From contig JBPOIT010000009.1 in the NCBI GenBank assembly GCA_052034235.1, positions 72,203-136,202 of the forward strand: DNA of 64,000 bases, written 5' to 3'. Positions within the stretch are counted from its first letter, which is position 1. Each line of letters starts with the position of its first letter. Under the pieces are notes generated by a model. That model was not told the DNA's origin, did no database searches, and saw only the letters and a list, made by a program, of their open reading frames with translations. This document shows, piece after piece, positions 1-64,000 of the stretch. Both the position numbers and the translations under genes were made by a program. This stretch comes from Candidatus Levyibacteriota bacterium (GTDB taxonomy: Bacteria > Patescibacteriota > Microgenomatia > Levybacterales > UBA12049).

Positions 1-87
1 GCGTTGTTTTATATATTCACCAAGTTTTTGAGCTTCGTCTTGACGAAAGCTAAGTGGATAAGAGGCCTCAGTTACGCGCTGATCCAT
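1..87 (-). CDS. 5' fragment of an unknown CDS running off the window start (N-term MDQRVTEASYPLSFRQDEAQKLGEYIKQR)
   Basis: ATG at complement 85-87 with an open frame to the window edge. Only 29 codons are visible. Confidence 0.2.
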   Translation of the reverse strand, partial: MDQRVTEASYPLSFRQDEAQKLGEYIKQR

Positions 88-208
88 TAGGCAATTGTAT
101 CTATTTTTCGTATGTTTGGCAATCTAGCATTTTGTGATAAATGTCACATATGTCAGGTAACGGTGTGATATACTATTGTTGAGCAGATCGGTACTTCCCT
201 CTAGTGTC

Positions 209-1375
209 ATGAAGTATATAGATGACGTCACCATTACACATAAGACAGTGCTCCTCCGGGTGGATTTTAACGTGTCATTAAACCTCAACCAGACAATTGC
301 AGATGATGTCCGTATCCAACAATCTCTCCCAACTATTAAATACCTGCTTAAGAATCACAACAAAATTATTATCCTCGCCCATTTAGGTGAACCTGAGAAA
401 CGTGATCCTGAATCCTCATTACACCTTGTTGCAAAAAGACTCCATGAATACTTACCAGAAAATAAGGTGACATTGGTTGATGACTTCACAGCAGATGACC
501 ATCAACTAAAAGAACAAACTGAAGATGAAATAATTCTTCTTGAAAATATCAGATTTTACCCGGGAGAACAAGCCAATGATCCAGACTTTGCCAAACAACT
601 CGCAAAATTAGGAGAGATATATGTTAACGACGCCTTCGGCGTATCACATCGTAAAGCAGCATCACTCGTTGGACTCCCAGCAATACTCCCCTCTTACGCA
701 GGACTTCTTATGAAGAAAGAGATTACTATGCTTGAAAAGCTGATGAAACACCCGTACAAACCTTTTGTAGCTATTGTTGGAGGAAAAAAGATTGCAACAA
801 AAATTAAATTCATAACAAAACTTACAACAATTGCAGATTACGTTCTTGTTGGAGGAGGCCTCGCCAATACCTTTCTCGTTGCCTTAGGCCACAAAGTTGG
901 TGAAAGTCTCATTGCTGAGGACGATATTGAACAAGCTAAAAAGATTCTGCATTTAGCAGCAAAAGAAAAAACACAAATCCTCTTCCCTACTGATGTGGTT
1001 GTTGCAAAAAGCCTCGACAGTCATTCAAGCGATGTTAGAAGGATTGACCAAATAGGAGCTCATGAACAAATACTTGATATTGGACCAGACACACAGGCAG
1101 CATTTGGCGCGGCGATTGCAACTGCTAAAACAATTGTATGGAACGGGCCTGTTGGCTATATGGAGAACCCAGAATTCAAAAGAGGCACTGATTTCCTTTA
1201 TTATGCAATCACTCATAATGTCGCCGCAATATCTGTCTTAGGAGGTGGAGATACACTTGCTGCTATTAATAAAAAGGAGTATTTAAATAAAATCACTCAT
1301 ATATCTACCGGCGGAGGCGCTATGTTAGAGTTTATAGAGAATGGTACGCTACCAGCCATCGAAGCTCTCAAGTAA
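209..1375 (+). CDS. pgk: phosphoglycerate kinase
   Basis: Carries the RVDFNV N-terminal motif and the hinge and C-terminal PGK motifs (VGGGLANTF, GGGAMLEF). ATG at 209 matches the canonical PGK N-terminus; the ORF track's alternative start is TTG at 176. Confidence 0.9.
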   Translation: MKYIDDVTITHKTVLLRVDFNVSLNLNQTIADDVRIQQSLPTIKYLLKNHNKIIILAHLGEPEKRDPESSLHLVAKRLHEYLPENKVTLVDDFTADDHQLKEQTEDEIILLENIRFYPGEQANDPDFAKQLAKLGEIYVNDAFGVSHRKAASLVGLPAILPSYAGLLMKKEITMLEKLMKHPYKPFVAIVGGKKIATKIKFITKLTTIADYVLVGGGLANTFLVALGHKVGESLIAEDDIEQAKKILHLAAKEKTQILFPTDVVVAKSLDSHSSDVRRIDQIGAHEQILDIGPDTQAAFGAAIATAKTIVWNGPVGYMENPEFKRGTDFLYYAITHNVAAISVLGGGDTLAAINKKEYLNKITHISTGGGAMLEFIENGTLPAIEALK

Positions 1376-1417
1376 TAACTATTTTTTAATCATATTCTTT
1401 TCTGCTATACTAGCAGA

Positions 1418-2122
1418 ATGGAACTTATTGATTTCATACTTCACTTTGATGAACATCTCAAAACGATAATTGCTACTCTTGGGCCTCTCACTTACCTTAT
1501 TCTGTTTCTTATCGTTTTCGCTGAAACAGGGCTTGTTGTCGTCCCCTTTCTTCCTGGAGACTCATTACTTTTTGCTGTTGGAGCTGTTTCAAAAAGTACA
1601 GAACTCAATTTCACTGTTGCTTATATTACACTTATAAGTGCTGCAATTATGGGAGACTCAGTAAATTACTGGATTGGTAATAAGATTGGTCCTAGGGTTT
1701 TCGCGAAAGAAAACTCCCGTGTTTTTAGAAAAGAATATCTCGAGAAAACACGCGCATTCTATGAAAAGCATGGCGGCAAAACAATTATACTAGCACGATT
1801 CGTTCCTATTGTCCGTACATTTGCACCATTTGTTGCTGGTGTTGGAAAAATGCACTACCGTACATTCCTTTCTTATAATGTCATCGGAGCATTTATCTGG
1901 GTAAGCTCACTCATGGCGGCAGGGTTTTTATTCGGAAGTATACCTTTTGTTGAAAAAAACTTTGAGTATGTCGTTATCGGTATTATTCTCTTCTCACTAC
2001 TTCCGATGTTAATCGAGTACATTAATCATAAAAGAGCTGGCGCTATTACAAAAAAAGAAAAGGTAACAACTTCCTATAGTGACATTGAAGAAACGTTTAC
2101 GAAAAAACATATCAACGATTGA
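1418..2122 (+). CDS. DedA/SNARE-associated family membrane protein
   Basis: DedA signature VPFLPGDSLLFAVGA with multiple TM helices. Confidence 0.75.
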   Translation: MELIDFILHFDEHLKTIIATLGPLTYLILFLIVFAETGLVVVPFLPGDSLLFAVGAVSKSTELNFTVAYITLISAAIMGDSVNYWIGNKIGPRVFAKENSRVFRKEYLEKTRAFYEKHGGKTIILARFVPIVRTFAPFVAGVGKMHYRTFLSYNVIGAFIWVSSLMAAGFLFGSIPFVEKNFEYVVIGIILFSLLPMLIEYINHKRAGAITKKEKVTTSYSDIEETFTKKHIND

Positions 2123-2178
2123 CATCTATACTTAGTTAAGACTCCTCTTTCCAATTTTTCTGTGCTATACTTATTCCC

Positions 2179-3117
2179 ATGGATATTATCTCAATGGTTC
2201 TTATTATCTTAGGCCTTATTCTCTTTGAGACGGTCAGCAGTATTGATAATGCAGTTATAAATGCTCAAGTACTGTCTACCATGTCTGACAGGGCAAAGAA
2301 ATGGTTCCTCACGTGGGGGCTTTTTATCGCTGTTTTTGCGATGAGAGGACTCTTACCTTTTGCAATCATCTGGGCAGTAAATCCAGCTTTAGGACCAATA
2401 GGAGCTATCACTGCAGCGTTCAGCTCTGACCCAAGCGTCAAAGAATCCGTAGAAAAATCTGCTCCAGTGCTCCTTATGGGTGGTGGCGTTTTCCTTCTTT
2501 TTCTCTTTTTCCACTGGATCTTTCTTGAACCAAAACATTACGGCTTAAAAGGCGAACGTTTTATTTATTCTCAAGGCGTTTGGTTTTATGCTGTCGTTTC
2601 AATATTACTCGCCACAATTATCTGGTATGCTATACAAATTGATCCTATGATGGCCTTCTCTGCAGTTGTCGGATCAACGGCTTTCTTTATTACCCACGGT
2701 TTCAAGGAAAATGCTGAAAAAGCAGAACGTGAATTACTCAAAGCAGATAGTGGTCAATCTGACTTAAGTAAGATATTTTATCTTGAAGCTATTGATGCGA
2801 CTTTCTCAATTGATGGTGTTTTAGGCGCTTTTGCTTTTACCCTTTCAGTACCACTGATTATTATTGGAAACGGCATAGGAGCATTTGTGGTTAGAGAGGC
2901 AACTATTAAAGGAATTAATCAAATCAAAAAGTATGTATACCTTAAAAATGGAGCTATGTATTCAGTTTTCTTCCTAGGCTGTGTTATGTTATATGATAGT
3001 TTTGGCCATCATCTACCAGAATTATTAACGCCTGTAACAACAATCTTCATCATCGGGTACTTCTTTCTTAAATCAAAAAAAGAAATCAAACCCGCTTCTG
3101 CAAAAGCTTCTAAATAA
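2179..3117 (+). CDS. TerC/DUF475-family integral membrane protein
   Basis: SIDNAV and EAIDATFSIDGV motifs with about 8 TM helices. Confidence 0.55.
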   Translation: MDIISMVLIILGLILFETVSSIDNAVINAQVLSTMSDRAKKWFLTWGLFIAVFAMRGLLPFAIIWAVNPALGPIGAITAAFSSDPSVKESVEKSAPVLLMGGGVFLLFLFFHWIFLEPKHYGLKGERFIYSQGVWFYAVVSILLATIIWYAIQIDPMMAFSAVVGSTAFFITHGFKENAEKAERELLKADSGQSDLSKIFYLEAIDATFSIDGVLGAFAFTLSVPLIIIGNGIGAFVVREATIKGINQIKKYVYLKNGAMYSVFFLGCVMLYDSFGHHLPELLTPVTTIFIIGYFFLKSKKEIKPASAKASK

Positions 3118-3118
3118 A

Positions 3119-5815
3119 TTATTTCTTTGAGAACTGAAAAATAATATCTTTATCCGAATCTAACTTTGTTTGATAACTTACTTTTCCTCCAATGTCTACT
3201 CCCCCACTCTCTTTGCTATTGAGGAATCCATAACCCGAAGGATATGCAACAATAAGACTGAAGGGATCAGAGACAGTGCCTGGTTGTTTAAAAAGTCTAA
3301 GGTTATAAAGCAGCTCTGGAGCATTTTGTTTTTTTACTTGTGGGATAGTAAAGTTAATTGCAATTGTTTTCTTACTGCCGGCAGGTACTTGATGAACAAA
3401 TCCAATTGCTCTTTTACCACTGATCGTTGTTTCTTCAAGTTCAAGTTCTGCGGGTGGTAAAAATCCAGTTTTTGTAAAAACTGCAGGATCTGCAATCGCG
3501 GGAGTTGTTTTAACTACTTGGTTATCAAAAAGAACGGAAGTTATTTGAGCAATATTAGGTAATAAGAACCTCACATAATTTTTGTAATCACCACCAAAAG
3601 GACTATCTTTCTTACTTGTATTCTCATACGTTACCGTCACCGTAGATTGCATATCAGACTCTCCTACTGAGACCTTTTGATCAATGACACGCTTGAGGTA
3701 ATAATTTGTTTTGTTTGCCCCAATATTTGCATCAATAACTCCAAGATAGTCAAGGATAGAACCCTCTGATTGAGATCTCGCATCCCACATGGCACCTGAA
3801 AGATTATTTACTGTGTATACTTCTTGTAATCCAATATCAGAGAAAGCTACCATTACATGTTTTCCCTTAATCGACTCTATAATGCCAGAACTAAGTAATG
3901 GTACTGATATTTGTTTTTTCTCTTGGATATGAAGGGTTATTGCGTTAAAGAGTGACCGAAGAAAATCCTTTTTTTGTGATGACCCAGGAAAAAAATCTTT
4001 TTCAGCATGTGTCTGCGTTAGCATATAAAAATTATCAGCGGTTACTGTCTCGTTATAATCCTCTACTTTGACTGAACCAATTGCTTTAAGTACTTTATGA
4101 AGGAATTCAGTGTCAACTGCGATTACACCATCAACTTTTTCATTTGTTTCAAGTTGCAGGAAGTTTGTAGCCAGCTGAGCGTTTTTTGTAAAATCTGGAT
4201 CAAAATTGCTATCACGCAGGAACCAATGAGCTGCACCTAAGTATCTTCGTAAACCATATGGCGGCTCAATATGTGTTGTAAGTTTGCCGTCAGCATCATA
4301 AACGTCATAAATTTGTAAAGGATCGTATTTACCGTTTTCAATTGAGAGTAATCCATAGGAACCAATGAATCCCCCACCCGGGCGGAGTTCCATATTATTT
4401 TGAAATAATACGAGATACTTTTTTTTGCCTTCAAAACCCAAAATAACAGGATACGTGTCTCCTGTATTTTCAAGAAGTATGATTATCTCTTCAAGTTTTG
4501 TCATTTTCGCTTCGATTTGTTGTGGCAATTTGTGTTCGGCTTTTAATTTTTGTAATGTTAATAATGAGTTCTTTGTACCGGCTAATGCTTGTAAGAAATC
4601 ATGTTTTGGCTGAGATGTCTTACCATCTGTAATTTTTTGCATAGTCTCTGCAGAATTAAGTAATTCACTTGCAACTTCTGTTACTTGTTTTCCCAAGGAG
4701 AGTTGTTCAGAAAGTGCGTGCTTTTGAGAGGCAGCTACATATTCCAAATAAATCAATGCTTCTGTCATGGTAGATGCTGAACTAAATGAGAAATCTGCAG
4801 CTGCAATATATTGTTTGGCTGAGGCAAAATTTGTCTTTTCTGCTTCCTTGATGGACATTTGCAACGAACTTACTCCGACAATTGAGAAAAGGCCAATAAG
4901 CACACCAGGTAAAATAATAAAATATAAAAGTATGATACCTATAATAAGTATTGGACTCCCCTTTTGTTTACCGGTTTTTTGCATTGTTTTTTTGAGGTGC
5001 ACTCTTTCACCTCTTGTTATTTGCTGTGTAAAATCAATATCTCGCAGTCTTGCTTCTAGATTGTAGTCAGGAAAACAATACGCTCCTTCTTGCGGAATAT
5101 AATATTGAGGCTGGCGTCTTTTGTATTTACGATAGTCCACTTTAAAATGAGGATGTATTTTCTGAATAATTCTCGCTACTGAGGTTTCACTAATTTCATG
5201 TTTTGGAAAGATAAAAAGTACTCTGCTTGTTCGAGTTTGCGAGAACGCGACTGCAATAAGCGCAGTAAGTAAATCCTCTAGATGAACCGGGTATAAATGC
5301 CCAGAACCATTGCTTGGAACTTCAATCCTCCCATGCAAACGTGCTTGGAAAATAAAATATGTTAATAAGTTTTCTTCGAGCAAATCATTATCAAATATTT
5401 CCCCATAAAGCACGATGTGTAAATGATGAAAAATATGTTTTGAAAGTGCTTTAAATAACGATGGACTACTATAAAAAAGTGATGTGATAAAAAACAATTT
5501 GCCTGCACTTTCATTAGCTTTTTTCATAAAAGAAGGCAGCATATCGAGCATCTCCTCTTCTCCGTTGTAGTACAGAAAAACATGTGAATAGATGTTATCG
5601 GGAATTAACGGGATTTTTTTTCTGTAAGGAATATGAATAATATTACGTTCAGTTGCCATTTCTTCGGGGATTTTCGGCGATACCAATACGACTAAGAATT
5701 GTCTATATAGTTTTCTTGCAAGCTCTATCCCCAATGCACCTGATTTGTCTATAATAAGTATGGGTAAAAGTGAAGTTCGTTCGGTAGTAACTAAGAGTGG
5801 TCTATTTTCAGCCAT
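3119..5815 (-). CDS. DUF4012-domain membrane protein with a degenerate N-terminal Rossmann-like (epimerase-like) cytoplasmic domain
   Basis: Has a central TM segment followed by the NNMELRPGGGFIGSYG...YDADG block typical of DUF4012. The N-terminus carries ILIIDKSGALGIELARKL, which resembles a GxGxxG NAD-binding fold with substitutions. Start placed at the ATG of MAENRP; the ORF track's start is TTG at 5860. Confidence 0.6.
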   Translation of the reverse strand: MAENRPLLVTTERTSLLPILIIDKSGALGIELARKLYRQFLVVLVSPKIPEEMATERNIIHIPYRKKIPLIPDNIYSHVFLYYNGEEEMLDMLPSFMKKANESAGKLFFITSLFYSSPSLFKALSKHIFHHLHIVLYGEIFDNDLLEENLLTYFIFQARLHGRIEVPSNGSGHLYPVHLEDLLTALIAVAFSQTRTSRVLFIFPKHEISETSVARIIQKIHPHFKVDYRKYKRRQPQYYIPQEGAYCFPDYNLEARLRDIDFTQQITRGERVHLKKTMQKTGKQKGSPILIIGIILLYFIILPGVLIGLFSIVGVSSLQMSIKEAEKTNFASAKQYIAAADFSFSSASTMTEALIYLEYVAASQKHALSEQLSLGKQVTEVASELLNSAETMQKITDGKTSQPKHDFLQALAGTKNSLLTLQKLKAEHKLPQQIEAKMTKLEEIIILLENTGDTYPVILGFEGKKKYLVLFQNNMELRPGGGFIGSYGLLSIENGKYDPLQIYDVYDADGKLTTHIEPPYGLRRYLGAAHWFLRDSNFDPDFTKNAQLATNFLQLETNEKVDGVIAVDTEFLHKVLKAIGSVKVEDYNETVTADNFYMLTQTHAEKDFFPGSSQKKDFLRSLFNAITLHIQEKKQISVPLLSSGIIESIKGKHVMVAFSDIGLQEVYTVNNLSGAMWDARSQSEGSILDYLGVIDANIGANKTNYYLKRVIDQKVSVGESDMQSTVTVTYENTSKKDSPFGGDYKNYVRFLLPNIAQITSVLFDNQVVKTTPAIADPAVFTKTGFLPPAELELEETTISGKRAIGFVHQVPAGSKKTIAINFTIPQVKKQNAPELLYNLRLFKQPGTVSDPFSLIVAYPSGYGFLNSKESGGVDIGGKVSYQTKLDSDKDIIFQFSKK

Positions 5816-5999
5816 ATACTCATGATACATCGAGGAGTAATGGGTGTAAACAAAAAACAAGTTTCTAGGTTCAAATTAGGTATAATTTTACTATTGGGTT
5901 ATGCATATTTTTCGATTAATTTGCATAACTACCAATCATATTGTATATTAATCTATTCTGTCAAGATACGAAAATAACTCGAATTAACAAGCTTTTTCA

Positions 6000-7352
6000 C
6001 TATGTTCCTATATTTTTCGCCTTACCCAAATGCAATGTCATTGAAAGGTTAGTCCAACTTAGTCCAAGTATAAAAGTAAACAAGAGTTGTCCTTGCTGTA
6101 GGGTAATCCAATAATGATCCATACTACCAGTAACTAGTATTACCGAGAAACAAACAAGAATTGGAATATGAGTCAACAATTGTTTTTTGTGGAACATACG
6201 CTTAAAAGTTTTCCCGAGAAATACGAACATAAACCCTAATCCTACAATCCCAATCTCAGCACCTATCAAAAGAAAAAGATTATGCACTGGTTGAAGATGT
6301 AAATGCATTAAAAGAGGGGATTGTGCCTCATACAGTGATGGAAGGAAATTACCAAGCCCTACGCCCTCTACAGGGCGTTTGACGACCATTGTTAAAGCAG
6401 CTTGTGCCAATAAATTTCTTTCTACGAATGATTCCTCCGTAACGGATGTCGTAAGAAAGCGAGGTGCGACAATTTGAGTAATGAGTAAAATACTTACGAC
6501 AGCGATAAAAGAATAACTAAATACCCTTAACTTTCCTAAGACTAATGCTTTATTGATAACTTGTCTCATAAACACTATCACAATAAATCCCACCCAGATA
6601 AGAATGGCAATCCTACTTAACGTAAGTAAGAGAGCTGCACTACCAAGGAGGAGAGAACTAACTGCAAGTATTCGTAGTGATTTGCGAGTCACTGGATATA
6701 AGTAAAAGAAGATAAGAAACATGCTCACAACAAGAAATCCTGCAAGCACATTGGGATGTGGGAATGTGCCATATGCACGCATCACAAGTTCTCCATTAAG
6801 AGACGCATTTGCTATCCCAGGAGTTGAAGCAGTAAATGAACGTTCTCCAAAAAAGTAAAATAGCCCACCGATTGAACTTTGAATATTATATTGAAGAATT
6901 GCTACTATTGATTCGAAAACGACACCGACAGCAAGTAAACTAGTTATTTGTTGTAAAGACATAATCTTTGGGACAGATGCTTTAATGTAAAAGAACAACA
7001 ATGCATATTCGACAAATTTAACCCAATGATAAAAACCGTTATAAATATTGCCAGAGACAAAAATATTAATAAGCAAAAAGAGAATAAAGAGAAGAAGAGG
7101 GAATGGGAATAGAAACTTTTTTAGAGATAGTTGCTTGTGGTTTGTATTACGAATAACCCAAACTATAAAAAGAGAAACAATCAATAAGTCTGTTGTATAG
7201 ATAGTGGGGGAGAGATAATCAATTCTAAGACCATTAACGACTGCAAATTCTGGCCAAAAGTGTTTACCAAACTGTGTAGGTAAAAGCAGAATTAAGAGAA
7301 TAAATGCAGTTTTTTCAAACAATATGAGAGGGTTTTTTATGAGTAATCGCAT
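6000..7352 (-). CDS. O-antigen ligase/polymerase-like (Wzy_C-type) polytopic membrane protein
   Basis: Has at least 10 TM helices with an extracytoplasmic loop, and sits adjacent to the DUF4012 gene. The family assignment comes from topology and context only. Confidence 0.45.
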   Translation of the reverse strand: MRLLIKNPLILFEKTAFILLILLLPTQFGKHFWPEFAVVNGLRIDYLSPTIYTTDLLIVSLFIVWVIRNTNHKQLSLKKFLFPFPLLLFILFLLINIFVSGNIYNGFYHWVKFVEYALLFFYIKASVPKIMSLQQITSLLAVGVVFESIVAILQYNIQSSIGGLFYFFGERSFTASTPGIANASLNGELVMRAYGTFPHPNVLAGFLVVSMFLIFFYLYPVTRKSLRILAVSSLLLGSAALLLTLSRIAILIWVGFIVIVFMRQVINKALVLGKLRVFSYSFIAVVSILLITQIVAPRFLTTSVTEESFVERNLLAQAALTMVVKRPVEGVGLGNFLPSLYEAQSPLLMHLHLQPVHNLFLLIGAEIGIVGLGFMFVFLGKTFKRMFHKKQLLTHIPILVCFSVILVTGSMDHYWITLQQGQLLFTFILGLSWTNLSMTLHLGKAKNIGT

Positions 7353-7416
7353 TTGTACGATTATAGCGCAGAATTTCTAATGTATATAAGGAAAAATGGT
7401 TAAGAGACGAGGGGGG

Positions 7417-7887
7417 TTATTTAGGTTTGATGATGAGTACACGGTCTTTGCCTTCTCCTGATGATTCTGACATGACCTGGTCGTCATCTTGTAAAAGAAC
7501 GTGAATGATTCTACGTTCCCAAGATTTCAGAGACATTAAGATTTGTTCCTGGTTTTCCTCAATTGCTTTTTCTTTTGTTTGTTGTGCGAGTTTCTCAAGA
7601 TATTCAGTTCTGTTTTTCTTGTAACCGTCAACTTCAATGGAAATGCGCATAAAGTGTCCGAGTTTCTTAGCAATTGCTAAAGAGAGGATGAGCTGCAGTG
7701 ATTCTAAAACTTCGCCGTGGTAACCAATAACCATACCTGTATCTTTGGTTTCCATCATGATATCAAGCGTTTCTCCGTTTGTTGCGATAGAGAACGTGCC
7801 ATCAATGCCTAATAATGAAAACAGCTCTTCAACGAGTTGTTCAATTGCTTTTTGATCTTTTGCTGTGATTTTGGTTGCTTCTTCCAT
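7417..7887 (-). CDS. jag: Jag/KhpB-like RNA-binding protein (KH plus R3H domains)
   Basis: KH-like GYHGEVLESLQ and R3H-like IHVLLQDDD motifs. It also sits in the conserved position next to yidC. Confidence 0.7.
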   Translation of the reverse strand: MEEATKITAKDQKAIEQLVEELFSLLGIDGTFSIATNGETLDIMMETKDTGMVIGYHGEVLESLQLILSLAIAKKLGHFMRISIEVDGYKKNRTEYLEKLAQQTKEKAIEENQEQILMSLKSWERRIIHVLLQDDDQVMSESSGEGKDRVLIIKPK

Positions 7888-7892
7888 AGTAT

Positions 7893-8717
7893 TTATGCTT
7901 TCTTGCCGCTTAATTTAGTGACCCATCCTTGGAGCCCACCCCATCCGCTGACAAGGTACTGCTGTATAATACCAAAAATCGTGTAAGTATTCCAGTAGAG
8001 AGATAAACCTACTGAAAACTGGAAAGAGAAGACTGCAATCATAATTGGAAGAATATAAAGTGTTTGCTTTTGAAATGTGGCCATGAAATCTTCAGGTTTT
8101 GGATCTCGAATTTGTTGCACTGTTTTCTTTGTAGAAGCAGGCATCATCATTTTTGATTGTGCAAATTGGAAAACTGCTGTTAATACAGGTACTAAAATTG
8201 CAAGTACCGGTGCAACAGCCATAAGTTGTGTTGGCGTTTTATCAAGTGCCAAACCAAAGAAATCAGTATTAAATGGCTGCATTATCTGAAGAGCTGGCGC
8301 ATAAGCCAAATTATTAACATACGTAACTAAATCTTTACCTTGCTTTGATAACACGTTCATAAGCGCAGGATAAAGACCAAAAAGTAAAATGACTATTTGT
8401 ACTAAACCTGGTAAACAACCAGCTGCTGGATTAACTCCATGTTCACGATAAAGAGCGAGTTGTGCCTGCTGCTGTTGTTTCATATCTCCCTTGTATTTCT
8501 CTTTTATCTTATTCATCAGCGGAGCAAGCTCCTGCATCTTTTTTGACATGGTGAGTTGATTGGTAACAAGGGGATACATGATGAGTCTAATAAAAACAGT
8601 TAATAGAATAATTGAAAATCCAAAAGCATAGGGAATATGCATCGAAGATAGCAGATGATAGAAGGCTAACAAGCTATTGGTAATTGGTTGAATTAAGATG
8701 ATATTAAATATGTCCAT
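7893..8717 (-). CDS. yidC: membrane protein insertase YidC/Oxa1 family
   Basis: Polytopic protein carrying a conserved YidC block (LALYREHGVNPAAGCLPGLVQIVILLFGLY). It also sits in the expected rnpA-yidD-yidC synteny. Confidence 0.85.
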   Translation of the reverse strand: MDIFNIILIQPITNSLLAFYHLLSSMHIPYAFGFSIILLTVFIRLIMYPLVTNQLTMSKKMQELAPLMNKIKEKYKGDMKQQQQAQLALYREHGVNPAAGCLPGLVQIVILLFGLYPALMNVLSKQGKDLVTYVNNLAYAPALQIMQPFNTDFFGLALDKTPTQLMAVAPVLAILVPVLTAVFQFAQSKMMMPASTKKTVQQIRDPKPEDFMATFQKQTLYILPIMIAVFSFQFSVGLSLYWNTYTIFGIIQQYLVSGWGGLQGWVTKLSGKKA

Positions 8718-8922
8718 ATGATTTACTGAAAGGCTGGCAGCTAAGTAATCTACGCATTGCCAATTGTACTCCTTTTAAAACACCGTGTTTTTCGACCGAT
8801 TGTTTCGCATATGCTGAACATGTAGGTGTGTATCTGCACATTGATTTGATACCGAGAAGCTGATTGATGGCAGGTGAAATAAATTGATATATGCTAATTA
8901 AACTAAGTAATATAAACTTCAT
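8704..8922 (-). CDS. yidD: membrane protein insertion efficiency factor YidD
   Basis: CRYTPTCSAYA motif. A 72-aa gene between rnpA and yidC. Confidence 0.8.
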   Translation of the reverse strand: MKFILLSLISIYQFISPAINQLLGIKSMCRYTPTCSAYAKQSVEKHGVLKGVQLAMRRLLSCQPFSKSYGHI

Positions 8923-8945
8923 TATGTGTAACTTTGGGTGAACAA

Positions 8946-9278
8946 TTATGATTTCAGCAGCTTCTTTATTGAAAGAAACTTATCAGTTTCACTTAAGAGG
9001 ATTTCTCTCTCAGCACCTATTATACCTTTTTTTAATAAAAAAAGCATGTCATACCCACCAATGATGTTTTCGAAACGTTCCTCAATGCATGATCTGAGTA
9101 TTCGTCTAGCTTTATTGCGATATACAGCTTGTTTTGCAACTGCCTTACCAATAATAAAACCGAATCTACTATATTCCTGTGCGTTAGGTATAACCTTAAC
9201 AAGAAAATATGCTGTTGGATAAACGGATGCGTTCCTAAAATGGACTGAAGCCGGTAAACGGTATTGACGGGGGAGCAT
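8946..9278 (-). CDS. rnpA: ribonuclease P protein component
   Basis: Basic 110-aa protein with an RnpA-like fold signature (FGFIIGKAVAKQAVYRNKARR), sitting immediately downstream of rpmH. Confidence 0.85.
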   Translation of the reverse strand: MLPRQYRLPASVHFRNASVYPTAYFLVKVIPNAQEYSRFGFIIGKAVAKQAVYRNKARRILRSCIEERFENIIGGYDMLFLLKKGIIGAEREILLSETDKFLSIKKLLKS

Positions 9279-9282
9279 GAAA

Positions 9283-9417
9283 TTAAACGGTTAGTCTAGC
9301 TCTACCTTGATCTCTTCTACGTTTGATTGTTTTACGACCGCCATGAGATTTCATCATGACCAAAAAGCCGTGTTTTCGCTTGCGCTTTACTTTTTTAATT
9401 TTTGTTAATCTTTCCAT
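9283..9417 (-). CDS. rpmH: 50S ribosomal protein L34
   Basis: Manual translation gives MERLTKIKKVKRKRKHGFLVMMKSHGGRKTIKRRRDQGRARLTV (44 aa), a canonical L34. This gene is not in the ORF track because it is shorter than 60 aa. Confidence 0.85.
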   Translation of the reverse strand: MERLTKIKKVKRKRKHGFLVMMKSHGGRKTIKRRRDQGRARLTV

Positions 9418-9538
9418 GACGTATAGTATAGCAAATTTAGTCACAATTAACAATTCTTAGATAATCACCGTTTATTCACCAAAACACACCAATTAGTACA
9501 GCTTGTTAAATAATGCCATTTCGAGTCTTGACAATGAG

Positions 9539-9547
9539 TTATCCACA
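9539..9547 (+). promoter_or_regulatory. perfect DnaA box TTATCCACA in the rpmH-dnaA intergenic region
   Basis: The exact 9-mer sits 18 nt upstream of the dnaA start. Confidence 0.6.
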
Positions 9548-9564
9548 TTATTAAATAGAAACCC

Positions 9565-10917
9565 ATGGACTCACATTTAGCCGCTATCTGGGATAAAGTA
9601 CTAACAGATATAAAACCAAAAATTTCTGATGGTAATTACGCTGTTCTTTTTAAGCCTACATATCTTCTTTCTCTTGCTGACGATATAGCAACAGTTGCTG
9701 CACCCAACACAATGATTATTAATCTTCTAAATAGACGTTTTCTTTCTGATATTAAATCTCTTCTTGATACACATACAGGAAAAGACCTTACTATTCTTTT
9801 TGTTCCCCGTGCACCACTCCCAGTTGAGAAAAAACATAATCATGAAGCAGGGCCTCTCTTTACTGAAAATAAGGTTCTTACCAAACCTATGGTCGGACAT
9901 CTTCCTCGTGTCAGACCAGAATATACCTTTCCTAATTTTGCCGTTTCTTCAAGTAATCAATTAGCGTTTGTTTCAGCGACAACAGTTGCTAAGAATATTG
10001 GACAGTCATACAACCCACTTTTTATCTATGGACCTGTCGGTGTCGGAAAAACCCATCTTATGCATGCCATTGCAAACTACGCATATCTGGGAGCTCCTGA
10101 AAAAAAAATTATTTATATAACCAGTGAAGAATTCACAAATGAAGTCATTGAGGCAATCCGAAATAATGATACTGCACGAATGAAGAAGCGTTTCCGTTCA
10201 GCATATGTTCTACTCATTGATGATATCCAGTTTATTGAAGGGAAGGATAAGGTTCAGGAAGAACTCTTCCATACCTTTAATATCCTTATTGATAACCAAT
10301 CACAAATTGTCCTTTCGTCTGATAGACCGCCGCATGAAATCAAAAAGCTTGAAAAGCGCTTATCTTCTCGCTTTGCAGGAGGTTTAACTGTTGATATTGA
10401 AAAACCGGATATTGAACTTAAAACAGCGATATTACAGAAGAAAGCAGAAAAATACGGCCATGAACTTCCGACAGACATTGCGATGTCACTTGCCGAGCAA
10501 GCAGAAGACACAAGAAGTCTTGAAGGTCTTTTGCTTCGGGTCATAACAGAAGCAACGACAAACAACACAAAAATCAGTCTTGAATCTGCACAAAATGCCA
10601 TGGGGAATTACGCACAAAAAAAGGCAGAACATATATATGCTGAAGATGTCATTAATGCCGTTTGTACATACTTTCATATAAAGACAACACAGTTAAAGGG
10701 TCCTAAAAGAGATGCATCATTGGTAAAAGCACGACAGCTCACCATGTACTTATTAAAACATGAATTAGGATTAACACTTGTTGAAATTGGAAATCTTCTT
10801 GGCGGCCGTGACCATACGACAATTAAGCACGGTGTGGATAAGATAGAGGTGCTTGTGGAAAACAAGGCTGCGGTCTCTCAGGATATCTCTGGGATAACTA
10901 AATCATTTCGGGGATAA
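9565..10917 (+). CDS. dnaA: chromosomal replication initiator DnaA
   Basis: Walker A GPVGVGKTHL, an AAA+ domain, and a C-terminal DnaA box-binding domain (KRDASLVKARQLTMYLLK). Confidence 0.95.
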   Translation: MDSHLAAIWDKVLTDIKPKISDGNYAVLFKPTYLLSLADDIATVAAPNTMIINLLNRRFLSDIKSLLDTHTGKDLTILFVPRAPLPVEKKHNHEAGPLFTENKVLTKPMVGHLPRVRPEYTFPNFAVSSSNQLAFVSATTVAKNIGQSYNPLFIYGPVGVGKTHLMHAIANYAYLGAPEKKIIYITSEEFTNEVIEAIRNNDTARMKKRFRSAYVLLIDDIQFIEGKDKVQEELFHTFNILIDNQSQIVLSSDRPPHEIKKLEKRLSSRFAGGLTVDIEKPDIELKTAILQKKAEKYGHELPTDIAMSLAEQAEDTRSLEGLLLRVITEATTNNTKISLESAQNAMGNYAQKKAEHIYAEDVINAVCTYFHIKTTQLKGPKRDASLVKARQLTMYLLKHELGLTLVEIGNLLGGRDHTTIKHGVDKIEVLVENKAAVSQDISGITKSFRG

Positions 10918-11158
10918 GTATGTGGGATAACTCTCTTCTTATTCTTATGAACATTTTATCCCAAAAGTTATGAACATTTTATCCACATTCTTTCAGTCAT
11001 AAAACCCAAAATTACATATATACTATATAGGATTTTAAAATATGCTAATTATTACTGTTTTATGAGGAAAGTTTAAAAAAAATGACACTTATGAGTCTTT
11101 TTGTTCTTGATTTTTTCCACATTTCCCTATACACTACTACAACTACAAGTATATATAT
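10918..11158. promoter_or_regulatory. candidate oriC: a dnaA-dnaN intergenic region with clustered DnaA boxes and an AT-rich DUE
   Basis: Contains a perfect TTATCCACA at 10979-10987, TGTGGGATAA at 10921-10930 (reverse orientation, one mismatch), TTTTATCCC and TTTTCCACA variants, and a terminal TATATATATAT tract. Confidence 0.55.
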
Positions 11159-12268
11159 ATGAAGGTTTCCCTATTGACGGCAAATTTACAAAAAAAGCTT
11201 TCGTTTCTTAATCACGCTATCTCTTCAAAGAACCAACTACCAGTATTACTTAATATACTCATCGAGGCAAATGGTGAAGTGATTACACTTAGCAGTACTG
11301 ACCTTGAAGTTGGAATAGAAATAAAGATACCAGCAATAATCGAAGAAGAGGGATCAACTACAGTTCCAGCAAAAACGTTCTCTGAACTTATTAACTCACT
11401 TTCTGAAGAAACAGTCACGCTTCACACAACTGATAATAAACTTGAAGTTGTAACACGAAAAACAAATAGTATCTTCCAAACAATTAACGCTGAAGAATTT
11501 CCTTCTCTTTATGAAGAGAAAGGAGAAAAGATCGCAACACTTCTTTCTGAAGATATACAAAAAGATTTTTCATCTGTTGTCTTTGCAGCAAGTCAAGATA
11601 CGACGCGTCCAGCACTATCCGGAGTATTAGTCAGAAGAGAGGACGAAGGCTTCTTGCTCGTCGCTACAGACGGTTACAGACTATCTCTTAAACATTACAA
11701 GACAGAGAAAGAAGGGGAGTCTGCAAATTCTTCATATATTATTCCTGCACGGGTTTTTAAAGAACTCTTATCGATGAAGGATGAAAAAGGCGAAATAACA
11801 ATGCATGTAGCCTCAGGAAAGAATCAAATCCTTTTTGAACAGAACCAAACGGTATTGGTCGGAAGATTAATTGAGGCAGAATTTCCGAATTTCGAAAAAA
11901 TTATCCCTGCAGATTTCTCAGTAAGTGTTTCGTTTGAAAAAGAAGATATGCAAAAAGCTGTGAAGATTTGTTCCATTTTTGCAAGAGATGCGGCGAATAT
12001 TATTAAATTTTCACTTAGAAAGGATCAGATAATCGTTTCATCACAATCACCAGCACTAGGTGAGAATACGGTTTCTGTTGACGCAAAGCTCAATGGCGAA
12101 GAAAACGAGATCGCATTTAACGCCCGCTACTTACTTGATCTCTTTTCAAACAGTGATGATAAAGAAATGGTCTTTGAAATGACAGGCCCGCTTAATCCAG
12201 GAGTTTTCAAAATAGCCAACGATCCATCCTATCTCCATCTCATCATGCCTATTAGGGTTCAGGGGTAA
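11159..12268 (+). CDS. dnaN: DNA polymerase III beta sliding clamp
   Basis: 369 aa with three-domain clamp architecture, sitting immediately downstream of dnaA. Confidence 0.9.
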   Translation: MKVSLLTANLQKKLSFLNHAISSKNQLPVLLNILIEANGEVITLSSTDLEVGIEIKIPAIIEEEGSTTVPAKTFSELINSLSEETVTLHTTDNKLEVVTRKTNSIFQTINAEEFPSLYEEKGEKIATLLSEDIQKDFSSVVFAASQDTTRPALSGVLVRREDEGFLLVATDGYRLSLKHYKTEKEGESANSSYIIPARVFKELLSMKDEKGEITMHVASGKNQILFEQNQTVLVGRLIEAEFPNFEKIIPADFSVSVSFEKEDMQKAVKICSIFARDAANIIKFSLRKDQIIVSSQSPALGENTVSVDAKLNGEENEIAFNARYLLDLFSNSDDKEMVFEMTGPLNPGVFKIANDPSYLHLIMPIRVQG

Positions 12269-12275
12269 AAGCTAA

Positions 12276-12953
12276 TTACTCGTAAATCTTTATATATTTA
12301 ATATAGTCATCAACAGTCATCGGAGGGAAAAGTCTAGTTTCAAGCACACTTCCTGTTTGTGAATTAGCTACGAAGGCGATACCTAAATTTGCATAAATAT
12401 ATTCTTCGGCGTTTGGGCCAAAAAATGATGATCCGATAATCTTATATTCTGGATTGCCATAGCTTTCTGTGAAGTGGCTAATTTGCGCTGCTGAATCAGC
12501 AGTAGTAATTTTGCGTTCAAGAAGAATGTTATTGCCCTGGGTAATATAAATATTAGGTCGAGAAGGATTTATTGAAGCTAATGTGTGTTTTACTAATCCA
12601 TTAGGAAGAGTTTCTGATTCTTGAAAGCCTGGCAATGTGTTTATGGGCGCTTCTAATTCTGTTTCATATTCAATTTGGTCAAAATTGATTGATGGAATAG
12701 GGAGTATTGTCATACTTGGTTGTGATGATGGTCTAGTTTGTCCAGGTAATGTTGTTGGTGTGAAAGTCGTATTTGATGTCTCAGGGGTTGATTTCTGAAC
12801 TGGAGTTTGTGGTTGAGATATATAAATTAGTAGCCCAATAAATAATAGTAAAGGTATCGCTGGAATCAGCAGCCATTTATATGTGGCAATAAACCCATAA
12901 ATTTTATCTTTGAAAGCAGAAACATTCATAATTATTAGCATCCAGGTTCCCAA
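12276..12953 (-). CDS. hypothetical membrane-anchored Thr/Pro-rich extracytoplasmic protein
   Basis: N-terminal TM (LLIPAIPLLLFIGLLIYI) followed by a T/P/S-rich linker. No recognisable domain. Confidence 0.4.
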   Translation of the reverse strand: MGTWMLIIMNVSAFKDKIYGFIATYKWLLIPAIPLLLFIGLLIYISQPQTPVQKSTPETSNTTFTPTTLPGQTRPSSQPSMTILPIPSINFDQIEYETELEAPINTLPGFQESETLPNGLVKHTLASINPSRPNIYITQGNNILLERKITTADSAAQISHFTESYGNPEYKIIGSSFFGPNAEEYIYANLGIAFVANSQTGSVLETRLFPPMTVDDYIKYIKIYE

Positions 12954-13669
12954 AAAGTTAATTTTTTTTGCAGTTTAATATCAACATGAAAATGATCATC
13001 GTGCCCAGCAATATATTTCATAACCAGTCCAGTAGATCTATTTGTATCACGTGCATATTTCAAAACAGCGGCATTTACTGCTTGATCGTTATACCAAATA
13101 TTCTCAATAAGATTTGTATCCACAAACATTTTACCAAGCTCAATTGTTTCAGTATCGTTGCTCATTTGAGCCACACGTCTTTTTCCATCAATGTCACCAT
13201 AAATATCTACTGCGCGGCCAATATTATGTGATTTATGACCTGATGCGTTTAAATCGCCTATCCATAATTTGCCATTTGGATATTTTTCTTTCCATCTTAT
13301 AGCAACTGTATTCAGCACACCGACAAGATCCTTATGACCATATCTTTGGTTAGAGCATGCATAGAGAGTATATAGTTCTTTTGGTGCTGGAATTGAGGAT
13401 ACTGGCATCAGGCAATATCCATCGGATTTACATGTTATATTTGGAGGATATGTAATACCTTCTGCTCCGACACCGCTATTACAATTAGGGGGAAGGTTCG
13501 CAGGTGTTCCTTGAATATTTATGTTTACAATAACACAGTTGCTCGTTACCGCTTGAGCTGATGATGTGAAAATGAACGTGAAGAAAACACTAAAGGTGAA
13601 AGTTACTACAGCTAAGAAAAGTGTGCGGTTAATCATAACTAAGATAATCTTACCTATTTTAACAACCAT
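12935..13669 (-). CDS. LAS-superfamily (M15/M74-like) zinc metallopeptidase, a putative peptidoglycan endopeptidase
   Basis: N-terminal TM, then HKSHNIGRAVDI (H-x3-6-D) and a C-terminal GHDDHFHVD (H-x-H). Together these form the LAS zinc-ligand signature. Confidence 0.55.
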   Translation of the reverse strand: MVVKIGKIILVMINRTLFLAVVTFTFSVFFTFIFTSSAQAVTSNCVIVNINIQGTPANLPPNCNSGVGAEGITYPPNITCKSDGYCLMPVSSIPAPKELYTLYACSNQRYGHKDLVGVLNTVAIRWKEKYPNGKLWIGDLNASGHKSHNIGRAVDIYGDIDGKRRVAQMSNDTETIELGKMFVDTNLIENIWYNDQAVNAAVLKYARDTNRSTGLVMKYIAGHDDHFHVDIKLQKKLTFWEPGC

Positions 13670-14201
13670 CAGGCAAGGGGTTAAAGTCTTTGATAGTCTG
13701 AGGATCGAGCGTTGCTTTTATATCGTAATTAAGGTAAAAGCTGACTGGGTAATTACATATACCTTCATCACTAACACCAAAGGTTCGGAACCAGTTTGTC
13801 GCAGCGGTTTTAGCTTCAGCAATATTTGCTGTGAGTATTTCAACTTGAAATGTATCTACGGAAGAGACATATTCTATACTGAACTGCGAAGACATATAAA
13901 GTATGCCTGATAATTGTCCAGGTGGTCGAAGTGAAAGAATCTTTTCTTTCGCAGCAATATCCCAACTTGCTAATGGAGATTTTTGTGATACTTGCTCAAG
14001 GTATCGCTGCTGAGGTGACGTGAATGGTGATTGAGTAAAATCAGGTGGAATAGATGAAGGTTGAACATTCATTGATGGCTGATTTGGGGATTCTTGGTAG
14101 TAACCAGTTGAGTAAATGATTATAAAGATAATCAAACATGCAAAGACTATAATTGTCGGTTTATACTTTTTTATGAATAATAAAAATGACATGATTAACA
14201 A
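13659..14201 (-). CDS. secreted/membrane-anchored hypothetical protein, paralog A
   Basis: N-terminal TM. The C-terminal block FQVEILT..A.AK..A..WFR..G.S..GIC..PV.FYLN.D...C is shared with the next gene. Confidence 0.5.
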   Translation of the reverse strand: MLIMSFLLFIKKYKPTIIVFACLIIFIIIYSTGYYQESPNQPSMNVQPSSIPPDFTQSPFTSPQQRYLEQVSQKSPLASWDIAAKEKILSLRPPGQLSGILYMSSQFSIEYVSSVDTFQVEILTANIAEAKTAATNWFRTFGVSDEGICNYPVSFYLNYDIKATLDPQTIKDFNPLPDGC

Positions 14202-14758
14202 CTATTTGCTAGTGGACTAAAAATGGTTCCTGTTCCGCGAAGTTTTGTCATGGTGTCAGAGTTGAGATAAAAGAGGACAGGAAGGTCACAAATGCCTTTT
14301 TGACTCATACCTCGCGCACGAAACCAAACGTTGGCTTCTGCTTTTGCAGCAGAAATGTCGGTTGTTAATATTTCAACCTGAAACATATTTGCATTGTTCG
14401 TGAAGTCAATAATAATTGTGTCAGATTGGTAGAGGATACCAGAAGGATTCTCCTTGGGTAATGTAGAGAGAATTGTCGCTTTTGCAAAGGTATCGTTATC
14501 TGATAGTGGTATGCGGTTTACAATTTTATCAAGGAGCTTGTCTTGGGCGATTTCGTTATAAGCAACTGGTGGTATATGTGAATTTAAGGAAGGGGTTGGT
14601 GAAAGTGTTGGCAGTATCCGTACTTTGTTTTCTGAAGTATCGTTCAGAGCGGGTTTAGATGAACTATTCGTAAATGCAATGAAAGCTGTTAAAACAACAA
14701 TGATTAGTAGGATTATGCCAAATACAAAAGAAAGAAGGTCACCTTTATTTTTTTTCAT
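14195..14758 (-). CDS. secreted/membrane-anchored hypothetical protein, paralog B
   Basis: Tandem paralog of 13659-14201 with the same conserved C-terminal block and terminal Cys. Confidence 0.5.
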   Translation of the reverse strand: MKKNKGDLLSFVFGIILLIIVVLTAFIAFTNSSSKPALNDTSENKVRILPTLSPTPSLNSHIPPVAYNEIAQDKLLDKIVNRIPLSDNDTFAKATILSTLPKENPSGILYQSDTIIIDFTNNANMFQVEILTTDISAAKAEANVWFRARGMSQKGICDLPVLFYLNSDTMTKLRGTGTIFSPLANSC

Positions 14759-14794
14759 AGTATGTCGTTAGTATAACTGCTTGAGGTATGAGCA

Positions 14795-16897
14795 TCAACG
14801 TGCGCATGACCAATATCTGCCCAAACTCCCAATTTTTTTGCCATAGGTTGTCGCATTTTCTGTTTGGATTTCCCAGTTCAAATCACCACGGTCATTTATA
14901 CCATTTTTACCTTCCGCCGGAGGAGGAAGCCCTGGTGGTGAACTGCTTCCCATCTGGTAAAGTCCCCAGGCACCAGCTGCATCAGGTGTTCCTGTATTTG
15001 GGTTTGCATACGCATTAGGGTTATAACCACTCTCACAAGGAACGATCTTATTAAACCAAACATCAGCATTTGCTGGGTCTGCCTGCTTGAGAAGTGCAAA
15101 TAATTTGTCTTTACTAAAATTACATTGAGGATTGCCAAAATTCTTTCCGATGGTGTTACCAAGAGCACCAGCTGCATCTTTGCCATTACACAGGATATTG
15201 CTTGGAGCTACCCATGTACCTGAAATACCTCCTACTGCTCCAATGGTGTTTACTTCAGCCCAAGTAACAAGGTGAGTCTTATCCTTTGTTACTTTATACT
15301 TTATTGTGATAGTAAAGTTTGGGGGATTAAGAAGTGGAGCAGTAACGTTTTCAGAAGCTTTCCATGTTATTGTTTTGGCTGTCGGATTGAAAAGACGTAC
15401 TTGCCAATCCGAAGTGATGTCAGCATCAAGTAAACTAATCCCGTCAGGTAAGTGATCAATAACGATTACCTCTTGTGCAGGCTTTGTATCTTTAACGGTG
15501 ATAGTAAAAGTGACAATGTCTCCAACTTTTGCATCAAGAAGTGGTGGCAATATTTTTACTTTTTCAACTGTTAATGTCTCAAGAATTGCGTTTTCATTCG
15601 CTCTTTTTTCTTCTTCTTTATCGTTGAAAATGAAAAGGAGAAACATAACAACTAAAAATAATACAATCGCGCCACCTAGTATAGCAAGGCCAACTGGTGT
15701 TTTCGTGAAGAAAAAGATAAGTCCTCTTTCTGCCAGTTTCTTAGTTGCTGCTCCGCCCAATGGATTTGAAGGAACTTTGGGAAATCCGCTTTTAAAATTT
15801 CGACTTGGCACTCTGCCCCGCCTACTATTTGGACCTCTACCATCGTTTCTGTTTCTATCCTCACCATTGTCAGAATCATCATCGTCTTGCGAATCGTCTT
15901 GTTCATATGGGCTTGAAGTGGGATACTCAGGCTGAGGCCCTGGTTCATAGAAGTCAGCTCTAGTATTGCCAAGGACATTGTCATCGTTTGGATTGCCAGG
16001 TTGTCCCCGGTCAAACTCCTCAATGGAATAAGGATCAAAGTCCTCGACAACCCTATCTTCTAGTGGAAGAGGAGGCGGGATATATTTTCGCAGTCCTGGA
16101 ATAACAGCATCTTTTTTGCTAGGAGGAAGTATTATTTTTGTTTTTGGTTTTTTTGTAACCGGCTTTATTTGATTAATTGATTGGTCAGTTTTACCAGCTG
16201 GTGTAGCCGCGGCTTTCGTTATTAGTGATATATCTGGTTTTGTGTTAAAGGGTGAAGATTTTGATCCTTGCGGCAATGGTTTATCGTAACTGCTTTTTTT
16301 CACTGGATCTGTATTCCCTCCACGGAAGATGTTGGTTACAGTTCGTTGCCGTGGAATTTTAGGGATATTCTGGTTGATTGGTATACTTTGGTTGATAGCT
16401 TTTGTGGATGGTGTGCTTACTCCGAACGGGGAAGTACTTTTACTTGTTCTCTCGGTAGAAGCTGCGACTGCTGCTGATACTGTAGTAAGATTTTTTTCGT
16501 CCTTCTTTATATCAGAATAATTACCATTTACTTCAAATGGATTTGGTTTTTTTACTGGACCATGATATCCTTCTTCTTCCTTTTTTTCTTTCTTCTCGGG
16601 TTTTTCTGTTGCAATTTTTCGTATCTCCAGTTCAGCTTCATGATGAATACGGGCGACTATAGCTTTTATATCAGCAATATTTTTTGTAGTAGATGTATCT
16701 CTTTTCGCTTTTAATACTGCATTTTTGATGAGGTCTATGACTTTTGGATTCATAAGTCCTGCCTCATTGGACGTAAGAGAAGAGTTTTTAGTAAGACGTG
16801 CTTCAGGAAGATCCATGAGGTGATCAACAAGTTCTTGGATTTCTTTGTTGAGCGTAGTTATTCGTTCTATTTTGGGATCCTTCGTATCGGTAGCCAT
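14795..16897 (-). CDS. bitopic membrane protein with a DUF11-type Ig-like domain and a C-terminal SLT-like lytic transglycosylase domain, a candidate VirB1 analog
   Basis: Low-complexity cytoplasmic N-terminus, a TM segment (ILGGAIVLFLVVMFLLFIF), and a DUF11-like segment (VGDIVTFTITVKDTKPAQEVIVIDHLPDGISLLD). The C-terminal CESGYNP...GAWGLYQM fits the SLT ES...GAxGLMQ catalytic motif. Confidence 0.55.
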   Translation of the reverse strand: MATDTKDPKIERITTLNKEIQELVDHLMDLPEARLTKNSSLTSNEAGLMNPKVIDLIKNAVLKAKRDTSTTKNIADIKAIVARIHHEAELEIRKIATEKPEKKEKKEEEGYHGPVKKPNPFEVNGNYSDIKKDEKNLTTVSAAVAASTERTSKSTSPFGVSTPSTKAINQSIPINQNIPKIPRQRTVTNIFRGGNTDPVKKSSYDKPLPQGSKSSPFNTKPDISLITKAAATPAGKTDQSINQIKPVTKKPKTKIILPPSKKDAVIPGLRKYIPPPLPLEDRVVEDFDPYSIEEFDRGQPGNPNDDNVLGNTRADFYEPGPQPEYPTSSPYEQDDSQDDDDSDNGEDRNRNDGRGPNSRRGRVPSRNFKSGFPKVPSNPLGGAATKKLAERGLIFFFTKTPVGLAILGGAIVLFLVVMFLLFIFNDKEEEKRANENAILETLTVEKVKILPPLLDAKVGDIVTFTITVKDTKPAQEVIVIDHLPDGISLLDADITSDWQVRLFNPTAKTITWKASENVTAPLLNPPNFTITIKYKVTKDKTHLVTWAEVNTIGAVGGISGTWVAPSNILCNGKDAAGALGNTIGKNFGNPQCNFSKDKLFALLKQADPANADVWFNKIVPCESGYNPNAYANPNTGTPDAAGAWGLYQMGSSSPPGLPPPAEGKNGINDRGDLNWEIQTENATTYGKKIGSLGRYWSCAR

Positions 16898-16944
16898 ACA
16901 TTAATAGTAGCAGAGAATATGTAGTTTGGTAAAACTTCTATAAC

Positions 16945-19308
16945 TTATGTTTTTGTTGGATCTTGTTTGCCAAGGCCGGTGGTAGGAGCTGAGACGTTAC
17001 CACCGACATGAGGAGAATTCATTAATGATGGGTGTGTTGCGTCATCTATGGGAGGAGTGCCTGGTGCAGCGCTCGTAGGGGCAGGTACGTCAAATGTTGC
17101 TGTTTGTTTGGTTAGAATCGGTGCAGCACTTGGGTCTTGACCAGCTGCTTTTTCTGCAGCTAATTTTTCTGCAGCGAGTGCAGCAGGACTTCCCGGGACA
17201 TGCTCGACTGGAGGAGGTGCCGTTGGGTTGCTGCTTAAATTTGCCCCAGTAGGCACTGCGTGTCCGTCTGCAGGTGTTTGGTGCTTTGTTGGTTCAGCAG
17301 CAGGAGCGGGTGCAACAGTGGCTCCTCCACCTGCCGGCGCATCTGGTGGTGGGGTATGTGTGGAATAGGAATGTGGAGCTGTCGGTTCTTCAGGTGGTGT
17401 GGCTGTTTCAGCATCAGCTTTGTCAGCTTCTTTTTCTGCTCCCTCTGCTTTGAGCATTCGTTCTTTGTCTTGCTGTCTTTTTAAGAGCTCAATAGGGTTG
17501 GAGGTTATCAGCTCATGTTCAAAAGGCGCGGCAAACACCTTCATAGCAACGTGATTTTGTCCTGCAAAAAAGAGTCCTTCTCCAACATCAGAGGAAAGGA
17601 GTAATGCTTTTTCACCTTCAGAAAGGTAAAAAGTTTCAGCGATCATGTCGACTTCAGCCGTGCCTTGTTTGAGAAGCACCTGAATGGAAGAGTTGGTGAG
17701 AACAGCTTTACCGTATTCATTTTTCAAAAAGTCTTCAACATCCTGCGTTGCAGTTGTGAGTCCCAGATAATATTTACGCGCACGTTTGGCGATAGAATAG
17801 ACAAAGGAAGCTGAGTCAGGATATTTCATCATGTACCAGCCTTCATCAAGAATCAAAATACGTTTCTTTAAGGATTTCTTCACTTTCGTCCACACGAAAT
17901 CAAGAATAATATGCATAGCCACAGGACGAAGCGCTTCCTCCATATTTCTGATAGAGAAGACAGTTAAAGGATTATTGATAGCAAAGTTTGACTGTTGGTT
18001 AAAAATACCGGCGGCACTTCCTTTGATGAACTTTTCAAGCATATAAGCAATTTCGCGAGAAGGCTGACTTTCCATACCCAGAAGTGTTTTATACAAATCT
18101 TCCATAAGTGGTGGCTCCCGTTTTTGGGTGGCAGGATCTGTTGTAATACCTTTCTGTCTGTATGTCTCAATAAGCGCACGGTCAAGGATAGCGTCGTGTT
18201 CTGCATCCAAATCCCCGGTAATAATTTTTAGTAACCCATGTAGAGAGAGAATTTTAAGCCCGAGCTCGTTTTCGCCTTCTTCGTAAATATCAGAAAGATC
18301 AAACGGATTAATTTTAATTTCAGAGCTTGACGAGAAATCAACAACTTCGCCCCCTAATGCAGGCGTTAAGGTAACATATTCTCCGTCAGGGTCAATAACG
18401 ATAACCTCAGCACCAAGCATAAATTGCCTACTGATTTCGAGTTTGATGGTATACGATTTTCCGGCACCGGATTTTCCTAACACAACTTCGTTAGCGTTTT
18501 CAAGAGAAAACCTATCAAAGATAATAAGTGATCCGTTTTGTTGATTGACTCCATACATAACACCTTTGTTTTGGGTCAGAATTGCGGACGTGAACGGAAA
18601 AGTCGACGCAAGAGAAGAGGTGTCCATATTGCGCGTGACATACAATTTATCAATACCCATAGGAACAGTCGTCTTGAAACCTTCTTCCATTTGCAGTGTC
18701 GCTATCTTTCCGGTGACAAGCAATCCTCCAAGTGCTGTTTGAAGTTCTTTTACGGTTTCTTTGAGCTTTGGCAGTTCTTCGTCCGAAATCGTCAGATAAA
18801 ATCCGAACTGAAAGAACCGCTCAATACCTTTTGCGAGTTCTTCTTGGAGTCCAAGTGCGTCTTCAAGCGCAGCTTCAACACTCGGATCTGCTACTTTTCC
18901 TTGTTCAGCATCAGATGAAAGTGTCGCTTCCATTTCTCCAATTTTTCTTTTTAAATCAGCTAACACGTCTGAGGAAGACGTAGGGTAACAAAACATAGCA
19001 ATATCAAGGGTATGATCATAATCAATAATTGGTTGCAGCCAGCCTGGTGATACGTAACGTGGGTATCCAGCGGCAAAAAGTGTCGTGTAATATGTATCGC
19101 CAACGCGTATGTATCGGAAATCAACTTCAACTGATGAAGGAGCTATGATGTCAACGACGGATGTAAGTCCTTTTTCTACAGTTTCAATTGCTTTACTTGT
19201 CGGTGGTGCTGCAACAGCAGCTTTTGCAGCTTTTCCAGCCATAGGAGCTGTGCCTGCTTTTTGAACAGTAGTGGTTGTGGGTTTTGCATTGCCGAATGGT
19301 AATTTCAT
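16945..19308 (-). CDS. virB4: VirB4/TrbE/CagE-family type IV secretion ATPase with a long Pro/Ala-rich C-terminal tail
   Basis: Walker A VVLGKSGAGKSYT and the VirB4-type ILILDEGWYMM (DEAW-like Walker B). The C-terminal tail of roughly 170 aa is low-complexity. Confidence 0.85.
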   Translation of the reverse strand: MKLPFGNAKPTTTTVQKAGTAPMAGKAAKAAVAAPPTSKAIETVEKGLTSVVDIIAPSSVEVDFRYIRVGDTYYTTLFAAGYPRYVSPGWLQPIIDYDHTLDIAMFCYPTSSSDVLADLKRKIGEMEATLSSDAEQGKVADPSVEAALEDALGLQEELAKGIERFFQFGFYLTISDEELPKLKETVKELQTALGGLLVTGKIATLQMEEGFKTTVPMGIDKLYVTRNMDTSSLASTFPFTSAILTQNKGVMYGVNQQNGSLIIFDRFSLENANEVVLGKSGAGKSYTIKLEISRQFMLGAEVIVIDPDGEYVTLTPALGGEVVDFSSSSEIKINPFDLSDIYEEGENELGLKILSLHGLLKIITGDLDAEHDAILDRALIETYRQKGITTDPATQKREPPLMEDLYKTLLGMESQPSREIAYMLEKFIKGSAAGIFNQQSNFAINNPLTVFSIRNMEEALRPVAMHIILDFVWTKVKKSLKKRILILDEGWYMMKYPDSASFVYSIAKRARKYYLGLTTATQDVEDFLKNEYGKAVLTNSSIQVLLKQGTAEVDMIAETFYLSEGEKALLLSSDVGEGLFFAGQNHVAMKVFAAPFEHELITSNPIELLKRQQDKERMLKAEGAEKEADKADAETATPPEEPTAPHSYSTHTPPPDAPAGGGATVAPAPAAEPTKHQTPADGHAVPTGANLSSNPTAPPPVEHVPGSPAALAAEKLAAEKAAGQDPSAAPILTKQTATFDVPAPTSAAPGTPPIDDATHPSLMNSPHVGGNVSAPTTGLGKQDPTKT

Positions 19309-19967
19309 TTCTTTGCCTCCGTAACCATTGTAGCTTGTATTCCTGGTTCTACTTGTTCCACATTAATCCCAGTTCCCTCATTATAAATATCATAAAAAAC
19401 CTTTATCAAATCTTCCTTCTCAAGCACTCTTGCTGAGGTCGCAAATTTTTGCAACTGACCGAGGAGTGTTGATGCTTTTGTATTCAATGCTTTCTTCGCA
19501 TCGACGGCAGTGATTTGTGCCTGAGACATGCCTTTTTGGACCGTTTGTGTTACAGCACTCACTCCAGCTTCAAGTGGAGAATAGGGGATAACGATATAAA
19601 ACGATTTACTCAAAACAACATTAACAGTAACCATCTCATGTACGAACGTGCGGTAATACTCAATATATTGTTTTAATTGTGGATTTTCAGTTTGGGCGAT
19701 AATCTCATCAAGCGATTTAAGATAGATTGAGATGTCGATGCGTTTATTTCTAATGAGAATTTGGATAGGGAAAGAGAGTGAGTTAAGAAGTGATGCGTAC
19801 GCAAAGATGCGGGTATCTTGTTCACGGCGTGATAGGAGCGCGAAGTTACTTGCTGTGATTTCGATAATCATGCAAGCAGCGCCTCCTTCAAGAACAACCA
19901 CATTGTCAACAAAGTCGACAATTTCGGTAAACTTTTGCGTTGTAGCATGTATTTTTTGGGCAGCCAT
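19305..19967 (-). CDS. hypothetical soluble protein translationally coupled to virB4 (ATGA start/stop overlap)
   Basis: 220 aa with no TM. The 4-nt overlap with the virB4 start implies they form an operon. Confidence 0.45.
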   Translation of the reverse strand: MAAQKIHATTQKFTEIVDFVDNVVVLEGGAACMIIEITASNFALLSRREQDTRIFAYASLLNSLSFPIQILIRNKRIDISIYLKSLDEIIAQTENPQLKQYIEYYRTFVHEMVTVNVVLSKSFYIVIPYSPLEAGVSAVTQTVQKGMSQAQITAVDAKKALNTKASTLLGQLQKFATSARVLEKEDLIKVFYDIYNEGTGINVEQVEPGIQATMVTEAKK

Positions 19968-19972
19968 ACGTT

Positions 19973-21295
19973 TTAATTAAATAATTGTTTTCGCAATTCT
20001 TCCCTCGCATCATGGGAAATAATTTCAATTGGTAACATAATTTGATTACTGGCGGTGATCTGAATGACGTCAAACGTGTGTTGTTTTTTTGGATCGTCAA
20101 GTTCAATTGTATAGATACCTTTTGCGAGAGGCGTTGCTGAAGCAAATTGTCCAAGGGCGTTTGTTTTAAACGCACGGACAGGATTACCATCTTTGTCTTT
20201 TACTTCGACAAGCATGTTTGGCAAGATGTTCCCACGAGGATCTTTGACAATTCCCACAACAACGTTTGGTGTATCTGAAATGTTTGGCAAGTCGACTTTT
20301 TTAGCGGGCGCCTGCGGTACCGTTTTCGCATACTGGGAAGCTGGAATTGCAACTGGTGAAGGTGCAGCGGCTGGAATTGGGGTTGGTGCAGCGGCTGCAA
20401 CAACCGGTTGTGCTACAACAGCAGGTTGCACAACTGTTGGTTGTGCTTTTTGTGCTACTAACTGGGATTGTAATTGTTGGATTTCCTGTTCCAATTTGAG
20501 TTTTTGCGTGTGAATCTCCTGAATTTGAGTTTCGAGAGTGGTAACTTTCTCGTGCGCTGCCGGAGCATGTGTTATATTTTCTTCCTGTTTTGCTGTTTGC
20601 AGTTCGTTTTGAAGCTGGTTCTCTTTTTGAGTCAATGATTGCTCTTTTTCCTGCTGGCCAGTAGCCGGCGTTTGCGTAGGTACAACAAGTGGTATTGCGA
20701 CAGCTGCCACTGTTGGTTTCATAGCGATGGGTTTTAAAGCTGGAGTAGGAGAGGCAGTCTGGGCAACAGAGTTTGTGACAGTTGGTAGTGATAATGAGCT
20801 AAGCATCGCTTGTTCCTTCTTATCGAGAGAGTTACTGCTCTGACTATGAGAATTTCGTAAAAATGCCTGCAATTGTGCTGCTTTTATGTCCACACCAGCT
20901 TGTTTTACTGATGCGGTTGTACTTTGTTTGGCGGGTTCTCCCTCAGCGGCAAGTGCAACTTTTGTATAGTTTACCGTCGAAAAACTGAATCTCCTACCAG
21001 TTTTTTTGTATATATATTGATTTGGAGAAAAAATTGCCTTAAAAAAGTTTCCTGCCATGACATCAACAGGTCTTCCTTCAATCGGAACAAATGCAATAAA
21101 CGCCCCACTACCCCCAAGGATTGGAATTAAAAGTACTTTTGTGAGTATTCCAAATATACCAGGCAGGGGTAAATAATAAAGAACAAAGGCCATAATAACA
21201 CCACTCGCGACGTAGCCAAATTGCTTGACGGTCATGGTACCGATGAGTTTAAACTGAAAACCTGTTACGTCTTGTGGAATTGGATGCTGATCCAT
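19973..21295 (-). CDS. PrgI/VirB3-like membrane protein with a coiled-coil, Gln/Ala/Pro-rich linker and a C-terminal beta-sandwich-like domain
   Basis: The N-terminus (FKLIGTMTVKQFGYVASGVIMAFVLYYLPLP) matches the PrgI-family TM hairpin. It has a long QELQ coiled-coil and a C-terminal VVGIVKDPRGN..VEVKDKDGNPV block that looks like a carboxypeptidase-regulatory domain. Start set at ATG 21295; the ORF track's start is GTG at 21322. Confidence 0.5.
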   Translation of the reverse strand: MDQHPIPQDVTGFQFKLIGTMTVKQFGYVASGVIMAFVLYYLPLPGIFGILTKVLLIPILGGSGAFIAFVPIEGRPVDVMAGNFFKAIFSPNQYIYKKTGRRFSFSTVNYTKVALAAEGEPAKQSTTASVKQAGVDIKAAQLQAFLRNSHSQSSNSLDKKEQAMLSSLSLPTVTNSVAQTASPTPALKPIAMKPTVAAVAIPLVVPTQTPATGQQEKEQSLTQKENQLQNELQTAKQEENITHAPAAHEKVTTLETQIQEIHTQKLKLEQEIQQLQSQLVAQKAQPTVVQPAVVAQPVVAAAAPTPIPAAAPSPVAIPASQYAKTVPQAPAKKVDLPNISDTPNVVVGIVKDPRGNILPNMLVEVKDKDGNPVRAFKTNALGQFASATPLAKGIYTIELDDPKKQHTFDVIQITASNQIMLPIEIISHDAREELRKQLFN

Positions 21296-21447
21296 ATAAA
21301 TAAACACAAACAGAATCTGCACTCATAGGTGCTTTACTGTTGCTAAAAGTGTATAACGTGAAAAATTTGATTGCAACTCCAACAAAGTGGGTCAAACAAC
21401 ATAGACATTTGAGGCTAATCGTGAAAAGGGGTGTTTTAGAGAGGGTG

Positions 21448-21852
21448 TTACTGACAGCCTCCAGTAGCTACAAGTTCTAGGTTTGTAATACAGTCGGAAG
21501 ATCCTGTGAGGAATCCTATAAAGTAAATAATTGCAAATGAGCCGAGAACAAGTATTACTCCCAGAACTGCAAAGGTTAGAATCTTACGTGCTTCCTGAGT
21601 TGCTTTTTGATCACCACCTGAATTAATAAATTTAACTCCTCCATAAATAAACATAACTGTTGCGGCAGCTCCAACGAACATAAGTGCTCCTGCAACTAAG
21701 TTATTAAAGAGAACAGGTATACAGCGCAGTGTTGCTACCTTGCTCTTTGCATCAACACAGTTTCCCCAGTCCTGGAATTGTGCTTGAACTGGAGTGGCAA
21801 CCACAGTAAGAAAAAAAGCTGTCAGTAGTGACAGAACAAGTAGCTTTTTCAT
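21448..21852 (-). CDS. VirB2/TrbC-like pilin paralog 1
   Basis: Signal peptide, two hydrophobic helices, and the motif INSGGDQKATQEARKILTFAVLG. Confidence 0.5.
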   Translation of the reverse strand: MKKLLVLSLLTAFFLTVVATPVQAQFQDWGNCVDAKSKVATLRCIPVLFNNLVAGALMFVGAAATVMFIYGGVKFINSGGDQKATQEARKILTFAVLGVILVLGSFAIIYFIGFLTGSSDCITNLELVATGGCQ

Positions 21853-21871
21853 AGATTAGGCTTGCGCGATT

Positions 21872-22315
21872 TTATGCGGCGGTAGGAATCTTAGGAAGGA
21901 CTAGATTTGTAAGACTTAGTCCGAAGAAACTCAAGACTACTGAGAGGATAAAGAAGGCGAGGAATGCGATAATTAAACCAACAATTGCGGCGATGACTGT
22001 TTTTCTTGCTTCATCAACTTTGCCTTTGTCACCACCTGAAGTTACCCATCGAAGACCACCGTAGATAAGGAAGAAGAGGGCAATGATTGCAACGATAATA
22101 AGGAGGAATGTTACAATTGCACCAATAATAGCCCCAAGATTGCCTGCTTCAAGGTTGCAAAGAGCTTGAAAGTTGGAATCGATTGTTGTACATGGATCGA
22201 CACTACCTGTCGCAAATGTTGGGAATGCTAGTCCTAAAAAGACTGCTCCGGATGCTGCTGTTGCTGAAAGTGTTGTTAGTAATTTTTTCATGTTTATTTT
22301 CTCTATACTCATCAT
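21872..22315 (-). CDS. VirB2/TrbC-like pilin paralog 2
   Basis: Signal peptide (MKKLLTTLSATAASGA), two TM helices, and the motif WVTSGGDKGKVDEARKTVIAAIVG. Confidence 0.5.
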   Translation of the reverse strand: MMSIEKINMKKLLTTLSATAASGAVFLGLAFPTFATGSVDPCTTIDSNFQALCNLEAGNLGAIIGAIVTFLLIIVAIIALFFLIYGGLRWVTSGGDKGKVDEARKTVIAAIVGLIIAFLAFFILSVVLSFFGLSLTNLVLPKIPTAA

Positions 22316-22367
22316 ATGCTACTTTTTTTATTGTTGTCAATAGATCAAAATAAGTCAGTATTTTTCT

Positions 22368-22712
22368 TTACAACTTTATGTTGAAGAATGAACCTAAAAT
22401 GTTGACAAACATAAAAGACAAAAGCACAATAACAAGTCCGACAATTGACCAGGTAAGCCGTGCTCGTGCTGATGCAACTTTTGCTTTATCTCCAGCTGAT
22501 GATGTCCATTGAATGCCAGCGCGTACTATCGAAATAAGGCAGAGGACGATCGCAATAATAACAAAGATTGTAATACCTCCTCCGACCGCTTGTTCAAGTC
22601 GTGCTTCTCCACCTTGAGGAATCGATTTCGGGGCATTAATCTGAACTCCCGGTTGTCCATCCGCACCAGGAAGTGTTAGCGTAATATATTCAACCATACT
22701 TATACCGTACAA
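22368..22712 (-). CDS. VirB2/TrbC-like pilin paralog 3
   Basis: Two TM helices and the motif WTSSAGDKAKVASARARLTWSIVG, shared with the two upstream paralogs. Confidence 0.45.
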   Translation of the reverse strand: MYGISMVEYITLTLPGADGQPGVQINAPKSIPQGGEARLEQAVGGGITIFVIIAIVLCLISIVRAGIQWTSSAGDKAKVASARARLTWSIVGLVIVLLSFMFVNILGSFFNIKL

Positions 22713-22787
22713 ACTTTTTTTTATAAAAGCAAGAGCGCAAATATTCCGAATTGAAGATTGTATATATTACGGGTACAATAAATTTGT

Positions 22788-24122
22788 ATGATTCAAGATC
22801 ATTTAGAAGCCCAATATCCAAGTGACAGCCGGGAGGAAGAAATTAGCAAAATTTTTGCCTTTGCCGCGGAAGGGAATTCGTGTCAGATTATTGGTATTCC
22901 AGGAACCGGAAGAACAAGCCTCCTCGAAATACTTGCATATAACAAAGAACTTCAAAAGAAACATTTAACGAATTTAGAAATGAAACCTCATTTCGTTATG
23001 GTTAATTTTTCTGAAATCAGGAATCGATCTTTGTTTGATGCCATGAAATTTATGTTTCTCAATCTTACGGAGTCACTTCGTGAAGAGAAAATGCCTGAGG
23101 AGCATAAAGTTGTCGGCGATAAATTTAGAGAACATTTGCAATTTCAGGATGAGCTGATACTTTTTCAAGGATTTAAAGAAGCTGTTGATTATATGGCAAA
23201 TGAAAAGAAAATAACTCTTGTCTTTTTGTTTGATCGTTTTGAAGAATATATTCCAATAGTCACAAGTGGATTCTTTACGAATTTACGGGTGCTTCGTAGT
23301 AATGCAAAATATCATTTTTCAATAGTTTTTTCACTGCCACGACCATTAGAATCACTCCTTGAACCTTCTCTTCTATCGGACTATTACGAATTCGTTGCAG
23401 ATAGGCATATTTATCTTAATCTTTATGATGTTCCATCGACCAGTTTCCGTTTATCTTACATAGAAAAGATTACCAGTAAAAAACTAGATAAGAAAGTGTT
23501 TGAAGAAATAGTCGGCATGACGGGTGGTCTTGGAAAACTGACAAAACTTGCTGTTGAGGCTGTTCTGGCAAATAATGGAACGCCTGAACGATTGCAGGAT
23601 TTTTTGCTTGCACAAAAGACTATACGGGCAGGACTTCGTGATATTTGGCAGACATTATCTCCTGCTGAGCAAGCAGATCTTCTTGAGAAGAAATTTGAAG
23701 ATCCAGATGTCGCAGTATATTTGGAACAAGTTGGCTTGATAAAAGATAAGCATATACAAATCCCATTAATAGCTGCATTTATCGACACTTTTGCAAATGA
23801 GCAATCAGCTGAAGCTCAAAAAATTGTTTATGATGAAAATACAAACACTATAAAAAAAGGTTCAGTAACACTTTCTGACCAGCTAACGTCATCTGAATTC
23901 CGATTACTCAGATATCTTTTGCAAAACCAGGAAAAGGTAGTTGAGAGAGATGAACTTATTGGTGTCGTGTGGCAGGGGAATAAATCGACGGCAGGTATTA
24001 CAGACCAGGCAGTTGATCAGCTCGTATTTCGTGTTCGTCGCAAAATTGAAGAAGACCCCAACAATCCTCAACACCTGCAGACTGTAAAGGGTCGCGGGTT
24101 TAAATTTGTTTCTTCAATGTAG
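22788..24122 (+). CDS. transcriptional regulator with an N-terminal P-loop NTPase-like domain and a C-terminal OmpR/PhoB-type winged helix
   Basis: Walker-A-like GIPGTGRTSLLE, with Arg in place of the canonical Lys. The C-terminus (EFRLLRYLLQNQEKVVERDELIGVVW...AVDQLVFRVRRKIEEDP...LQTVKGRGFKF) is a typical trans_reg_C domain. There is no receiver domain. Confidence 0.65.
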   Translation: MIQDHLEAQYPSDSREEEISKIFAFAAEGNSCQIIGIPGTGRTSLLEILAYNKELQKKHLTNLEMKPHFVMVNFSEIRNRSLFDAMKFMFLNLTESLREEKMPEEHKVVGDKFREHLQFQDELILFQGFKEAVDYMANEKKITLVFLFDRFEEYIPIVTSGFFTNLRVLRSNAKYHFSIVFSLPRPLESLLEPSLLSDYYEFVADRHIYLNLYDVPSTSFRLSYIEKITSKKLDKKVFEEIVGMTGGLGKLTKLAVEAVLANNGTPERLQDFLLAQKTIRAGLRDIWQTLSPAEQADLLEKKFEDPDVAVYLEQVGLIKDKHIQIPLIAAFIDTFANEQSAEAQKIVYDENTNTIKKGSVTLSDQLTSSEFRLLRYLLQNQEKVVERDELIGVVWQGNKSTAGITDQAVDQLVFRVRRKIEEDPNNPQHLQTVKGRGFKFVSSM

Positions 24123-24187
24123 TTGTAAGCTTTTTGTTACCCCAATATAAAGCAGTTTTTAACTGAGACACGTAAAATAGCCTCATT

Positions 24188-27100
24188 ATGAGTAATCCAA
24201 ACGAAGAAGAAAAATTGACACCAAGTTCGGCGAAAGGCTATGATGGAGATAGTACTCAAATGGCTGAAAAACCTGAAATTGAAAATTCTGATGAAGAAAG
24301 AGATCCTCACGATAGTGAGGTAGACCCTCATGGAGAAGATAAACCGGAAACGAATGAACAGCAAAATACAGAGACGAAAAAAAATACTATTGCTGAAATG
24401 TTTAGTGCACTTCTTTCCTCAGTAAATCCTGAGAATGGTGGTCCGGAAGATAAAATCTTCAAAACAGTTGTTGAGGCAGTTACAGACGCAACTTCAAAAA
24501 ATAAGAATCCCAATAAAGCAATTGCTGAAGTAATGAGCTCATTTCTTCTTCCCAATAAGCCAGCTGCAGATTCTACGGAGGAAGAGTTGGAAGGAACAAA
24601 AAAAGCGAGAGTGGTTTTTGATACCATTCTTGAGAGTGCAGAGGAAGCACATCTTGATTCAAAAGCAATTTTAAAAGAGCTTGCAGGTATCGCTAAAGAA
24701 CAGCAGGAAGAACTACCTACAACGGCTCAAGATAGATATGTAGTATTTGAGCAGCATTTGAAAAAAACCCTTAATACTGCTTCTGACGAGGCACTTCAGA
24801 TTATGCACGAAGACCTGAAAAAACTTCGTGCAGAGATAGCCAATGACACCCAGCTCGATGAAGGCGTGTACGAAGCGGTTTTAGATTCGGAAACGCTTCT
24901 CGCAGAAGTGGTAGAAGTAAAAGAAGACACAGCAACGCAGGAATTTATAGAAATTCAACAGGCAAATGATAAAAAATTTGCTCAAGTTATCGTAACTGTT
25001 TTTGAATCAGTTGCAGAGACCCGATTCACAAATCTTACTCCTGGCAAAGAAGTTAATTTGCGAAAAGAAGAACAGCTGAAAGCAGATCATCTCATGAAAC
25101 TCTTATTGGCGAGTGATGATCCTAAGCAACAAAAGCAGGAATTAGTTGCAGCACTGCTGACGAGTTATCCAGTTGCAGGTTCAAGTGCTGAGCAGCAAGA
25201 AGCACTTGCAATGAGAGAACGAATCATGGGTTATGCAAAACTTGCCGGGTTGGACGAGAAAGCAATTTTAGACAATCAAGCGATTATTGCAGCTGAGGAT
25301 ATGCTTGTGTCAAAAACAGATGCAGTAAATGATTCTGAGTCTATAGTTGGGTCTGATCTCAATGCGTTTGAGAGAAAAGTTGAACAGCAAATTGCCAATG
25401 CTTCAGCGGAAAGAGTGAAAGAGATTCAGGATACATGGAAGGATTTACTAGAAAGTGTTGATCCCAATAGTGAAACGGCTCGTGAAGCTCTAGAAGCAAT
25501 CGCGGTGCTTGATAACATTATCCAACTAAAAGAAATGCAAGCAGCTCGAGATCGAGGGGAATCTGTTGATTTCAGTACACTTCCGGTGCCAAAGGAATAC
25601 AAACATAATGATCACGAAGCAAAAGAATCGGCAAGCAAAAGTGAATCTGATAAAGAATTAGCAGCTTTACTCGCCAAGCTTTTCTCACCGCTTCGTAAAG
25701 GTGACAAAGCAGAAGATTATGCGCTGGTAAGTGTAATTACCGATTTTATTCTTGCGTCAGAACATACCAAAGAAGAAAAAGAAGCACTAATTGCTGGTAT
25801 TGCCAAATGCTTCTCTCAAAAAGATACCCATACATCTGAAGCGAATGACATACCCTCCTATCTCCGAATATATGCGGATTCCGTGGCATTAGCTCAGCCA
25901 ACAGTTGATGCAGGAACATCAGAAAAAGAAGGACATGAAGACACACCTGAGTTATTGCAGAAACTTATCGAAGAAGCATTAGCTAAAGTTTCTCACAAAG
26001 ACCTTATTCAGTTAAAAGGTGCACTGGGCTTTGTTGCTATTAAAGAAAAACCTTCAGCTGAGATTAAAGAACAGATTACACAAACGATAGCTTTTATTAA
26101 TGCTCTGCCAACTGATAAAGAAAATGCAAAAAAAGCTGATGCATCACAGCGGCCTGTCGAGAAGCCAGAGAAAGCGATCAAAGCTGAAGATGCAGAGAAA
26201 ATAGAAGAAAGATTGGTTGAAGGCTCAATGCAGACAATAGAAGCAAAGAGGCAATCATTCTTCGAAGAGACGCACTTTATTAATGAAGAAAACAATATCG
26301 AGCGGTTTAATGTTGTGCGTTTAGAGAATTATGCAAACAACCTGAAGGATTTAGGTAGTCAACTCTCTGAGTCGGAGCTCAAGTCAGCTTATATGGCGCT
26401 GCAAAAACAGATAACACTTTCCAGAAGAGCTCCGGAATTTAATGGCAATTTTCATTTGGACGAAGTATTACACGTCAACGAGATTTCTAATGATGCGCTG
26501 CGTGATATCGTGGCTCGGTTGCGAGAAACAATGGCTCCTGCCGAGGTAATGAAGTTCATTAATGAGACAAAACGCTCGTTGAGAGATAATAAAGCATATA
26601 ACGAGCGACTTTCTCTACCTCCACGAGTTTACAATATGGAGCCAACGGTTGTTGAAGCTTCTGTTGGTAATCGATACTACGAACCCGGCTCGAGGTTTCA
26701 ATTAGGGAACGCTATTAACGAGATTCGTTCCATGTCCACGACGCCAGATCCTGCTTTGCCAGCAAATTTAGGATCTGATTATACAGAAATTGCAACAAAT
26801 ATAAAGACCCAACAGGAATTTTCTAATACGGCAGTATTGGAAGATCGTATGCATAAGCTTAACTCTCTGATGTCTGAAGGTATGAGAGCAGGTATCAATC
26901 TTAAGGACATGACACAGGCACAGGCTTTGGCGCAGCAATTACATGCACAGCGACAAGAAATAGCAGTAATGGAGCAAATGTATAAAGGTCAGATGGATGA
27001 ACGAACATATAAAGCTGAAGATGAAGCACTCTACGAAGGTTATATACATACAGCTCTTGGAGAACGGATTAAACGTATTCAAATCGAGTTGGAGATCAAA

Positions 27101-30100
27101 TCCGGATTGCGATCACGTACTTATGTTGATTCGAGTGGGAATACCCACACGCATAAGGTTCGAACAGACGAAGAGCTTATAGCTTATTACACAGAACTGC
27201 GAAAATGGGCAAAAATTCTTCTAAAAAATGATGTGCGAAATAATGCGGGTAAAGCAGGGCAAGAAGGGGCGCTTAATTTATCGAACGAACGGTTTAAGCG
27301 ATATAGTGACATTGTAAAAGCTCTCCCAGACTCTTTTGATCTTGCAAATGCGACGGATACTGCAGCTATGCTAAGTAACGTTAATTACATGTTTGATATA
27401 ACAACATCAGGAGGAGATTTTTTGCGCTACTTTATGAGAAATACGAAAAATCCAAAAGGAATTGATCCAGAGAAACATGACTCAATAGATTTTAATCCTC
27501 ATGAATTACTGGGGGTCGATTATCGCCATGCTGAAGGTACCAGTTCGTTCGGGTTGCCGAAATCTCTGGAGGATACCATGGCAATTATGGCAAGACAGTA
27601 CTCTACAGAGAAAATTAATTATAGAACTGGAGGAGATCACGAATTATTCGATGGGGAAGGAAATTTTAAATTCAACAATTTCTATTACCTCATTCGTGAA
27701 CAGATTCTGAACAATGATATCTTATATAACAAAGATGGACAGATTAACCCAATGCAAAAAATTACCGTAAAGGGTGATGCTTCATCAGTCTCTCTGGCAG
27801 AGTTATTGGTTTTAATGCCTGAATATTTATCCCAAAGAACGTTTGATATCGTTGTCGATAACGATGGAGACGTTACTTCAGGATGGGGGCGTCCAACAGA
27901 ACACCCTGAATTTACGTGGGCACAAGCACAACAGTTGGGTGCTGAAGTTGAATTTAGAATCATGACTCACGAAGCGAGAATTCAGTATGTCCAAGCGTCA
28001 CTTGCTGGGGATAAAGGGAAGTATTTGCAACTTATGGAGTATTTGCATAAATCAAATCATTGGGTTCGTGCGAATAATATTATGTGGCTGCTTGGTTTAC
28101 CATCAGCGGTAACAAATGGTTCGCAGGAAATTATAGATGTCGTTGGTCCCAAAGAAACCCAAGGCACACTCGGAAAAGCAGTGAGCGATATGCTCGTTGG
28201 GTATAATTATATAAATGAAGTCTCAAAATATTACAAACATGCAAATGGGGAAGAGAAAACCTTCAATGAAAACATGTTTTATAGATTTTGGGAACCAAAT
28301 GGCGCAAATAAATTTCTTGTAACTATGACTGAAGAGACATTAAATAACTACAGTGACGCCAAAAGAGAATATGGGCGATTTATTCAGGAGCGCATACAGG
28401 CGGCAGCAGTGAGGGCTCGCTCTCTTGCGGGAGGAGATGCTGTCAAACTCGAAAAAATTGACCGCCAACTACAAGACCAAACACAAGCAATTCAGGCGGA
28501 AATGGATAAACAAAATGTAGGACTTGATATTCGGTTTACCAAAGACAGTCATTTAATGAAATTTTTACAATATACAGAAAAAGAAGTGTTGGGAAGGAAA
28601 TTCCGTAATAAAAAAGAAGAAGAAGAGTATTTCAAATTTACGGTGCGTGATGATCTCCTTGATAATTTAAAAGGCGGTTTGTTTACAAAATTAGCTGATA
28701 TGCAAGTTCATGAACTTGATACACTTGTAGATAAAAATAATAAGACCAAAGATCGTCCTGATACCTATCTTTTTCTTCGGGCAAAACAGAATAAAATGCG
28801 CTTTGGGGACATACGTTTTGATGGGCAGACGATAGAAGAGTTGTTAAACGACTTTAACCCTGAGCAAATCAAACGGTTTGATTACACAAACAAGGCAGAT
28901 GATCCACGAAATCACTTCAGTGCTTTCGCAAATGATCCTGATCGATTGCGAAGAGAATTGGATACGTATATGGATGCGAAAATTAATCCAGAGAATTACA
29001 AGTTCTTTAAACATAACGAAAAAATGATGCTTGCCTTTCTCAAACATGTAACGCGAATTGATCGGGCATGGCTTAATCATTTCCGTGATATTCCGGAGAA
29101 TGAAGTTGTAAAAGATATGGAGAAACGCGCAATGGAAGAATGTGTACAGCTAGTCCATGGTGTTGATGACATAGAAGCGACATACGCATGGTGGCAAGCA
29201 CGAGATTATATCTATATTTGGGGAATTGGTGATTGGTTGGATGATAGTGGTATCGGATTCAGAACTGGTGGTAAACTTTTTCATACTGGCAAATGGCGTG
29301 CACATAGAGGTGGCAAAGACGGTGCTGGGAATAAAGACACCTTCGACGAATTTGGAGCAGTGGCGCTACCCTTCTTAAACACTATTCAAATTCATGATAT
29401 AGAAGGGCATCAAGAGCTTGGGCATCAAAGTATTTTTAGTTTACTACAAGGCGGGCATGGCTATAATATTACACCACGTGCTGCACGTGAGTTTAAACCA
29501 CGTAGTCGGTACTCGATAGCGCATGATTCTGAAGAGTTATATGTCGCAAATATGCTTTCAAACGCAGCAGAACTTGCAGATTTACTCTCAACGACGGAAG
29601 TTGACTTTACGAATATTGTTGCGACAGATCCTTTGGGTAATATTGTTTTTGATTATGGAAAAGCACGAGAGCTGTTTAAAAAATGGCGTAAAGCTATCAG
29701 ATATTCATATCAAAAAAACGGTATTGATTATCGCGAGAAAATCTGGGTTGACGGACAGGAGAAAACCCTGTATGAATTTTGTTTTGGTAAAAAAACACGT
29801 GCAATTAATGAACTGATCAGACAAGAAACTGGTCGCTCTATTGACGATATGTTTCGTGATACGGCAGATGCTGTTATGGCATCAATTATTGCTGCTGAAG
29901 TCTATGAACACAGGAAAATGCATTTGAGTGGCCATCACTGGACAATCGAGAATGTGATTGAACTCGAAAAAGTTATCCGGGAGTTTATGGATGAGTCTGA
30001 TTTAGAAGAAGACGAACATGGAGATGTTGAGCTCGTGCGTAAAGGCAATGCCTTCACAAAAAAAGTCTTCAGCGGCGCACTGAAAGCATATCATACAAGT

Positions 30101-30211
30101 TATGAAAAAATGTATATGGCAGAATTGAATTCATCTTTCTGGGGAGGTTTGTTCGCAGGCTTATGGGCAGGATTGAATGCCTCACTCACGAAAGGGAAAT
30201 GGATATATTAG
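24188..30211 (+). CDS. giant (2007 aa) hypothetical protein with an acidic low-complexity N-terminus, no signal peptide, and a short hydrophobic C-terminus
   Basis: An uninterrupted 6 kb open frame in an AT-rich genome. No recognisable catalytic motif. The C-terminal FWGGLFAGLWAGL segment is hydrophobic/amphipathic. Its stop overlaps the convergent virB6-like gene. Confidence 0.7.
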   Translation: MSNPNEEEKLTPSSAKGYDGDSTQMAEKPEIENSDEERDPHDSEVDPHGEDKPETNEQQNTETKKNTIAEMFSALLSSVNPENGGPEDKIFKTVVEAVTDATSKNKNPNKAIAEVMSSFLLPNKPAADSTEEELEGTKKARVVFDTILESAEEAHLDSKAILKELAGIAKEQQEELPTTAQDRYVVFEQHLKKTLNTASDEALQIMHEDLKKLRAEIANDTQLDEGVYEAVLDSETLLAEVVEVKEDTATQEFIEIQQANDKKFAQVIVTVFESVAETRFTNLTPGKEVNLRKEEQLKADHLMKLLLASDDPKQQKQELVAALLTSYPVAGSSAEQQEALAMRERIMGYAKLAGLDEKAILDNQAIIAAEDMLVSKTDAVNDSESIVGSDLNAFERKVEQQIANASAERVKEIQDTWKDLLESVDPNSETAREALEAIAVLDNIIQLKEMQAARDRGESVDFSTLPVPKEYKHNDHEAKESASKSESDKELAALLAKLFSPLRKGDKAEDYALVSVITDFILASEHTKEEKEALIAGIAKCFSQKDTHTSEANDIPSYLRIYADSVALAQPTVDAGTSEKEGHEDTPELLQKLIEEALAKVSHKDLIQLKGALGFVAIKEKPSAEIKEQITQTIAFINALPTDKENAKKADASQRPVEKPEKAIKAEDAEKIEERLVEGSMQTIEAKRQSFFEETHFINEENNIERFNVVRLENYANNLKDLGSQLSESELKSAYMALQKQITLSRRAPEFNGNFHLDEVLHVNEISNDALRDIVARLRETMAPAEVMKFINETKRSLRDNKAYNERLSLPPRVYNMEPTVVEASVGNRYYEPGSRFQLGNAINEIRSMSTTPDPALPANLGSDYTEIATNIKTQQEFSNTAVLEDRMHKLNSLMSEGMRAGINLKDMTQAQALAQQLHAQRQEIAVMEQMYKGQMDERTYKAEDEALYEGYIHTALGERIKRIQIELEIKSGLRSRTYVDSSGNTHTHKVRTDEELIAYYTELRKWAKILLKNDVRNNAGKAGQEGALNLSNERFKRYSDIVKALPDSFDLANATDTAAMLSNVNYMFDITTSGGDFLRYFMRNTKNPKGIDPEKHDSIDFNPHELLGVDYRHAEGTSSFGLPKSLEDTMAIMARQYSTEKINYRTGGDHELFDGEGNFKFNNFYYLIREQILNNDILYNKDGQINPMQKITVKGDASSVSLAELLVLMPEYLSQRTFDIVVDNDGDVTSGWGRPTEHPEFTWAQAQQLGAEVEFRIMTHEARIQYVQASLAGDKGKYLQLMEYLHKSNHWVRANNIMWLLGLPSAVTNGSQEIIDVVGPKETQGTLGKAVSDMLVGYNYINEVSKYYKHANGEEKTFNENMFYRFWEPNGANKFLVTMTEETLNNYSDAKREYGRFIQERIQAAAVRARSLAGGDAVKLEKIDRQLQDQTQAIQAEMDKQNVGLDIRFTKDSHLMKFLQYTEKEVLGRKFRNKKEEEEYFKFTVRDDLLDNLKGGLFTKLADMQVHELDTLVDKNNKTKDRPDTYLFLRAKQNKMRFGDIRFDGQTIEELLNDFNPEQIKRFDYTNKADDPRNHFSAFANDPDRLRRELDTYMDAKINPENYKFFKHNEKMMLAFLKHVTRIDRAWLNHFRDIPENEVVKDMEKRAMEECVQLVHGVDDIEATYAWWQARDYIYIWGIGDWLDDSGIGFRTGGKLFHTGKWRAHRGGKDGAGNKDTFDEFGAVALPFLNTIQIHDIEGHQELGHQSIFSLLQGGHGYNITPRAAREFKPRSRYSIAHDSEELYVANMLSNAAELADLLSTTEVDFTNIVATDPLGNIVFDYGKARELFKKWRKAIRYSYQKNGIDYREKIWVDGQEKTLYEFCFGKKTRAINELIRQETGRSIDDMFRDTADAVMASIIAAEVYEHRKMHLSGHHWTIENVIELEKVIREFMDESDLEEDEHGDVELVRKGNAFTKKVFSGALKAYHTSYEKMYMAELNSSFWGGLFAGLWAGLNASLTKGKWIY

Positions 30212-32064
30212 CGCTTCTGTCCGTCTGCAAATCCATTAAATTTGACCAGTTTGTAACGGAGACGTTTCATTGCAGGTACATATGATTGTCTATTACCCCA
30301 ACTGAAGTTTGGATCCCCAGTCTCTGCACCTTTTCCGGCAGCGACTCTTCGTAGCCATCCAGCATCATGTTCGTGCAGTTTGGCATTGCGTGTGCCATGG
30401 TTCCACATTGCGCCAAACGCAGCTCTTGGTACTGCTGCTCCAGCTGCAAGTCCTGCTCCAATTGCTGCTCCATGTTTTGTCCCAGTCACTTTAAGAGATT
30501 CCTGAAGAATGGCGAGCATTGATGGTGACATCAAGAGTAGTCCAAAAGCAATAAGCCATCCCATAAGCCCAAGGATATTTGGATTTCCTATAAGCGGGGC
30601 GATAAAATAGTCTGGAGTGCCGGCTGCGATCGCAGAATCTCCAGCAGCAGCGGCAGCAGTGCTTTTATTACTGAATAACTCCACAAACAAACGTGCTAGC
30701 ACAAAGACAAAGGCTGTAACAGGAAAAACTGCGAGATTAGCAACCATTGAGCGAAGCCATTTTTCAAAACCAAGTGGTTTACCAGGTAGTAATCCCATCA
30801 CAATAAAGAACGGGGCAGCTATAGAATAAATTATGACATAGGTGTAGGCTTTAAGTAGGGTAAACCATACACTAAAAAGTACTTTCAAAATTGTAATAAG
30901 AATAATAAGCCATAAGAGCATTTTTGCAATAAAACCAATGACAGTTGCAAAGCATCCTCTAAACGAAAATCCACCTAGACCAATACCACAATCATCTGTA
31001 TTTTTTATATTCATCATCTGCTTAATAAGTTGTTCCATAAATTGTCCCAAACTGTATGAAACTTCCTGGGTAATATTTTTAATGCCTATATCAATATCAT
31101 TGTCGCCAAAATTCAAAACGTCATTGTTCTCAGCGACTCTAAACACGTTATTCACATAGGTCAAAGGCATTTGGAGTAAATTAGCGGTAGCTACATCAGA
31201 AAGTGGACGAGTTTGTGAATTAGGATCTTTGGCGTTGCCGTTTGCGTCAAGTGATGTATCTAAATTTTTATCACCGGGAACCATGGGATTTGTGATTGAG
31301 TTTTCGCCTGGGCCTCCTGCTGATGTAATGACGTTGATGCCGACATAAGTCGTTAGCCACATTGTATCAATGAGTAACCCTGCAATTCCGTATGAAAAAG
31401 TTACGAGAATAATACAAACTATAATGCGAGGAATTTGATTTTGAATTGTCATAATTGTTCGAGGAGACATTTCAATTCGAAGCATTATGCCAAGGCCGAT
31501 GATGACGAACGCAACCATCAAAAGAAAATATGCCATATTTCGAATAGCAGTCCAGAGTGTTAATAAGGGGTTTAGCCCTTGAAACCCATATCCAAATTCC
31601 TGCGCATATGCGGGTTTCACTATGCCGAAGTTCTGTGCGAGATAGTCTGTATACTGACTTGTACTGATTGTTGGTGTATATAAGGCACTAATCAAATTTG
31701 TAGAAGCACCCACAATACCTCCAATTTTTGGAGAACCATCCTTATCCAGTGAAGCAGGATTATACCCAATTTTGCCGGTGGTAGGATTAACGTCCAAACA
31801 AGCATGGTTTTGATCCACTGGATCTATTCCGACGAGTATACACATCGTTGATGCCATGAGATCAATCATGAGTGTTTGTACCCTCGTGTGTTGGTTCACC
31901 GGAACATTGGAGTCGGTATTTGGCAAATTGTAGGAGTTGCCTGTATTTGACGTTGGATATGAAGATTGTGTTGATGTTTGAGCAAGCACTGGTGAGGTCC
32001 CAAAAAAGAACGTCACAAGTGATAAACAGAAGACTACAATAAAAGCGCGGGCAGCAAAGCGCAT
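30208..32064 (-). CDS. VirB6/TrbL-like polytopic membrane protein
   Basis: Signal peptide, a roughly 150-aa S/T/N-rich extracytoplasmic region, then at least 6 TM helices with long loops. It sits within the T4SS-like locus. Confidence 0.45.
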   Translation of the reverse strand: MRFAARAFIVVFCLSLVTFFFGTSPVLAQTSTQSSYPTSNTGNSYNLPNTDSNVPVNQHTRVQTLMIDLMASTMCILVGIDPVDQNHACLDVNPTTGKIGYNPASLDKDGSPKIGGIVGASTNLISALYTPTISTSQYTDYLAQNFGIVKPAYAQEFGYGFQGLNPLLTLWTAIRNMAYFLLMVAFVIIGLGIMLRIEMSPRTIMTIQNQIPRIIVCIILVTFSYGIAGLLIDTMWLTTYVGINVITSAGGPGENSITNPMVPGDKNLDTSLDANGNAKDPNSQTRPLSDVATANLLQMPLTYVNNVFRVAENNDVLNFGDNDIDIGIKNITQEVSYSLGQFMEQLIKQMMNIKNTDDCGIGLGGFSFRGCFATVIGFIAKMLLWLIILITILKVLFSVWFTLLKAYTYVIIYSIAAPFFIVMGLLPGKPLGFEKWLRSMVANLAVFPVTAFVFVLARLFVELFSNKSTAAAAAGDSAIAAGTPDYFIAPLIGNPNILGLMGWLIAFGLLLMSPSMLAILQESLKVTGTKHGAAIGAGLAAGAAVPRAAFGAMWNHGTRNAKLHEHDAGWLRRVAAGKGAETGDPNFSWGNRQSYVPAMKRLRYKLVKFNGFADGQKR

Positions 32065-32130
32065 AGCTATTTTAGTTTGATTTATTTAGCAAAGGTTGTC
32101 AAGTCGAATTGGCCAGAAAAACCATTCCTG

Positions 32131-32153
32131 ACAAAGCCTGATCAGGCTTTGTT
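32131..32153 (-). terminator. perfect 22-nt palindrome (ACAAAGCCTGA/TCAGGCTTTGT) just 3' of tRNA-Ser(GGA), a possible terminator hairpin
   Basis: Seen directly in the sequence. The downstream T-run is weak (GGTTTTTCTGG, 9 nt away). Confidence 0.3.
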
Positions 32154-32155
32154 TA

Positions 32156-32245
32156 TGGCGGAGAGAGGGGGATTCGAACCCCCGATAGCCTTGCGGCCAT
32201 ACACGCTTTCCAAGCGTGCGCACTCGACCACTATGCGATCTCTCC
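32156..32245 (-). tRNA. tRNA-Ser(GGA), class II, with CCA encoded
   Basis: Manual fold: acceptor GGAGAGA/TCTCTCC, anticodon loop TTGGAAA, long variable arm, T-loop GGTTCGAATCC. Confidence 0.8.
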
Positions 32246-32387
32246 AAAAGTTGTTTCTTTTATAAACTTTTTGTAAGCTTCCTATCAAGTTGTATATCAT
32301 TCCTGAGAGTATACTTATCGTGTCATTATATCGCATTTACAAGGTATTTGCATAAATGACAGAGAGATTGTAATATTAGGAGGAATT

Positions 32388-33125
32388 ATGAGTAATGAAA
32401 ATTCAGCAGAAGAAGGTGCAGTAGTCAAACCAGAGAGAGCTCATGAAGGTAATGCAGAGGTTGGAGAACCTCTGCCTGATCGCACAGCACCAAGTCGTTT
32501 GCAACCGCCAGAAACGGTTAATGTAGACGGTGAAAATTCTCCGAGTCAACCGGACCACGAGACACCATCTCCAGAGTTTAATGATTTGCACCCCGATGAA
32601 CGGAAAGCATTTGAGGAGCAAGGTATTACGAGCGATGTGTACGACGAGTTAAAGGAGTTAAGTCAGGAGATTATACAAAATGGCAGCCTTCCTCCAGAAA
32701 AACAAGAAAGGCTTGATGAAATGGTTGATAAACTGCAGGATTTGTCACCAGATATAAAACAGAAACTGGGTGAAATGTTAACGGCTGAGAACCAAAAGTT
32801 GAGCGAAGAGTTAGACAAACCCGATCCAGCTGCAGCGCTTGAAGTGGATCCTCAAACGGTTTCTGCACTCGGTGAAGCACAGGGGGCGGTTAATCATTTG
32901 CTTGCAAGTGATGAGAGAGAATTAGATATCGATCGGGCAAAAGCAGCGTCTGATGCATTACATAAAGCTCGAGAGAAGCTCGATCTTGAGAAAGCAGACA
33001 AATTAGGGGAAGGTCCGTCTAAGGCTTATAGGATATGGGTTACTTTGGGGATAATGTTTTATCTCTATGTAGGAGCGCAGTATGCGATGGCTAAATTTGT
33101 TGGCGGTTTTAGTTCCAATAAGTAA
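32388..33125 (+). CDS. acidic hypothetical protein with a C-terminal TM anchor
   Basis: Glu/Asp/Pro-rich with a coiled-coil-like segment. C-terminal YRIWVTLGIMFYLYVGAQYAMA. Confidence 0.45.
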   Translation: MSNENSAEEGAVVKPERAHEGNAEVGEPLPDRTAPSRLQPPETVNVDGENSPSQPDHETPSPEFNDLHPDERKAFEEQGITSDVYDELKELSQEIIQNGSLPPEKQERLDEMVDKLQDLSPDIKQKLGEMLTAENQKLSEELDKPDPAAALEVDPQTVSALGEAQGAVNHLLASDERELDIDRAKAASDALHKAREKLDLEKADKLGEGPSKAYRIWVTLGIMFYLYVGAQYAMAKFVGGFSSNK

Positions 33126-33187
33126 ATACCCGTGTAAGAATCCAAACTTCTTGATAGCATGTGAATTCTACACGGTAACCAATAATG

Positions 33188-33271
33188 CGGAGAGGGGGGG
33201 ATTCGAACCCCCGAGGCTCATCGCCTGGCGGTTTTCAAGACCGCTGCACTAAACCACTATGCGACCTCTCC
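33188..33271 (-). tRNA. tRNA-Ser(TGA), class II
   Basis: Manual fold: anticodon loop CTTGAAA, long variable arm, T-loop GGTTCGAATCC. Confidence 0.8.
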
Positions 33272-33337
33272 AGTCGTCTGTGTATTGTATCAAAAATTTT
33301 CCTTGACTTCATCCAGAGAATCATTTACAGTGAAGAT

Positions 33338-33985
33338 ATGAGTGAAGCTGCCCTTCAACCACAAGATCAACCTCAAGTGCCGCCTCAGGAGCCCCAACAA
33401 GCGCCTCCTCCTCCTATTCAGCAGCGGCCATATGATTCCAATCAGCCCTACCAACCAATGTATGCTAACCGATATGATCCCCGCGTCTCACACGATGTTA
33501 AAACATTTTTAACATGGCACGCTCCTGGTAGACCTTTTAAAGAGCACTCAAAGGAATACTTTATTAATGGTTTTCTTATTATGATGGCTCTTGAGATTAT
33601 CCTCTTTTTGTTTGCCCAATATCTTCTTATGTTGGTGGTTTTCTCGTTTGTCTTTTTGTCTTACTCGCTTGCCATTGTTCCGCCGAAAGATTTTTATTAC
33701 AAGATAACAAGCGAAGGCATTCGTATAGAGGACCATGTGTTTATTTGGGAAGAACTATATGATTTTTACTTTTTAACCCATCATGAAGAGGATACATTAC
33801 ATATCAGAACGAAGGCATATCTTCCCGGAGAATTAACTATTACGTTAGGAGATATCTCTGTTGGTCAGATTAAGAAAGTATTACTTCCATATCTTCCGTA
33901 TCGGGAATACGTCAGACCCAATTTTACTGAACAAGCCGGAGATTGGTTAACCCAAAACTTTCCTCTTGAAAGATCCACACAATAA
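33338..33985 (+). CDS. hypothetical membrane protein with a Pro/Gln-rich N-terminus
   Basis: The ORF track begins this ORF at 33185, but its first 51 codons are antisense to tRNA-Ser(TGA). The first ATG clear of the tRNA is 33338 (MSEAALQ...). Two TM helices. Confidence 0.5.
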   Translation: MSEAALQPQDQPQVPPQEPQQAPPPPIQQRPYDSNQPYQPMYANRYDPRVSHDVKTFLTWHAPGRPFKEHSKEYFINGFLIMMALEIILFLFAQYLLMLVVFSFVFLSYSLAIVPPKDFYYKITSEGIRIEDHVFIWEELYDFYFLTHHEEDTLHIRTKAYLPGELTITLGDISVGQIKKVLLPYLPYREYVRPNFTEQAGDWLTQNFPLERSTQ

Positions 33986-34038
33986 TTTGATTGCAAGCCT
34001 CAGATAAGGTAAAATACACATGTTGCTTTGCAAAATAC

Positions 34039-34112
34039 GCACCCGTAGCTCAGTTGGATAGAGCGCAACATTGCGGATGTTGAGGCCGGAAGTTCGAATC
34101 TTCTCGGGTGTA
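34039..34112 (+). tRNA. tRNA-Arg with apparent anticodon GCG (G34 instead of the usual A34)
   Basis: Manual fold: acceptor GCACCCG, D-loop AGTTGGATAGAGC, anticodon stem CAACA/TGTTG, loop TTGCGGA. It is closely similar to bacterial tRNA-Arg(ACG) except at position 34. Confidence 0.7.
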
Positions 34113-34119
34113 CACAGTT

Positions 34120-34209
34120 GGAGGGATCGCATAGTGGTCGAGTGCGGCGGTTTCGAAAACCGCTGTCCTGGATTTTCCGGGACCGTGGGTTCGAATCCCA
34201 CTCCCTCCG
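34120..34209 (+). tRNA. tRNA-Ser(CGA), class II
   Basis: Manual fold: anticodon loop TTCGAAA with a long variable arm. Confidence 0.8.
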
Positions 34210-34244
34210 CACAAAACAAAGATCAATTTTAATGCGAAATATCT

Positions 34245-34700
34245 TTAATGTTCCCAATAAAAATCAGGGGGTTCACCTTCACATGTTTGGGCAACAAAAT
34301 CTGGCTGAATGCCATCTCTCCAGGCAATAAGGACACAGCTTTTCGCTTTACCTCCACGTTCTTCAACTGCGCCTACCGCTTTACGAGTAAGGAGTCCTCG
34401 TTTACTGGCTTCATCAATGACAAGTACTTGTCGATTAGAACAATCTCCCAAACTAACTAATGTATCATCAAGATGATAATCTCCAGTTTCGTCTTTGTAC
34501 ACAGGAATCCCCACAACATTACGGCTTTTGATTTTCAGTCGTTTTGCAATTGCAGCAGCAACCGGAAAACCACCAGTACTTAATGCCAGAATAGTATCCG
34601 GTAGAAATGTATCGTCAGCTGCTATCTGTTCAAGGATTTCATCAAGAAGTCTATTAAATTTGTCCAATGTAACAATTTCTTTACTAGCGGATGCACTCAT
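34245..34700 (-). CDS. type I phosphoribosyltransferase (purine/xanthine-guanine PRTase-like)
   Basis: PRPP-binding motif VLVIDEASKRG. 151 aa. Confidence 0.65.
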   Translation of the reverse strand: MSASASKEIVTLDKFNRLLDEILEQIAADDTFLPDTILALSTGGFPVAAAIAKRLKIKSRNVVGIPVYKDETGDYHLDDTLVSLGDCSNRQVLVIDEASKRGLLTRKAVGAVEERGGKAKSCVLIAWRDGIQPDFVAQTCEGEPPDFYWEH

Positions 34701-34761
34701 ACATGGAGTATATCATTTTCAATTGTTTACGATGAACGGGGGAATTAAGTATGAAAACTTC

Positions 34762-34797
34762 GGGGCGGGCCAGATGGAACGATATTGGAACTTTTTT
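34762..34797 (+). repeat. tRNA-Ser(GCU) 3'-end-like direct repeat, copy 1
   Basis: GGGGCGGGCCAGATGGAACGATATTGGAACTTTTTT. It aligns to the acceptor-3'/T-arm of tRNA-Ser(GCT) at 37532-37560. Confidence 0.7.
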
Positions 34798-34830
34798 AGT
34801 ACTGCCAATGGTATAATTGACTAATTATTT

Positions 34831-35265
34831 ATGAAAAAAGTTATTAAAAAAGTTAATAAACCTATTTTCATTTTTGTCGCAGGGATTTTAAGCGCAATTA
34901 TAATTGGTGATTTGTTTAAAAATTTTTATAGAGATTTTATTTATAAAGATACAGACGACGTTATACTTCAAGAAGCTAAAAATTCACCCACTGATTATTT
35001 AACTGAACAATATACTGCTATATCTTTTGTAAATATGGGTGGTGGCGCTGCAGGGTATTGTGGGACATGGGTTTCAGTTGTGCCCATAAAAAAATTTGAT
35101 GAATTTCAAAAAGCACCATATTCGCTTGCTTATACTACAGATTGTGGAGCAGATATATCCTTAAAATGGATTGACAAAACAACATTAGAAATCAGTGGGA
35201 TAATTGATGACGAATACAACGAAAATAAAAATAGTGACGGGAAAGTAAAAATTATTTACAAATAA
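34831..35265 (+). CDS. hypothetical secreted/membrane-anchored protein
   Basis: N-terminal TM/signal anchor, 144 aa. The only plus-strand gene in the cassette array. Confidence 0.45.
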   Translation: MKKVIKKVNKPIFIFVAGILSAIIIGDLFKNFYRDFIYKDTDDVILQEAKNSPTDYLTEQYTAISFVNMGGGAAGYCGTWVSVVPIKKFDEFQKAPYSLAYTTDCGADISLKWIDKTTLEISGIIDDEYNENKNSDGKVKIIYK

Positions 35266-35303
35266 CACATTTTTTATCTAACACAGTTGATGCTAAGACT
35301 CTG

Positions 35304-35337
35304 AGCGGGCCAAAAGGGACGATGTTGGAACTTCTTT
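35304..35337 (+). repeat. tRNA-Ser(GCU) 3'-end-like direct repeat, copy 2
   Basis: GAGCGGGCCAAAAGGGACGATGTTGGAACTTCTTT. Confidence 0.65.
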
Positions 35338-35370
35338 ATCAAACAATACTAATTTTAGGCGAAATTAGTT

Positions 35371-35787
35371 TTATAATTCGACAGGATCATCATAGGCATC
35401 TTTCAGTAATTTAATTCTTTCGCCAAAAGCATCAAGTTGAGCGGGTTCAACTTTAAGCATGAGTGTACATTCTTCTGCGACTTCATATACTTCTTCAAAT
35501 ACTATTTTGAATTTTAAAATAATTAATCCTGTATTATTTGCTTTGAACCCTTCAATCTTTACACTTTTAACTTTACCATCAGATCCTTGCAGTTCCCAAA
35601 GGAATTTATTATCTGAGAGAATATTGGTAGTCAAATTTCTACCCCACGTTTTTTGTAAATCTTCTAGTGAAGCATAGCAATTGAAATTTGCAGACAGTCG
35701 GGCATTTGCTACATGTATATTCAATTCAATGAGATCCAGTAGTGAATCATCAACCCATCTAATATTAAAAATTAATTTATTTATCAT
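35371..35787 (-). CDS. hypothetical cytoplasmic protein (cassette gene)
   Basis: 138 aa with no recognisable domain. The minus-strand sequence TGCTATAAT lies 6 nt upstream of its ATG. Confidence 0.5.
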   Translation of the reverse strand: MINKLIFNIRWVDDSLLDLIELNIHVANARLSANFNCYASLEDLQKTWGRNLTTNILSDNKFLWELQGSDGKVKSVKIEGFKANNTGLIILKFKIVFEEVYEVAEECTLMLKVEPAQLDAFGERIKLLKDAYDDPVEL

Positions 35788-35793
35788 CCTTTG

Positions 35794-35856
35794 ATTATAG
35801 CAGAATTGAGGCTACGAAATATTGCGGGACAGTTGGGACAAAGTTTGAAGTTTTAT
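35794..35856 (+). repeat. degenerate repeat unit, copy 3 (ATTATAGCAGAATTGAGGCT plus a decayed tRNA-like part)
   Basis: GATTATAGCAGAATTGAGGCTACGAAATATTGCGGGACAGTTGGGACAAAGTTTGAAGTTTT. Confidence 0.55.
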
Positions 35857-35866
35857 CATTAAAAGC

Positions 35867-36334
35867 TCATTCTCTCATTATATTTAGTTTATAAAATATC
35901 GTATCTCTATATAGATCCATATCATCAGGTACTGAATCTACTTTTTGAAAACCTTCTTTCATGTAAAATTTATTTGCCGCAATCAAAGCTTTAATTGTTC
36001 CTAAAAATATATCATGATATCCATTGTCTTTCGCAAAAAACTTTAGTGTAGAAATCAGTTCATGTGCTACGCCCTTCCCTCTAAAGGTTTTATCTACGTA
36101 CATTCTTTTAAGATAGCCTCGATTACTGCCACAATTTTTCAGAGCAATAGTTCCGATTACTCTGTCATTCACAATCGCAATCCAAAAATTGCTTTTATCA
36201 TTTTGATAAACTTCAGGGATTTTGTCTAAGTCAGGTCGACTAACACCCGTTAATCCAAACTCATCCTCAAGGATATTTAAAATAAACTGCTTTGTTTTGC
36301 TTTTATATTCCTCCGAATACGTGCGTATTTCCAT
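35867..36334 (-). CDS. GNAT family N-acetyltransferase
   Basis: Acetyl-CoA-binding R/Q-x-x-G-x-G/A motif (FRGKGVAHELI). Start set at the ATG of MEIRTYS; the ORF track's N-terminal extension is a translation of the upstream repeat. Confidence 0.65.
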   Translation of the reverse strand: MEIRTYSEEYKSKTKQFILNILEDEFGLTGVSRPDLDKIPEVYQNDKSNFWIAIVNDRVIGTIALKNCGSNRGYLKRMYVDKTFRGKGVAHELISTLKFFAKDNGYHDIFLGTIKALIAANKFYMKEGFQKVDSVPDDMDLYRDTIFYKLNIMRE

Positions 36335-36396
36335 AAAAAGATTATAGCAAAGTTCCAAAGCACACAGAGTCTCTAAAAGAATTGAGGCTAGGAAAC

Positions 36397-36430
36397 GGGG
36401 CGGGCTAGAGGGGACTATATTGGAACTTTT
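36397..36430 (+). repeat. tRNA-Ser(GCU) 3'-end-like direct repeat, copy 4
   Basis: GGGGCGGGCTAGAGGGGACTATATTGGAACTTTT. Confidence 0.7.
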
Positions 36431-36716
36431 ATTCAATATAATGAGTATTTTTTACAGATTCAGGGGGGATAGTTAAACAGACAAAAATCAGTTCTTCATT
36501 AGAATCGTTTATTACTTCATGAACTTCACCTTTTTGGTAGATATATGTTTGACCTTCTTTATGAGTTTTGCAGTTACCTTTAATGACGTGGACTATTTCA
36601 ATACCATCATGAAAATGTTTCTTTTCAATGACGCCAGGTTTCATATAGTACACATCACAAGATCCAAAATCATCATGAGTTATTTTATGTGATTTTCTAT
36701 ATGGTGAAGTTGCCAT
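36429..36716 (-). CDS. cupin-domain protein
   Basis: Cupin_2-like metal-binding motif HFHDGIEIVHVIKG...GEVHEV. Start set at the ATG of MATSPYR; the upstream ORF-track extension translates the repeat. Confidence 0.6.
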   Translation of the reverse strand: MATSPYRKSHKITHDDFGSCDVYYMKPGVIEKKHFHDGIEIVHVIKGNCKTHKEGQTYIYQKGEVHEVINDSNEELIFVCLTIPPESVKNTHYIE

Positions 36717-36748
36717 TGAAGTAATTATACCAGTTCCAAAAAAGCTGT

Positions 36749-36783
36749 GGGGTGGGCCAGAAGGGACGATATTGGAACTTTTT
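36749..36783 (+). repeat. tRNA-Ser(GCU) 3'-end-like direct repeat, copy 5
   Basis: GGGGTGGGCCAGAAGGGACGATATTGGAACTTTTT. Confidence 0.7.
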
Positions 36784-36800
36784 GCCAATCTCGACAGTAA

Positions 36801-37094
36801 CTAATCACCAATAAATTTTATATATTCTAGATCATCTGCATTTTTTATAAAATTTATCATTTCGTTCTTAAGGTTTTGATTAATATTAAATCTTTGCAGT
36901 TCAGTAATTAAATCAGGTTTTTGAAGATCATTAAAATACGTATCGCCATAAGGGTCAATATATGAAAGTAAAGGAAATTTAGATTTATAATCCTTTATCT
37001 TATATAACTCACCCATAAAATCTGCAAAATTAATTCCACTTACTTTCAAGGTTTCTCCATCCTCGTTGATTTTTCTAATACCTATATGTTGCAT
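36801..37094 (-). CDS. hypothetical small protein (cassette gene)
   Basis: 97 aa with no recognisable domain. The minus-strand TGCTATAAT lies 6 nt upstream of its ATG. Confidence 0.5.
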   Translation of the reverse strand: MQHIGIRKINEDGETLKVSGINFADFMGELYKIKDYKSKFPLLSYIDPYGDTYFNDLQKPDLITELQRFNINQNLKNEMINFIKNADDLEYIKFIGD

Positions 37095-37100
37095 AATTGA

Positions 37101-37162
37101 ATTATAGCAGATATGAGGCTAAGCCGAGTAGCGGGCTAGATGGGACGATATTGGAACTTTTT
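37101..37162 (+). repeat. full repeat unit, copy 6 (ATTATAGCAGATATGAGGCT plus the tRNA-3'-like part)
   Basis: It aligns nearly base for base with 37501-37560, which is the flank plus 3' end of tRNA-Ser(GCT). Confidence 0.75.
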
Positions 37163-37184
37163 GCGCTCAAAGTTGAAAACGGAA

Positions 37185-37493
37185 TCAATAAATTAAGGGT
37201 AAAAGTTTTAATAATGATACTACGAAAAATACTAGCCCAACAATCAATGTCACGATCTGTTGAATCAGGAGCGCCCACTTCTCGGAAGCTGGAACAGGCT
37301 TATTATTCCAGTCCTTATACGCAAATTCTCCAAGTTGCCTAAATTTTATTATTAAGAATAATCCTGCCAATAATCCAAAAAAGTATCCATTTCCATCAAT
37401 TGCCATTAAAACCGATGCAGCTACTAAAAGTATGCCAGCTAAAATAGCGAAGGATTTTAGATGATCAATCATTTTTTTTGAAGTTTTAGTCAT
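37185..37493 (-). CDS. small membrane protein with 3 TM helices (first cassette gene after the tRNA)
   Basis: Start set at the ATG of MTKTSKK; the ORF-track extension runs antisense through tRNA-Ser(GCT). The minus-strand TGCTATAAT lies 7 nt upstream of the ATG. Confidence 0.5.
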   Translation of the reverse strand: MTKTSKKMIDHLKSFAILAGILLVAASVLMAIDGNGYFFGLLAGLFLIIKFRQLGEFAYKDWNNKPVPASEKWALLIQQIVTLIVGLVFFVVSLLKLLPLIY

Positions 37494-37531
37494 ATGAAAT
37501 ATTATAGCAGAATTGAGGCTGGGAAGCTGGG

Positions 37532-37620
37532 CGGAGGAGATGGGATTCGAACCCATGTGAGAGGTTTTAACTCTCGGTGGTTTAGCAAACCACTCCACTA
37601 GGCCACTATGGGACTCCTCC
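37532..37620 (-). tRNA. tRNA-Ser(GCT), class II
   Basis: Manual fold: acceptor GGAGGAG/CTCCTCC, anticodon stem GTGGT/ACCAC, loop TTGCTAA, long variable arm, T-loop GGTTCGAATCC. Confidence 0.8.
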
Positions 37621-37623
37621 AGC

Positions 37624-38625
37624 TTATAGAATTTGGTTATGTTTACGTAATCTTGCATTATGTGTGCCCACTATTTGCAGATATCTGTTAACTTCCTGCT
37701 CATTATACAACCAAACCTTTTTATTTTCTATCTTATCAATTATTTTTGGTGTGAATCCTAATCCTTCCAATGTTTGTGATACAAACAATAGCAGAGGTTT
37801 AGATCTATTTGTAAAACAGATTTTTTTATAAACATATTCCTTGTTGTTTCCTTTATATTTGTGCAAAAACACTCCACCGTCTGTATCCATAAGACCTCGT
37901 AAACAAGCAATTTTATATTCTTGCATTGAGGAGATCCAATCAGGTACCCCAACTTGCTGTTTTACTTTACTACCTATTTTCAAACCAAGTGTTGTAAGAT
38001 AATGAACTAAAGATACACCATTATAATAAAGAGATACGCCTTTATCATTTTTGTGTTTATGTATCCTTGGACTTTCTCCAAACAATTCTTTTCCAATCTG
38101 GCAAACGAAGAGAATATATTCTCTGTCTGCTTCACTATTTAACGTTATACAAATCTGTCCAGGGGTTAATCCGCCGTCTCCAAGCATAATCCCAATATAT
38201 TCTGCTAACTTGCTGCTATATCCTGAAGGAAGTGTATAACTTTTACAGAATGGTATAATCCCTTTCTCTCTAAGAAGAGCTAGCGCTTTTTTCCCACCCT
38301 TACTTCTTCCTTCTTTAGTCGCTTGACATCCATATTTTTTATATGCTGCAATTCCACCTATTGCATTTGCTTTTTGCTGAGCAGTTTTCCATCTTAGAAT
38401 CAGTACTTCTTTCTCTTCAGGTAAATGAAGATTAAATTTCTCACAGAATATCTCTGCCGCTCTTAGAGACAATGTTAGCTTCTCTTTTTTCCAATCTAGT
38501 AAACTTCGAGGATGAACATCAACCATTTTTGCCAACTGTTGGGTTGTTAAACCACTACTTGTATAAACATCTTTTAAGAAGCTTTTTTGCTGATTTAATT
38601 GGAACTTGACCCTTATATTTTTCAT
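37624..38625 (-). CDS. free-standing double-motif LAGLIDADG homing endonuclease with an N-terminal HTH
   Basis: Two LAGLIDADG motifs (IGIMLGDGGL and LRGLMDTDGGVF) and an N-terminal HTH-like segment (LTTQQLAKMVDVHPRSL). Its stop lies 3 nt from the tRNA-Ser(GCT) 5' end. Confidence 0.75.
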   Translation of the reverse strand: MKNIRVKFQLNQQKSFLKDVYTSSGLTTQQLAKMVDVHPRSLLDWKKEKLTLSLRAAEIFCEKFNLHLPEEKEVLILRWKTAQQKANAIGGIAAYKKYGCQATKEGRSKGGKKALALLREKGIIPFCKSYTLPSGYSSKLAEYIGIMLGDGGLTPGQICITLNSEADREYILFVCQIGKELFGESPRIHKHKNDKGVSLYYNGVSLVHYLTTLGLKIGSKVKQQVGVPDWISSMQEYKIACLRGLMDTDGGVFLHKYKGNNKEYVYKKICFTNRSKPLLLFVSQTLEGLGFTPKIIDKIENKKVWLYNEQEVNRYLQIVGTHNARLRKHNQIL

Positions 38626-38735
38626 ATCGGCTACGCAGATCCTCTATAAAACTGATCCTATCAATTTTAACTTCACACTACAATAGGAGATTCATAATTG
38701 AGTATTTTATGCTACAATCAAAAACATCCTAACTT

Positions 38736-38820
38736 GGAGAGGTCGCATAGTGGCCGAGTGCAGAAGTTTACTAAACTTCCGACCTGCAAGGGTCCGCGGG
38801 TTCGAATCCCGCCCTCTCCG
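38736..38820 (+). tRNA. class-II Ser-type tRNA with apparent anticodon ACT (a non-canonical A34); possibly a variant or a pseudogene
   Basis: Acceptor and D-arm are identical to tRNA-Ser(TGA). The anticodon stem GAAGT/ACTTC encloses the loop TTACTAA, so positions 34-36 read ACT. Long variable arm and a canonical T-arm. Confidence 0.6.
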
Positions 38821-39019
38821 CATCTATTCATGCAAGAGTTTTATGCTACAATATTTACATGTCCCTCCTCGATTTTCTTTTTCCTAAGCGGTGTGTCCGT
38901 TGCCAAAAAATTGGGTCTTATATTTGTCCTCAGTGTTCTACCTATATTTCTTTTACTGACACAATAATCTGCGTTTCGTGTCAGCGTCCGGCGATTGGTG
39001 GTATTATGCATCCTGATCT

Positions 39020-39286
39020 TCAATTCTGATAACCTTTCTGCGTTGTAGGATCAGATAATTCAGAGGCATCAGTTGGTGCTTGTGGTAAATGATTAGGAAT
39101 CTCCGTTCCTACTAGCTCTACTAATCGTTTCGGCAAATCAGGGTCAATGTCAGCGATCTCCCTAGTTAATTCACCTATTACTTCAGCTCTGTCTTCCGGA
39201 ATTATTCCTCCATATGAAAAGAGCTTTTCTATTTTCGCTCGTTCAATGCCATTCTCTTCAAGCTTCGTTCTAATATCTCGTGGCAA
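39020..39286 (-). CDS. hypothetical acidic small protein
   Basis: 88 aa with no recognisable domain. Confidence 0.35.
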   Translation of the reverse strand: MPRDIRTKLEENGIERAKIEKLFSYGGIIPEDRAEVIGELTREIADIDPDLPKRLVELVGTEIPNHLPQAPTDASELSDPTTQKGYQN

Positions 39287-39454
39287 ACCCTCATACGTGA
39301 ACGTAGCAGAATCTGTAGTCCACAGAACCTTGCTCTCCTGCTTGCTGTTAAGAGTTGTTTGGGGTATTGTACTTAACGGCTTTTGGTTATGATCGTAGCA
39401 TGGTGGTATTCGTCGGCGGCGAAAAAAATGTGTAGGAATTGTTTGGGAGAGAAA

Positions 39455-42400
39455 TTAGGATTTGGATTTTTCTGCTTTACCTTCTTCTTTTTGGAAGACG
39501 AGGTAGTAGACGACAGGGATGAAAATAAGCATGATTGTTCCTGAGAACAGGAGTCCTGAAATAATTGCACCGCCGAGTCCTCTCCAGAATGGATCTGAAA
39601 GAGTAATTGGGATAAGACCGAGAATTGCGGCGATTGATGTTAACGTAATTGGTTCAAGTCTACTTTCTGCTGCTTCAGCAATTGCCTGACGGAATTCCAT
39701 TTTTTCTTTGAGATTTTGATTGATTTTATCAACGATAAGAATTGAATTTTTAACAACAATACCAAAAAGCGCGAGTACACCGATCAGTGCAGGGAATGAG
39801 AGTGGTGTATGTGTAAGCCCGAAGACAATAAACACTCCTGAGATAGAAAGCGGGATAACAAGCATAACGATAAATGCTTTTCTGAAAGATGAGAATTGCA
39901 AAACCATGGTGACAATAATTAAGAAGAATGATAATAACATTGCTTGCAAAATAGCATTTACCGAGTTTTGATTTTCTTCATTAATGCCTCCTGTTTGCCA
40001 CTCATAACCTTCTGGCAGTGTGAGTGTGTTTGCAAACTGTTCCAGTTTGGCATTTTCTTCGGTCGGAAGGACGCCTTTGGTAACCCCAGCTGAAACTGAA
40101 ATAGTACGTTTGCCGCCTTCTCTTGTGATAAGAGAAGGGTTTGGGCGAAGCTCAAATGAGCCAAGAGCTGAAAGCGGTACTGGTCCGTTTTGCGTTGCGA
40201 TGACGATCGTGCCGGCAGATTGTGCAGTTTGTTGAGTTGTTGCTGTTCTTAGGACTATGTTTTGGCTGTCAGAAGATTCCGCTTGGAGTTTTGCATCTTC
40301 CTTCATCGTAAAACCGCTTGCGTATGTTCTCATGAACAGACCCAATTGATCTTCCGTGACACCAGCTGCGAGCATTTTATCTGTGTCGGGGACAAAAACA
40401 ATTTTACTCGTACCTGCTTTTATCGATTTAGACACATTGGTGACTCCTGATTGTTTTTCTAAAAACTGAACTAATTGGTCAGCATATCTATCAAGAACAG
40501 CAAGATCGTCACCAGATAGTTTAATTTGCAAATCAGATCCTGCTGGTGGCCCGCCGCTTTCTTCAATTACTGAAATCTTGCCGTTAGAATATCCAGCATA
40601 TTTTGCTCTGAAGTTTTCTGCCATATCGATTGAGGAAATAGGTCTTTCATTTTCTGGCGGCAAAAGTACTGTTATAAGAGCTGTATTATCACTTGCTCCA
40701 GAAAACCCTCGCGCTGGATCGATACCGAGACGAGGTGTTGCTGTGACAAATTTTACATGTTCGGTTTTCCGAATATCTTCAAGGAGAACCATCATTTCTT
40801 TGGTCGTTTGTTGCAAGTTTGTTCCTTGCGGGAGTTCTACTGAAATGTATAAATATTCAGAATCACTCTTTGGGAAGAATTCGTTTTTGACAAAACCAAA
40901 CGGTACCAATAAATAAGAGAAAAGTGAAAAGATGACAACTGCAAGTACGGTTTTCCGTCTATTTATTGATTTTGCCAGAATGCGATCAATCAGTGAACGG
41001 TATTTTCTTTCAACAATTGAAAAATTAATCACACCATGATTCACATATTGTGAGAGATTTGCAGAACTTTTTTTTGTGGTTCTCGATTGAATATTTTTCC
41101 TAGCGCGATTAAATAAAATATATCTAACTTGAAAATAGACAAAAAGATTGAGGAGAAAAAGCAGCAACGCTGGAATAAAAAGTGGCCCTTGCGGCATGAT
41201 TGCAAGAAAAATGGCAAAGACAACAGCAACGCCGATCAGTCGGAACAACACCACAACGCGATAGGGAATAGTTGATTTCAAGAGCAGTAGTAAAAGTGGC
41301 AAGGTGACAAAAAGTGCTACACCAAGTGACGCTATGAGTGTACTTGAAACAACAATTGGGATTGCACGTATAAATTCTCCGATAATACCGGTTGAGAGAA
41401 GAAGTGGTACAAAAGCCCAAACTGTTGTTAACGTTGTTGTCAAAATTGGTGTTTTAAAATCACGCCAGACAAGCATTCCAGCTTCAAAAGGAGTAAATTT
41501 GCCTGTGCGGTAATAAGCAGTAACTGCCGAAATGACAACGATCGTATCATCAACTAACAATCCGAGTGATAATAGAAGTGAGAAAAATGCGATGAAACTT
41601 AATGGCACACCAGTGACATTCATAACTAAAAACGTAACAAGAAATGTTAATGGGATAGCAAAGGAGGCGATGACTGCTTGTCTAATGCCAAGGAATAAAA
41701 AGAGTGCGATAAACACTAAGGTGACGGTTATTAAAAAGTCACGAATAAGTTCATAAAACTGTTCGTCAATTTGTTCTCCCGTATTAAGAATAGTTGAAAC
41801 AGTATAGGTGTCACCATATGCTTTGATGACTTCATCAGTCACTTTTTTTGCCTCTTCAACGGGTTTTGTGATGTTTGCAGAACCAGTTTTATAAACATCA
41901 AAACGTATTGTTTCACTCTGTGTTTGTGAGCCTGTTGCGATATATGATGTTGCAGAATCTGGTTTAATACGCTGCTGAATTGTAGCAACATCAGAAAGCA
42001 TGATTGTGGTCATTCCAGTTTTAATTTTGATATTTCGCAGGTCGTTAACAGTTGTGACTGTTGGATCAATGCTCAGACCAAATGAAGATCCGTTTGTTGC
42101 AATTGTCCCGGCAGGGAATGATCCCGTCGCAGTTTTTATGGTTTGTGCGATAACTGCTGGATTTATTCCGTAGAGCGCTATCTTTTCAGGTTCTATTAAA
42201 ATTTGTATTTCTTCATCATCAATGCCAGCGACTTCTACTCTTTCAATACTTGGCAAATCTTCAAGTCGATCTCGAATTGTTTTTGAAAGACGTGTCAGAC
42301 TTAACGAATCTACACTTTTGCTGCTCAGTGCAAATGTCCAAACTGGCTGATTTTCAAAATCAAGTTTTTGCACTCTGGGATTTTCTGCATTTTCCGGAAG

Positions 42401-42811
42401 ATCTGAAATACTATCTACTGCTGACTGCACATCAGCTTTTGCTTTATCGGGACTTACACCAGATTCAAATTCAAGGGTTACGATAGAAACTGAGTCTTGT
42501 GACGTTGACGTTATTGTTTTTACATCAGGCAAATCACTGAGACTGTCTTCAATAGGAATCGTGACAAGAGATTCAATATCATCAGGAGATGCTCCAGGAA
42601 GAGGTGTTGCAATCGTGACAATAGCAATATTAATTTCAGGATTTAAGACGCGGGGTAGACTCAAAAAACTTGTGAGACCTACCATGCAAACAAGAAACAC
42701 AAGAAGTACCACCAACCGAGTATTCCGAAGATATTTCGCAAACGGAGTATTGCTCAGTCGGGGGTCAAATTTGAGTTTCTTAAGATAAGATGTTAGTTCT
42801 GCCATATACAA
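39455..42811 (-). CDS. RND-superfamily efflux transporter permease (AcrB-like)
   Basis: 1118 aa with a 12-TM, two-large-loop architecture and the conserved GLLVDDTIVV block. Confidence 0.8.
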   Translation of the reverse strand: MYMAELTSYLKKLKFDPRLSNTPFAKYLRNTRLVVLLVFLVCMVGLTSFLSLPRVLNPEINIAIVTIATPLPGASPDDIESLVTIPIEDSLSDLPDVKTITSTSQDSVSIVTLEFESGVSPDKAKADVQSAVDSISDLPENAENPRVQKLDFENQPVWTFALSSKSVDSLSLTRLSKTIRDRLEDLPSIERVEVAGIDDEEIQILIEPEKIALYGINPAVIAQTIKTATGSFPAGTIATNGSSFGLSIDPTVTTVNDLRNIKIKTGMTTIMLSDVATIQQRIKPDSATSYIATGSQTQSETIRFDVYKTGSANITKPVEEAKKVTDEVIKAYGDTYTVSTILNTGEQIDEQFYELIRDFLITVTLVFIALFLFLGIRQAVIASFAIPLTFLVTFLVMNVTGVPLSFIAFFSLLLSLGLLVDDTIVVISAVTAYYRTGKFTPFEAGMLVWRDFKTPILTTTLTTVWAFVPLLLSTGIIGEFIRAIPIVVSSTLIASLGVALFVTLPLLLLLLKSTIPYRVVVLFRLIGVAVVFAIFLAIMPQGPLFIPALLLFLLNLFVYFQVRYILFNRARKNIQSRTTKKSSANLSQYVNHGVINFSIVERKYRSLIDRILAKSINRRKTVLAVVIFSLFSYLLVPFGFVKNEFFPKSDSEYLYISVELPQGTNLQQTTKEMMVLLEDIRKTEHVKFVTATPRLGIDPARGFSGASDNTALITVLLPPENERPISSIDMAENFRAKYAGYSNGKISVIEESGGPPAGSDLQIKLSGDDLAVLDRYADQLVQFLEKQSGVTNVSKSIKAGTSKIVFVPDTDKMLAAGVTEDQLGLFMRTYASGFTMKEDAKLQAESSDSQNIVLRTATTQQTAQSAGTIVIATQNGPVPLSALGSFELRPNPSLITREGGKRTISVSAGVTKGVLPTEENAKLEQFANTLTLPEGYEWQTGGINEENQNSVNAILQAMLLSFFLIIVTMVLQFSSFRKAFIVMLVIPLSISGVFIVFGLTHTPLSFPALIGVLALFGIVVKNSILIVDKINQNLKEKMEFRQAIAEAAESRLEPITLTSIAAILGLIPITLSDPFWRGLGGAIISGLLFSGTIMLIFIPVVYYLVFQKEEGKAEKSKS

Positions 42812-42872
42812 TAAAATTCGAATCCCAACCTTCTAAATTGCATTTTTATTTCCAACTGCGGGCTTCGAATTC

Positions 42873-44375
42873 TTAGTTAATTTTCACTTTGTCTCCAGTA
42901 ATGACATTTCTGTTTAGGATGATTTGGTCGCCGCTTTTGAGGCCATTTTCGATCTGCACATAGCCACCGAACACTTCTCCTGGAGTAATAGTTCTGGTTT
43001 CAGCTTTTTCTTTACTTGCAACTAGAACAAAGGCTTTTTCTTTTGTTTGATAAACAGCATCAATTGGGATGAGTGGTGCCGCTGCTGTTGTCTTGGCTTT
43101 GCCAAGTGGTACTTTGATGGAGATGTACTCACCATCAATTACTTTTTCTTGCTGTTCTTCTGGTATATCGTAAAAGACTGAATACTGCTGACCATCAGTT
43201 GCTTGTGTTGAAACATAATAGGGTGTAACGGCAACTGATTTGCCTCCTATCAATAGATGACTTGGTTCTCCCTGACCTATGACTTGTGCGACAGCTTGAG
43301 GGACTGAAAGCACAGCTGTTGATTCGACACTATCTGACGTTATGGTTGCGAGGACGGTGCCAGGATTAACAGCTTGTCCTACTTTTACATTAATTCTTTC
43401 CACAGTTCCTGCAAAAGGACTTGAAGGATACATAAGGGCTTCACTGACATACGCAAGACTTACTTGCAGTCTCGAAACTTCTTTGCCTAAATTGATTGAT
43501 TTTTCTTGTACTTCAAGTTGTTTCAGAGCGATTTCTTTTTGCAGATTACTAAGAAGTGCAGGAGATTTGTCTTCTGCTGATTGGAGATCTGCTGCTCGTT
43601 GAGATGCCCGGAGTTGATTTATGCCGCCTTGTAACTGATTTATTTGACCAGGAAGTTGTTGATAAGCTGTATATGCTGTTTCGTTGGTTGGCGCTGGTGG
43701 ATTTTGTTGAAGTGTTTCGTACTGTTCACGAAGTTTATCAAGCTGGTCTTCGTTTGCATCAATGAGTCCAGTGGTATCATTTACTGATTGTCTGGTGATA
43801 TCTCTTGTTTGCTGTGCCTGACCGGCTGATGCAGTTGCAACATCACGCTGTTTATTTATGAGATCCATTTGCGGACCGTAACTATCAATGGCGTTTTGAT
43901 ATTGTGTTTGAGCAATTTGTCTTTGCACAGATGCTGCATTTCCACCCTGATAATTATTGGCGAGTGAAACAATAAGTTGTCCTTTCGTAACTTCTTGTCC
44001 TTCCTTAACAGGAATATTTTGGACGATACCGCCTGATTGGGCAATTATTTTAACAACGCCTGATTTTTCAACTTTTGCTTGAAATTCTGCTTGCGGACCT
44101 TCTCCGATGCTGTAGACGTTAACATTTTTTGTTATTTGTTGTTCACCTTTTTCTTCAGGCTGTGGTTGCAATAGTCTGCCTGCAATAAGAAAAATGAGAA
44201 GTAGTCCTAGAAGGATGAGAAAACTAGCAAGAGGGCGGCGTTTTATAAAACGCGTACTTTTTGTGTAAGCATTTTTTGAGCCGTTAATAACTCTGTCTTT
44301 AATAACAATCTCGTTCGTATCAGTTGTTATTTTTCTGATCGCTTTTCTTTCTGCCATAAGATAAATGAGGAACAA
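42873..44375 (-). CDS. efflux membrane-fusion (HlyD/periplasmic adaptor) protein
   Basis: N-terminal TM, a biotinyl/lipoyl-like hairpin (GGIVQNIPVKEGQEVTKGQLIVSL), a long coiled-coil, and a C-terminal beta-barrel. Adjacent to the RND gene. Confidence 0.7.
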   Translation of the reverse strand: MFLIYLMAERKAIRKITTDTNEIVIKDRVINGSKNAYTKSTRFIKRRPLASFLILLGLLLIFLIAGRLLQPQPEEKGEQQITKNVNVYSIGEGPQAEFQAKVEKSGVVKIIAQSGGIVQNIPVKEGQEVTKGQLIVSLANNYQGGNAASVQRQIAQTQYQNAIDSYGPQMDLINKQRDVATASAGQAQQTRDITRQSVNDTTGLIDANEDQLDKLREQYETLQQNPPAPTNETAYTAYQQLPGQINQLQGGINQLRASQRAADLQSAEDKSPALLSNLQKEIALKQLEVQEKSINLGKEVSRLQVSLAYVSEALMYPSSPFAGTVERINVKVGQAVNPGTVLATITSDSVESTAVLSVPQAVAQVIGQGEPSHLLIGGKSVAVTPYYVSTQATDGQQYSVFYDIPEEQQEKVIDGEYISIKVPLGKAKTTAAAPLIPIDAVYQTKEKAFVLVASKEKAETRTITPGEVFGGYVQIENGLKSGDQIILNRNVITGDKVKIN

Positions 44376-44484
44376 TGCACATGTGGCAGATAATGCAGGT
44401 TAATCCATATGTAGTATATCTCATATAGCCTCAATTGTCAAAGTTTAAGGACTCTTCGGCATAATAGTTTGGTACAATAGAATC

Positions 44485-45501
44485 ATGGTTATTCGTTCCA
44501 TTGAGACTACTGAGAAAAAAGAATACAACGCAGTTGTTGAACATCCTTTGCAAAGTTTTGAATGGGGTGAATTTCGTCAGAAAACGGGAGTCAAAGTAAT
44601 TCGTCGTGGGTTCTTTGAAAACGAAAAACTCGTTTCGGGTTTTCAATTAACAATTCATAAAATTCCCAAAACCCCTTTTACCATTGGATATTTACCAAAA
44701 GGAGAAATGCCGACAAAAGAAGTGATTGAAGAACTGCAGAAAATTGGTAGGGAAGAAAAGTGTCTTTTTATTCAGTTTGAACCGAATATTGAATATAGCA
44801 AAGAGCAAGAAACAAAAATAAAAAATTTGGGATTGATCGATGCTGCGCATCCGTTATTTACCAAATATACATTTGTTTTGGATCTCACGAAGACAGAAGA
44901 CGAGTTATTGCAAAACATGCACCAAAAAGGACGTTATAACATAAAAGTTGCGACAAAACACGACGTAACTGTTATCGAAGATAACACTCAGAAAGCATTT
45001 GAAGCATATTGGCAATTGACCGAAATGACAACAAAGAGGCAGAAGTTTTATGCACATACAAAACAATATCACCTGCAGCAATGGGAAACGTTTGAGCATA
45101 TCGCTAAAAGTAATCAATTATCATCACATTTATTTACAGCTCGTTATGATGGGAAAATAGTAACAACAATGCTCTTTTTTGTGTTTCATGACACACTGTA
45201 TTATCCATACGGAGCATCAAGTAGCGAACATAGAAATGTTATGCACTCTAACCTTACGATGTGGGAAGGTATTCGGTTTGGCAAAAAACTGGGACTTAAA
45301 AAATTTGATATGTGGGGTGCGCTTGGTCCAGATCCAGATCCAAAAGATCCATGGTTTGGGTTCCATAACTTCAAAGAAAAATACGGGCCAAATCATGTTG
45401 AATTTCTTGGCAGTTATGATTTGGTAATATATCCTCTTCTATATCAGGCATATAAAGTAGCTGATAAACTCAGATGGTTCCTTCTTAAATTAAAATCTTA
45501 A
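44485..45501 (+). CDS. FemAB-family peptidoglycan interpeptide-bridge aminoacyltransferase-like protein
   Basis: 338 aa with FemAB/GNAT-fold-like blocks (YYPYGASSSEHRN...MWEGI..G...G...FDMWG). Confidence 0.5.
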   Translation: MVIRSIETTEKKEYNAVVEHPLQSFEWGEFRQKTGVKVIRRGFFENEKLVSGFQLTIHKIPKTPFTIGYLPKGEMPTKEVIEELQKIGREEKCLFIQFEPNIEYSKEQETKIKNLGLIDAAHPLFTKYTFVLDLTKTEDELLQNMHQKGRYNIKVATKHDVTVIEDNTQKAFEAYWQLTEMTTKRQKFYAHTKQYHLQQWETFEHIAKSNQLSSHLFTARYDGKIVTTMLFFVFHDTLYYPYGASSSEHRNVMHSNLTMWEGIRFGKKLGLKKFDMWGALGPDPDPKDPWFGFHNFKEKYGPNHVEFLGSYDLVIYPLLYQAYKVADKLRWFLLKLKS

Positions 45502-46412
45502 GCAAATTTTTGTGGTTTAAAGACAGCGATATATACTGCTACGAAAAGGACAAGTGCTCCAATTAAAAATGTTATCGTTGGGATTTCGTGGTAAAACAAA
45601 AATCCTAAAAGCACTCCGATAAGAGGCTCAACCATCATTACCATGGTGCCTGTGCTTGCAGGAATTGTTGTAAAGCCTTTGTTCATAAGATTGAATGCGG
45701 CAAAGTTAAAAAATCCAAAAAGCAGTAGAAGCAGCCATGGTTCTGAAGTCGTTGGTAGTGTGATAGTTTCAAATCGAAAAGCACCAATACCAGATGTGAG
45801 TACGGCAATCCAGACACTCCAAAGTGTTACTGTCTCAGGTGCGTTGCCGCGTTTTGTCATTATACGAATACAAACAATATATAACGCAACACTTATAGCT
45901 GTTAACACTGCATACATGTTCCCGGTGAAGTATTTTGATGAAGAAAGATCTTGGGGATTAAAAAAGAGAAATACTGCAATAATAAGCAGTCCAAGAGACA
46001 GAATAATATGTCTGGTGAGTTTTTCTTTAAGGAAAAAGTATGCAAGTATCGCAGTGATAATAGGATATGCAGAATTAATAAATAATGTATTTCCTATGGT
46101 TGTGTGATAGACAGCAAGAGTAAAGAAAATAATTTGGAATCCATAACCAGCAACTCCAGTTATAAGCATCAAATAATAATCCTTTTTATGTTTCAGAAGA
46201 AAATGTTTTTTTGTGAGAATAACGAGTAAAAGTGTTAAAAGCCCGGAAACAATCAGACGTAAAAATGTCTGAGTAAACGGTCCGAAATCGGTACTTAAAC
46301 TTCTGACGACAACACTCATTGAGGCATAACTAAGTGAAGCGAGAAGTAAATACGTGTAGCCGTTCATGTTATTCCTTTTTCCTTTGTGGAATTTGGTAGA
46401 CGTAGACTTCAT
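45498..46412 (-). CDS. EamA/DMT-family transporter
   Basis: 10 TM helices and two EamA-like repeats. Confidence 0.65.
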   Translation of the reverse strand: MKSTSTKFHKGKRNNMNGYTYLLLASLSYASMSVVVRSLSTDFGPFTQTFLRLIVSGLLTLLLVILTKKHFLLKHKKDYYLMLITGVAGYGFQIIFFTLAVYHTTIGNTLFINSAYPIITAILAYFFLKEKLTRHIILSLGLLIIAVFLFFNPQDLSSSKYFTGNMYAVLTAISVALYIVCIRIMTKRGNAPETVTLWSVWIAVLTSGIGAFRFETITLPTTSEPWLLLLLFGFFNFAAFNLMNKGFTTIPASTGTMVMMVEPLIGVLLGFLFYHEIPTITFLIGALVLFVAVYIAVFKPQKFA

Positions 46413-46899
46413 TCATTTGATCATCTGCAATGAGTGGTAGGTCTAATTTATAGACAAAGGTTACGATTCTTGTTCCTGGCTGCAGTTCTTTGAGGAGTTT
46501 TGGTTTTAATTTATTCATTGCTTTTGGGACGAGATACATAAAGATAACTGTCGCGTCTGAAATGTTTACGTCAAAAAAGTTTTTCCTCTCGATTTTTATA
46601 TCTGTTGAAACACCATTTAACATGACGGCAAGACGAGAAATAATAACCCGCAGCGGGTCAATTTCAACTCCTACTCCTCGGGCGCCTTTTAATTTCGCTG
46701 CAGTGATAAGGGCAGTTCCGTCACCTGAACCCAAGTCATAAATAACATCGTCTCTTGTTATTTTTGCAAGATTGATCATAACTTTTGCCGTTTTAGCTGA
46801 CGTTCTCCACCAGGGCGACCACGGACTATCGGGCGGCCAAATCATTGAAATGATAAAAAGTAGGATTGCGACTGGAATTAAAATAAGAAGTATAACCAT
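46369..46899 (-). CDS. class I SAM-dependent methyltransferase with an N-terminal TM anchor
   Basis: Motif I VIYDLGSGDGTALITAA and post-I acidic residue GVEIDP. Confidence 0.65.
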   Translation of the reverse strand: MVILLILIPVAILLFIISMIWPPDSPWSPWWRTSAKTAKVMINLAKITRDDVIYDLGSGDGTALITAAKLKGARGVGVEIDPLRVIISRLAVMLNGVSTDIKIERKNFFDVNISDATVIFMYLVPKAMNKLKPKLLKELQPGTRIVTFVYKLDLPLIADDQMNEVYVYQIPQRKKE

Positions 46900-47190
46900 T
46901 TAGTATGCGATGACCTTTCCAAGTATTTGATCTCTTCCAATCATACCAAATTTCCTACTGTCTGTACTGTCTGATTGATTATCTCCCGCAACAAAATAAT
47001 TATTATGATTCATTTTTGTAATTCTTTTAATGAGAATCTTTTCCTCAACAGGACTTTCTATGGCAATGATGTCATTTATTTTTGGAGTGCGAAGAAGATA
47101 CGGGATTGCACTGACAATGACTGTTTGGTTTTCTTTTATTGTCGGTTCCATACTGTGTCCGTTGATTACAAAACGAGAGAGGATAATCAT
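46900..47190 (-). CDS. sodX: short S26-family signal-peptidase-like protein, a candidate NiSOD maturation peptidase (SodX-like)
   Basis: SPase I box B GHSMEPT and box E GDNQSDSTDSRKFG in a 96-aa protein with no TM anchor. It sits directly downstream of sodN. Confidence 0.55.
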   Translation of the reverse strand: MIILSRFVINGHSMEPTIKENQTVIVSAIPYLLRTPKINDIIAIESPVEEKILIKRITKMNHNNYFVAGDNQSDSTDSRKFGMIGRDQILGKVIAY

Positions 47191-47194
47191 GAAG

Positions 47195-47611
47195 TTATTT
47201 TGCAGCGGCTTTTGTTTGGTTAAAAACGTCAGTTATTTCCGCAATGAGATCAAGCAATTTTTGTCCATCAGCTGGATCAACTGATTTTTTTGTTTGTCCT
47301 GCTGCTTTTGTTGCTCTCCAAAAAAGATCGTGTAAATGTGGAAACTTTTCGAGATGTTCAGGCTTAAAGTAATCTGTCCATAAAACCCAGAGATGATGCT
47401 TGACCAGTTCTGCTCGCTGTTCTTTAATAATAATTGCTCGAATCTTTTGTTCTTCTTCATGGAAACCTGCATATTTCTGCATGATTTGCATCACGCTCTC
47501 TGCTTCGATCCGTGCTTGGGCAGGATCGTATACACCGCACGGAAGATCACAATGTGCATAAGCAATATGTTTGGGAAGAAGATTTGAAATGAGGGAAAAG
47601 AGCTTCGTCAT
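47195..47611 (-). CDS. sodN: nickel superoxide dismutase precursor
   Basis: A 19-aa leader followed by the Ni-hook HCDLPCGVYDP and a four-helix-bundle length of about 120 aa. Confidence 0.8.
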   Translation of the reverse strand: MTKLFSLISNLLPKHIAYAHCDLPCGVYDPAQARIEAESVMQIMQKYAGFHEEEQKIRAIIIKEQRAELVKHHLWVLWTDYFKPEHLEKFPHLHDLFWRATKAAGQTKKSVDPADGQKLLDLIAEITDVFNQTKAAAK

Positions 47612-47738
47612 GAGAAAAATATAGCTGTTTGTTTGTCAGAAATCAAGTGTGAATTCAGTAAGACCCGAGTGTTTTTGTTAGGAAACTGTCCGAGTTGATG
47701 TCCAGCAAGTTAATTCATATGAACATATACTTGTCATT

Positions 47739-49094
47739 ATGGTAATGAAACAAGTTGATACTCAATGGACACGCGTGCAAAGACAATTTGAAGAAATAGG
47801 CGATCTTTTGAATCTTGATGCACAATTTGCGTCATATCTTTCTGAACCTGAGCAGATTGTCGAGGTTAGTTTGCCGTTAAAACGGGATGATAATTCAATA
47901 ACACACGTAAAGGGTATGCGTGTGCAACATAATAGTTTGCGCGGACCATATAAAGGAGGTTTGCGGTATCATCATGCTGTTTCACTTGACGAAATGAAAA
48001 CACTGTCATTTCTTATGACGATAAAGAATGCGCTTATCGATGTTCCGTTCGGTGGGGGTAAAGGCGGACTCATCGTTAATCCAAAAGCGCTCACAGAGCA
48101 GGAACTGGAGCGCTTAACTCGTCTTTTTGCTAAACATTTAGCTCCATCAATTGGTCCGGATGTCGACATCCCCGCACCTGATGTTAATACGAATCCAACT
48201 GTTATGTCCTGGTTTGTAGATGAGTATAAAAAGCATGCAAATCATTCTGCACCGCATGCAGTTGTCACCGGTAAACCCCTTGAAAAAGGAGGTTCACTCG
48301 GACGGACTGAGGCGACAGGTTTGGGAGGAGCTATTGCGCTTCTACAAACACTCAAATTACTCAACGAAAAGCCAAAAGGCTTAACCGTTGCGGTGCAGGG
48401 ATTTGGCAATGTCGGATACTACGTCGCATATTTTTTGCAGCAGTTTGGATTAAAAATTGTTGCGATTTCAGATTCAAAAGGCGGTGTTTATGTGCCTGAT
48501 GGCATTGCAGATATTAAAGCACTGCAAAGATGTCGTGAGTCAAAAGGTATGCTTGCGGGATGTTACTGCGTTGGTGGAGTCTGTGATATTAAAAATAAAG
48601 AAGTCGTAAATGGTCGAGATATTACACCGGATGAGATTCTTACTCTGCCTGTTGATATTGTAATTCCTGCAGCACTTGAAGACGTCATTACCGAAGAAAT
48701 TGCGAAAAAAATGAAAGCACAAATTGTTTTGGAAATGGCAAATGCTCCAACGACAGCAAAAGGAGAAAGGATACTTAACGAGCGGGGGATACTTGTTATC
48801 CCTGACGTGCTAGCAAATTCCGGAGGTGTGGCAGTTTCATATTTTGAATGGTACCAAAATATGAAAAATGAATCATGGAGCAAAGAAAAAGTGTTCTCGC
48901 GTCTGAAATCAAAAATGGAACGAGCAACAGAACTTGTTGTTCAGGCAAAAGAAGAGCATGAGGTAACACTTAGAGAAGCAGCTTTTATTGTAGCAGTGAA
49001 GAGAATAGAAAAAGCGTGGTATACTAAACATGAAAATCGGAAAAAGACAATAAAGAAAGAGCACAATGTTCAAAGCAATACCTACACTTACTGA
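47739..49094 (+). CDS. gdhA: Glu/Leu/Phe/Val-family (glutamate) dehydrogenase
   Basis: Catalytic Gly-rich block IDVPFGGGKGG and NAD(P)-binding GFGNVG. Confidence 0.85.
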   Translation: MVMKQVDTQWTRVQRQFEEIGDLLNLDAQFASYLSEPEQIVEVSLPLKRDDNSITHVKGMRVQHNSLRGPYKGGLRYHHAVSLDEMKTLSFLMTIKNALIDVPFGGGKGGLIVNPKALTEQELERLTRLFAKHLAPSIGPDVDIPAPDVNTNPTVMSWFVDEYKKHANHSAPHAVVTGKPLEKGGSLGRTEATGLGGAIALLQTLKLLNEKPKGLTVAVQGFGNVGYYVAYFLQQFGLKIVAISDSKGGVYVPDGIADIKALQRCRESKGMLAGCYCVGGVCDIKNKEVVNGRDITPDEILTLPVDIVIPAALEDVITEEIAKKMKAQIVLEMANAPTTAKGERILNERGILVIPDVLANSGGVAVSYFEWYQNMKNESWSKEKVFSRLKSKMERATELVVQAKEEHEVTLREAAFIVAVKRIEKAWYTKHENRKKTIKKEHNVQSNTYTY

Positions 49095-50025
49095 TCATAT
49101 CCTCAAAGAGCAAAGACATCATAAACAGGTTACACCTGAATTTTATATTGTCCTTTTGCAAATTCAGAATACAGTCAAAGTTATTGCAAGTCATGTGCGA
49201 GCATCCGGACTTGTTGATATTCTGGGGAAAACAGGCAAGGAAAATAGTTTTGGAGAAGAAGTCCAAAAGCTCGATGAATTTGCAAATCAACTATTAATTG
49301 ATCGATTGCTTGCTAGTGGGTATGTCTATGCAGTTGTCTCAGAAGAAGAGAAAGAGCCAATATTTGCAAAAAAAGAATTAGCAGGTGACTATATCGTGTA
49401 TTTTGATCCGCTTGATGGTTCATCAAATATCGATACAAATTCTCCGATTGGAACGATATTTTCAATCTATCATAAAGAGGGTGGTATCTTGCAAAAAGGT
49501 GAACAGCAGCTTGCAGCTGGATATGCAATTTATGGTTCGAGTGTCATGTTTGTTTACAGCGTTGGAAGCGGGGTAAATGGTTTTACTTTTGATCCTGCAA
49601 TTGGCAGTTTCCTTCTTTCTCATCCCAATATGACTATGCCTAAAAAAGCGCAGATATATTCCATAAACGAAGGTTATGGGGATATGTATGATGACAGTGT
49701 GAAAGCGTATCTCCAATACATTAAAGAAACGAGAGCTTATAAGGGAAGATGTGTAGGTTCGCTCATTGCTGATGCGCATCGAACCTTTATAAAAGGTGGA
49801 ATATTCCTCTACCCGAGACATACGAAATCTCCTGAGGGGAAATTGCGCTTAATGCTTGAGGTGAACCCTTTTGCTTTTTTAACTGAACAAGCTGGAGGCA
49901 TTGCACTTGGTACAGATAATATTAGTCCACTGGCAATAATGCCAAAACATATTCATGATAGAGAGCCATTTATTATGGGAAGTGTAGAAAATATTGAAGA
50001 GTATCTCAAGTTTTTTAGTTCGTAA
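49066..50025 (+). CDS. fbp: fructose-1,6-bisphosphatase class 1
   Basis: Metal-binding DPLDGSSNID motif and an N-terminus typical of class 1 FBPase. It overlaps the gdh 3' end by 29 nt. Confidence 0.8.
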   Translation: MFKAIPTLTDHILKEQRHHKQVTPEFYIVLLQIQNTVKVIASHVRASGLVDILGKTGKENSFGEEVQKLDEFANQLLIDRLLASGYVYAVVSEEEKEPIFAKKELAGDYIVYFDPLDGSSNIDTNSPIGTIFSIYHKEGGILQKGEQQLAAGYAIYGSSVMFVYSVGSGVNGFTFDPAIGSFLLSHPNMTMPKKAQIYSINEGYGDMYDDSVKAYLQYIKETRAYKGRCVGSLIADAHRTFIKGGIFLYPRHTKSPEGKLRLMLEVNPFAFLTEQAGGIALGTDNISPLAIMPKHIHDREPFIMGSVENIEEYLKFFSS

Positions 50026-51034
50026 ACTCCTGACTGTACATTTTGCCGTAAATTCCTCCGTCAATAACACCAACTCCTATTTTTTTGAAGTTGGGATTTA
50101 AGATATTTGCTCTATGACCAGGACTATTCATTAGCCCTTGCATTGCAAGTTGTGTGCTTGGTGCGAGTGCAAGATTTTCACCAGCATAAATATATTCAAT
50201 ATCTTCATTATTCATACGGTCAAAGGGTGAAACACCGTCTGGTGTGTAGTGAGAGAAGTAACCGCGTTTGAACATGTCCGTGGAGTGATTACGGGCTACG
50301 TCACGCAGCTGATTATCAAAGGCAAGCAGCTCGAGACCGGCCTTTGTTCGCTCTGTATTTACAAGACGAAACATTTCTTGTTCGGCTTCTTCATCAATGG
50401 TACCGTTCTGAACGGTAAAACGCAGATTAACCAGTTCGTTACTCTCTGGTTTAACCGTCATAAAATTAAGCGTTTCATTGAGTGCTCCACCAAATATGCC
50501 GTTGAGCTGTTTCTCAAAAAGTGATGTGTTTGAAACGAGTACTGAGCCAACTTGAGAATTGTTAACTAGTTTTTTAATAAGTGGTGAAGAAGGGAGGGAC
50601 ACAATAACGGTAAGTAAAAAAGAGAGTACAATAAATGCAGAAATTATCCCCGGAACAATGCCGAAATAGTGATTTGTTTTACTGAAAAAATGTGTAATGC
50701 CCTGATTGGTACGAATCTTTGGAATACGCATAAGTAATTTCCGAAACAAAATATTGAGAAGAATTTCACATAAAAGCGCTAAAAAGAAAAACCCAACAGC
50801 ATTGGCAATACCTATTGGCATCGAAAACGAAGTAACGAGAAGGTTTGCTGCGAAACCATAAAACTTCAGAGCCACAATAAAAGACGTAATGAAACTGATA
50901 AGATCAAGCAGTGCAAGTGTGAATCCAAGTGTATATCCCTCGTATGCGTAGAAGAAAATTATTGCTACGATAATAATATCTAGCAGATTCAAACCAAACG
51001 TAAACTGTGTCAGTAAGGCTCCCAAATCCGGCAT
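50015..51034 (-). CDS. CvpA-family membrane domain fused to a C-terminal CAP/SCP (PR-1-like) domain
   Basis: N-terminal 4-TM CvpA-like region. The C-terminus has the CAP motifs HYT.....VG and GHRANILNP..KKIGVGV. Confidence 0.55.
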   Translation of the reverse strand: MPDLGALLTQFTFGLNLLDIIIVAIIFFYAYEGYTLGFTLALLDLISFITSFIVALKFYGFAANLLVTSFSMPIGIANAVGFFFLALLCEILLNILFRKLLMRIPKIRTNQGITHFFSKTNHYFGIVPGIISAFIVLSFLLTVIVSLPSSPLIKKLVNNSQVGSVLVSNTSLFEKQLNGIFGGALNETLNFMTVKPESNELVNLRFTVQNGTIDEEAEQEMFRLVNTERTKAGLELLAFDNQLRDVARNHSTDMFKRGYFSHYTPDGVSPFDRMNNEDIEYIYAGENLALAPSTQLAMQGLMNSPGHRANILNPNFKKIGVGVIDGGIYGKMYSQEFTN

Positions 51035-51091
51035 TGTCTCTTTATTATAAGTGTGTTGCGTTAGAATGTATAGGGAAGAGACTTTGTTGTT

Positions 51092-53305
51092 TTGAAGCTA
51101 TCTGCTACAATTAAAAATAGCCTTCTCAAAATTTTTATGGTGAAAAAGCATTACAGAAAGGTACTGAAAAGGGCAAAGAAAATTTCTTTAAAAAAGTCAT
51201 TTTTGGTACTGATGATTTTACTCATTATTGGCCTGAGCGCTTTAGGTGCGCTTTATTATTTCTTACTAAAAGATCTCCCTTCTCCTACGAAGTTGAATAA
51301 CAATACTGCGTCTTATTCCAGTCAAATCTATGATAGGCACGGAACTCTTCTCTATACACTCTATACGGATCGTAATCAAACATTTGTACCGCTTGATAAA
51401 ATCCCGAAGTACATGCAGCAAGCAACCATAGCGATTGAGGATAAAGATTTCTACCGACATGGTGCGGTAGATTTTAAGGGAATTATTCGCGCAGCTTATT
51501 CGATTGTTGTCCATAAACAGTTGCAGGGAGGATCAACCTTAACACAGCAGTTAGTAAAAACCAGCCTCCTTACGCTTGAACGTACTTGGGAGAGAAAAAT
51601 TAAGGAAGTTATTCTCGCTTTTGCGACGGAACTTATGTATGACAAAGATAAAATTTTGGAGATGTATCTTAATCAGGTTCCGTACGGTGGTACAGCTTAC
51701 GGTGTTGAAGCAGCATCTCAAACCTATTTTGGTAAACATGTCGGAGAATTAACTATTGCAGAAGCGGCATATATGGCTGGACTCCCAGAATCTCCAAGTA
51801 CATTGTCTCCCTTTGGTTCTCATCCTGAACAAGGAAAAAAGCGCCAGGAAGAGGTTTTACGGAAAATGGCGGAACAAGGCTATATTACAACAAAACAGAG
51901 GGATGAAGCTCTCAAGCAAGATCTGAATTTTGAAAAGATCAGTAATCCAATAAAGGCGCCACATTTCGTTTTTTATGTTAAAGACTTTTTGGTTAAAAAG
52001 TATGGTGAAAAGCGAGTTGAACAAGGTGGACTCAAAATAATCACATCCCTTGATTTGTCGCTTCAGGATTTTGCCCAGTCGACAGTAGCCTCGGAGGTAG
52101 CCAAATTGAAAAATAATAAAGTTGGGAATGGGGCTTCAATTATCACTGATCCTGGAACAGGTGAAATTTTGGCGATGGTTGGAAGTAAAGATTATTTTGA
52201 CGAAGAGCATGGAAACGTAAACATCACACTTGCACTTCGGCAGCCTGGCTCGTCGATTAAGCCTATCAATTACGCTGTTGGCTTGACCAAGGGATATAGT
52301 GCAGCAACACCGTTTGTCGATGCTCCTGTTTGCTTCCCTCAATCAAGCGGCCCAGCTTATTGTCCCCGCAATTATGATGGAAAATTTCACGGTATCGTAA
52401 ATATGCGTGATTCACTTGGCAATTCTTTAAACATTCCTGCCGTCCAAATGCTGAAACTTAACGGCATTGAGTCTATGATAAAAATCGCAAATTCGATGGG
52501 GCTTGAAACATTGCAGGATCCTAGTAAATACGGATTATCTTTAACCCTCGGTGGTGGAGAAGTCACAATGATACATATGGCGACAGCTTTTGGTGTTTTC
52601 GCTAATCAGGGATATCGTATCGATCCACATCCAATTCTCAAGATTACTGACCGGGAAGGAAAGATAGTTGAGGAATATAAACCTCCAACGAGTCCAATAT
52701 TTGGTAAAAGAGTTTTGTCATCAGAAGTTTCCTATATTATTTCTGATATTCTGGCTGACAATAATGCGAGAAGAATGGCTTTCGGTTCAAATTCTGAACT
52801 CAAAATTGATAAGCAGCGAGTTTCTGTCAAAACAGGCACGACCAATGATTATCGTGATAACTGGACAATAGGCTACACGCCTTCATACCTCGTTGCAGTT
52901 TGGGTTGGAAATAACGACAACAAACCGATGAGTGGGGTTGTTTCAGGTGTAACAGGAGCAGCACCTATTTGGCATGATATTATGGCGCATATTCTTGAGG
53001 GCAAAAAACCTGAAATTCCCCAGAAACCTCCAAAAGTGGTGGGAAAATATGTTTGTGGTGCGACTGGTCAAACTGCTCCTGAAGGACAACAATGCTCAAG
53101 TCGTTATGAGTACTTTATTAAAGATGCGCCAAAGGTAAAGGAGGGCGGAACATCACGTCAAAAAGTCTTTATTGATAAAACAACTGGGGCTGAAGCCAAA
53201 CCAGGACAAACAGAAAACGTGGAAGAGCGAGAAGAAACAGTATTTATCGATCCCTCAGGGGCAAAATATTGTGTCAGTTGTGCAAGACCTTCACCAGCTC
53301 CTTAA
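51092..53305 (+). CDS. class A penicillin-binding protein (bifunctional glycosyltransferase/transpeptidase)
   Basis: GT51 motifs EDKDFYRHGAVD and GGSTLTQQL, plus the transpeptidase motifs SSIKP (SxxK), SLN and KTGTTND. Confidence 0.85.
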   Translation: MKLSATIKNSLLKIFMVKKHYRKVLKRAKKISLKKSFLVLMILLIIGLSALGALYYFLLKDLPSPTKLNNNTASYSSQIYDRHGTLLYTLYTDRNQTFVPLDKIPKYMQQATIAIEDKDFYRHGAVDFKGIIRAAYSIVVHKQLQGGSTLTQQLVKTSLLTLERTWERKIKEVILAFATELMYDKDKILEMYLNQVPYGGTAYGVEAASQTYFGKHVGELTIAEAAYMAGLPESPSTLSPFGSHPEQGKKRQEEVLRKMAEQGYITTKQRDEALKQDLNFEKISNPIKAPHFVFYVKDFLVKKYGEKRVEQGGLKIITSLDLSLQDFAQSTVASEVAKLKNNKVGNGASIITDPGTGEILAMVGSKDYFDEEHGNVNITLALRQPGSSIKPINYAVGLTKGYSAATPFVDAPVCFPQSSGPAYCPRNYDGKFHGIVNMRDSLGNSLNIPAVQMLKLNGIESMIKIANSMGLETLQDPSKYGLSLTLGGGEVTMIHMATAFGVFANQGYRIDPHPILKITDREGKIVEEYKPPTSPIFGKRVLSSEVSYIISDILADNNARRMAFGSNSELKIDKQRVSVKTGTTNDYRDNWTIGYTPSYLVAVWVGNNDNKPMSGVVSGVTGAAPIWHDIMAHILEGKKPEIPQKPPKVVGKYVCGATGQTAPEGQQCSSRYEYFIKDAPKVKEGGTSRQKVFIDKTTGAEAKPGQTENVEEREETVFIDPSGAKYCVSCARPSPAP

Positions 53306-53345
53306 CCTGTAATCCCTTTTTAAAAACTGTTATTATATATGTGTC

Positions 53346-53537
53346 ATGGCAGAAAAAATAAGTCCTTACAGTCAGCGTTCAGCAAGAAAAACAATGATTT
53401 TTGTTATAGTTTTGCTTGCGATTGCAGCTCTTATTGCTATTTTTGCAATCTACATGACATATAAACAATCTTCAGTGATGACCCAGTCTACGTATTTTGA
53501 AAAACCAACTCCTGCTACGGGTTCTTCTGAGGAGTAA
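53346..53537 (+). CDS. small single-TM protein
   Basis: 63 aa with one hydrophobic helix, sitting between the two PBP genes. Confidence 0.35.
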   Translation: MAEKISPYSQRSARKTMIFVIVLLAIAALIAIFAIYMTYKQSSVMTQSTYFEKPTPATGSSEE

Positions 53538-53706
53538 TTGTAAGAAAATTCTTACAAAGCAATAAATTACCGCATTTTTTGAATCTCCTTCTTTTCAATG
53601 TCTTAGGGCTTTAGTATAATTTTCCCAGCTTCTCAACCGAAACAATTAACACGGCACCTCCTTACTCCCGCTTGTTAAGAGTCTTTGGTTTGTTCTGTGT
53701 TCGATC

Positions 53707-55926
53707 ATGCGTATTGTACTTTATATCATTTTCCTCTTTTTTATAGGCTTGATTGCTCTTGAAAACGGAGTTGCAGCAGTTATCAACTTCATTACAGGTA
53801 CAAGTAGAAATATCTGGAAGCATATACGGCATCCGAGAATGACTATTCCCTTAATACCAAAGAAACGTTTATCTACCATGAAAGTGAAACGTTTCAAGGT
53901 TAAAAGAATAAATTTTTCCTTATTTACAAAAAAGAAAAAGAAAAAACGAACGACTCAGCCTCACGGCATCTTTGTCAGGACAAAAATAAAATATTTCTTT
54001 ATTGGTAGTTTTTTTTCAATGCTCTTTGTCTTCTTGCCTTTGGTTTTGTTAATTTTTATTCAGGATTTGCCAAGCCCCAAAGAATTATCACTGCACCAAA
54101 TGCCTCAGACAACCAAAATTCTTGACCGTAACGGTAAGCTGCTTGCTGAAATATATACAAATCAAAATCGAACGGTCATACCACTTTCTGATGTACCTAT
54201 ACATCTTCGTCAAGCAACGCTTTCAATTGAAGATAAAAATTTTTATAAACATCCAGGTTTTGATGTGCCATCACTCATCCGGGCATTTCGTGAAACAGTT
54301 ACAAAGAATAATCGTCAGGGTGGGTCAACTATTACTCAGCAGCTGATTAAATCATCAATGTTAACACCAGAACAAAGCCTTTCTCGAAAAGCCAAGGAAC
54401 TTGTGCTTGCCTTCTGGGCTGAACATATTTACACAAAAGATCAGATTCTGGAAATGTACTTCAACCAAGTTCCATACGGAGGAACTGCTTGGGGAATCGA
54501 AGCTGCATCTGAAACGTATTTCAATAAATCTGTCAAAGAAATATCACTTGCTGAATCTGCATTTCTTGCAGGTCTTACTTCAGCGCCAAGTTATTATTCT
54601 CCCTATGGTAATTATCCAAATGCTTGGAAGGGGCGACAAAAAGAAGTATTAAAACGAATGGTTGCCACAGGTTATATCTCTCAAAAACAAGCTGATGTTG
54701 CTGCAAAAGCACCAATTACTTTTAGAAAACAACAAATTGCGCTCCATGCACCACATTTTGTGACATATGTAAGAGAGCAGTTAACGGCAAAATACGGATA
54801 TGCTGCCGTCGAAAAAGGAGGATTATCAATTACGACATCACTTGATCTCTCAAAACAGGAAATGGCTGAGAAGTATGTCGCTGCAGAAGTCGCAAAAAGC
54901 GTCTCTTTGAATTTTACCAATGGTGCGGCAATTATTACTGATCCCCAAAATGGTGATATCTTAGCTATGGTTGGTAGTCATGATTTTTTTGATGAGAATG
55001 GTGGCAATGTAAACATAGCAACAAGTCAAAGACAGCCAGGATCGAGTATAAAAGTGGTTGCATATGCAGCAGCTCTTGAAAAAGGGATGACTGCAGCGAC
55101 CATACTCGATGACGCTCCTGTCAGTTATCCAAGCGGTGGGGGTACGTATTCTCCAGTTAATTACGATGGTCGGTTCCATGGACGAGTGCCTTTGCGTACT
55201 GCACTTGCAAACTCCTACAATATTCCTGCAGTTAAGATTCTTGACCAAATAGGTGTTCCTGCTATGGTTAATCTCGGCAAAAAAATGGGAATAACCAGTT
55301 GGGGAGAGCCTGAACAATATGGATTATCCCTTTCTCTCGGTGCTGGGGAAGTGACAATGGTGGATATGGCTCATGTTTATGGCACAATGGCAAATGAAGG
55401 AATTCGTCAGGATTTGGATCCAATACTCAAAATTACTGACTCAAAAGGAACAGTTTTGCAGGAGAAAAAAACAAAACCTGGCAGGCAAGTGCTCGCAAAA
55501 GGTGTTGCTTTTATCATGTCTGATATTTTGGCTGATAATAATGCTCGCTCTGCTGCCTTTGGTCCAAATTCTGTATTACATATTCCCGGCAGAACTGTCT
55601 CGGTGAAAACAGGGACGACAGATAATAAACGTGATAACTGGACTGATGGGTTTACAAGAGATTACGTAGTTATTGTATGGGTAGGTAATAACGATAATCA
55701 ACCAATGAGTCCGACACTTGCTTCTGGTATAACAGGTGCCGCTCCTATATGGAACAATATCATGAAAGATCTTCTTGCAAAAAAGCCTGATAATAAACCA
55801 ACTCCTCCTGCGGAAGTAGTTAAAAAAACATGTTTTGGAAAACCTGAATATTTTGTTAAAGGAACTGAAAATTCAGTGAGTTGTGGGTTTCTTTCCCCGC
55901 CAAAAGGTGCCTACAGTTTTCGCTAA
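53707..55926 (+). CDS. class A penicillin-binding protein, a paralog of the first
   Basis: EDKNFYKHPGFD, GGSTITQQL, SSIKV, KTGTTDN. The true start is probably an internal Met after the basic N-terminal stretch. Confidence 0.8.
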   Translation: MRIVLYIIFLFFIGLIALENGVAAVINFITGTSRNIWKHIRHPRMTIPLIPKKRLSTMKVKRFKVKRINFSLFTKKKKKKRTTQPHGIFVRTKIKYFFIGSFFSMLFVFLPLVLLIFIQDLPSPKELSLHQMPQTTKILDRNGKLLAEIYTNQNRTVIPLSDVPIHLRQATLSIEDKNFYKHPGFDVPSLIRAFRETVTKNNRQGGSTITQQLIKSSMLTPEQSLSRKAKELVLAFWAEHIYTKDQILEMYFNQVPYGGTAWGIEAASETYFNKSVKEISLAESAFLAGLTSAPSYYSPYGNYPNAWKGRQKEVLKRMVATGYISQKQADVAAKAPITFRKQQIALHAPHFVTYVREQLTAKYGYAAVEKGGLSITTSLDLSKQEMAEKYVAAEVAKSVSLNFTNGAAIITDPQNGDILAMVGSHDFFDENGGNVNIATSQRQPGSSIKVVAYAAALEKGMTAATILDDAPVSYPSGGGTYSPVNYDGRFHGRVPLRTALANSYNIPAVKILDQIGVPAMVNLGKKMGITSWGEPEQYGLSLSLGAGEVTMVDMAHVYGTMANEGIRQDLDPILKITDSKGTVLQEKKTKPGRQVLAKGVAFIMSDILADNNARSAAFGPNSVLHIPGRTVSVKTGTTDNKRDNWTDGFTRDYVVIVWVGNNDNQPMSPTLASGITGAAPIWNNIMKDLLAKKPDNKPTPPAEVVKKTCFGKPEYFVKGTENSVSCGFLSPPKGAYSFR

Positions 55927-55938
55927 AAAAGATAGTGG

Positions 55939-56637
55939 TTATTTACCTTGCAGTTCCTGAAGCTTTTTCTCAAGCAGTTTGAATTGTTCCTCTGGTGTCT
56001 CTGTTTGATTAAATAAATAACTTGTGGCGACAAATCTATTTGCACCAGCAGCAGCAGCGAGTGCAATTGTTTCGTCGTTAATGCCGCCATCCACTTCAAT
56101 CGGCAGAAATTCATTTTTTTCTCGTAAGGTTTTCACTTTTTGCAGGAGAGATTCTTCAAAAGTTTGTCCTGAAAAGCCTGCTTGTATAGTCATGACAAGA
56201 ACTGCATCCAGGTCATCAAGTGGGACTTTAATAGCGTCAAGTGTTGATTGCTTATCAATTGCTAATGCGACTTCTCCATAGAGTTGAGCTTCTGCTACAA
56301 ATGCTTCCTGGTCAGGCATTTTTTCTATATGACCAATAAATCGGTGGAACCCTGCATCAGCCCATTTTTTAATATGAGCAAGCGGGTCTTCAACCATAAG
56401 ATGCACTTCAAAAACAAGTCCTTTATCATTTACAAATTGTCCACGCTGTCCGCCAGGTAATTCTTTGGTCCATTTCATAAACGGAGTAGGGTCTGCAAAA
56501 GTTGTATTATTGGCAAATTTGCCGTCGATAACATCGATGTGGACTGTTTTTATAAGCGGCTTAACTTTCTCGATTTTCTCTTCGATTTCTTCAAAATTTT
56601 TATTCTCAGTACCAGGGCTGGGGACTATTTCAAACAT
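55939..56637 (-). CDS. rpe: ribulose-phosphate 3-epimerase
   Basis: Rpe catalytic blocks HIDVIDG, HLMVEDP and DGGIN. Confidence 0.8.
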   Translation of the reverse strand: MFEIVPSPGTENKNFEEIEEKIEKVKPLIKTVHIDVIDGKFANNTTFADPTPFMKWTKELPGGQRGQFVNDKGLVFEVHLMVEDPLAHIKKWADAGFHRFIGHIEKMPDQEAFVAEAQLYGEVALAIDKQSTLDAIKVPLDDLDAVLVMTIQAGFSGQTFEESLLQKVKTLREKNEFLPIEVDGGINDETIALAAAAGANRFVATSYLFNQTETPEEQFKLLEKKLQELQGK

Positions 56638-56640
56638 AGG

Positions 56641-57144
56641 TTAGTAATTCTCTAATATCTTTATCTTTTCAATTCGTCGCATGTGGCGCGGATTTGTCGG
56701 ACCTGGTGCTGAAAGAAAAAGTTCAACTGCTTTAAAAACGTCTTCTTCTTTTACAAACCTGATGCCAATTGAAAGGACATTTGAACCATTATGTTCACGT
56801 GTGAGTTTAAGCATTTCAAATGAGTCAGTACTTTGCGATCCTTCAGCATTGATTGCTTGTGTAGGAACAGCGGGGGTATAGAACAATGCGCAGCGGACGC
56901 CTTTAATTTTGTTTGCAACCATAGCTTCACCTTGTCCAGAACCGCCAAAGACAATACCTCTCGCATTTTCAGGATCCTTCCCAACTGCTAGTGCAGCTTT
57001 GCTGATAAAATCAGGATAATCATCGTCCTTATCATACGTATATGCTCCGCAATCCTCAACCTCATAACCTTTTTCTTTCAAAAACGGTATGAGTTTACCT
57101 TTTAATTCGACCCCTGTATGATCTGTTGCCAAATAAACTTTCAT
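56641..57144 (-). CDS. rpiB: ribose-5-phosphate isomerase B (RpiB/LacAB family)
   Basis: MKVYLATDHTG...GIVFGGSGQGEAMVANK. Start set at the internal ATG 57144; the ORF track's 5' extension has no homology and overlaps the neighbouring gene. Confidence 0.75.
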   Translation of the reverse strand: MKVYLATDHTGVELKGKLIPFLKEKGYEVEDCGAYTYDKDDDYPDFISKAALAVGKDPENARGIVFGGSGQGEAMVANKIKGVRCALFYTPAVPTQAINAEGSQSTDSFEMLKLTREHNGSNVLSIGIRFVKEEDVFKAVELFLSAPGPTNPRHMRRIEKIKILENY

Positions 57145-57148
57145 AGTT

Positions 57149-57688
57149 TTACTTACCGACGATAACTTCTGCGTCTTGGGTAATTGTATCATCAACTGCT
57201 GCTGAAATACTTGCATTGGGATTAGCATCACGAATGTCTTTTTCAAGTAGTGATAAATAGCTATTTTTGCTTTGTTTGACATGAATCGTAATGCCGGTGT
57301 ATGTGAATTTAGCTGCATTACCGATTGTGCCAATATTGTAGCCCAGTTCATCGAGCGTTGATGAAACTCCTTTTGCTGCACCTGCAGTACCGCTGCCATT
57401 AAGAATTGCGACTGTTAACTCACTGCGTTCAAGCTGAGGAGTTGTCGGTGTTGGTAGTGATGTTGGTACAACTGCAACTATCGGTGTTGGAGTAGAAACA
57501 GGAGCAATTGTTTGCAAAATATTTTTTCCACTGCTTGCACCAATGAAATAAAGTGCTGCGAGTGCGGCAATAATTAACAATAGCACGATGAAAAATATGA
57601 GAAAAAGCCGTGGCCTAGGGGATGACCGTTCGACGTAAGAAGGGAATTCAGAAAATGAATCGCTCATGTAAAATTTATTTGCCTGCAT
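57149..57688 (-). CDS. membrane-anchored LytR_C (LytR/CpsA/Psr C-terminal) domain protein
   Basis: N-terminal TM, a Pro/Thr linker, then LTVAILNGSGTAGAAKGVSSTLDELGYNIG, typical of LytR_C. Confidence 0.55.
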   Translation of the reverse strand: MQANKFYMSDSFSEFPSYVERSSPRPRLFLIFFIVLLLIIAALAALYFIGASSGKNILQTIAPVSTPTPIVAVVPTSLPTPTTPQLERSELTVAILNGSGTAGAAKGVSSTLDELGYNIGTIGNAAKFTYTGITIHVKQSKNSYLSLLEKDIRDANPNASISAAVDDTITQDAEVIVGK

Positions 57689-57736
57689 GTTTATTCAGGC
57701 AGATTATGCATAGATACTAGCATATTTTGCTTCACT

Positions 57737-59515
57737 TTGGAATGGTATACTTACTGTATGAAAGAAAAAATTCCCAATAATCCAATACTTTTCGGTTTAT
57801 ATATAAGTAAGATACATAAAAAATGGGCAATGCTTGCACTCCTGTTTGTTTTTATTGCAACGGCAATAAGTCGTTCAACAGTACTCGTTCTCAGTAATCT
57901 CACAGATGCAATTGCTGCCACACCTCTTTCAATGAATGCAATTTGGCTTTGGGCAATTATCTATCCATTGATATTTTTTATGGGCGAAAATACTTGGCGA
58001 CTGAGTGGGTTTTCTGGTATGCGTTGGTTTATGAATTTTCGCTATTCAGGATATCAAATACTTTTTGAATATTTAACTCAACACAGTAAGGAATATTTTA
58101 ATAGTCGTTTTGCGGGATCTCTCTCAAACAAAATAACCAATGCTGTTGACGGAACACAAGCAATTTTTGAACGTTCCCTGTGGAATTTTTTACCGCTCCT
58201 TTTAGGTTTGATATGGTTTAGTGTTTTTGCATTTTCTAGTAATCAACTGCTTGGGATTATCATGTCGTCTTGGTCGATACTCTTTTTGGCAATGAATATC
58301 TGGTTTGCAACACATCTTCAACCACGGTCGTATCTATCTGCCAAAGCAGGATCAGTCCTTAAGGGGAGAATTGTTGATTCTCTTTCTAATATCTCTTTGG
58401 TTCACGAATATGCTTACGTAGCAGGGGAGCATTCCTACATACGGAAATTTGTTAAAAGAGATCGAGATGCTGGGTTTGCCTTATGGAGAATGAGTGAATG
58501 GATGCTCTTTATTAACGGTGTTTTGATTACGGTTTTTATGCTTGGGATGATTGGTACTTCAATATTCCTTTTTCAACAGCAAACAGTAAGTGCAGGAGTT
58601 GTGGTCATGGTTATCGCTATTTCACTCAAACTTTCTGATCAGTTATTATTTTTGGGTATGGAAATACGTGATGTCACAAGGTTTTATGGAGAAGCAAAGG
58701 AAGGATTAGAGGAAATTCTTAAGGAACTTGTCATTATTAATGCCCCAGGTGCTCTGAGTGTCGATTTTGAAAAAGGTTTAATTGAGATTGAATCTATAGA
58801 ATTTGAGTATGAAAATACCAAAGTTTTTTCTGATTTTTCTCTGCATATTCCTGCAGGACAAAAAATAGGTTTTGTAGGAAGAAGTGGTGCGGGTAAAACA
58901 ACATTTGTTTCACTGCTGCTTCGGCATTTTGATATTCAAAAAGGCGAAATAAAAATTGACGGACATAATATCTCAAGTGTCACACTTGAGAGTTTGAGAC
59001 GTGCGATTGCTTTTGTGCCGCAAGATACAAGTCTTTTTCATAGAACAATTACTGAGAACATTCGTTACAGTAATCCAACGGCAACTGATGAACAAGTTAT
59101 TAAAGCAGCACATTTGGCTCAAGCACATGATTTTATTGAAAAACTTCCCGAAGGATATAATACGTTAGTGGGAGATCGGGGTGTGAAATTATCAGGAGGG
59201 CAAAGACAGCGAATCACAATTGCCAGAGCTTTTCTTAAAAATGCCCCTGTACTTATACTTGATGAAGCAACAAGTAGTCTTGATAGTGAAAGCGAACATG
59301 CAATTCAGATGTCACTTGAAGAGCTAATGAAAAATCGTACAGTCATTGCAATTGCTCATAGACTTTCAACACTGAAAAAAATGGACAGAATAATAATTAT
59401 CGAAGACGGAAAAATTGTTGAAGATGGGGCTCCAGATTTCTTATTGCAAAGGAATGATAGTCTTTTCAAAAGTATGTGGGATCATCAAGTGAAGGGCTTT
59501 ATCGTTGATGACTAA
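57737..59515 (+). CDS. ABC transporter fused permease/ATPase exporter (MsbA-like)
   Basis: 6-TM N-terminal domain, Walker A GRSGAGKTT, ABC signature LSGGQRQR, and Walker B ILDEATS. Confidence 0.85.
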   Translation: MEWYTYCMKEKIPNNPILFGLYISKIHKKWAMLALLFVFIATAISRSTVLVLSNLTDAIAATPLSMNAIWLWAIIYPLIFFMGENTWRLSGFSGMRWFMNFRYSGYQILFEYLTQHSKEYFNSRFAGSLSNKITNAVDGTQAIFERSLWNFLPLLLGLIWFSVFAFSSNQLLGIIMSSWSILFLAMNIWFATHLQPRSYLSAKAGSVLKGRIVDSLSNISLVHEYAYVAGEHSYIRKFVKRDRDAGFALWRMSEWMLFINGVLITVFMLGMIGTSIFLFQQQTVSAGVVVMVIAISLKLSDQLLFLGMEIRDVTRFYGEAKEGLEEILKELVIINAPGALSVDFEKGLIEIESIEFEYENTKVFSDFSLHIPAGQKIGFVGRSGAGKTTFVSLLLRHFDIQKGEIKIDGHNISSVTLESLRRAIAFVPQDTSLFHRTITENIRYSNPTATDEQVIKAAHLAQAHDFIEKLPEGYNTLVGDRGVKLSGGQRQRITIARAFLKNAPVLILDEATSSLDSESEHAIQMSLEELMKNRTVIAIAHRLSTLKKMDRIIIIEDGKIVEDGAPDFLLQRNDSLFKSMWDHQVKGFIVDD

Positions 59516-59555
59516 ATTCATGCATGGTTTGATCTAATTTGCTATAATAGACTCC

Positions 59556-61262
59556 ATGCCCATGAAAAAATTACTTACTACTCTTCTTGTCGTCGTCGCA
59601 GTTTTTTCTTCTTTTGTACTCTTTCAGTCTCAAGCTCAGGCTGATGAACTTGAGGATATTAATAAAGAACTCGCCAAATTAAGTGATGAACTTACCAAAT
59701 CAGTAGCAGCAACAAAACCTCTTGAATCTGAACTTGTTAGTATACAAGGGAGAATCGTCAGTATAAAAGGTCGGGTAGGGCAAATTGAACAGGATATGGT
59801 TGTTAAACGGAAAGAAATAGATAAAGGCTATAAAGCGCTTACGGAAAAGGAAAAAGTGTTGTCAAAGACGATTCGCGAATTTTATGTACAGAGTTATTAT
59901 GATTCACCACTCCTTGTTTTTTTATCACTTGACTCTGCTTCTCAAGTAACCCAGGCACTTGCCTATCAAAAAGCAAAAACAGACCAAGATAAAGCAATTA
60001 TTACTAACGTTGCACTCTCACTTGTTGATTTGGAGAAGAAAAAAAACCAGCTCGAAATTGAACAAAAACAGATGGTATCCCTTAAAGCCTCTCTTGATAC
60101 TCAGTCCGCAAAACTTGATGAAGTTGTTAAAGGGGCAAAAAGTTACCAGGCAAACTTAAGCGGTAAAATTTCAGAACTCTCTGCTAAACAGCAGGAAATT
60201 ATTAATGCGAAAAGTGGAGGATTTACCGTCAGTGGGAATAACGAACTTGCTGATGAATATATAGCCTCAATCCAGGGATTTCGTGAATCTGCGCCTGCAG
60301 GGTCTTTTGGTATTTTCTCTTTTGGTGCATATACCCACCGTAATGGTATGAGCCAATATGGTGCAAAAGCAAGAGCAGATGCCGGTCAATCTGTTGAAGA
60401 TATTTTAAAGGCATATTATCCCAACGCGACCCTTAAAAAGGACTATTCAGTTATGGGAACGATTCAAGTTGATGGTCATGGCTCCATGCCTTTTGAAGAT
60501 CAATATTTGCAGGGAATTTATGAAATGCCTGGAGGTTGGCATATTAATGCATTGAAAGCACAAGCCGTTGCCGCTCGCACATATGCCGTTCGCTATACAG
60601 ATAATGGATCAAAGGCAATTTGTACAACTGAGTCGTGTCAGGTCTTTAAAAATGAGAAAAAAGGAGGTAATTGGGAAGTGGCGGTTAATGAAACAAAAGG
60701 TTGGGTGCTTGTCGATAGCGGTGGAGGTCTGGTTTCTACACAATATGCATCAACGCATGGAGGATTCAGTAACACTGGCGGGTGGGACACAACAGACGGC
60801 GCAGGTGGAGCTAATTTTATTGATAAAGCATACGAAAAACTAGGAGGTTCTCCATGGTTATACAAAGCATGGTGGCGAGAACATTACAGTAATTCAGGAG
60901 CAACATGTGGACGGTCTAGTCCTTGGTTAAGTGCCGTTGAGATGGCAGATATCGTTAATGCTGCAATCGCCCTCAAAACACCAGGTATTGACACTGGCAG
61001 AATTACACCAGTAACCACGTCGTGCTGGGGTGGAAATCCTTATAGTCATGATGAGCTGAGAAAGATGGTTGAAGGAAATGGTGGTTTAAGTGCCGCAACG
61101 AGTGTCTCAGTATCACAAGGTAATGGATCAACAAATTCGGTAACTATTAATGGCGTCAATATCAATGGAAATGATTTTAAGACAGCATTTAATTTGCGTG
61201 CACCAGGATATGTTCGTATACCACAAACAGGATTTGCCTTCTTTAATATTGAAAAGAAATAA
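59556..61262 (+). CDS. secreted coiled-coil protein with a C-terminal SpoIID/LytB domain
   Basis: Signal peptide, a long coiled-coil, then GWHINALKAQAVAARTYAV, typical of SpoIID. Confidence 0.65.
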   Translation: MPMKKLLTTLLVVVAVFSSFVLFQSQAQADELEDINKELAKLSDELTKSVAATKPLESELVSIQGRIVSIKGRVGQIEQDMVVKRKEIDKGYKALTEKEKVLSKTIREFYVQSYYDSPLLVFLSLDSASQVTQALAYQKAKTDQDKAIITNVALSLVDLEKKKNQLEIEQKQMVSLKASLDTQSAKLDEVVKGAKSYQANLSGKISELSAKQQEIINAKSGGFTVSGNNELADEYIASIQGFRESAPAGSFGIFSFGAYTHRNGMSQYGAKARADAGQSVEDILKAYYPNATLKKDYSVMGTIQVDGHGSMPFEDQYLQGIYEMPGGWHINALKAQAVAARTYAVRYTDNGSKAICTTESCQVFKNEKKGGNWEVAVNETKGWVLVDSGGGLVSTQYASTHGGFSNTGGWDTTDGAGGANFIDKAYEKLGGSPWLYKAWWREHYSNSGATCGRSSPWLSAVEMADIVNAAIALKTPGIDTGRITPVTTSCWGGNPYSHDELRKMVEGNGGLSAATSVSVSQGNGSTNSVTINGVNINGNDFKTAFNLRAPGYVRIPQTGFAFFNIEKK

Positions 61263-61318
61263 ATTAAGTAGTAAAGCTTATCAAAGACACATAAATGATA
61301 TAATAAAACACACGAACT

Positions 61319-62014
61319 ATGCCTGATATTTTTACAGCACCCCAACAGAAAACACAGGATGAGCCTATTCGGGAGATTCCTTCTCCAACACCTCCTCGTG
61401 AGGAAAGATTGAGTACCTCACTTCCTGCATCAAACAAGGGTACAACGCCAGGTTTATTTACTTCCTATAGACCATTTCCAATAGGTATTAAATTTATCAA
61501 TCAAGAGCATGATGAGCAAATTGTGCTTTTTCTTAGGCGTCACTTTATTACAAATGTACCATGGATATTTTATACAGTGGTGTTTTTGCTGCTTCCTCCA
61601 CTCGTTTTCACTCTTCTTGCAATTACCAATGTCACATTTTTCTCGCTCACTCCTCAGTTGACGTTTGTCTTGGTCGCTTTCTATTATCTTGTTGTTATTA
61701 ACTATGCCTTGGTGAGGTTTATTATTTGGTTTTACCACGTAGGCGTTGTAACAAAGAAGCGGCTTCTAGACTTAGATGTTGACAATATTTTAACCTATCA
61801 TTTGGCTGAGACAAATATTGCTGACATTGTTGATGTTTCTTATTCTCAAAAAGGCTTTTTTCAAAGTTTTTTCAATTTTGGAGATGTGCCAATCCAAACG
61901 GAAGCAATCAAAGCGAATTTCGAGTTTGAGCATACACCGCATCCAGCAGATGTTGCTGATATCTTAACTGATTTGCGGCCCGAATTGAAAGGAAAAAAAC
62001 ATCATGCAACCTAA
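61319..62014 (+). CDS. hypothetical membrane protein
   Basis: Ser/Pro-rich N-terminus and two TM helices. No recognisable domain. Confidence 0.45.
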   Translation: MPDIFTAPQQKTQDEPIREIPSPTPPREERLSTSLPASNKGTTPGLFTSYRPFPIGIKFINQEHDEQIVLFLRRHFITNVPWIFYTVVFLLLPPLVFTLLAITNVTFFSLTPQLTFVLVAFYYLVVINYALVRFIIWFYHVGVVTKKRLLDLDVDNILTYHLAETNIADIVDVSYSQKGFFQSFFNFGDVPIQTEAIKANFEFEHTPHPADVADILTDLRPELKGKKHHAT

Positions 62015-62255
62015 TTTTTCAAACATTATGAATGTGCTCCCGGATGATGCAATACTGCTGATTTTTAAAGTGCTTTTACTGGCTTTAATATTTGTTTTTA
62101 TACTCTTCAGTTTTATTGTCATCAGTCGTGTACGAACGCTAGATCGCACATTATCACTCAGTGCAGCAAATGCGTCAGCTTTTCTAAAAATCGCTGCATT
62201 TTTAATTTTCATGTCGGCTATCTCGCTTTTTATTATTACTCTTGTTATAGTATAA
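62004..62255 (+). CDS. small two-TM membrane protein
   Basis: 83 aa, hydrophobic. Confidence 0.35.
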   Translation: MQPNFSNIMNVLPDDAILLIFKVLLLALIFVFILFSFIVISRVRTLDRTLSLSAANASAFLKIAAFLIFMSAISLFIITLVIV

Positions 62256-62257
62256 AT

Positions 62258-64000
62258 AATGCCCGAATCTTCACTACATCTGTCCAAACCAACCTTGGCA
62301 TACGCAAAACTTGTTGCTACGCCAACTGAGACCTCCTGGTCCCAGGTATATAATGCCGGCAATTTATTCGCTTGTGTCTCCATAACCGTTGAAGGGGAAG
62401 CGGATGAATCCGTTTCACTTGCATCAACAGGCAAAAAACTTCTTGATAATCTTCAGGCAGAGTTCTTTGTTCTCGAAGAAAAATCATTGGTATCAATAAC
62501 GGAGGTAATTCAAAAATGCCTTCAAGAAATTCCTGACTATCTATCTGTTGCAATGACAATAGGCTTTTTTAAGGAAAGCATTTTATATATCTTCGTCGTT
62601 GGACAGGGGCGTGTCATGATGAAGAGGCAAGGGAAAGTCGGTATCCTTTTGGAGAATAAAATACCTCAAAAAGATGTCTTAACAGCCTCGGGATATTTGC
62701 ACAATGAAGATACTATTATTTTGGAGACAAAGCCATTCGCAGAAGATATCAATGATGAAACATTGGTAACAGCGCTTGAACTCTCCATTCCTAACGACAT
62801 CGCGGAAGCACTCTCTCCGCAGTTACATGCAAAAGAAGATGGGCGGCAAGCTGCAATTATTGTCGTTTATCATGGTGTTAGTAAAGGAGTGATGGTCGAT
62901 ACCTCCATGGAAGAGGAAGAAGAGACAATTGGTGAACCATTGCCGTTGGTTGCGGAGGAACATTCTATGAACGCAGAAGATCAACAGAGAGATCCTATTT
63001 TTGAGGAACAGCAAGAAAGAGACGATTTTGAAGAAGCAGAGGAAAATGAAGAACCGAGTGAAAAATCGAGAAAGAAGACAAAATTTACGTTCCCCAAAAT
63101 AGCTGCATTAGGCTTTTTGAATGGAATAGGATCAAAGATTTCAATTCCTGGAGGTTTTAAAATTTCACATACGCGAAAACTCTTTTTAAGTATTATTGTA
63201 ATATTGGTTGTTCTATTGACAGTGAGTATCTTTTTTACCAAAAAAAAGGAAAATGATGCTCAACAACAAGCACTTTTTAAACAAGTTTATGAACCTGCCC
63301 TTAATAAATATGAAGGAGCAAAAGCACTTGAAACCCTCAATAAGGATGTAAGTTATGAAGATTATTTAGAAGCGAAAAAAATACTAACAGCCAGCAGCAA
63401 TAAATTTCCTGAGGGTTCAGAAGAGTCAAAAAAAATAAAAGAGCTTTTAGCAAAAATAGAAGCCGAGTTGTCAGAATCATCTCCAGTGCAATCCGCAAAC
63501 GCAACAGAGGCAAAAGTCGGTCCAAATAGTCTCCTCTCAATTGCAAAAGCAAATAAAGATGCGAAAGCATTTACGCAGGATGATACTGCTGTGTATTATG
63601 TTACCGATAAAGCAATTGTTTCAGTTTCAAAAGGCAGTGGTAGTAAAACAGAAATTATTAAAAACGACGCAGTATGGGAAGACGCAGTAGGAATAGCAAC
63701 GTATCTTGGTAATTTTTATGTGCTTGATCGTAAAAAAGGAATTATTAAATTTGCTGCAGGAGGATATGCTCAGTCATCGTACTTTAAAGACAAACCCGAT
63801 GTCACCTCAGCCAAAGATTTGGCAATCGATAGCTCAGTATGGCTACTTCTTCAAGACGGCACAATCTTAAAATATACAAGCGGTGTCTCTGATGGATATA
63901 AAGCGCCAAAACTTGAAAAAGCAATGTCTGATCCTGCCAAAATCTTTACTGATGCAAACACAAGTAATATCTATATTCTCGACAGGGGAAATAGTCGGGT
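62258..64000 (+). CDS. 5' portion (over 580 codons) of a large membrane protein running off the window: degenerate PP2C-like N-terminal domain, one TM, and an extracytoplasmic repeat region
   Basis: My manual translation from ATG 62258 found no stop through the window end. It is absent from the ORF track, presumably because no stop lies within the window. The IFVVGQGRVMMKRQG block resembles the PPM GDSR region. TM LSIIVILVVLLTVSIFF. C-terminal repeats YVLDRKKG and YILDRGNS. Confidence 0.5.

Follow-up and report, generated by a model that had tools for sequence, protein, structure and literature searches.

Putative serine-integrase half-sites partition a strain-variable islet of small genes at a tRNA-Ser(GCU) gene of a CPR bacterium

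Results and Discussion

In an uncultured CPR (Microgenomates-like) bacterium, an islet of small single genes lies 3' of the tRNA-Ser(GCU) gene and differs in content between close strains; it resembles a small-scale gene-cassette island seeded by that tRNA. We analyzed the islet within a 64-kb window, i.e. the whole stretch of DNA under study, and consider that it probably arose when a large serine integrase (LSR) encoded outside the window carried out site-specific insertions at the tRNA 3' end. Judged from its sequence, the repeat that separates the genes appears to be a conserved attP-type half-site of such an integrase that resembles the tRNA end, and not a decaying copy of the tRNA. We further infer that single cassettes may be mobile.

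Organization of the locus

T, a 29-nt module (AAGTTCCAATATCGTCCCATCTGGCCCGC read on the tRNA strand), occurs in six copies that partition six small genes between tRNA-Ser(GCU) and the PRTase gene. The usual order after T is a linker of about 10 nt, a 12-nt module S, an extended -10 box, 6-7 nt and the ATG. A previous sequence-only reading had described six repeat copies and, anchored at the 3' end of the tRNA, an island resembling a cassette array; all six copies (R1 to R6) were found on the minus strand, far above chance in the window, the 3-TM, 97-aa, cupin, GNAT, 138-aa, plus-strand 144-aa and PRTase genes were all recovered, and the anchored island was supported. The features are as follows.

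37624-38625, minus strand: HTH + LAGLIDADG_3 ORF, 333 aa, low GC, ending 3 nt short of the tRNA 5' end
37528-37621, minus strand: tRNA-Ser(GCU) (ARAGORN; Rfam tRNA match, 51.5 bits; half-site table)
37494-37527, minus strand: tRNA-proximal junction, with a linker of about 10 nt, S (AGCCTCAATTCT), TGCTATAAT, 7 nt and the ATG
37185-37493, minus strand: cassette 1 gene, predicted 3-TM peptide of 102 aa, no family match
37101-37162, minus strand: R1, with T at 37131-37159, linker, S and TGCTATAAT at 37101-37121
36801-37094, minus strand: cassette 2 gene, hypothetical protein of 97 aa
36724-36785, minus strand: R2, with T at 36752-36780, 13 nt, TTTGGAACT and TGGTATAAT; no S module
36429-36716, minus strand: cassette 3 gene, cupin of 95 aa (Pfam Cupin_2, E 4.6e-08)
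36341-36432, minus strand: R3, long form, with T at 36400-36428, linker, S at 36378-36390, about 18 nt and TTTGGAACTTTGCTATAAT
35867-36334, minus strand: cassette 4 gene, GNAT acetyltransferase of 155 aa (Pfam Acetyltransf_1, E 2.4e-17)
35794-35856, minus strand: R4, with a decayed T at 35824-35852 (7 mismatches in 29) and intact S and TGCTATAAT at 35794-35814
35371-35787, minus strand: cassette 5 gene, hypothetical protein of 138 aa
35275-35337, minus strand: R5, with T at 35305-35333 and S and -10 modules that are degenerate; no gene after it on the tRNA strand
34831-35265, plus strand: cassette 6 gene, 144 aa, N-terminal TM segment, inverted orientation, own TGGTATAAT box upstream
34762-34798, minus strand: R6, terminal T at 34765-34793, then the constant flank GCCCCGAAGTTTTC...
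34245-34700, minus strand: PRTase gene, 151 aa (Pfam Pribosyltran), TGATATACT box 6 nt before the ATG

The GC profile showed values of 0.30-0.36 in the array and the LAGLIDADG gene against 0.40-0.48 in the flanks, and the low GC of the island was counted in favour of the serine-integrase reading. The PRTase gene has a higher GC content, belongs to the constant flank and is conserved in both alleles described below (W and V); it is probably the original neighbour of the tRNA.

Modules of the repeat

The core 20-mer of the repeat gave five matches in the window (0.00 expected) and the flank 20-mer three (0.01 expected), all inside the array and none elsewhere in the 64 kb. Mismatches to the T consensus were 1, 2, 3, 7, 3 and 1 from R1 to R6, which contradicts the progressive decay previously proposed. 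The repeat had also been taken to join the tRNA 3' flank to the tRNA end. Its flank part (S followed by TGCTATAAT) does occur at the tRNA, R1, R3 and R4, but R6 lacks it, R2 has TTTGGAACTGGTATAAT in its place and R5 retains a degenerate version. The supposed tRNA part does not copy the end of this tRNA, from which it differs by a 5-nt insertion and at three acceptor positions, and other CPR contigs contain T in identical or nearly identical form. The similarity of T to the tRNA is, taken alone, modest to weak, as 28 of 2000 shuffles score equally well (p about 0.014). The long-form architecture of R3 is also present in loci L020 and L006.

Each copy was thought to sit directly 5' of one gene on the tRNA strand and to bring its own promoter. 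The first statement does not extend to R5, which faces the 3' end of the plus-strand gene, or to R6, which lies 65 nt from the ATG of the PRTase gene with its own TGATATACT box. As to the second, an extended -10 box, the predicted promoter, stands 6-7 nt upstream of each start codon, but this promoter type (TGN-TATAAT-N6-7-ATG) is generic in this genome and the flank part is not in all copies. T and S themselves are not a genome-wide promoter element, only the TGN-TATAAT-N6-7-ATG part being generic: neither module was found in the other ~61 kb of the window, nor outside tRNA-Ser contexts in ~200 kb of related loci, and the search for further repeat copies returned none outside the array in 64 kb, which argues against a generic promoter.

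Half-site geometry

Counted outward from a shared CC, the sequence is AGGAGAYRGG-ATTCGAACC at tRNA-Ser ends and GCCAGATGGG-ACGAT-ATTGGAACT in T, so that the motif occupies positions 11-19 in the former and 16-24 in the latter (half-site table); AGAYRGG at positions 4-10 is common to both. The attB and attP half-sites of serine integrases differ by a 5-bp shift of the ZD motif (PMC3783163), and the offset between tRNA and T equals this shift. The conserved block of T has the length expected of an attP half-site, 25 bp. At the sequence level, the T-arm/acceptor end of the tRNA shows features of an attB-type left half-site and each T shows those of an attP-type left half-site (25 bp, CC crossover dinucleotide, GC). 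Since the tRNA end is attB-like and T is attP-like, T would mark an attR-type junction derived from one insertion. We propose as putative crossover the CC of ...CTCCT-CC-GC at the tRNA end, a position deduced from the boundary of the T block, the motif distances and the breakpoints of alleles W and V.

CCGC terminates every T, as it does in the tRNA, and the sequence beyond depends on the local flank. In L008/L033 it is the leader of PNPOx, in L009/L034 the sequence upstream of tRNA-Ser(ACU), and at tRNA-Ser(GCU) sites a linker-S flank. The right half-sites (linker and S) do not repeat the left motif in inverted form, so that a canonical dyad-symmetric attP or attB is not demonstrated. On the right side an inverted motif occurs only in R2, where TTTGGAACT, an inverted copy of the outer motif of T, lies at positions 14-22; the P' arms of LSR elements show only ATCGG, at 17-21. 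S occupies fixed positions 13-24 from CC, which coincide with the promoter spacer. Its conservation there is unexplained by promoter function and was therefore counted in favour of the serine-integrase reading.

Strain variation

A comparison of related strains, proposed in the sequence-only reading, showed that cassette content varies between near-identical strains although the PRTase flank, the tRNA and the endonuclease gene are conserved. Allele V (L012, L015 and L016), from a strain about 99% identical and with flanks 98.8% and 99.7% identical, comprises 573 nt and two unrelated genes, against 2702 nt and six genes in allele W, the one in our window. Divergence begins right after the ...CCGCCC of the tRNA and ends inside the terminal T, before GGCCCGCCCC; the shared CCGCCC motif bounds the swapped segment at both ends. 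R6 is thus the distal limit of the variable segment, and several metagenome contigs break at 34768-34777. The two alleles have the same S module at the tRNA-proximal junction with different linkers, and one gene junction of allele V has S and a -10 box but lacks T.

No circular cassette, excision junction or shared cassette at another array position was observed, and exact-protein look-ups returned the same array only. In another species (L020), T/S units with different cargo follow the tRNA-Ser(GCU), while L021 and L039 are empty sites with no T/S units after this tRNA.

Integrase elements in related genomes

The absence of tyrosine and serine recombinases near the array, already pointed out from the sequence, was confirmed for the window: tblastn with LSR and Rep over all 64 kb and Pfam searches of the locus genes and 20 larger ORFs outside the array detected no LSR, Rep or other recombinase, including no Phage_integrase match. 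The window array also lacks an LSR-type P' arm (AAYTGAAATATCA) and any remnant of an LSR or Rep gene.

In other CPR contigs, T forms the far junction of 5-6 kb elements carrying an LSR and a rolling-circle Rep at tRNA-Ser genes. The LSR gene abuts or overlaps the tRNA-Ser 3' end in three element lineages (L006/L007, L033 and L034-L038), whose elements measure 4.8-5.8 kb and have T at the far end; the LSR-tRNA junction is the same in a fourth lineage (L032), whose contig stops before the far end. The LSRs contain Resolvase, Recombinase and Zn_ribbon domains, and the family profile matches the SPbeta integrase (E 1e-21). Among the related loci examined, T was confined to tRNA-Ser-linked junctions and LSR element ends. 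The recombinase missing here would be the LSR that adjoins tRNA-Ser genes in related genomes, and it would have to act in trans.

Proposed mechanism and alternative explanations

According to the mechanism that we favour, the inserted unit would be made up of GC-linker-S, a promoter with an extended -10 box, a single leaderless gene and T, and elements with LSR and Rep like those at tRNA-Ser genes in related genomes would provide the integrase. Each new insertion at the tRNA would displace the older units distally, giving tRNA-unit1-T-unit2-T...-T-PRTase. Because the tRNA-proximal junction again carries the linker-S flank, the tRNA site would be reusable, and any T could recombine with the tRNA junction, excising the units in between. 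Canonical serine integrases do not perform attL x attP recombination, and serial use of the tRNA site therefore needs either non-canonical site behaviour or intervening events.

Serial site-specific insertion and an integron-like array had both been suggested for this locus; the tRNA-anchored islet stands, whereas IntI, hairpin attC sites and promoterless cassettes were not encountered. We regard as possible rather than probable an integron-like cassette system in which a large serine integrase replaces the tyrosine integrase, the tRNA-Ser 3' end with linker-S is the permanent insertion site, T-CC-GC-linker-S is the cassette site and LSR/Rep elements supply the integrase in trans. Since the right halves are alike, recombination would regenerate both site types, and promoter-bearing single-gene cassettes would thus be repeatedly inserted and excised.

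The same islet could instead be the residue of full-size LSR/Rep (or other) elements that repeatedly integrated at the tRNA and were then trimmed to a distal cargo gene and an attR scar (T), the cassettes being individually immobile and variation arising by homologous recombination or natural transformation at flanks and repeats. Decay by deletion is real, as a P' scar of the LSR type, 35 nt long, persists in L006 between tRNA-Ser(UGA) and tRNA-Ser(ACU), and a small NUDIX gene abuts T in L006 exactly as the cassette genes do. R4 and R5 are degenerate, remnants of this kind are also seen in tycheposon islands, and the W/V exchange occurred en bloc; the difference between these alleles could stem from homologous recombination in the conserved flanks. 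However, the array retains none of the P' arm, LSR gene or Rep gene remnants noted above, the unit starts have a regularity (10-nt linker, S at 13-24, -10 box 6-7 nt before the ATG) unexpected from random deletions, and the tRNA-proximal S module is common to both alleles despite their different linkers. We therefore judge this history unlikely. A purely expressive role, with T-linker-S-promoter acting as intergenic punctuation (a terminator, processing signal or regulator site plus promoter) spread by duplication or gene conversion and having no part in recombination, would suit the position of every unit between a stop codon and a leaderless promoter, and the occurrence of T in the 5' leader of the PNPOx gene, downstream of a TATAAT box, in L008 and L033. 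It is nevertheless very unlikely, since single-stranded DNA folds of all units predicted no stable hairpin or terminator (z-scores -1.45 to +1.48), Rfam returned only tRNAs at the gathering threshold and nothing credible at E up to 10 (array, L008 and L009), T is restricted to tRNA-Ser-linked junctions and LSR element ends, and the 5-bp motif offset from the tRNA is specific to integrase site logic. Tandem gene duplication was ruled out, as the genes between the repeats are unrelated.

An integron-like system with a tyrosine recombinase (IntI-like or host Xer), T being attC- or dif-like, would account for a co-oriented array of single-gene cassettes beside a fixed site, and the CCGCC(C) core at the junctions could serve as its overlap region. 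This reading is disfavoured and in our view highly improbable: no tyrosine recombinase was found in the Pfam-scanned window ORFs or in any T-bearing locus examined, LSR genes co-occur with T, each cassette has its own predicted promoter, and T has neither dyad symmetry nor a single-stranded hairpin, the R2/R3 fold consisting of a 7-10-bp terminal stem with an unstructured interior. Also disfavoured, and scarcely credible, is the capture of foreign genes during repair of breaks made in the tRNA flank by the LAGLIDADG endonuclease. Its gene is, as first noticed, the sole one for a DNA enzyme nearby; it adjoins the tRNA and has the same low GC content as the island. Yet the variable segment does not include this gene, which is located 5' of the tRNA and shows 99.7% conservation between alleles W and V. 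L020 has its homologue (34% identity) next to tRNA-Ser(CGA) and the array after tRNA-Ser(GCU), and the T junctions of L033 and L006 have no LAGLIDADG gene; without a consistent link to T it is an unlikely driver, and not demonstrably part of the cassette mechanism. Ordered attP-type half-sites are also not expected from break repair.

Implications

CPR/Patescibacteria have tiny genomes and, to our knowledge, few of their mobile elements have been characterized; for these bacteria, a literature search of limited scope found neither LSR/Rep integrative elements nor a cassette locus at tRNA-Ser described. If the serine-integrase origin is correct, the conserved tRNA-Ser 3' end would be the natural attB of an integrase family whose attP half-site is legible directly from genomes, which could be used in integrase bioprospecting. 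The locus would also be a natural case of apparent serial reuse of serine-integrase sites, challenging the strict attP x attB rule, and a concrete route for strain-level sampling of small accessory genes by streamlined episymbionts. Were the integron-like version true, genome-reduced CPR bacteria would possess a dedicated gene-sampling locus; if trimming of larger elements alone holds, the islet is a commonplace tRNA-linked island whose host is unusual.

Comparison with known systems

Integrons have an IntI tyrosine recombinase gene next to attI, attC sites that are imperfect palindromes folding as single-stranded hairpins, and promoterless cassettes expressed from a common Pc promoter. The islet resembles them in its fixed insertion point, in its co-oriented single-gene cassettes ending in a conserved site of about 60-95 nt and in an array content that differs between close strains. 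Unlike integrons, it is anchored at a tRNA gene, its sites lack attC-like hairpins, each cassette has its own predicted -10 box instead of a common Pc, and neither IntI nor another tyrosine recombinase is present in the locus and the scanned window ORFs.

With the LSR systems A118/LI, Bxb1, phiC31 and SPbeta (PMC3783163) the locus shares an outer 9-bp motif at 16-24 in P-type and 11-19 in B-type half-sites, the 25-bp P half-site, a non-palindromic central dinucleotide (here, putatively, CC) and, in the related genomes rather than in this window, LSR genes at the element end by attL. It differs in that the target is a tRNA-Ser 3' end restored by the element, in right half-sites that are not recognizable inverted copies, and in a tandem array implying reuse of one site, which is disallowed for canonical unidirectional integrases. 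CIMEs and IMEs (reviewed in PMC5704250) are described as non-autonomous att-flanked units that accumulate in tandem beside a tRNA, with the integrase provided in trans. The islet would be alike in its non-autonomous tandem units beside a tRNA and in an integrase supplied in trans; its units are much smaller, its integrase would be a serine and not a tyrosine enzyme, and conjugation or mobilisation functions are absent from the locus.

The tycheposon islands of Prochlorococcus form by site-specific integration at tRNA genes, later arrivals pushing earlier ones inward; partial-tRNA att copies stand between neighbours, and degraded remnants build up. These islands occur in streamlined genomes and vary from strain to strain, and a minority of the elements use large serine recombinases (bioRxiv 10.1101/2020.12.28.424599). 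Tycheposons are multi-kb units with integrase and replication genes separated by identical partial tRNAs, whereas the units described here, in a CPR host and with the integrase absent from the locus, are single genes of 0.4-0.6 kb with their own predicted leaderless promoter, and the repeat appears to be an attP-type half-site with a 5-bp offset. The two nevertheless have in common an islet abutting a tRNA 3' end, units separated by tRNA-like att copies, and a content that varies among close relatives (W against V, and the empty L021 and L039) between conserved flanks.

Organization of the tRNA-Ser(GCU) locus

Downstream of tRNA-Ser(GCU) lies an array of small genes whose intergenic gaps are occupied by six repeat copies, named R1 to R6 from the tRNA-proximal to the distal one. 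The locus contains the following features.

38625-37624, minus strand: ORF with HTH and LAGLIDADG domains
37621-37528, minus strand: tRNA-Ser(GCU)
array, tRNA-proximal to distal, minus strand except the last gene, which is inverted: six small genes encoding a 3-TM protein of 102 aa, a 97-aa protein, a cupin, a GNAT, a 138-aa protein and a 144-aa protein
34700-34245, minus strand: 151-aa PRTase gene
beyond the PRTase gene, convergent: tRNA-Ser(CGA) and tRNA-Arg genes

A repeat search aligned five copies at once without gaps. The core 20-mer occurs 5 times in the window (0.00 expected) and the one from the flank 3 times (0.01 expected), with no match to either outside 34.7-37.6 kb in the 64-kb window, the 64 kb being the genome scope of the analysis. 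The GC content is 0.30-0.36 across 34.6-38.6 kb versus 0.40-0.48 in the surroundings, and the remainder of the window is ordinary chromosome carrying pgk, dnaN, yidC, RND efflux and T4SS-like genes. PADLOC and NCBIfam assigned neither a defence role nor a specific function to the hypothetical cassette genes.

Five tRNA-Ser genes (GGA, UGA, CGA, GCU, ACU) and a tRNA-Arg(GCG) gene lie within about 7 kb (window 32156-38821), a cluster that is syntenic, with rearrangements, in many Microgenomates-like contigs. The conserved membrane protein encoded beside it has more than 1000 homologues, the few named ones including Candidatus Levyibacteriota, Saccharimonadales and 'Patescibacteria group'. These names assign the window to a CPR bacterium, probably a Microgenomates-like one, whose own genome was absent from the GTDB representative genomes. 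The tRNA-Ser with anticodon ACU (window 38736-38821, plus strand), called by ARAGORN and scoring 52 bits as a tRNA in Rfam, has A at position 34, which is unusual among bacteria, and is retained next to the tRNA-Ser cluster in every related CPR locus (L006, L009, L012, L020, L021, L033, L034, L039 and L042; L001-L042 denote the contig loci compared with the window). The LAGLIDADG ORF stops 3 nt before the tRNA 5′ end, cutting the tRNA off from any upstream promoter. Its L020 homologue (970-2004; 34% identity to window 37624-38625) is likewise tight against a tRNA-Ser, although a different one.

Modular structure of the repeat units

On the tRNA strand, a full unit consists of a 29-nt module T (consensus AAGTTCCAATATCGTCCCATCTGGCCCGC), a variable linker of about 10 nt, a 12-nt module S (AGCCTCAATTCT), an optional stretch of about 18 nt plus TTTGGAACTTT, which is the beginning of T in inverted copy, a (TG)CTATAAT box and, after 6-7 nt, the ATG. 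R3 represents the long form; the optional stretch is missing in R1 and R4 and S in R2, R5 has a degenerate S and -10 box, and R6 is T alone. The tRNA-proximal flank carries linker, S and -10 box with no T, whose place is taken by the real tRNA end. Mismatches of T to the consensus number 1, 2, 3, 7, 3 and 1 from R1 to R6, so that the progressive decay of the copies claimed in the sequence-only reading is not borne out.

Single-strand folds were no better than those of shuffled sequence, and no attC-like or terminator structure was found in any unit; Rfam scans at both gathering and permissive thresholds returned tRNAs only and no family for the units. T and the following unit can be read in frame with the cupin (36429-36788) and GNAT (35867-36436) genes from TTG starts, encoding ...KSSNIVPSGPP..., and the same reading occurs upstream of a PNPOx gene in L008; it is probably incidental, because the conservation is at the nucleotide level.

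In at least 10 other genes of the window, a TGN-TATAAT-like box precedes the start codon by 6-9 nt. Shine-Dalgarno motifs are very scarce over the whole window (3 of 61 long ORFs), and the many -10 boxes so placed suggest that leaderless mRNAs may be widespread in this organism. The promoter of the unit, earlier presented as a property of the repeat, is therefore generic in its -10/ATG arrangement; the T and S modules are not.

Exchange of array content between closely related strains

Contigs encoding an identical flanking protein fall into two classes: class W (L001, L004, L005, L010, L014 and L017) has the array of the window or its distal part, and class V comprises L012, L015 and L016. 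L012 is 98.8% identical to the window over 32158-34798 and 99.7% over 37501-41907; between these blocks, 573 nt encoding two unrelated small membrane proteins stand in for the 2702 nt and six genes of the window. The array is thus turned over between strains at about 1% divergence. Variable content beside a conserved anchor is what the sequence-only reading had set as its own test. Exact-protein look-ups of the LAGLIDADG ORF and the GNAT returned the same array only, with no third allele or relocated cassette, and circular junctions were not seen in the loci compared.

On the tRNA side, the two classes are identical through ...CTCCTCCGCCC; 4 of the next 8 linker positions differ, S and the -10 box are common (20/20), and the sequences then diverge. 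Distally, no relationship is seen as far as TAAAAAAGTTCC; two positions inside T differ, and the classes are identical from GGCCCGCCCCGAAG on. These breakpoints indicate that the CCGCCC motif, with which both the tRNA and T end, delimits the exchanged segment at its two sides. Another six contigs end within the terminal T, at 34768-34777, which would be expected of samples in which several alleles are present together.

Serine recombinase elements at tRNA-Ser genes

In L006, a 5.6-kb element lies 3′ of tRNA-Ser(GCU). It encodes a large serine recombinase (LSR; 483-515 aa, with Resolvase, Recombinase and Zn_ribbon domains), a rolling-circle replication protein (Rep; REP_ORF2-G2P), an XRE-type HTH protein and a NUDIX protein, the stop codon of the last overlapping an exact T. 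Three more lineages (L032, L033 and L034-L038) have this layout. The LSR gene abuts the tRNA 3′ end, which it overlaps on the opposite strand, at tRNA-Ser(GCU) in L032 and L033 and at tRNA-Ser(GGA) in L034-L038; beyond the terminal CTCCTCCGCCA of the tRNA comes a conserved arm, AAYTGAAATATCAYCGGTTTC. T forms the distal end of the element (4.8-5.8 kb) wherever the contig extends so far (L033, L034-L038). Comparison of these junctions shows that T marks the predicted attR-type ends of LSR elements at tRNA-Ser genes, and the array itself to be bounded and punctuated by such attR-type T sites.

The LSR family runs to hundreds of proteins, of which the few with names are mostly from Gottesman-, Roizman- and Dojkabacteria; its profile matches the SPbeta integrase over positions 37-455 (E 1e-21), and a search of IMG/VR found no relatives. 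L006 (DATMOG010000004.1), deposited as Candidatus Sulfotelmatobacter (Acidobacteriota), is probably mis-binned under that name, given its 34% GC, CPR-type tRNA-Ser cluster and CPR-like flanking proteins.

LSR ORFs and ACGGGTTTTG(A) motif sites in the related loci
LSR ORF, L006: 1129-2676
LSR ORF, L032: 1254-2756
LSR ORF, L033: 4396-6012
LSR ORF, L034: 10001-11479
Motif, L008: 805-837
Motif, L009: 1082-1114
Motif, L033: 56-95
Motif, L006: 1236-1250

The LSR ORFs have no stop inside the element and run 10-56 codons across the attL junction into the tRNA antisense, so that excision would change the LSR C-terminus, which would then read into the reverse complement of T. At element ends, the ACGGGTTTTG(A) motif stands immediately upstream of T, with a TATAAT-like box before it, and it is found a second time in the tRNA-adjacent arm; in a circular form it would give direct repeats about 60 nt apart around the putative attP. 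A 35-nt scar of the element arm (GCCAGACTTAAATATCATCAGTTTTCTTCAAAT) lies between tRNA-Ser(UGA) and tRNA-Ser(ACU) in L006 (97-125), evidence of a probable past insertion later deleted.

T as a probable integrase half-site

Read outward from the CC of ...CC-GC, tRNA-Ser ends are AGGAGAYRGG ATTCGAACC and T is GCCAGATGGG ACGAT ATTGGAACT; positions 4-10 are common to both, and the 9-bp motif ATTSGAACY stands at positions 11-19 in the tRNA and 16-24 in T. The motif for the zinc-ribbon domain of serine integrases lies at 16-24 of attP half-sites and at 11-19, 5 bp nearer the crossover, in attB half-sites (Rutherford et al., PMC3783163). In T, a conserved block of 25 bp precedes CC and then GC. Judged by these spacings, T corresponds to a single attP half-site, a crossover dinucleotide that is non-palindromic and the two final bases of the tRNA end. 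With this reading, the 5-nt 'insertion' that sets T apart from the tRNA is explained, as are the conservation of T across genomes with differing tRNAs and its modest plain similarity to the tRNA (28 of 2000 shuffles score as well).

A crossover at a 10-nt repeat of L006 (GAAATATCAC) was considered and dropped for the CC of CCGC, since only the CC fits all elements, the boundary of the T block and the allele breakpoints. T was also rejected as a displaced original tRNA 3′ end: it is identical across genomes with different tRNAs and would not pair with the GGAGGAG acceptor strand. Neither S, which is not an inverted copy of the left motif, nor the TTTGGAACTTTG module was placed at distances consistent with an inverted right half-site or an internal attB-like site.

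Distribution of T

A strict T pattern matched once in GTDB representative genomes, 3 times in JGI metagenomes and not at all in IMG/VR, which indicates that T is rare and lineage-restricted; an nhmmer profile over about 200 kb of related loci found no copies beyond LSR-element junctions and arrays. In L020, whose flanking protein is 76% identical to that of the window, tRNA-Ser(GCU) is followed by an S-like promoter with a 76-aa membrane ORF, a T with a long-form unit and a GNAT gene, and a second T followed by EamA and PCC genes; the GNAT cassettes of L020 and the window, at 26% identity, are not orthologues. L033 has a small array with one T after tRNA-Ser(ACU). T is absent from L021/L022 and L039-L041, where a ComF-like gene directly follows tRNA-Ser(GCU), and from L042.

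T always ends in CCGC, and the sequence beyond it is the local chromosomal flank: a PNPOx leader (L008, L033), the region upstream of tRNA-Ser(ACU) (L009, L034) or, at the tRNA-Ser(GCU) sites of L006 and L033, linker-S. Just upstream of the intact tRNA-Ser(ACU) gene, L009 carries two partial copies of its 5′ end (GGAGAGATCG..., 1262-1373).

Proposed mechanism and alternatives

We infer that each unit, running from GC through linker, S, promoter and gene to T, would have been inserted by integrase recombination between its T-CC site and the ...CC of the tRNA, displacing older units distally, with the integrase supplied in trans. The distance of S from the CC is constant (positions 13-24) and places it in the promoter spacer (-26 to -15), where a promoter role leaves its conservation unaccounted for; S may therefore be the right-arm recognition element. 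With linker-S again at the tRNA-proximal junction, the insertion product would resemble the substrate, so that units could be inserted one after another and also excised between the tRNA junction and any T. Serial re-use is the weakest step, since to our knowledge canonical serine integrases do not re-use sites in this way.

The main alternative is that full-size elements decayed, in combination with homologous exchange. Deletion does happen, as the arm scar in L006 indicates, but the window array holds no trace of an LSR-type arm, an LSR gene or a Rep gene, and its unit starts are too regular for this explanation. Specific tests on the window and the related loci contradict each of three further readings: an intergenic element with a regulatory role alone, a tyrosine-recombinase integron, and capture driven by the LAGLIDADG protein.

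Comparison with known systems

No such locus was found described in CPR bacteria in the set of open-access papers and preprints searched. The likeness to an integron is one of function, but none of three defining features tested is present (an adjacent IntI, hairpin-forming attC sites, promoterless cassettes). The site logic of large serine integrases is matched on the left half-site only. The locus also resembles the tandem accretion of non-autonomous elements (reviewed in PMC5704250). In its behaviour it stands nearest to islands seeded at tRNA genes, those of tycheposons being an example, where partial tRNAs separate one integration from the next and remnants build up (bioRxiv 10.1101/2020.12.28.424599).

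Follow-up and report, generated by a model that had tools for sequence, protein, structure and literature searches.

A free-standing LAGLIDADG endonuclease gene, probably a homing element, adjoining the 5' end of tRNA-Ser in CPR bacteria

The window studied here, a 64,000-nt stretch of contig JBPOIT010000009.1 from a Candidatus Levyibacteriota bacterium, carries on its minus strand an open reading frame (ORF) for a LAGLIDADG protein that ends beside a tRNA-Ser(GCU) gene. Its stop codon occupies 37624..37626 and leaves a gap of 2-3 nt to the tRNA 5' end, the close contact that an initial annotation of this DNA had described. At the tRNA 3' end lies a cassette array (34743..37561). No second copy or remnant of the endonuclease family was found in the window, including beside the other four tRNA-Ser genes. 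The features of the locus are the following:

37624..38625, minus strand: LAGLIDADG endonuclease gene, ORF with ATG start, 333 aa
38437..38592, minus strand: N-terminal helical DNA-binding-like region, aa 12-63, containing a helix-turn-helix (aa 28-46)
38167..38196, minus strand: LAGLIDADG motif 1, IGIMLGDGGL, aa 144-153, read from the sequence
38176..38178, minus strand: putative catalytic D150 (motif 1)
37870..37905, minus strand: LAGLIDADG motif 2, CLRGLMDTDGGV, aa 241-252, read from the sequence
37879..37881, minus strand: putative catalytic D249 (motif 2)
37528..37621, minus strand: complete tRNA-Ser(GCU), the resident host gene (ARAGORN)
37532..37620, minus strand: the same tRNA-Ser(GCU) as called by Rfam, 51.5 bits
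38626..38645, minus strand: u5' (AGAGGATCTGCGTAGCCGAT), immediately preceding the ATG, a decayed copy of the 5'-terminal ~20 nt of a tRNA-Ser
38646..38735, no strand assigned: spacer from u5' to a divergent tRNA-Ser(ACU), presumed promoter region

The protein was modelled with AlphaFold2 (pLDDT 89.6), which predicts N-terminal helices at residues 12-24, 28-34, 39-46 and 54-63, the second and third forming the helix-turn-helix (HTH), followed by two pseudo-symmetric alpha-beta-beta-alpha-beta-beta-alpha domains. Pfam LAGLIDADG_3, the family to which the initial annotation had proposed an alignment, matched domain 2 above cut-off (aa 236-320, E=2.1e-10) and LAGLIDADG_2 covered domain 1 weakly (aa 144-195); matches to HTH_3 (E=0.004), HTH_17 and Xre-like profiles at aa 18-69 were all sub-threshold, and profile comparison weakly linked the N-terminal region to PezA and HipB, two proteins of the XRE type. 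Searching the PDB with Foldseek returned I-Tsp061I, a monomeric archaeal intron endonuclease, as top match (E=1.5e-12, TM 0.77 on target), followed by intein endonuclease domains and I-DmoI, with a probability of 1.00 for 2dch, I-DmoI, I-AniI and I-OnuI; the WhiA structures 8dy9 and 3hyi were also among the matches. The earlier description of a monomeric, free-standing protein with an N-terminal HTH and two LAGLIDADG motifs was thus borne out by the motifs in the sequence, by the HTH in the model and the sub-threshold Pfam matches, and by a two-domain fold closest to I-Tsp061I. A loss of the catalytic acids, which would have marked a degenerate protein, was not seen: the putative catalytic D150 and D249 are both present and invariant in 38/38 distinct relatives, as are the G-D-G of motif 1 and the T-D-G of motif 2, and D44, W45 and P69 of the N-terminal region are invariant in an alignment of 28 homologues (A1). 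With two motifs, two Asp and the predicted fold, the 333-aa protein can be placed in the monomeric LAGLIDADG superfamily, whose enzymes make Mg2+-dependent, site-specific double-strand cuts with 4-nt 3' overhangs.

The gene stands alone. Rfam detected only tRNAs, and no intron or ribozyme, in 37300..39000 even at E<=1, and neither Pfam nor NCBIfam found an intein splicing (Hint) domain in the ORF. The NCBIfam matches were confined to the endonuclease inserts of intein-containing proteins and fell far below cut-offs; the intein matches in the PDB were likewise to endonuclease inserts. As the ORF has its own ATG and stop codon, we rejected an intron- or intein-encoded origin, in agreement with the initial annotation. 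The best reading of the window ORF is that of an intact stand-alone "selfish" endonuclease gene, whose product is predicted to cut DNA.

A word-index search recovered 737 homologues, and the protein belongs to a large and apparently undescribed family of ultrasmall (CPR) bacteria that comprises at least 303 clusters (50% identity, E<=1e-30); a literature search found no description of tRNA-linked LAGLIDADG genes in CPR. No relatives were found in phage collections, where only remote LAGLIDADG cores (~28% identity) appeared, or among IMG/VR viral contigs. Every distinct bacterial copy with enough downstream sequence (44/44) is followed directly by a co-oriented tRNA-Ser gene, and no other tRNA type occurs in that position. 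The position of the ORF stop varies: at one extreme it precedes the tRNA 5' end by 23 nt, at the other it lies 40 nt into the tRNA gene, and in 15/24 genome loci it falls inside. The adjoining anticodons are GCU (the majority), GGA, ACU, CGA and UGA. GGA-linked endonucleases form a separate clade, which includes the second copy of L013, a genome with two copies at two different tRNA-Ser genes; the ACU-linked copy belongs to L016, and distant Parcubacteria copies adjoin CGA (four), UGA (one) and GCU (one). The initial annotation had suggested tRNA-Ser or its flank as a target, and this linkage, together with the presence/absence pattern at the same position described below, strongly favours the idea. 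We therefore infer that tRNA-Ser(GCU) is part of the homing site.

Ahead of the ATG, clear tRNA-Ser 5' fragments whose first nucleotide lies 19-22 nt before it were recognised in about 22/38 distinct loci, 14 of them with p<0.01 by weight matrix. The window u5' is weak by itself (weight-matrix p=0.16) and is positionally homologous to the clear fragments. The u5' copies are more alike among themselves than to the resident tRNA; instead of being passive scars, they may have been selected as promoter, 5'-UTR or operator elements. Relatives have a -10 box, TATAAT or a variant of it, immediately next to u5'; its equivalent by position in the window is TTTTAT, with TAGGAT and TAAAAT further upstream. 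A consensus scan gave no strong minus-strand promoter in the spacer 38646..38735, so the spacer is presumed to hold the promoter of a transcript with the endonuclease and tRNA-Ser(GCU). Empty alleles have a -10 box 9-14 nt upstream of the tRNA, the position that endonuclease codons occupy in most occupied alleles. The order of the unit is thus promoter, u5' (~20 nt), ORF and a complete tRNA-Ser that begins where the ORF ends or within its terminal part. The endonuclease gene is probably co-transcribed with the tRNA and, because no Shine-Dalgarno sequence precedes the window ATG at normal spacing, probably translated weakly.

We then compared alleles chosen by tRNA sequence alone, namely tRNA-Ser(GCU) genes with common first 15 nt. 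Of 39 distinct alleles, 13 carry the full endonuclease, 3 are partial (2 decayed and 1 cut by the contig end), 19 are empty and 4 were too short to judge, so that the gene is absent from 19/35 informative alleles. Six-frame translations of the empty alleles contained no endonuclease remnants detectable with the family HMM. Between tRNA-Leu and tRNA-Ser, four loci (L049, L051, L067, L073) have a spacer of 13-28 nt, as against 1,021 nt with the gene in L092. The empty locus L084 and the occupied loci L089/L037 are syntenic on both sides at 78-83% nucleotide identity and differ by a 1,050-bp insert bounded by the tRNA 5'-end repeat; in L089/L037 the flank in common with L084 runs into the u5' fragment. 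No strain-level pairs of occupied and empty alleles were found, the best flank identity between the two states being ~78-86%. For a further occupied/empty pairing across the tRNA-Ser(ACU) spacer (L039 against L054/L034), divergence prevented alignment. Sequence differences between the tRNAs of occupied and empty alleles, compared by eye, are confounded by phylogeny and support no claim.

Degenerating copies were also found. The gene has an in-frame stop in L015, is frameshifted in L059 and truncated at the N terminus in L023, and L027, L028 and loci of the L029 type retain 32-46-aa C-terminal stubs that still adjoin the tRNA. An alternative genetic code was rejected for L009 and L015, since their in-frame stops are TAA and TAG and not TGA; these are pseudogenes or sequencing errors. 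Both marks of a mobile element, presence/absence polymorphism at one fixed site and decaying copies, are therefore found in this family, and the ~1-kb unit is an optional insertion at a site where related genomes have the same tRNA with its own -10 box only.

These alleles bear on the possibility that the protein is domesticated, following a WhiA-like logic: a DNA-binding factor of the host that controls how the neighbouring tRNA-Ser gene is transcribed or its product matured, and is kept as its operon partner. Conservation in A1 (28 homologues) extends over the full length of the protein at 54-74% identity, which would fit a host function, and so would the conserved operon-like position with probable co-transcription, the tendency of endonuclease clades to follow host tRNA types, the presence of WhiA among the structural matches, and a conserved pseudo-target (u5') beside the promoter that could act as operator. 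We nevertheless regard such a role as unlikely, given that over half of the informative alleles lack the gene and that nonsense, frameshifted and stub copies exist; a genome may also hold two copies at different tRNA-Ser genes (L013), both catalytic Asp are invariant, and the HTH is N-terminal, not C-terminal.

The isoacceptor switches (GCU, GGA, ACU, CGA, UGA) and the five deep clades found at identical tRNA 5' ends suggest movement. The clades nonetheless largely follow the D-arm type of the host-lineage tRNA, and no near-identical copies were found in unrelated backgrounds, so inheritance looks mostly vertical, with no recent transfer seen. The patchy pattern could also arise with no ongoing invasion, if u5' and the tRNA recombine and the gene is lost. 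Another possibility is an inert relic, that is, an intact-looking gene that persists vertically by hitch-hiking on the promoter of an essential tRNA and is no longer active or mobile. The lack of evidence for recent horizontal spread, the degenerate window u5', an ATG with no Shine-Dalgarno sequence and the decayed copies elsewhere in the family are all compatible with this idea, which we consider distinctly unlikely: the window ORF has no interruption, six strain-level contigs carry it at 99% identity, and active-site and scaffold residues are invariant across copies only 36-45% identical to the window protein, which implies long-term purifying selection on the enzyme.

The initial annotation had further proposed that breaks made by the endonuclease at tRNA-Ser(GCU) drove the insertion or gene conversion that built the array at 34743..37561. 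The two are physically adjacent in the window, a second endonuclease-positive locus (L019) has an array slightly downstream, and SegB provides a precedent for a tRNA-cluster endonuclease that can drive segmental amplification (PMC13096335). The array, however, adjoins the 3' end of the tRNA. Pseudo-3'-tRNA repeats form its boundaries, and after each repeat come a promoter and a gene that differs from one cassette to the next; it is not made of copies of one segment, unlike a SegB amplification. Such boundaries are typical of elements that integrate site-specifically at the 3' end of a tRNA, and so the array fits this process and not break repair at the 5' end. Some 22 endonuclease-positive loci extend 3 kb or more beyond the tRNA, and of these the window and L019 alone have an array; the close relatives L103 and L104 carry the endonuclease and no array. 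Conversely, L078, which lacks the endonuclease, has an array with the same AAAAGTTCCAATATCG repeat. Across all screens (repeat scans of 12 relatives, self-BLAST of all loci and an nhmmer profile of the window repeat), arrays were detected only in the window's own species, L019 and L078, and no association of the endonuclease with arrays emerged in related genomes, an outcome that the initial annotation had named as refuting. Strains with 99% identical endonucleases differ in their cassettes, which shows array turnover without tying it to the enzyme. A role of the endonuclease in building the neighbouring array is therefore not supported, as none could be demonstrated, and we hold it to be very improbable that the enzyme drove its formation. 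As for the array itself, integron attC sites were rejected (the repeats form no hairpins and fold no better than shuffled sequence, z -1.1 to +1.2), and no integrase was found among the 20 window ORFs scanned.

Taken together, we favour, with a probability of about two in three, the reading that the window gene is intact and belongs to a large family of free-standing LAGLIDADG homing endonucleases, specific to CPR bacteria, whose niche is the 5' edge of tRNA-Ser genes. The enzyme would recognise a long asymmetric site composed of the promoter/leader and the first ~20-30 bp of the tRNA-Ser gene, with the LAGLIDADG core binding about 22 bp and the HTH domain extending the contact. For the window, the empty site as reconstructed would be GATAGGATCAGTTTTAT+GGAGGAGTCCCATAGTGGCCTAGTGGAGTGG (promoter/leader plus the 5' part of the tRNA). 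Alleles free of the endonuclease would be cut and the ORF copied in during repair. In a carrier, the site would be split between the promoter with the u5' half and a complete tRNA that lacks its promoter, and these two incomplete halves would make the carrier immune to cutting. The tRNA would still work, since the carrier retains it in full length and RNase P would trim the upstream sequence, giving a phenotypic neutrality like that conferred by introns and inteins. Subfamilies would have moved to different serine isoacceptor genes, which have a 5' sequence in common.

A more elaborate version, which we put forward tentatively as possible though doubtful, would make this arrangement a third route to neutrality besides introns and inteins. 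The cassette would enter the body of tRNA-Ser near the D-loop and bring a replacement 5' segment for the tRNA, while the old promoter and 5' fragment would remain as a pseudo-site that escapes cleavage and from which the endonuclease is expressed, perhaps under its own control. With the stop codon in many copies located within the tRNA, processing by RNase P would generate a non-stop mRNA and tie endonuclease dosage to tRNA maturation and trans-translation. The homology arms would be minimal, comprising only the ~20-nt fragment and the tRNA body, which would account for spread over all five serine isoacceptor genes throughout CPR.

In textbooks, homing endonucleases live in introns and inteins, and most of the known free-standing ones come from phages. 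The family described here would add a new niche, with hundreds of clusters that are chromosomal, strictly linked to a single tRNA isotype at its 5' end, often overlapping it, and accompanied by a duplicated tRNA fragment. It offers a large set of natural LAGLIDADG enzymes, each with its probable target evident from the surrounding sequence, of use for studying the evolution of recognition codes, for meganuclease engineering and for defining the role of an added HTH domain. It also raises the questions of how a selfish nuclease stays harmless beside an essential tRNA and whether tRNA processing throttles its expression, and it accounts for a hypothetical protein and a rearrangement hotspot that both recur in CPR assemblies.

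Several known systems resemble the window gene in part. I-Tsp061I and I-DmoI (PDB 2dch, 2vs7), whose type the window protein matches by profile at E=0.002, are likewise single chains with two LAGLIDADG domains and an acidic residue ending each motif. They are, however, proteins of about 180-200 residues encoded inside archaeal rRNA introns, whereas the window gene is intronless, lies at a bacterial tRNA-Ser and encodes an extra N-terminal region of ~130 residues with the HTH. WhiA, a domesticated transcription factor, also combines a double LAGLIDADG scaffold with an HTH domain; in WhiA the HTH is C-terminal, the catalytic acids are lost and the gene is known as universal and single-copy in its lineages. 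The window protein differs in its N-terminal HTH, its two invariant Asp and a patchy distribution with pseudogenes, and on these grounds, and given the two copies in L013, a WhiA-type regulator class was rejected.

Integrative elements that target tRNA genes and bring a replacement tRNA segment use tyrosine or serine integrases and usually duplicate the tRNA 3' end. As in the window family, their insertion leaves a partial tRNA at one boundary and restores a complete one at the opposite boundary, so that the essential gene survives, but here the 5' end is duplicated, the insert is ~1 kb and a LAGLIDADG endonuclease is its only gene. CPR bacteria also carry LAGLIDADG endonucleases in rRNA insertion sequences and introns (PMC11270868, in which tRNA goes unmentioned). 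These have the host group, the superfamily and conserved stable-RNA gene targets in common with the window family; they lie inside 16S/23S genes and are removed from the RNA, whereas here the tRNA would be kept by duplication of its 5' segment. Where homing at tRNA genes without an intron is concerned, the nearest functional parallel is SegB of T4/T6, a free-standing homing endonuclease whose gene lies among clustered tRNA genes and whose target motif derives from a tRNA (PMC2330249). A conserved tRNA motif is part of the 27-bp SegB site, and the tRNA genes on its flanks are inherited along with it (PMC2330249, PMC13096335); recognition is of the T-psi-C arm with no preference for tRNA isotype (PMC13096335). 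The analogy is functional only. A SegB-like class was rejected, as the window family has a LAGLIDADG and not a GIY-YIG fold and no relatives were found in phage records or viral contigs: SegB is a phage-borne GIY-YIG enzyme, whereas the window family is LAGLIDADG, chromosomal in CPR and strictly linked to tRNA-Ser, whose 5' end it abuts or overlaps and of which a duplicated 5' fragment lies on its flank.

The initial annotation had described the gene beside tRNA-Ser(GCU) as a free-standing LAGLIDADG endonuclease with a helix-turn-helix (HTH), neither an intron nor an intein ORF, and analysis with Pfam, AlphaFold2, ARAGORN and Rfam bore this out.

37624..38625, minus strand: endonuclease ORF, ATG start, 333 aa
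37528..37621 (ARAGORN) or 37532..37620 (Rfam), minus strand: complete tRNA-Ser(GCU), beginning 2-3 nt past the endonuclease stop codon

Within the 333-aa protein, Pfam places LAGLIDADG_3 at residues 236-320 (E=2.1e-10, over the curated cut-off), a weak LAGLIDADG_2 match at residues 144-195 and several HTH models, all sub-threshold, at residues 18-69. Motif 1 reads IGIMLGDGGL (residues 144-153) and motif 2 CLRGLMDTDGGV (residues 241-252). An AlphaFold2 model built from 29 homologues was rated confident (pLDDT 89.6, pTM 0.72), and runs from a helical N-terminal region with the HTH through two long helices to two alpha-beta-beta-alpha-beta-beta-alpha domains. Foldseek returned I-Tsp061I as its best PDB match (E=1.5e-12, TM 0.77 on target), followed by intein endonuclease domains, E-DreI, I-AniI and I-DmoI, with WhiA lower, and a profile search of PDB sequences gave the same picture. 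No intron or ribozyme signal was detected across 37300..39000, even at E<=1, and no intein splicing blocks in the protein. Both catalytic Asp residues are retained, and they are invariant in all 38 distinct relatives. As every computable hallmark is present, we assign the gene to the LAGLIDADG superfamily; the ORF is an intact two-domain enzyme gene with predicted endonuclease activity. That it might be an inert relic is quite unlikely, given active-site residues invariant down to 36-45% identity to the window protein and an endonuclease 99% identical in six strain-level contigs.

Homologues and related contigs come from Microgenomates-type CPR bacteria (Levy-, Gottesman-, Collier-, Beckwith- and Amesbacteria) and the remoter ones from Parcubacteria, while some records are labelled otherwise, for example as Gammaproteobacteria or Bathyarchaeia. 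The window also encodes dnaA, dnaN, PGK, YidC and an RND pump, and is therefore chromosomal. Five tRNA-Ser genes (GGA, UGA, CGA, GCU, ACU) and tRNA-Arg(GCG) lie within 7 kb (32156..38821), and comparable clusters, often including tRNA-Arg(CCG) and tmRNA, occur in several related Microgenomates loci. The anticodon ACU is probably unusual for a bacterial tRNA-Ser; the gene here (38736..38821, plus strand, Rfam 52 bits, alongside tRNA-Ser(GCU)) is a lineage trait and not an error, because the anticodon recurs in many of the Microgenomates loci fetched for comparison (L010, L015, L016, L034, L039, L054, L077, L078, L097-L104; L numbers denote such genome or metagenome loci throughout).

A word-indexed search returned 737 homologues, most of about 330 aa with full-length coverage, and when the representatives of 50%-identity clusters were scanned exhaustively with HMMER, 303 clusters scored E<=1e-30 and 923 scored E<=1e-10. 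In 28 loci from species-representative genomes scanned for tRNAs, tRNA-Ser lies within a few nucleotides 3' of the homologue on the same strand; two loci that at first seemed to lack it, L010 and L019, do carry a tRNA-Ser(GCU), one that ARAGORN overlooked and whose D-arm is unusual (GGAGGGTGACTCAGACGG...; L010:2009-2095, L019:6988-7075). ARAGORN also overlooks the tRNA-Ser(GCU) at L104:8990-9085, whose 9-nt anticodon loop (TTGCTTTAA) could stem from a homopolymer error, as the contig's name points to nanopore assembly. tRNA-Ser(GGA) follows the copies in L020, L021 and L042/L079 as well as a divergent second copy in L013, and these copies form a clade of their own; the L016 copy precedes tRNA-Ser(ACU). 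Of six distant Parcubacteria members, chosen solely for long contigs, four lie before tRNA-Ser(CGA), one before tRNA-Ser(UGA) and one before tRNA-Ser(GCU). Altogether, all 44 distinct bacterial copies whose downstream sequence is long enough are followed by tRNA-Ser, and none by a tRNA of another amino-acid specificity. Stop codons fall between 23 nt ahead of the tRNA 5' end and 40 nt into the tRNA, and 15 of the 24 genome loci have an ORF that runs into it. Such an ORF usually ends at GGAGGGTGA (position +9) or GGAGGAGTCCGATAG (position +15), and many family proteins therefore terminate in a Gly-Gly drawn from the acceptor stem. Across the loci compared, linkage of the family to tRNA-Ser 5' ends is strict. 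The distant L110 (1-1944) has a wider gap than other copies, with tRNA-Ser(CGA) about 150 nt past the stop; its order is seryl-tRNA synthetase, an unannotated 235-aa ORF, tRNA-Ser(UGA), endonuclease, tRNA-Ser(CGA).

We took a sample blind to the endonuclease, searching metagenome contigs for the 5' portion of one common Microgenomates tRNA-Ser(GCU) (GGAGGAGTCCGATAG...TTGCTAAAC); the 68 loci retrieved collapsed at 97% identity to 39 distinct alleles.

State of the tRNA-Ser(GCU) 5' side in 39 distinct alleles
Full-length gene next to the tRNA 5' end: 13
Partial gene: 3
Gene absent, 1 kb or more of sequence upstream: 19
Too short for a call: 4

The partial genes comprise a C-terminal stub of 46 aa, a copy with a frameshift and one cut off by the contig end, and a family HMM found no endonuclease remnant in the translated upstream DNA of the empty alleles. 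Decay among genome loci takes the form of an in-frame TAG (L015), an N-terminal truncation (L023) and stubs of 32-45 aa still adjoining the tRNA (L027, L028). The spacing between tRNA-Leu(CAG) and tRNA-Ser(GCU) is 13-28 nt in L049, L051, L067 and L073, and 1,021 nt in L092, where the endonuclease gene lies between. Likewise, the empty L084 and the occupied L089/L037 match on both flanks (78-83% nucleotide identity), with an insert of 1,050 bp setting the occupied loci apart. The gene is thus variably present, absent or decayed at the tRNA-Ser 5' site across these alleles. A domesticated WhiA-like regulator of tRNA-Ser would fit its conservation and operon-like position, but is unlikely when 19 of the 35 informative alleles are empty, pseudogenes exist, the L013 genome has two copies and the catalytic residues are kept. 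As reservations on the homing reading, no strain-level occupied/empty polymorphism and no sign of recent horizontal transfer were found; clades track host tRNA types.

Upstream homology between L084 and L089 extends across the -10 box (GGTAAAAT) into the tRNA, whose first 9-19 nt (GGAGGAGTCGCATAGTTGG) it includes; it stops after this 5' fragment and restarts 1 nt ahead of the complete tRNA, so that direct repeats of the tRNA 5' end flank the insert. The decayed upstream duplicate, u5', is a GGAGGNNTNGCNNAGCNG-type sequence that begins 19-22 nt before the ATG in approximately 22 of 38 distinct loci, usually immediately after a TATAAT-like box, and has U8, A14, R15 and G18 where a tRNA would have them; its sequence even provides the GTG start codon in L108 and L109. 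Scored with a weight matrix from 65 real tRNA-Ser 5' ends against random windows of the same loci, u5' reached p<0.01 in 14 of the 38.

38626..38645, minus strand: window u5', AGAGGATCTGCGTAGCCGAT

The window copy, weak alone (p=0.16), matches the clearer copies of its closest relatives column for column, and the family's sequences show the tRNA 5' segment duplicated alongside the gene. That u5' copies are closer to one another than to the resident tRNA suggests selection on the element, a further reservation on the homing reading. A -10 box stands 9-14 nt before the tRNA in empty alleles, whereas most occupied alleles have endonuclease codons there; in these, the tRNA is probably expressed by read-through from the promoter before u5' or from promoters inside the ORF, and the window holds a candidate, TAGAAA-17-TATAAT, at 37730..37702. 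A second conserved module upstream of the ATG, a near-consensus promoter (TTGACAAC...TTCGGGTTTTRTTAG(G/T)AT), occurs in L015, L016, L024, L031, L032 and L070, in two different endonuclease clades, which suggests either that promoter modules have been exchanged or that the element is regulatory and ancestral.

We favour a homing endonuclease, at a probability of roughly two in three. The enzyme would recognise a long asymmetric site made up of the promoter/leader and the initial 20-30 bp of a tRNA-Ser gene, whole only in empty alleles; in carriers it would be divided into promoter plus u5' and a promoter-less tRNA, conferring self-immunity. Repair of the break off a carrier allele would copy the ORF in, with the short fragment and the tRNA body as the sole conserved homology arms, which fits spread to all five serine isoacceptor genes, whose 5' sequence is common. 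The tRNA would keep working, as the carrier has a complete copy of it and RNase P would trim the 5' extension. More speculatively, u5' and its promoter could act as an autorepression operator; a stop codon within the tRNA could make expression dependent on the unprocessed precursor, since RNase P cleavage would leave a non-stop mRNA; and recombination between u5' and the tRNA could remove the gene cleanly.

The initial annotation had also suggested that the endonuclease could drive the cassette array 3' of the tRNA.

34743..37561, both strands: repeat array, six units plus the tRNA 3' end

Read on the tRNA strand, each unit has a pseudo tRNA 3' end (AAAAGTTCCAATATCGTCCCATCTAGCCCGC), then AGCCTCAATTCTGCTATAAT, then the ATG of a small gene that differs from unit to unit, and each single-gene cassette has its own TGnTATAAT promoter. 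The array is hypervariable, as cassette sets differ between strains with 99% identical endonuclease and four of six strain-level contigs end exactly at the tRNA 3' end. Its repeats form no attC-like hairpins and no integrase was found among 20 window ORFs scanned; it looks like a CPR cassette system that resembles integrons but is not one. Further arrays lie at L078:1686-6649, L019:8435-12432 and L097:4363-5040. No association of endonuclease with array was seen, since most endonuclease-positive relatives, including the close L103 and L104, are array-free, and the endonuclease-free L078 carries an array with the same repeat motif. The array moreover sits at the opposite tRNA end with hallmarks of serial site-specific integration, and SegB-type amplification yields tandem copies of one segment (PMC13096335), unlike the array here. 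We consider the driver role highly improbable and abandon it, while retaining a free-standing LAGLIDADG enzyme gene probably aimed at tRNA-Ser. A 56-aa ORF (38859..39029, plus strand) starts like a ComF-type double-zinc-ribbon N-terminus and then stops, a 151-aa phosphoribosyltransferase-only ORF (34245..34700, minus strand) lies at the far end of the array, and L103:6029-6790 holds a single DZR_2+Pribosyltran gene directly after tRNA-Ser(GCU); this hints that an ancestral gene was split or displaced by rearrangement or cassette insertion.

A single gene of this kind is ordinary for a CPR genome; the family-wide tRNA-Ser rule is unexpected and directly testable. CPR bacteria are known to carry LAGLIDADG genes within rRNA insertions (PMC11270868) and in the spacers of rRNA operons (PMC8172020). 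A search of open-access papers and bioRxiv turned up no account of an HTH-LAGLIDADG family linked to tRNA-Ser, of reading frames that extend into the tRNA or of duplication of the 5' fragment. Membership of the window gene in the intron, intein, WhiA or SegB groups was rejected, and it is probably a homing endonuclease gene of a new variety. By Foldseek its core is of the same structural type as I-Tsp061I/I-DmoI. In function, the closest precedent is SegB of phage T4: this free-standing GIY-YIG endonuclease is encoded within a tRNA cluster, its site takes in a tRNA T-arm motif (PMC2330249), and its homologues associate with tRNAs of many isotypes (PMC13096335). Whereas splicing protects the host gene of intron and intein endonucleases, here a full tRNA copy and RNase P would do so.
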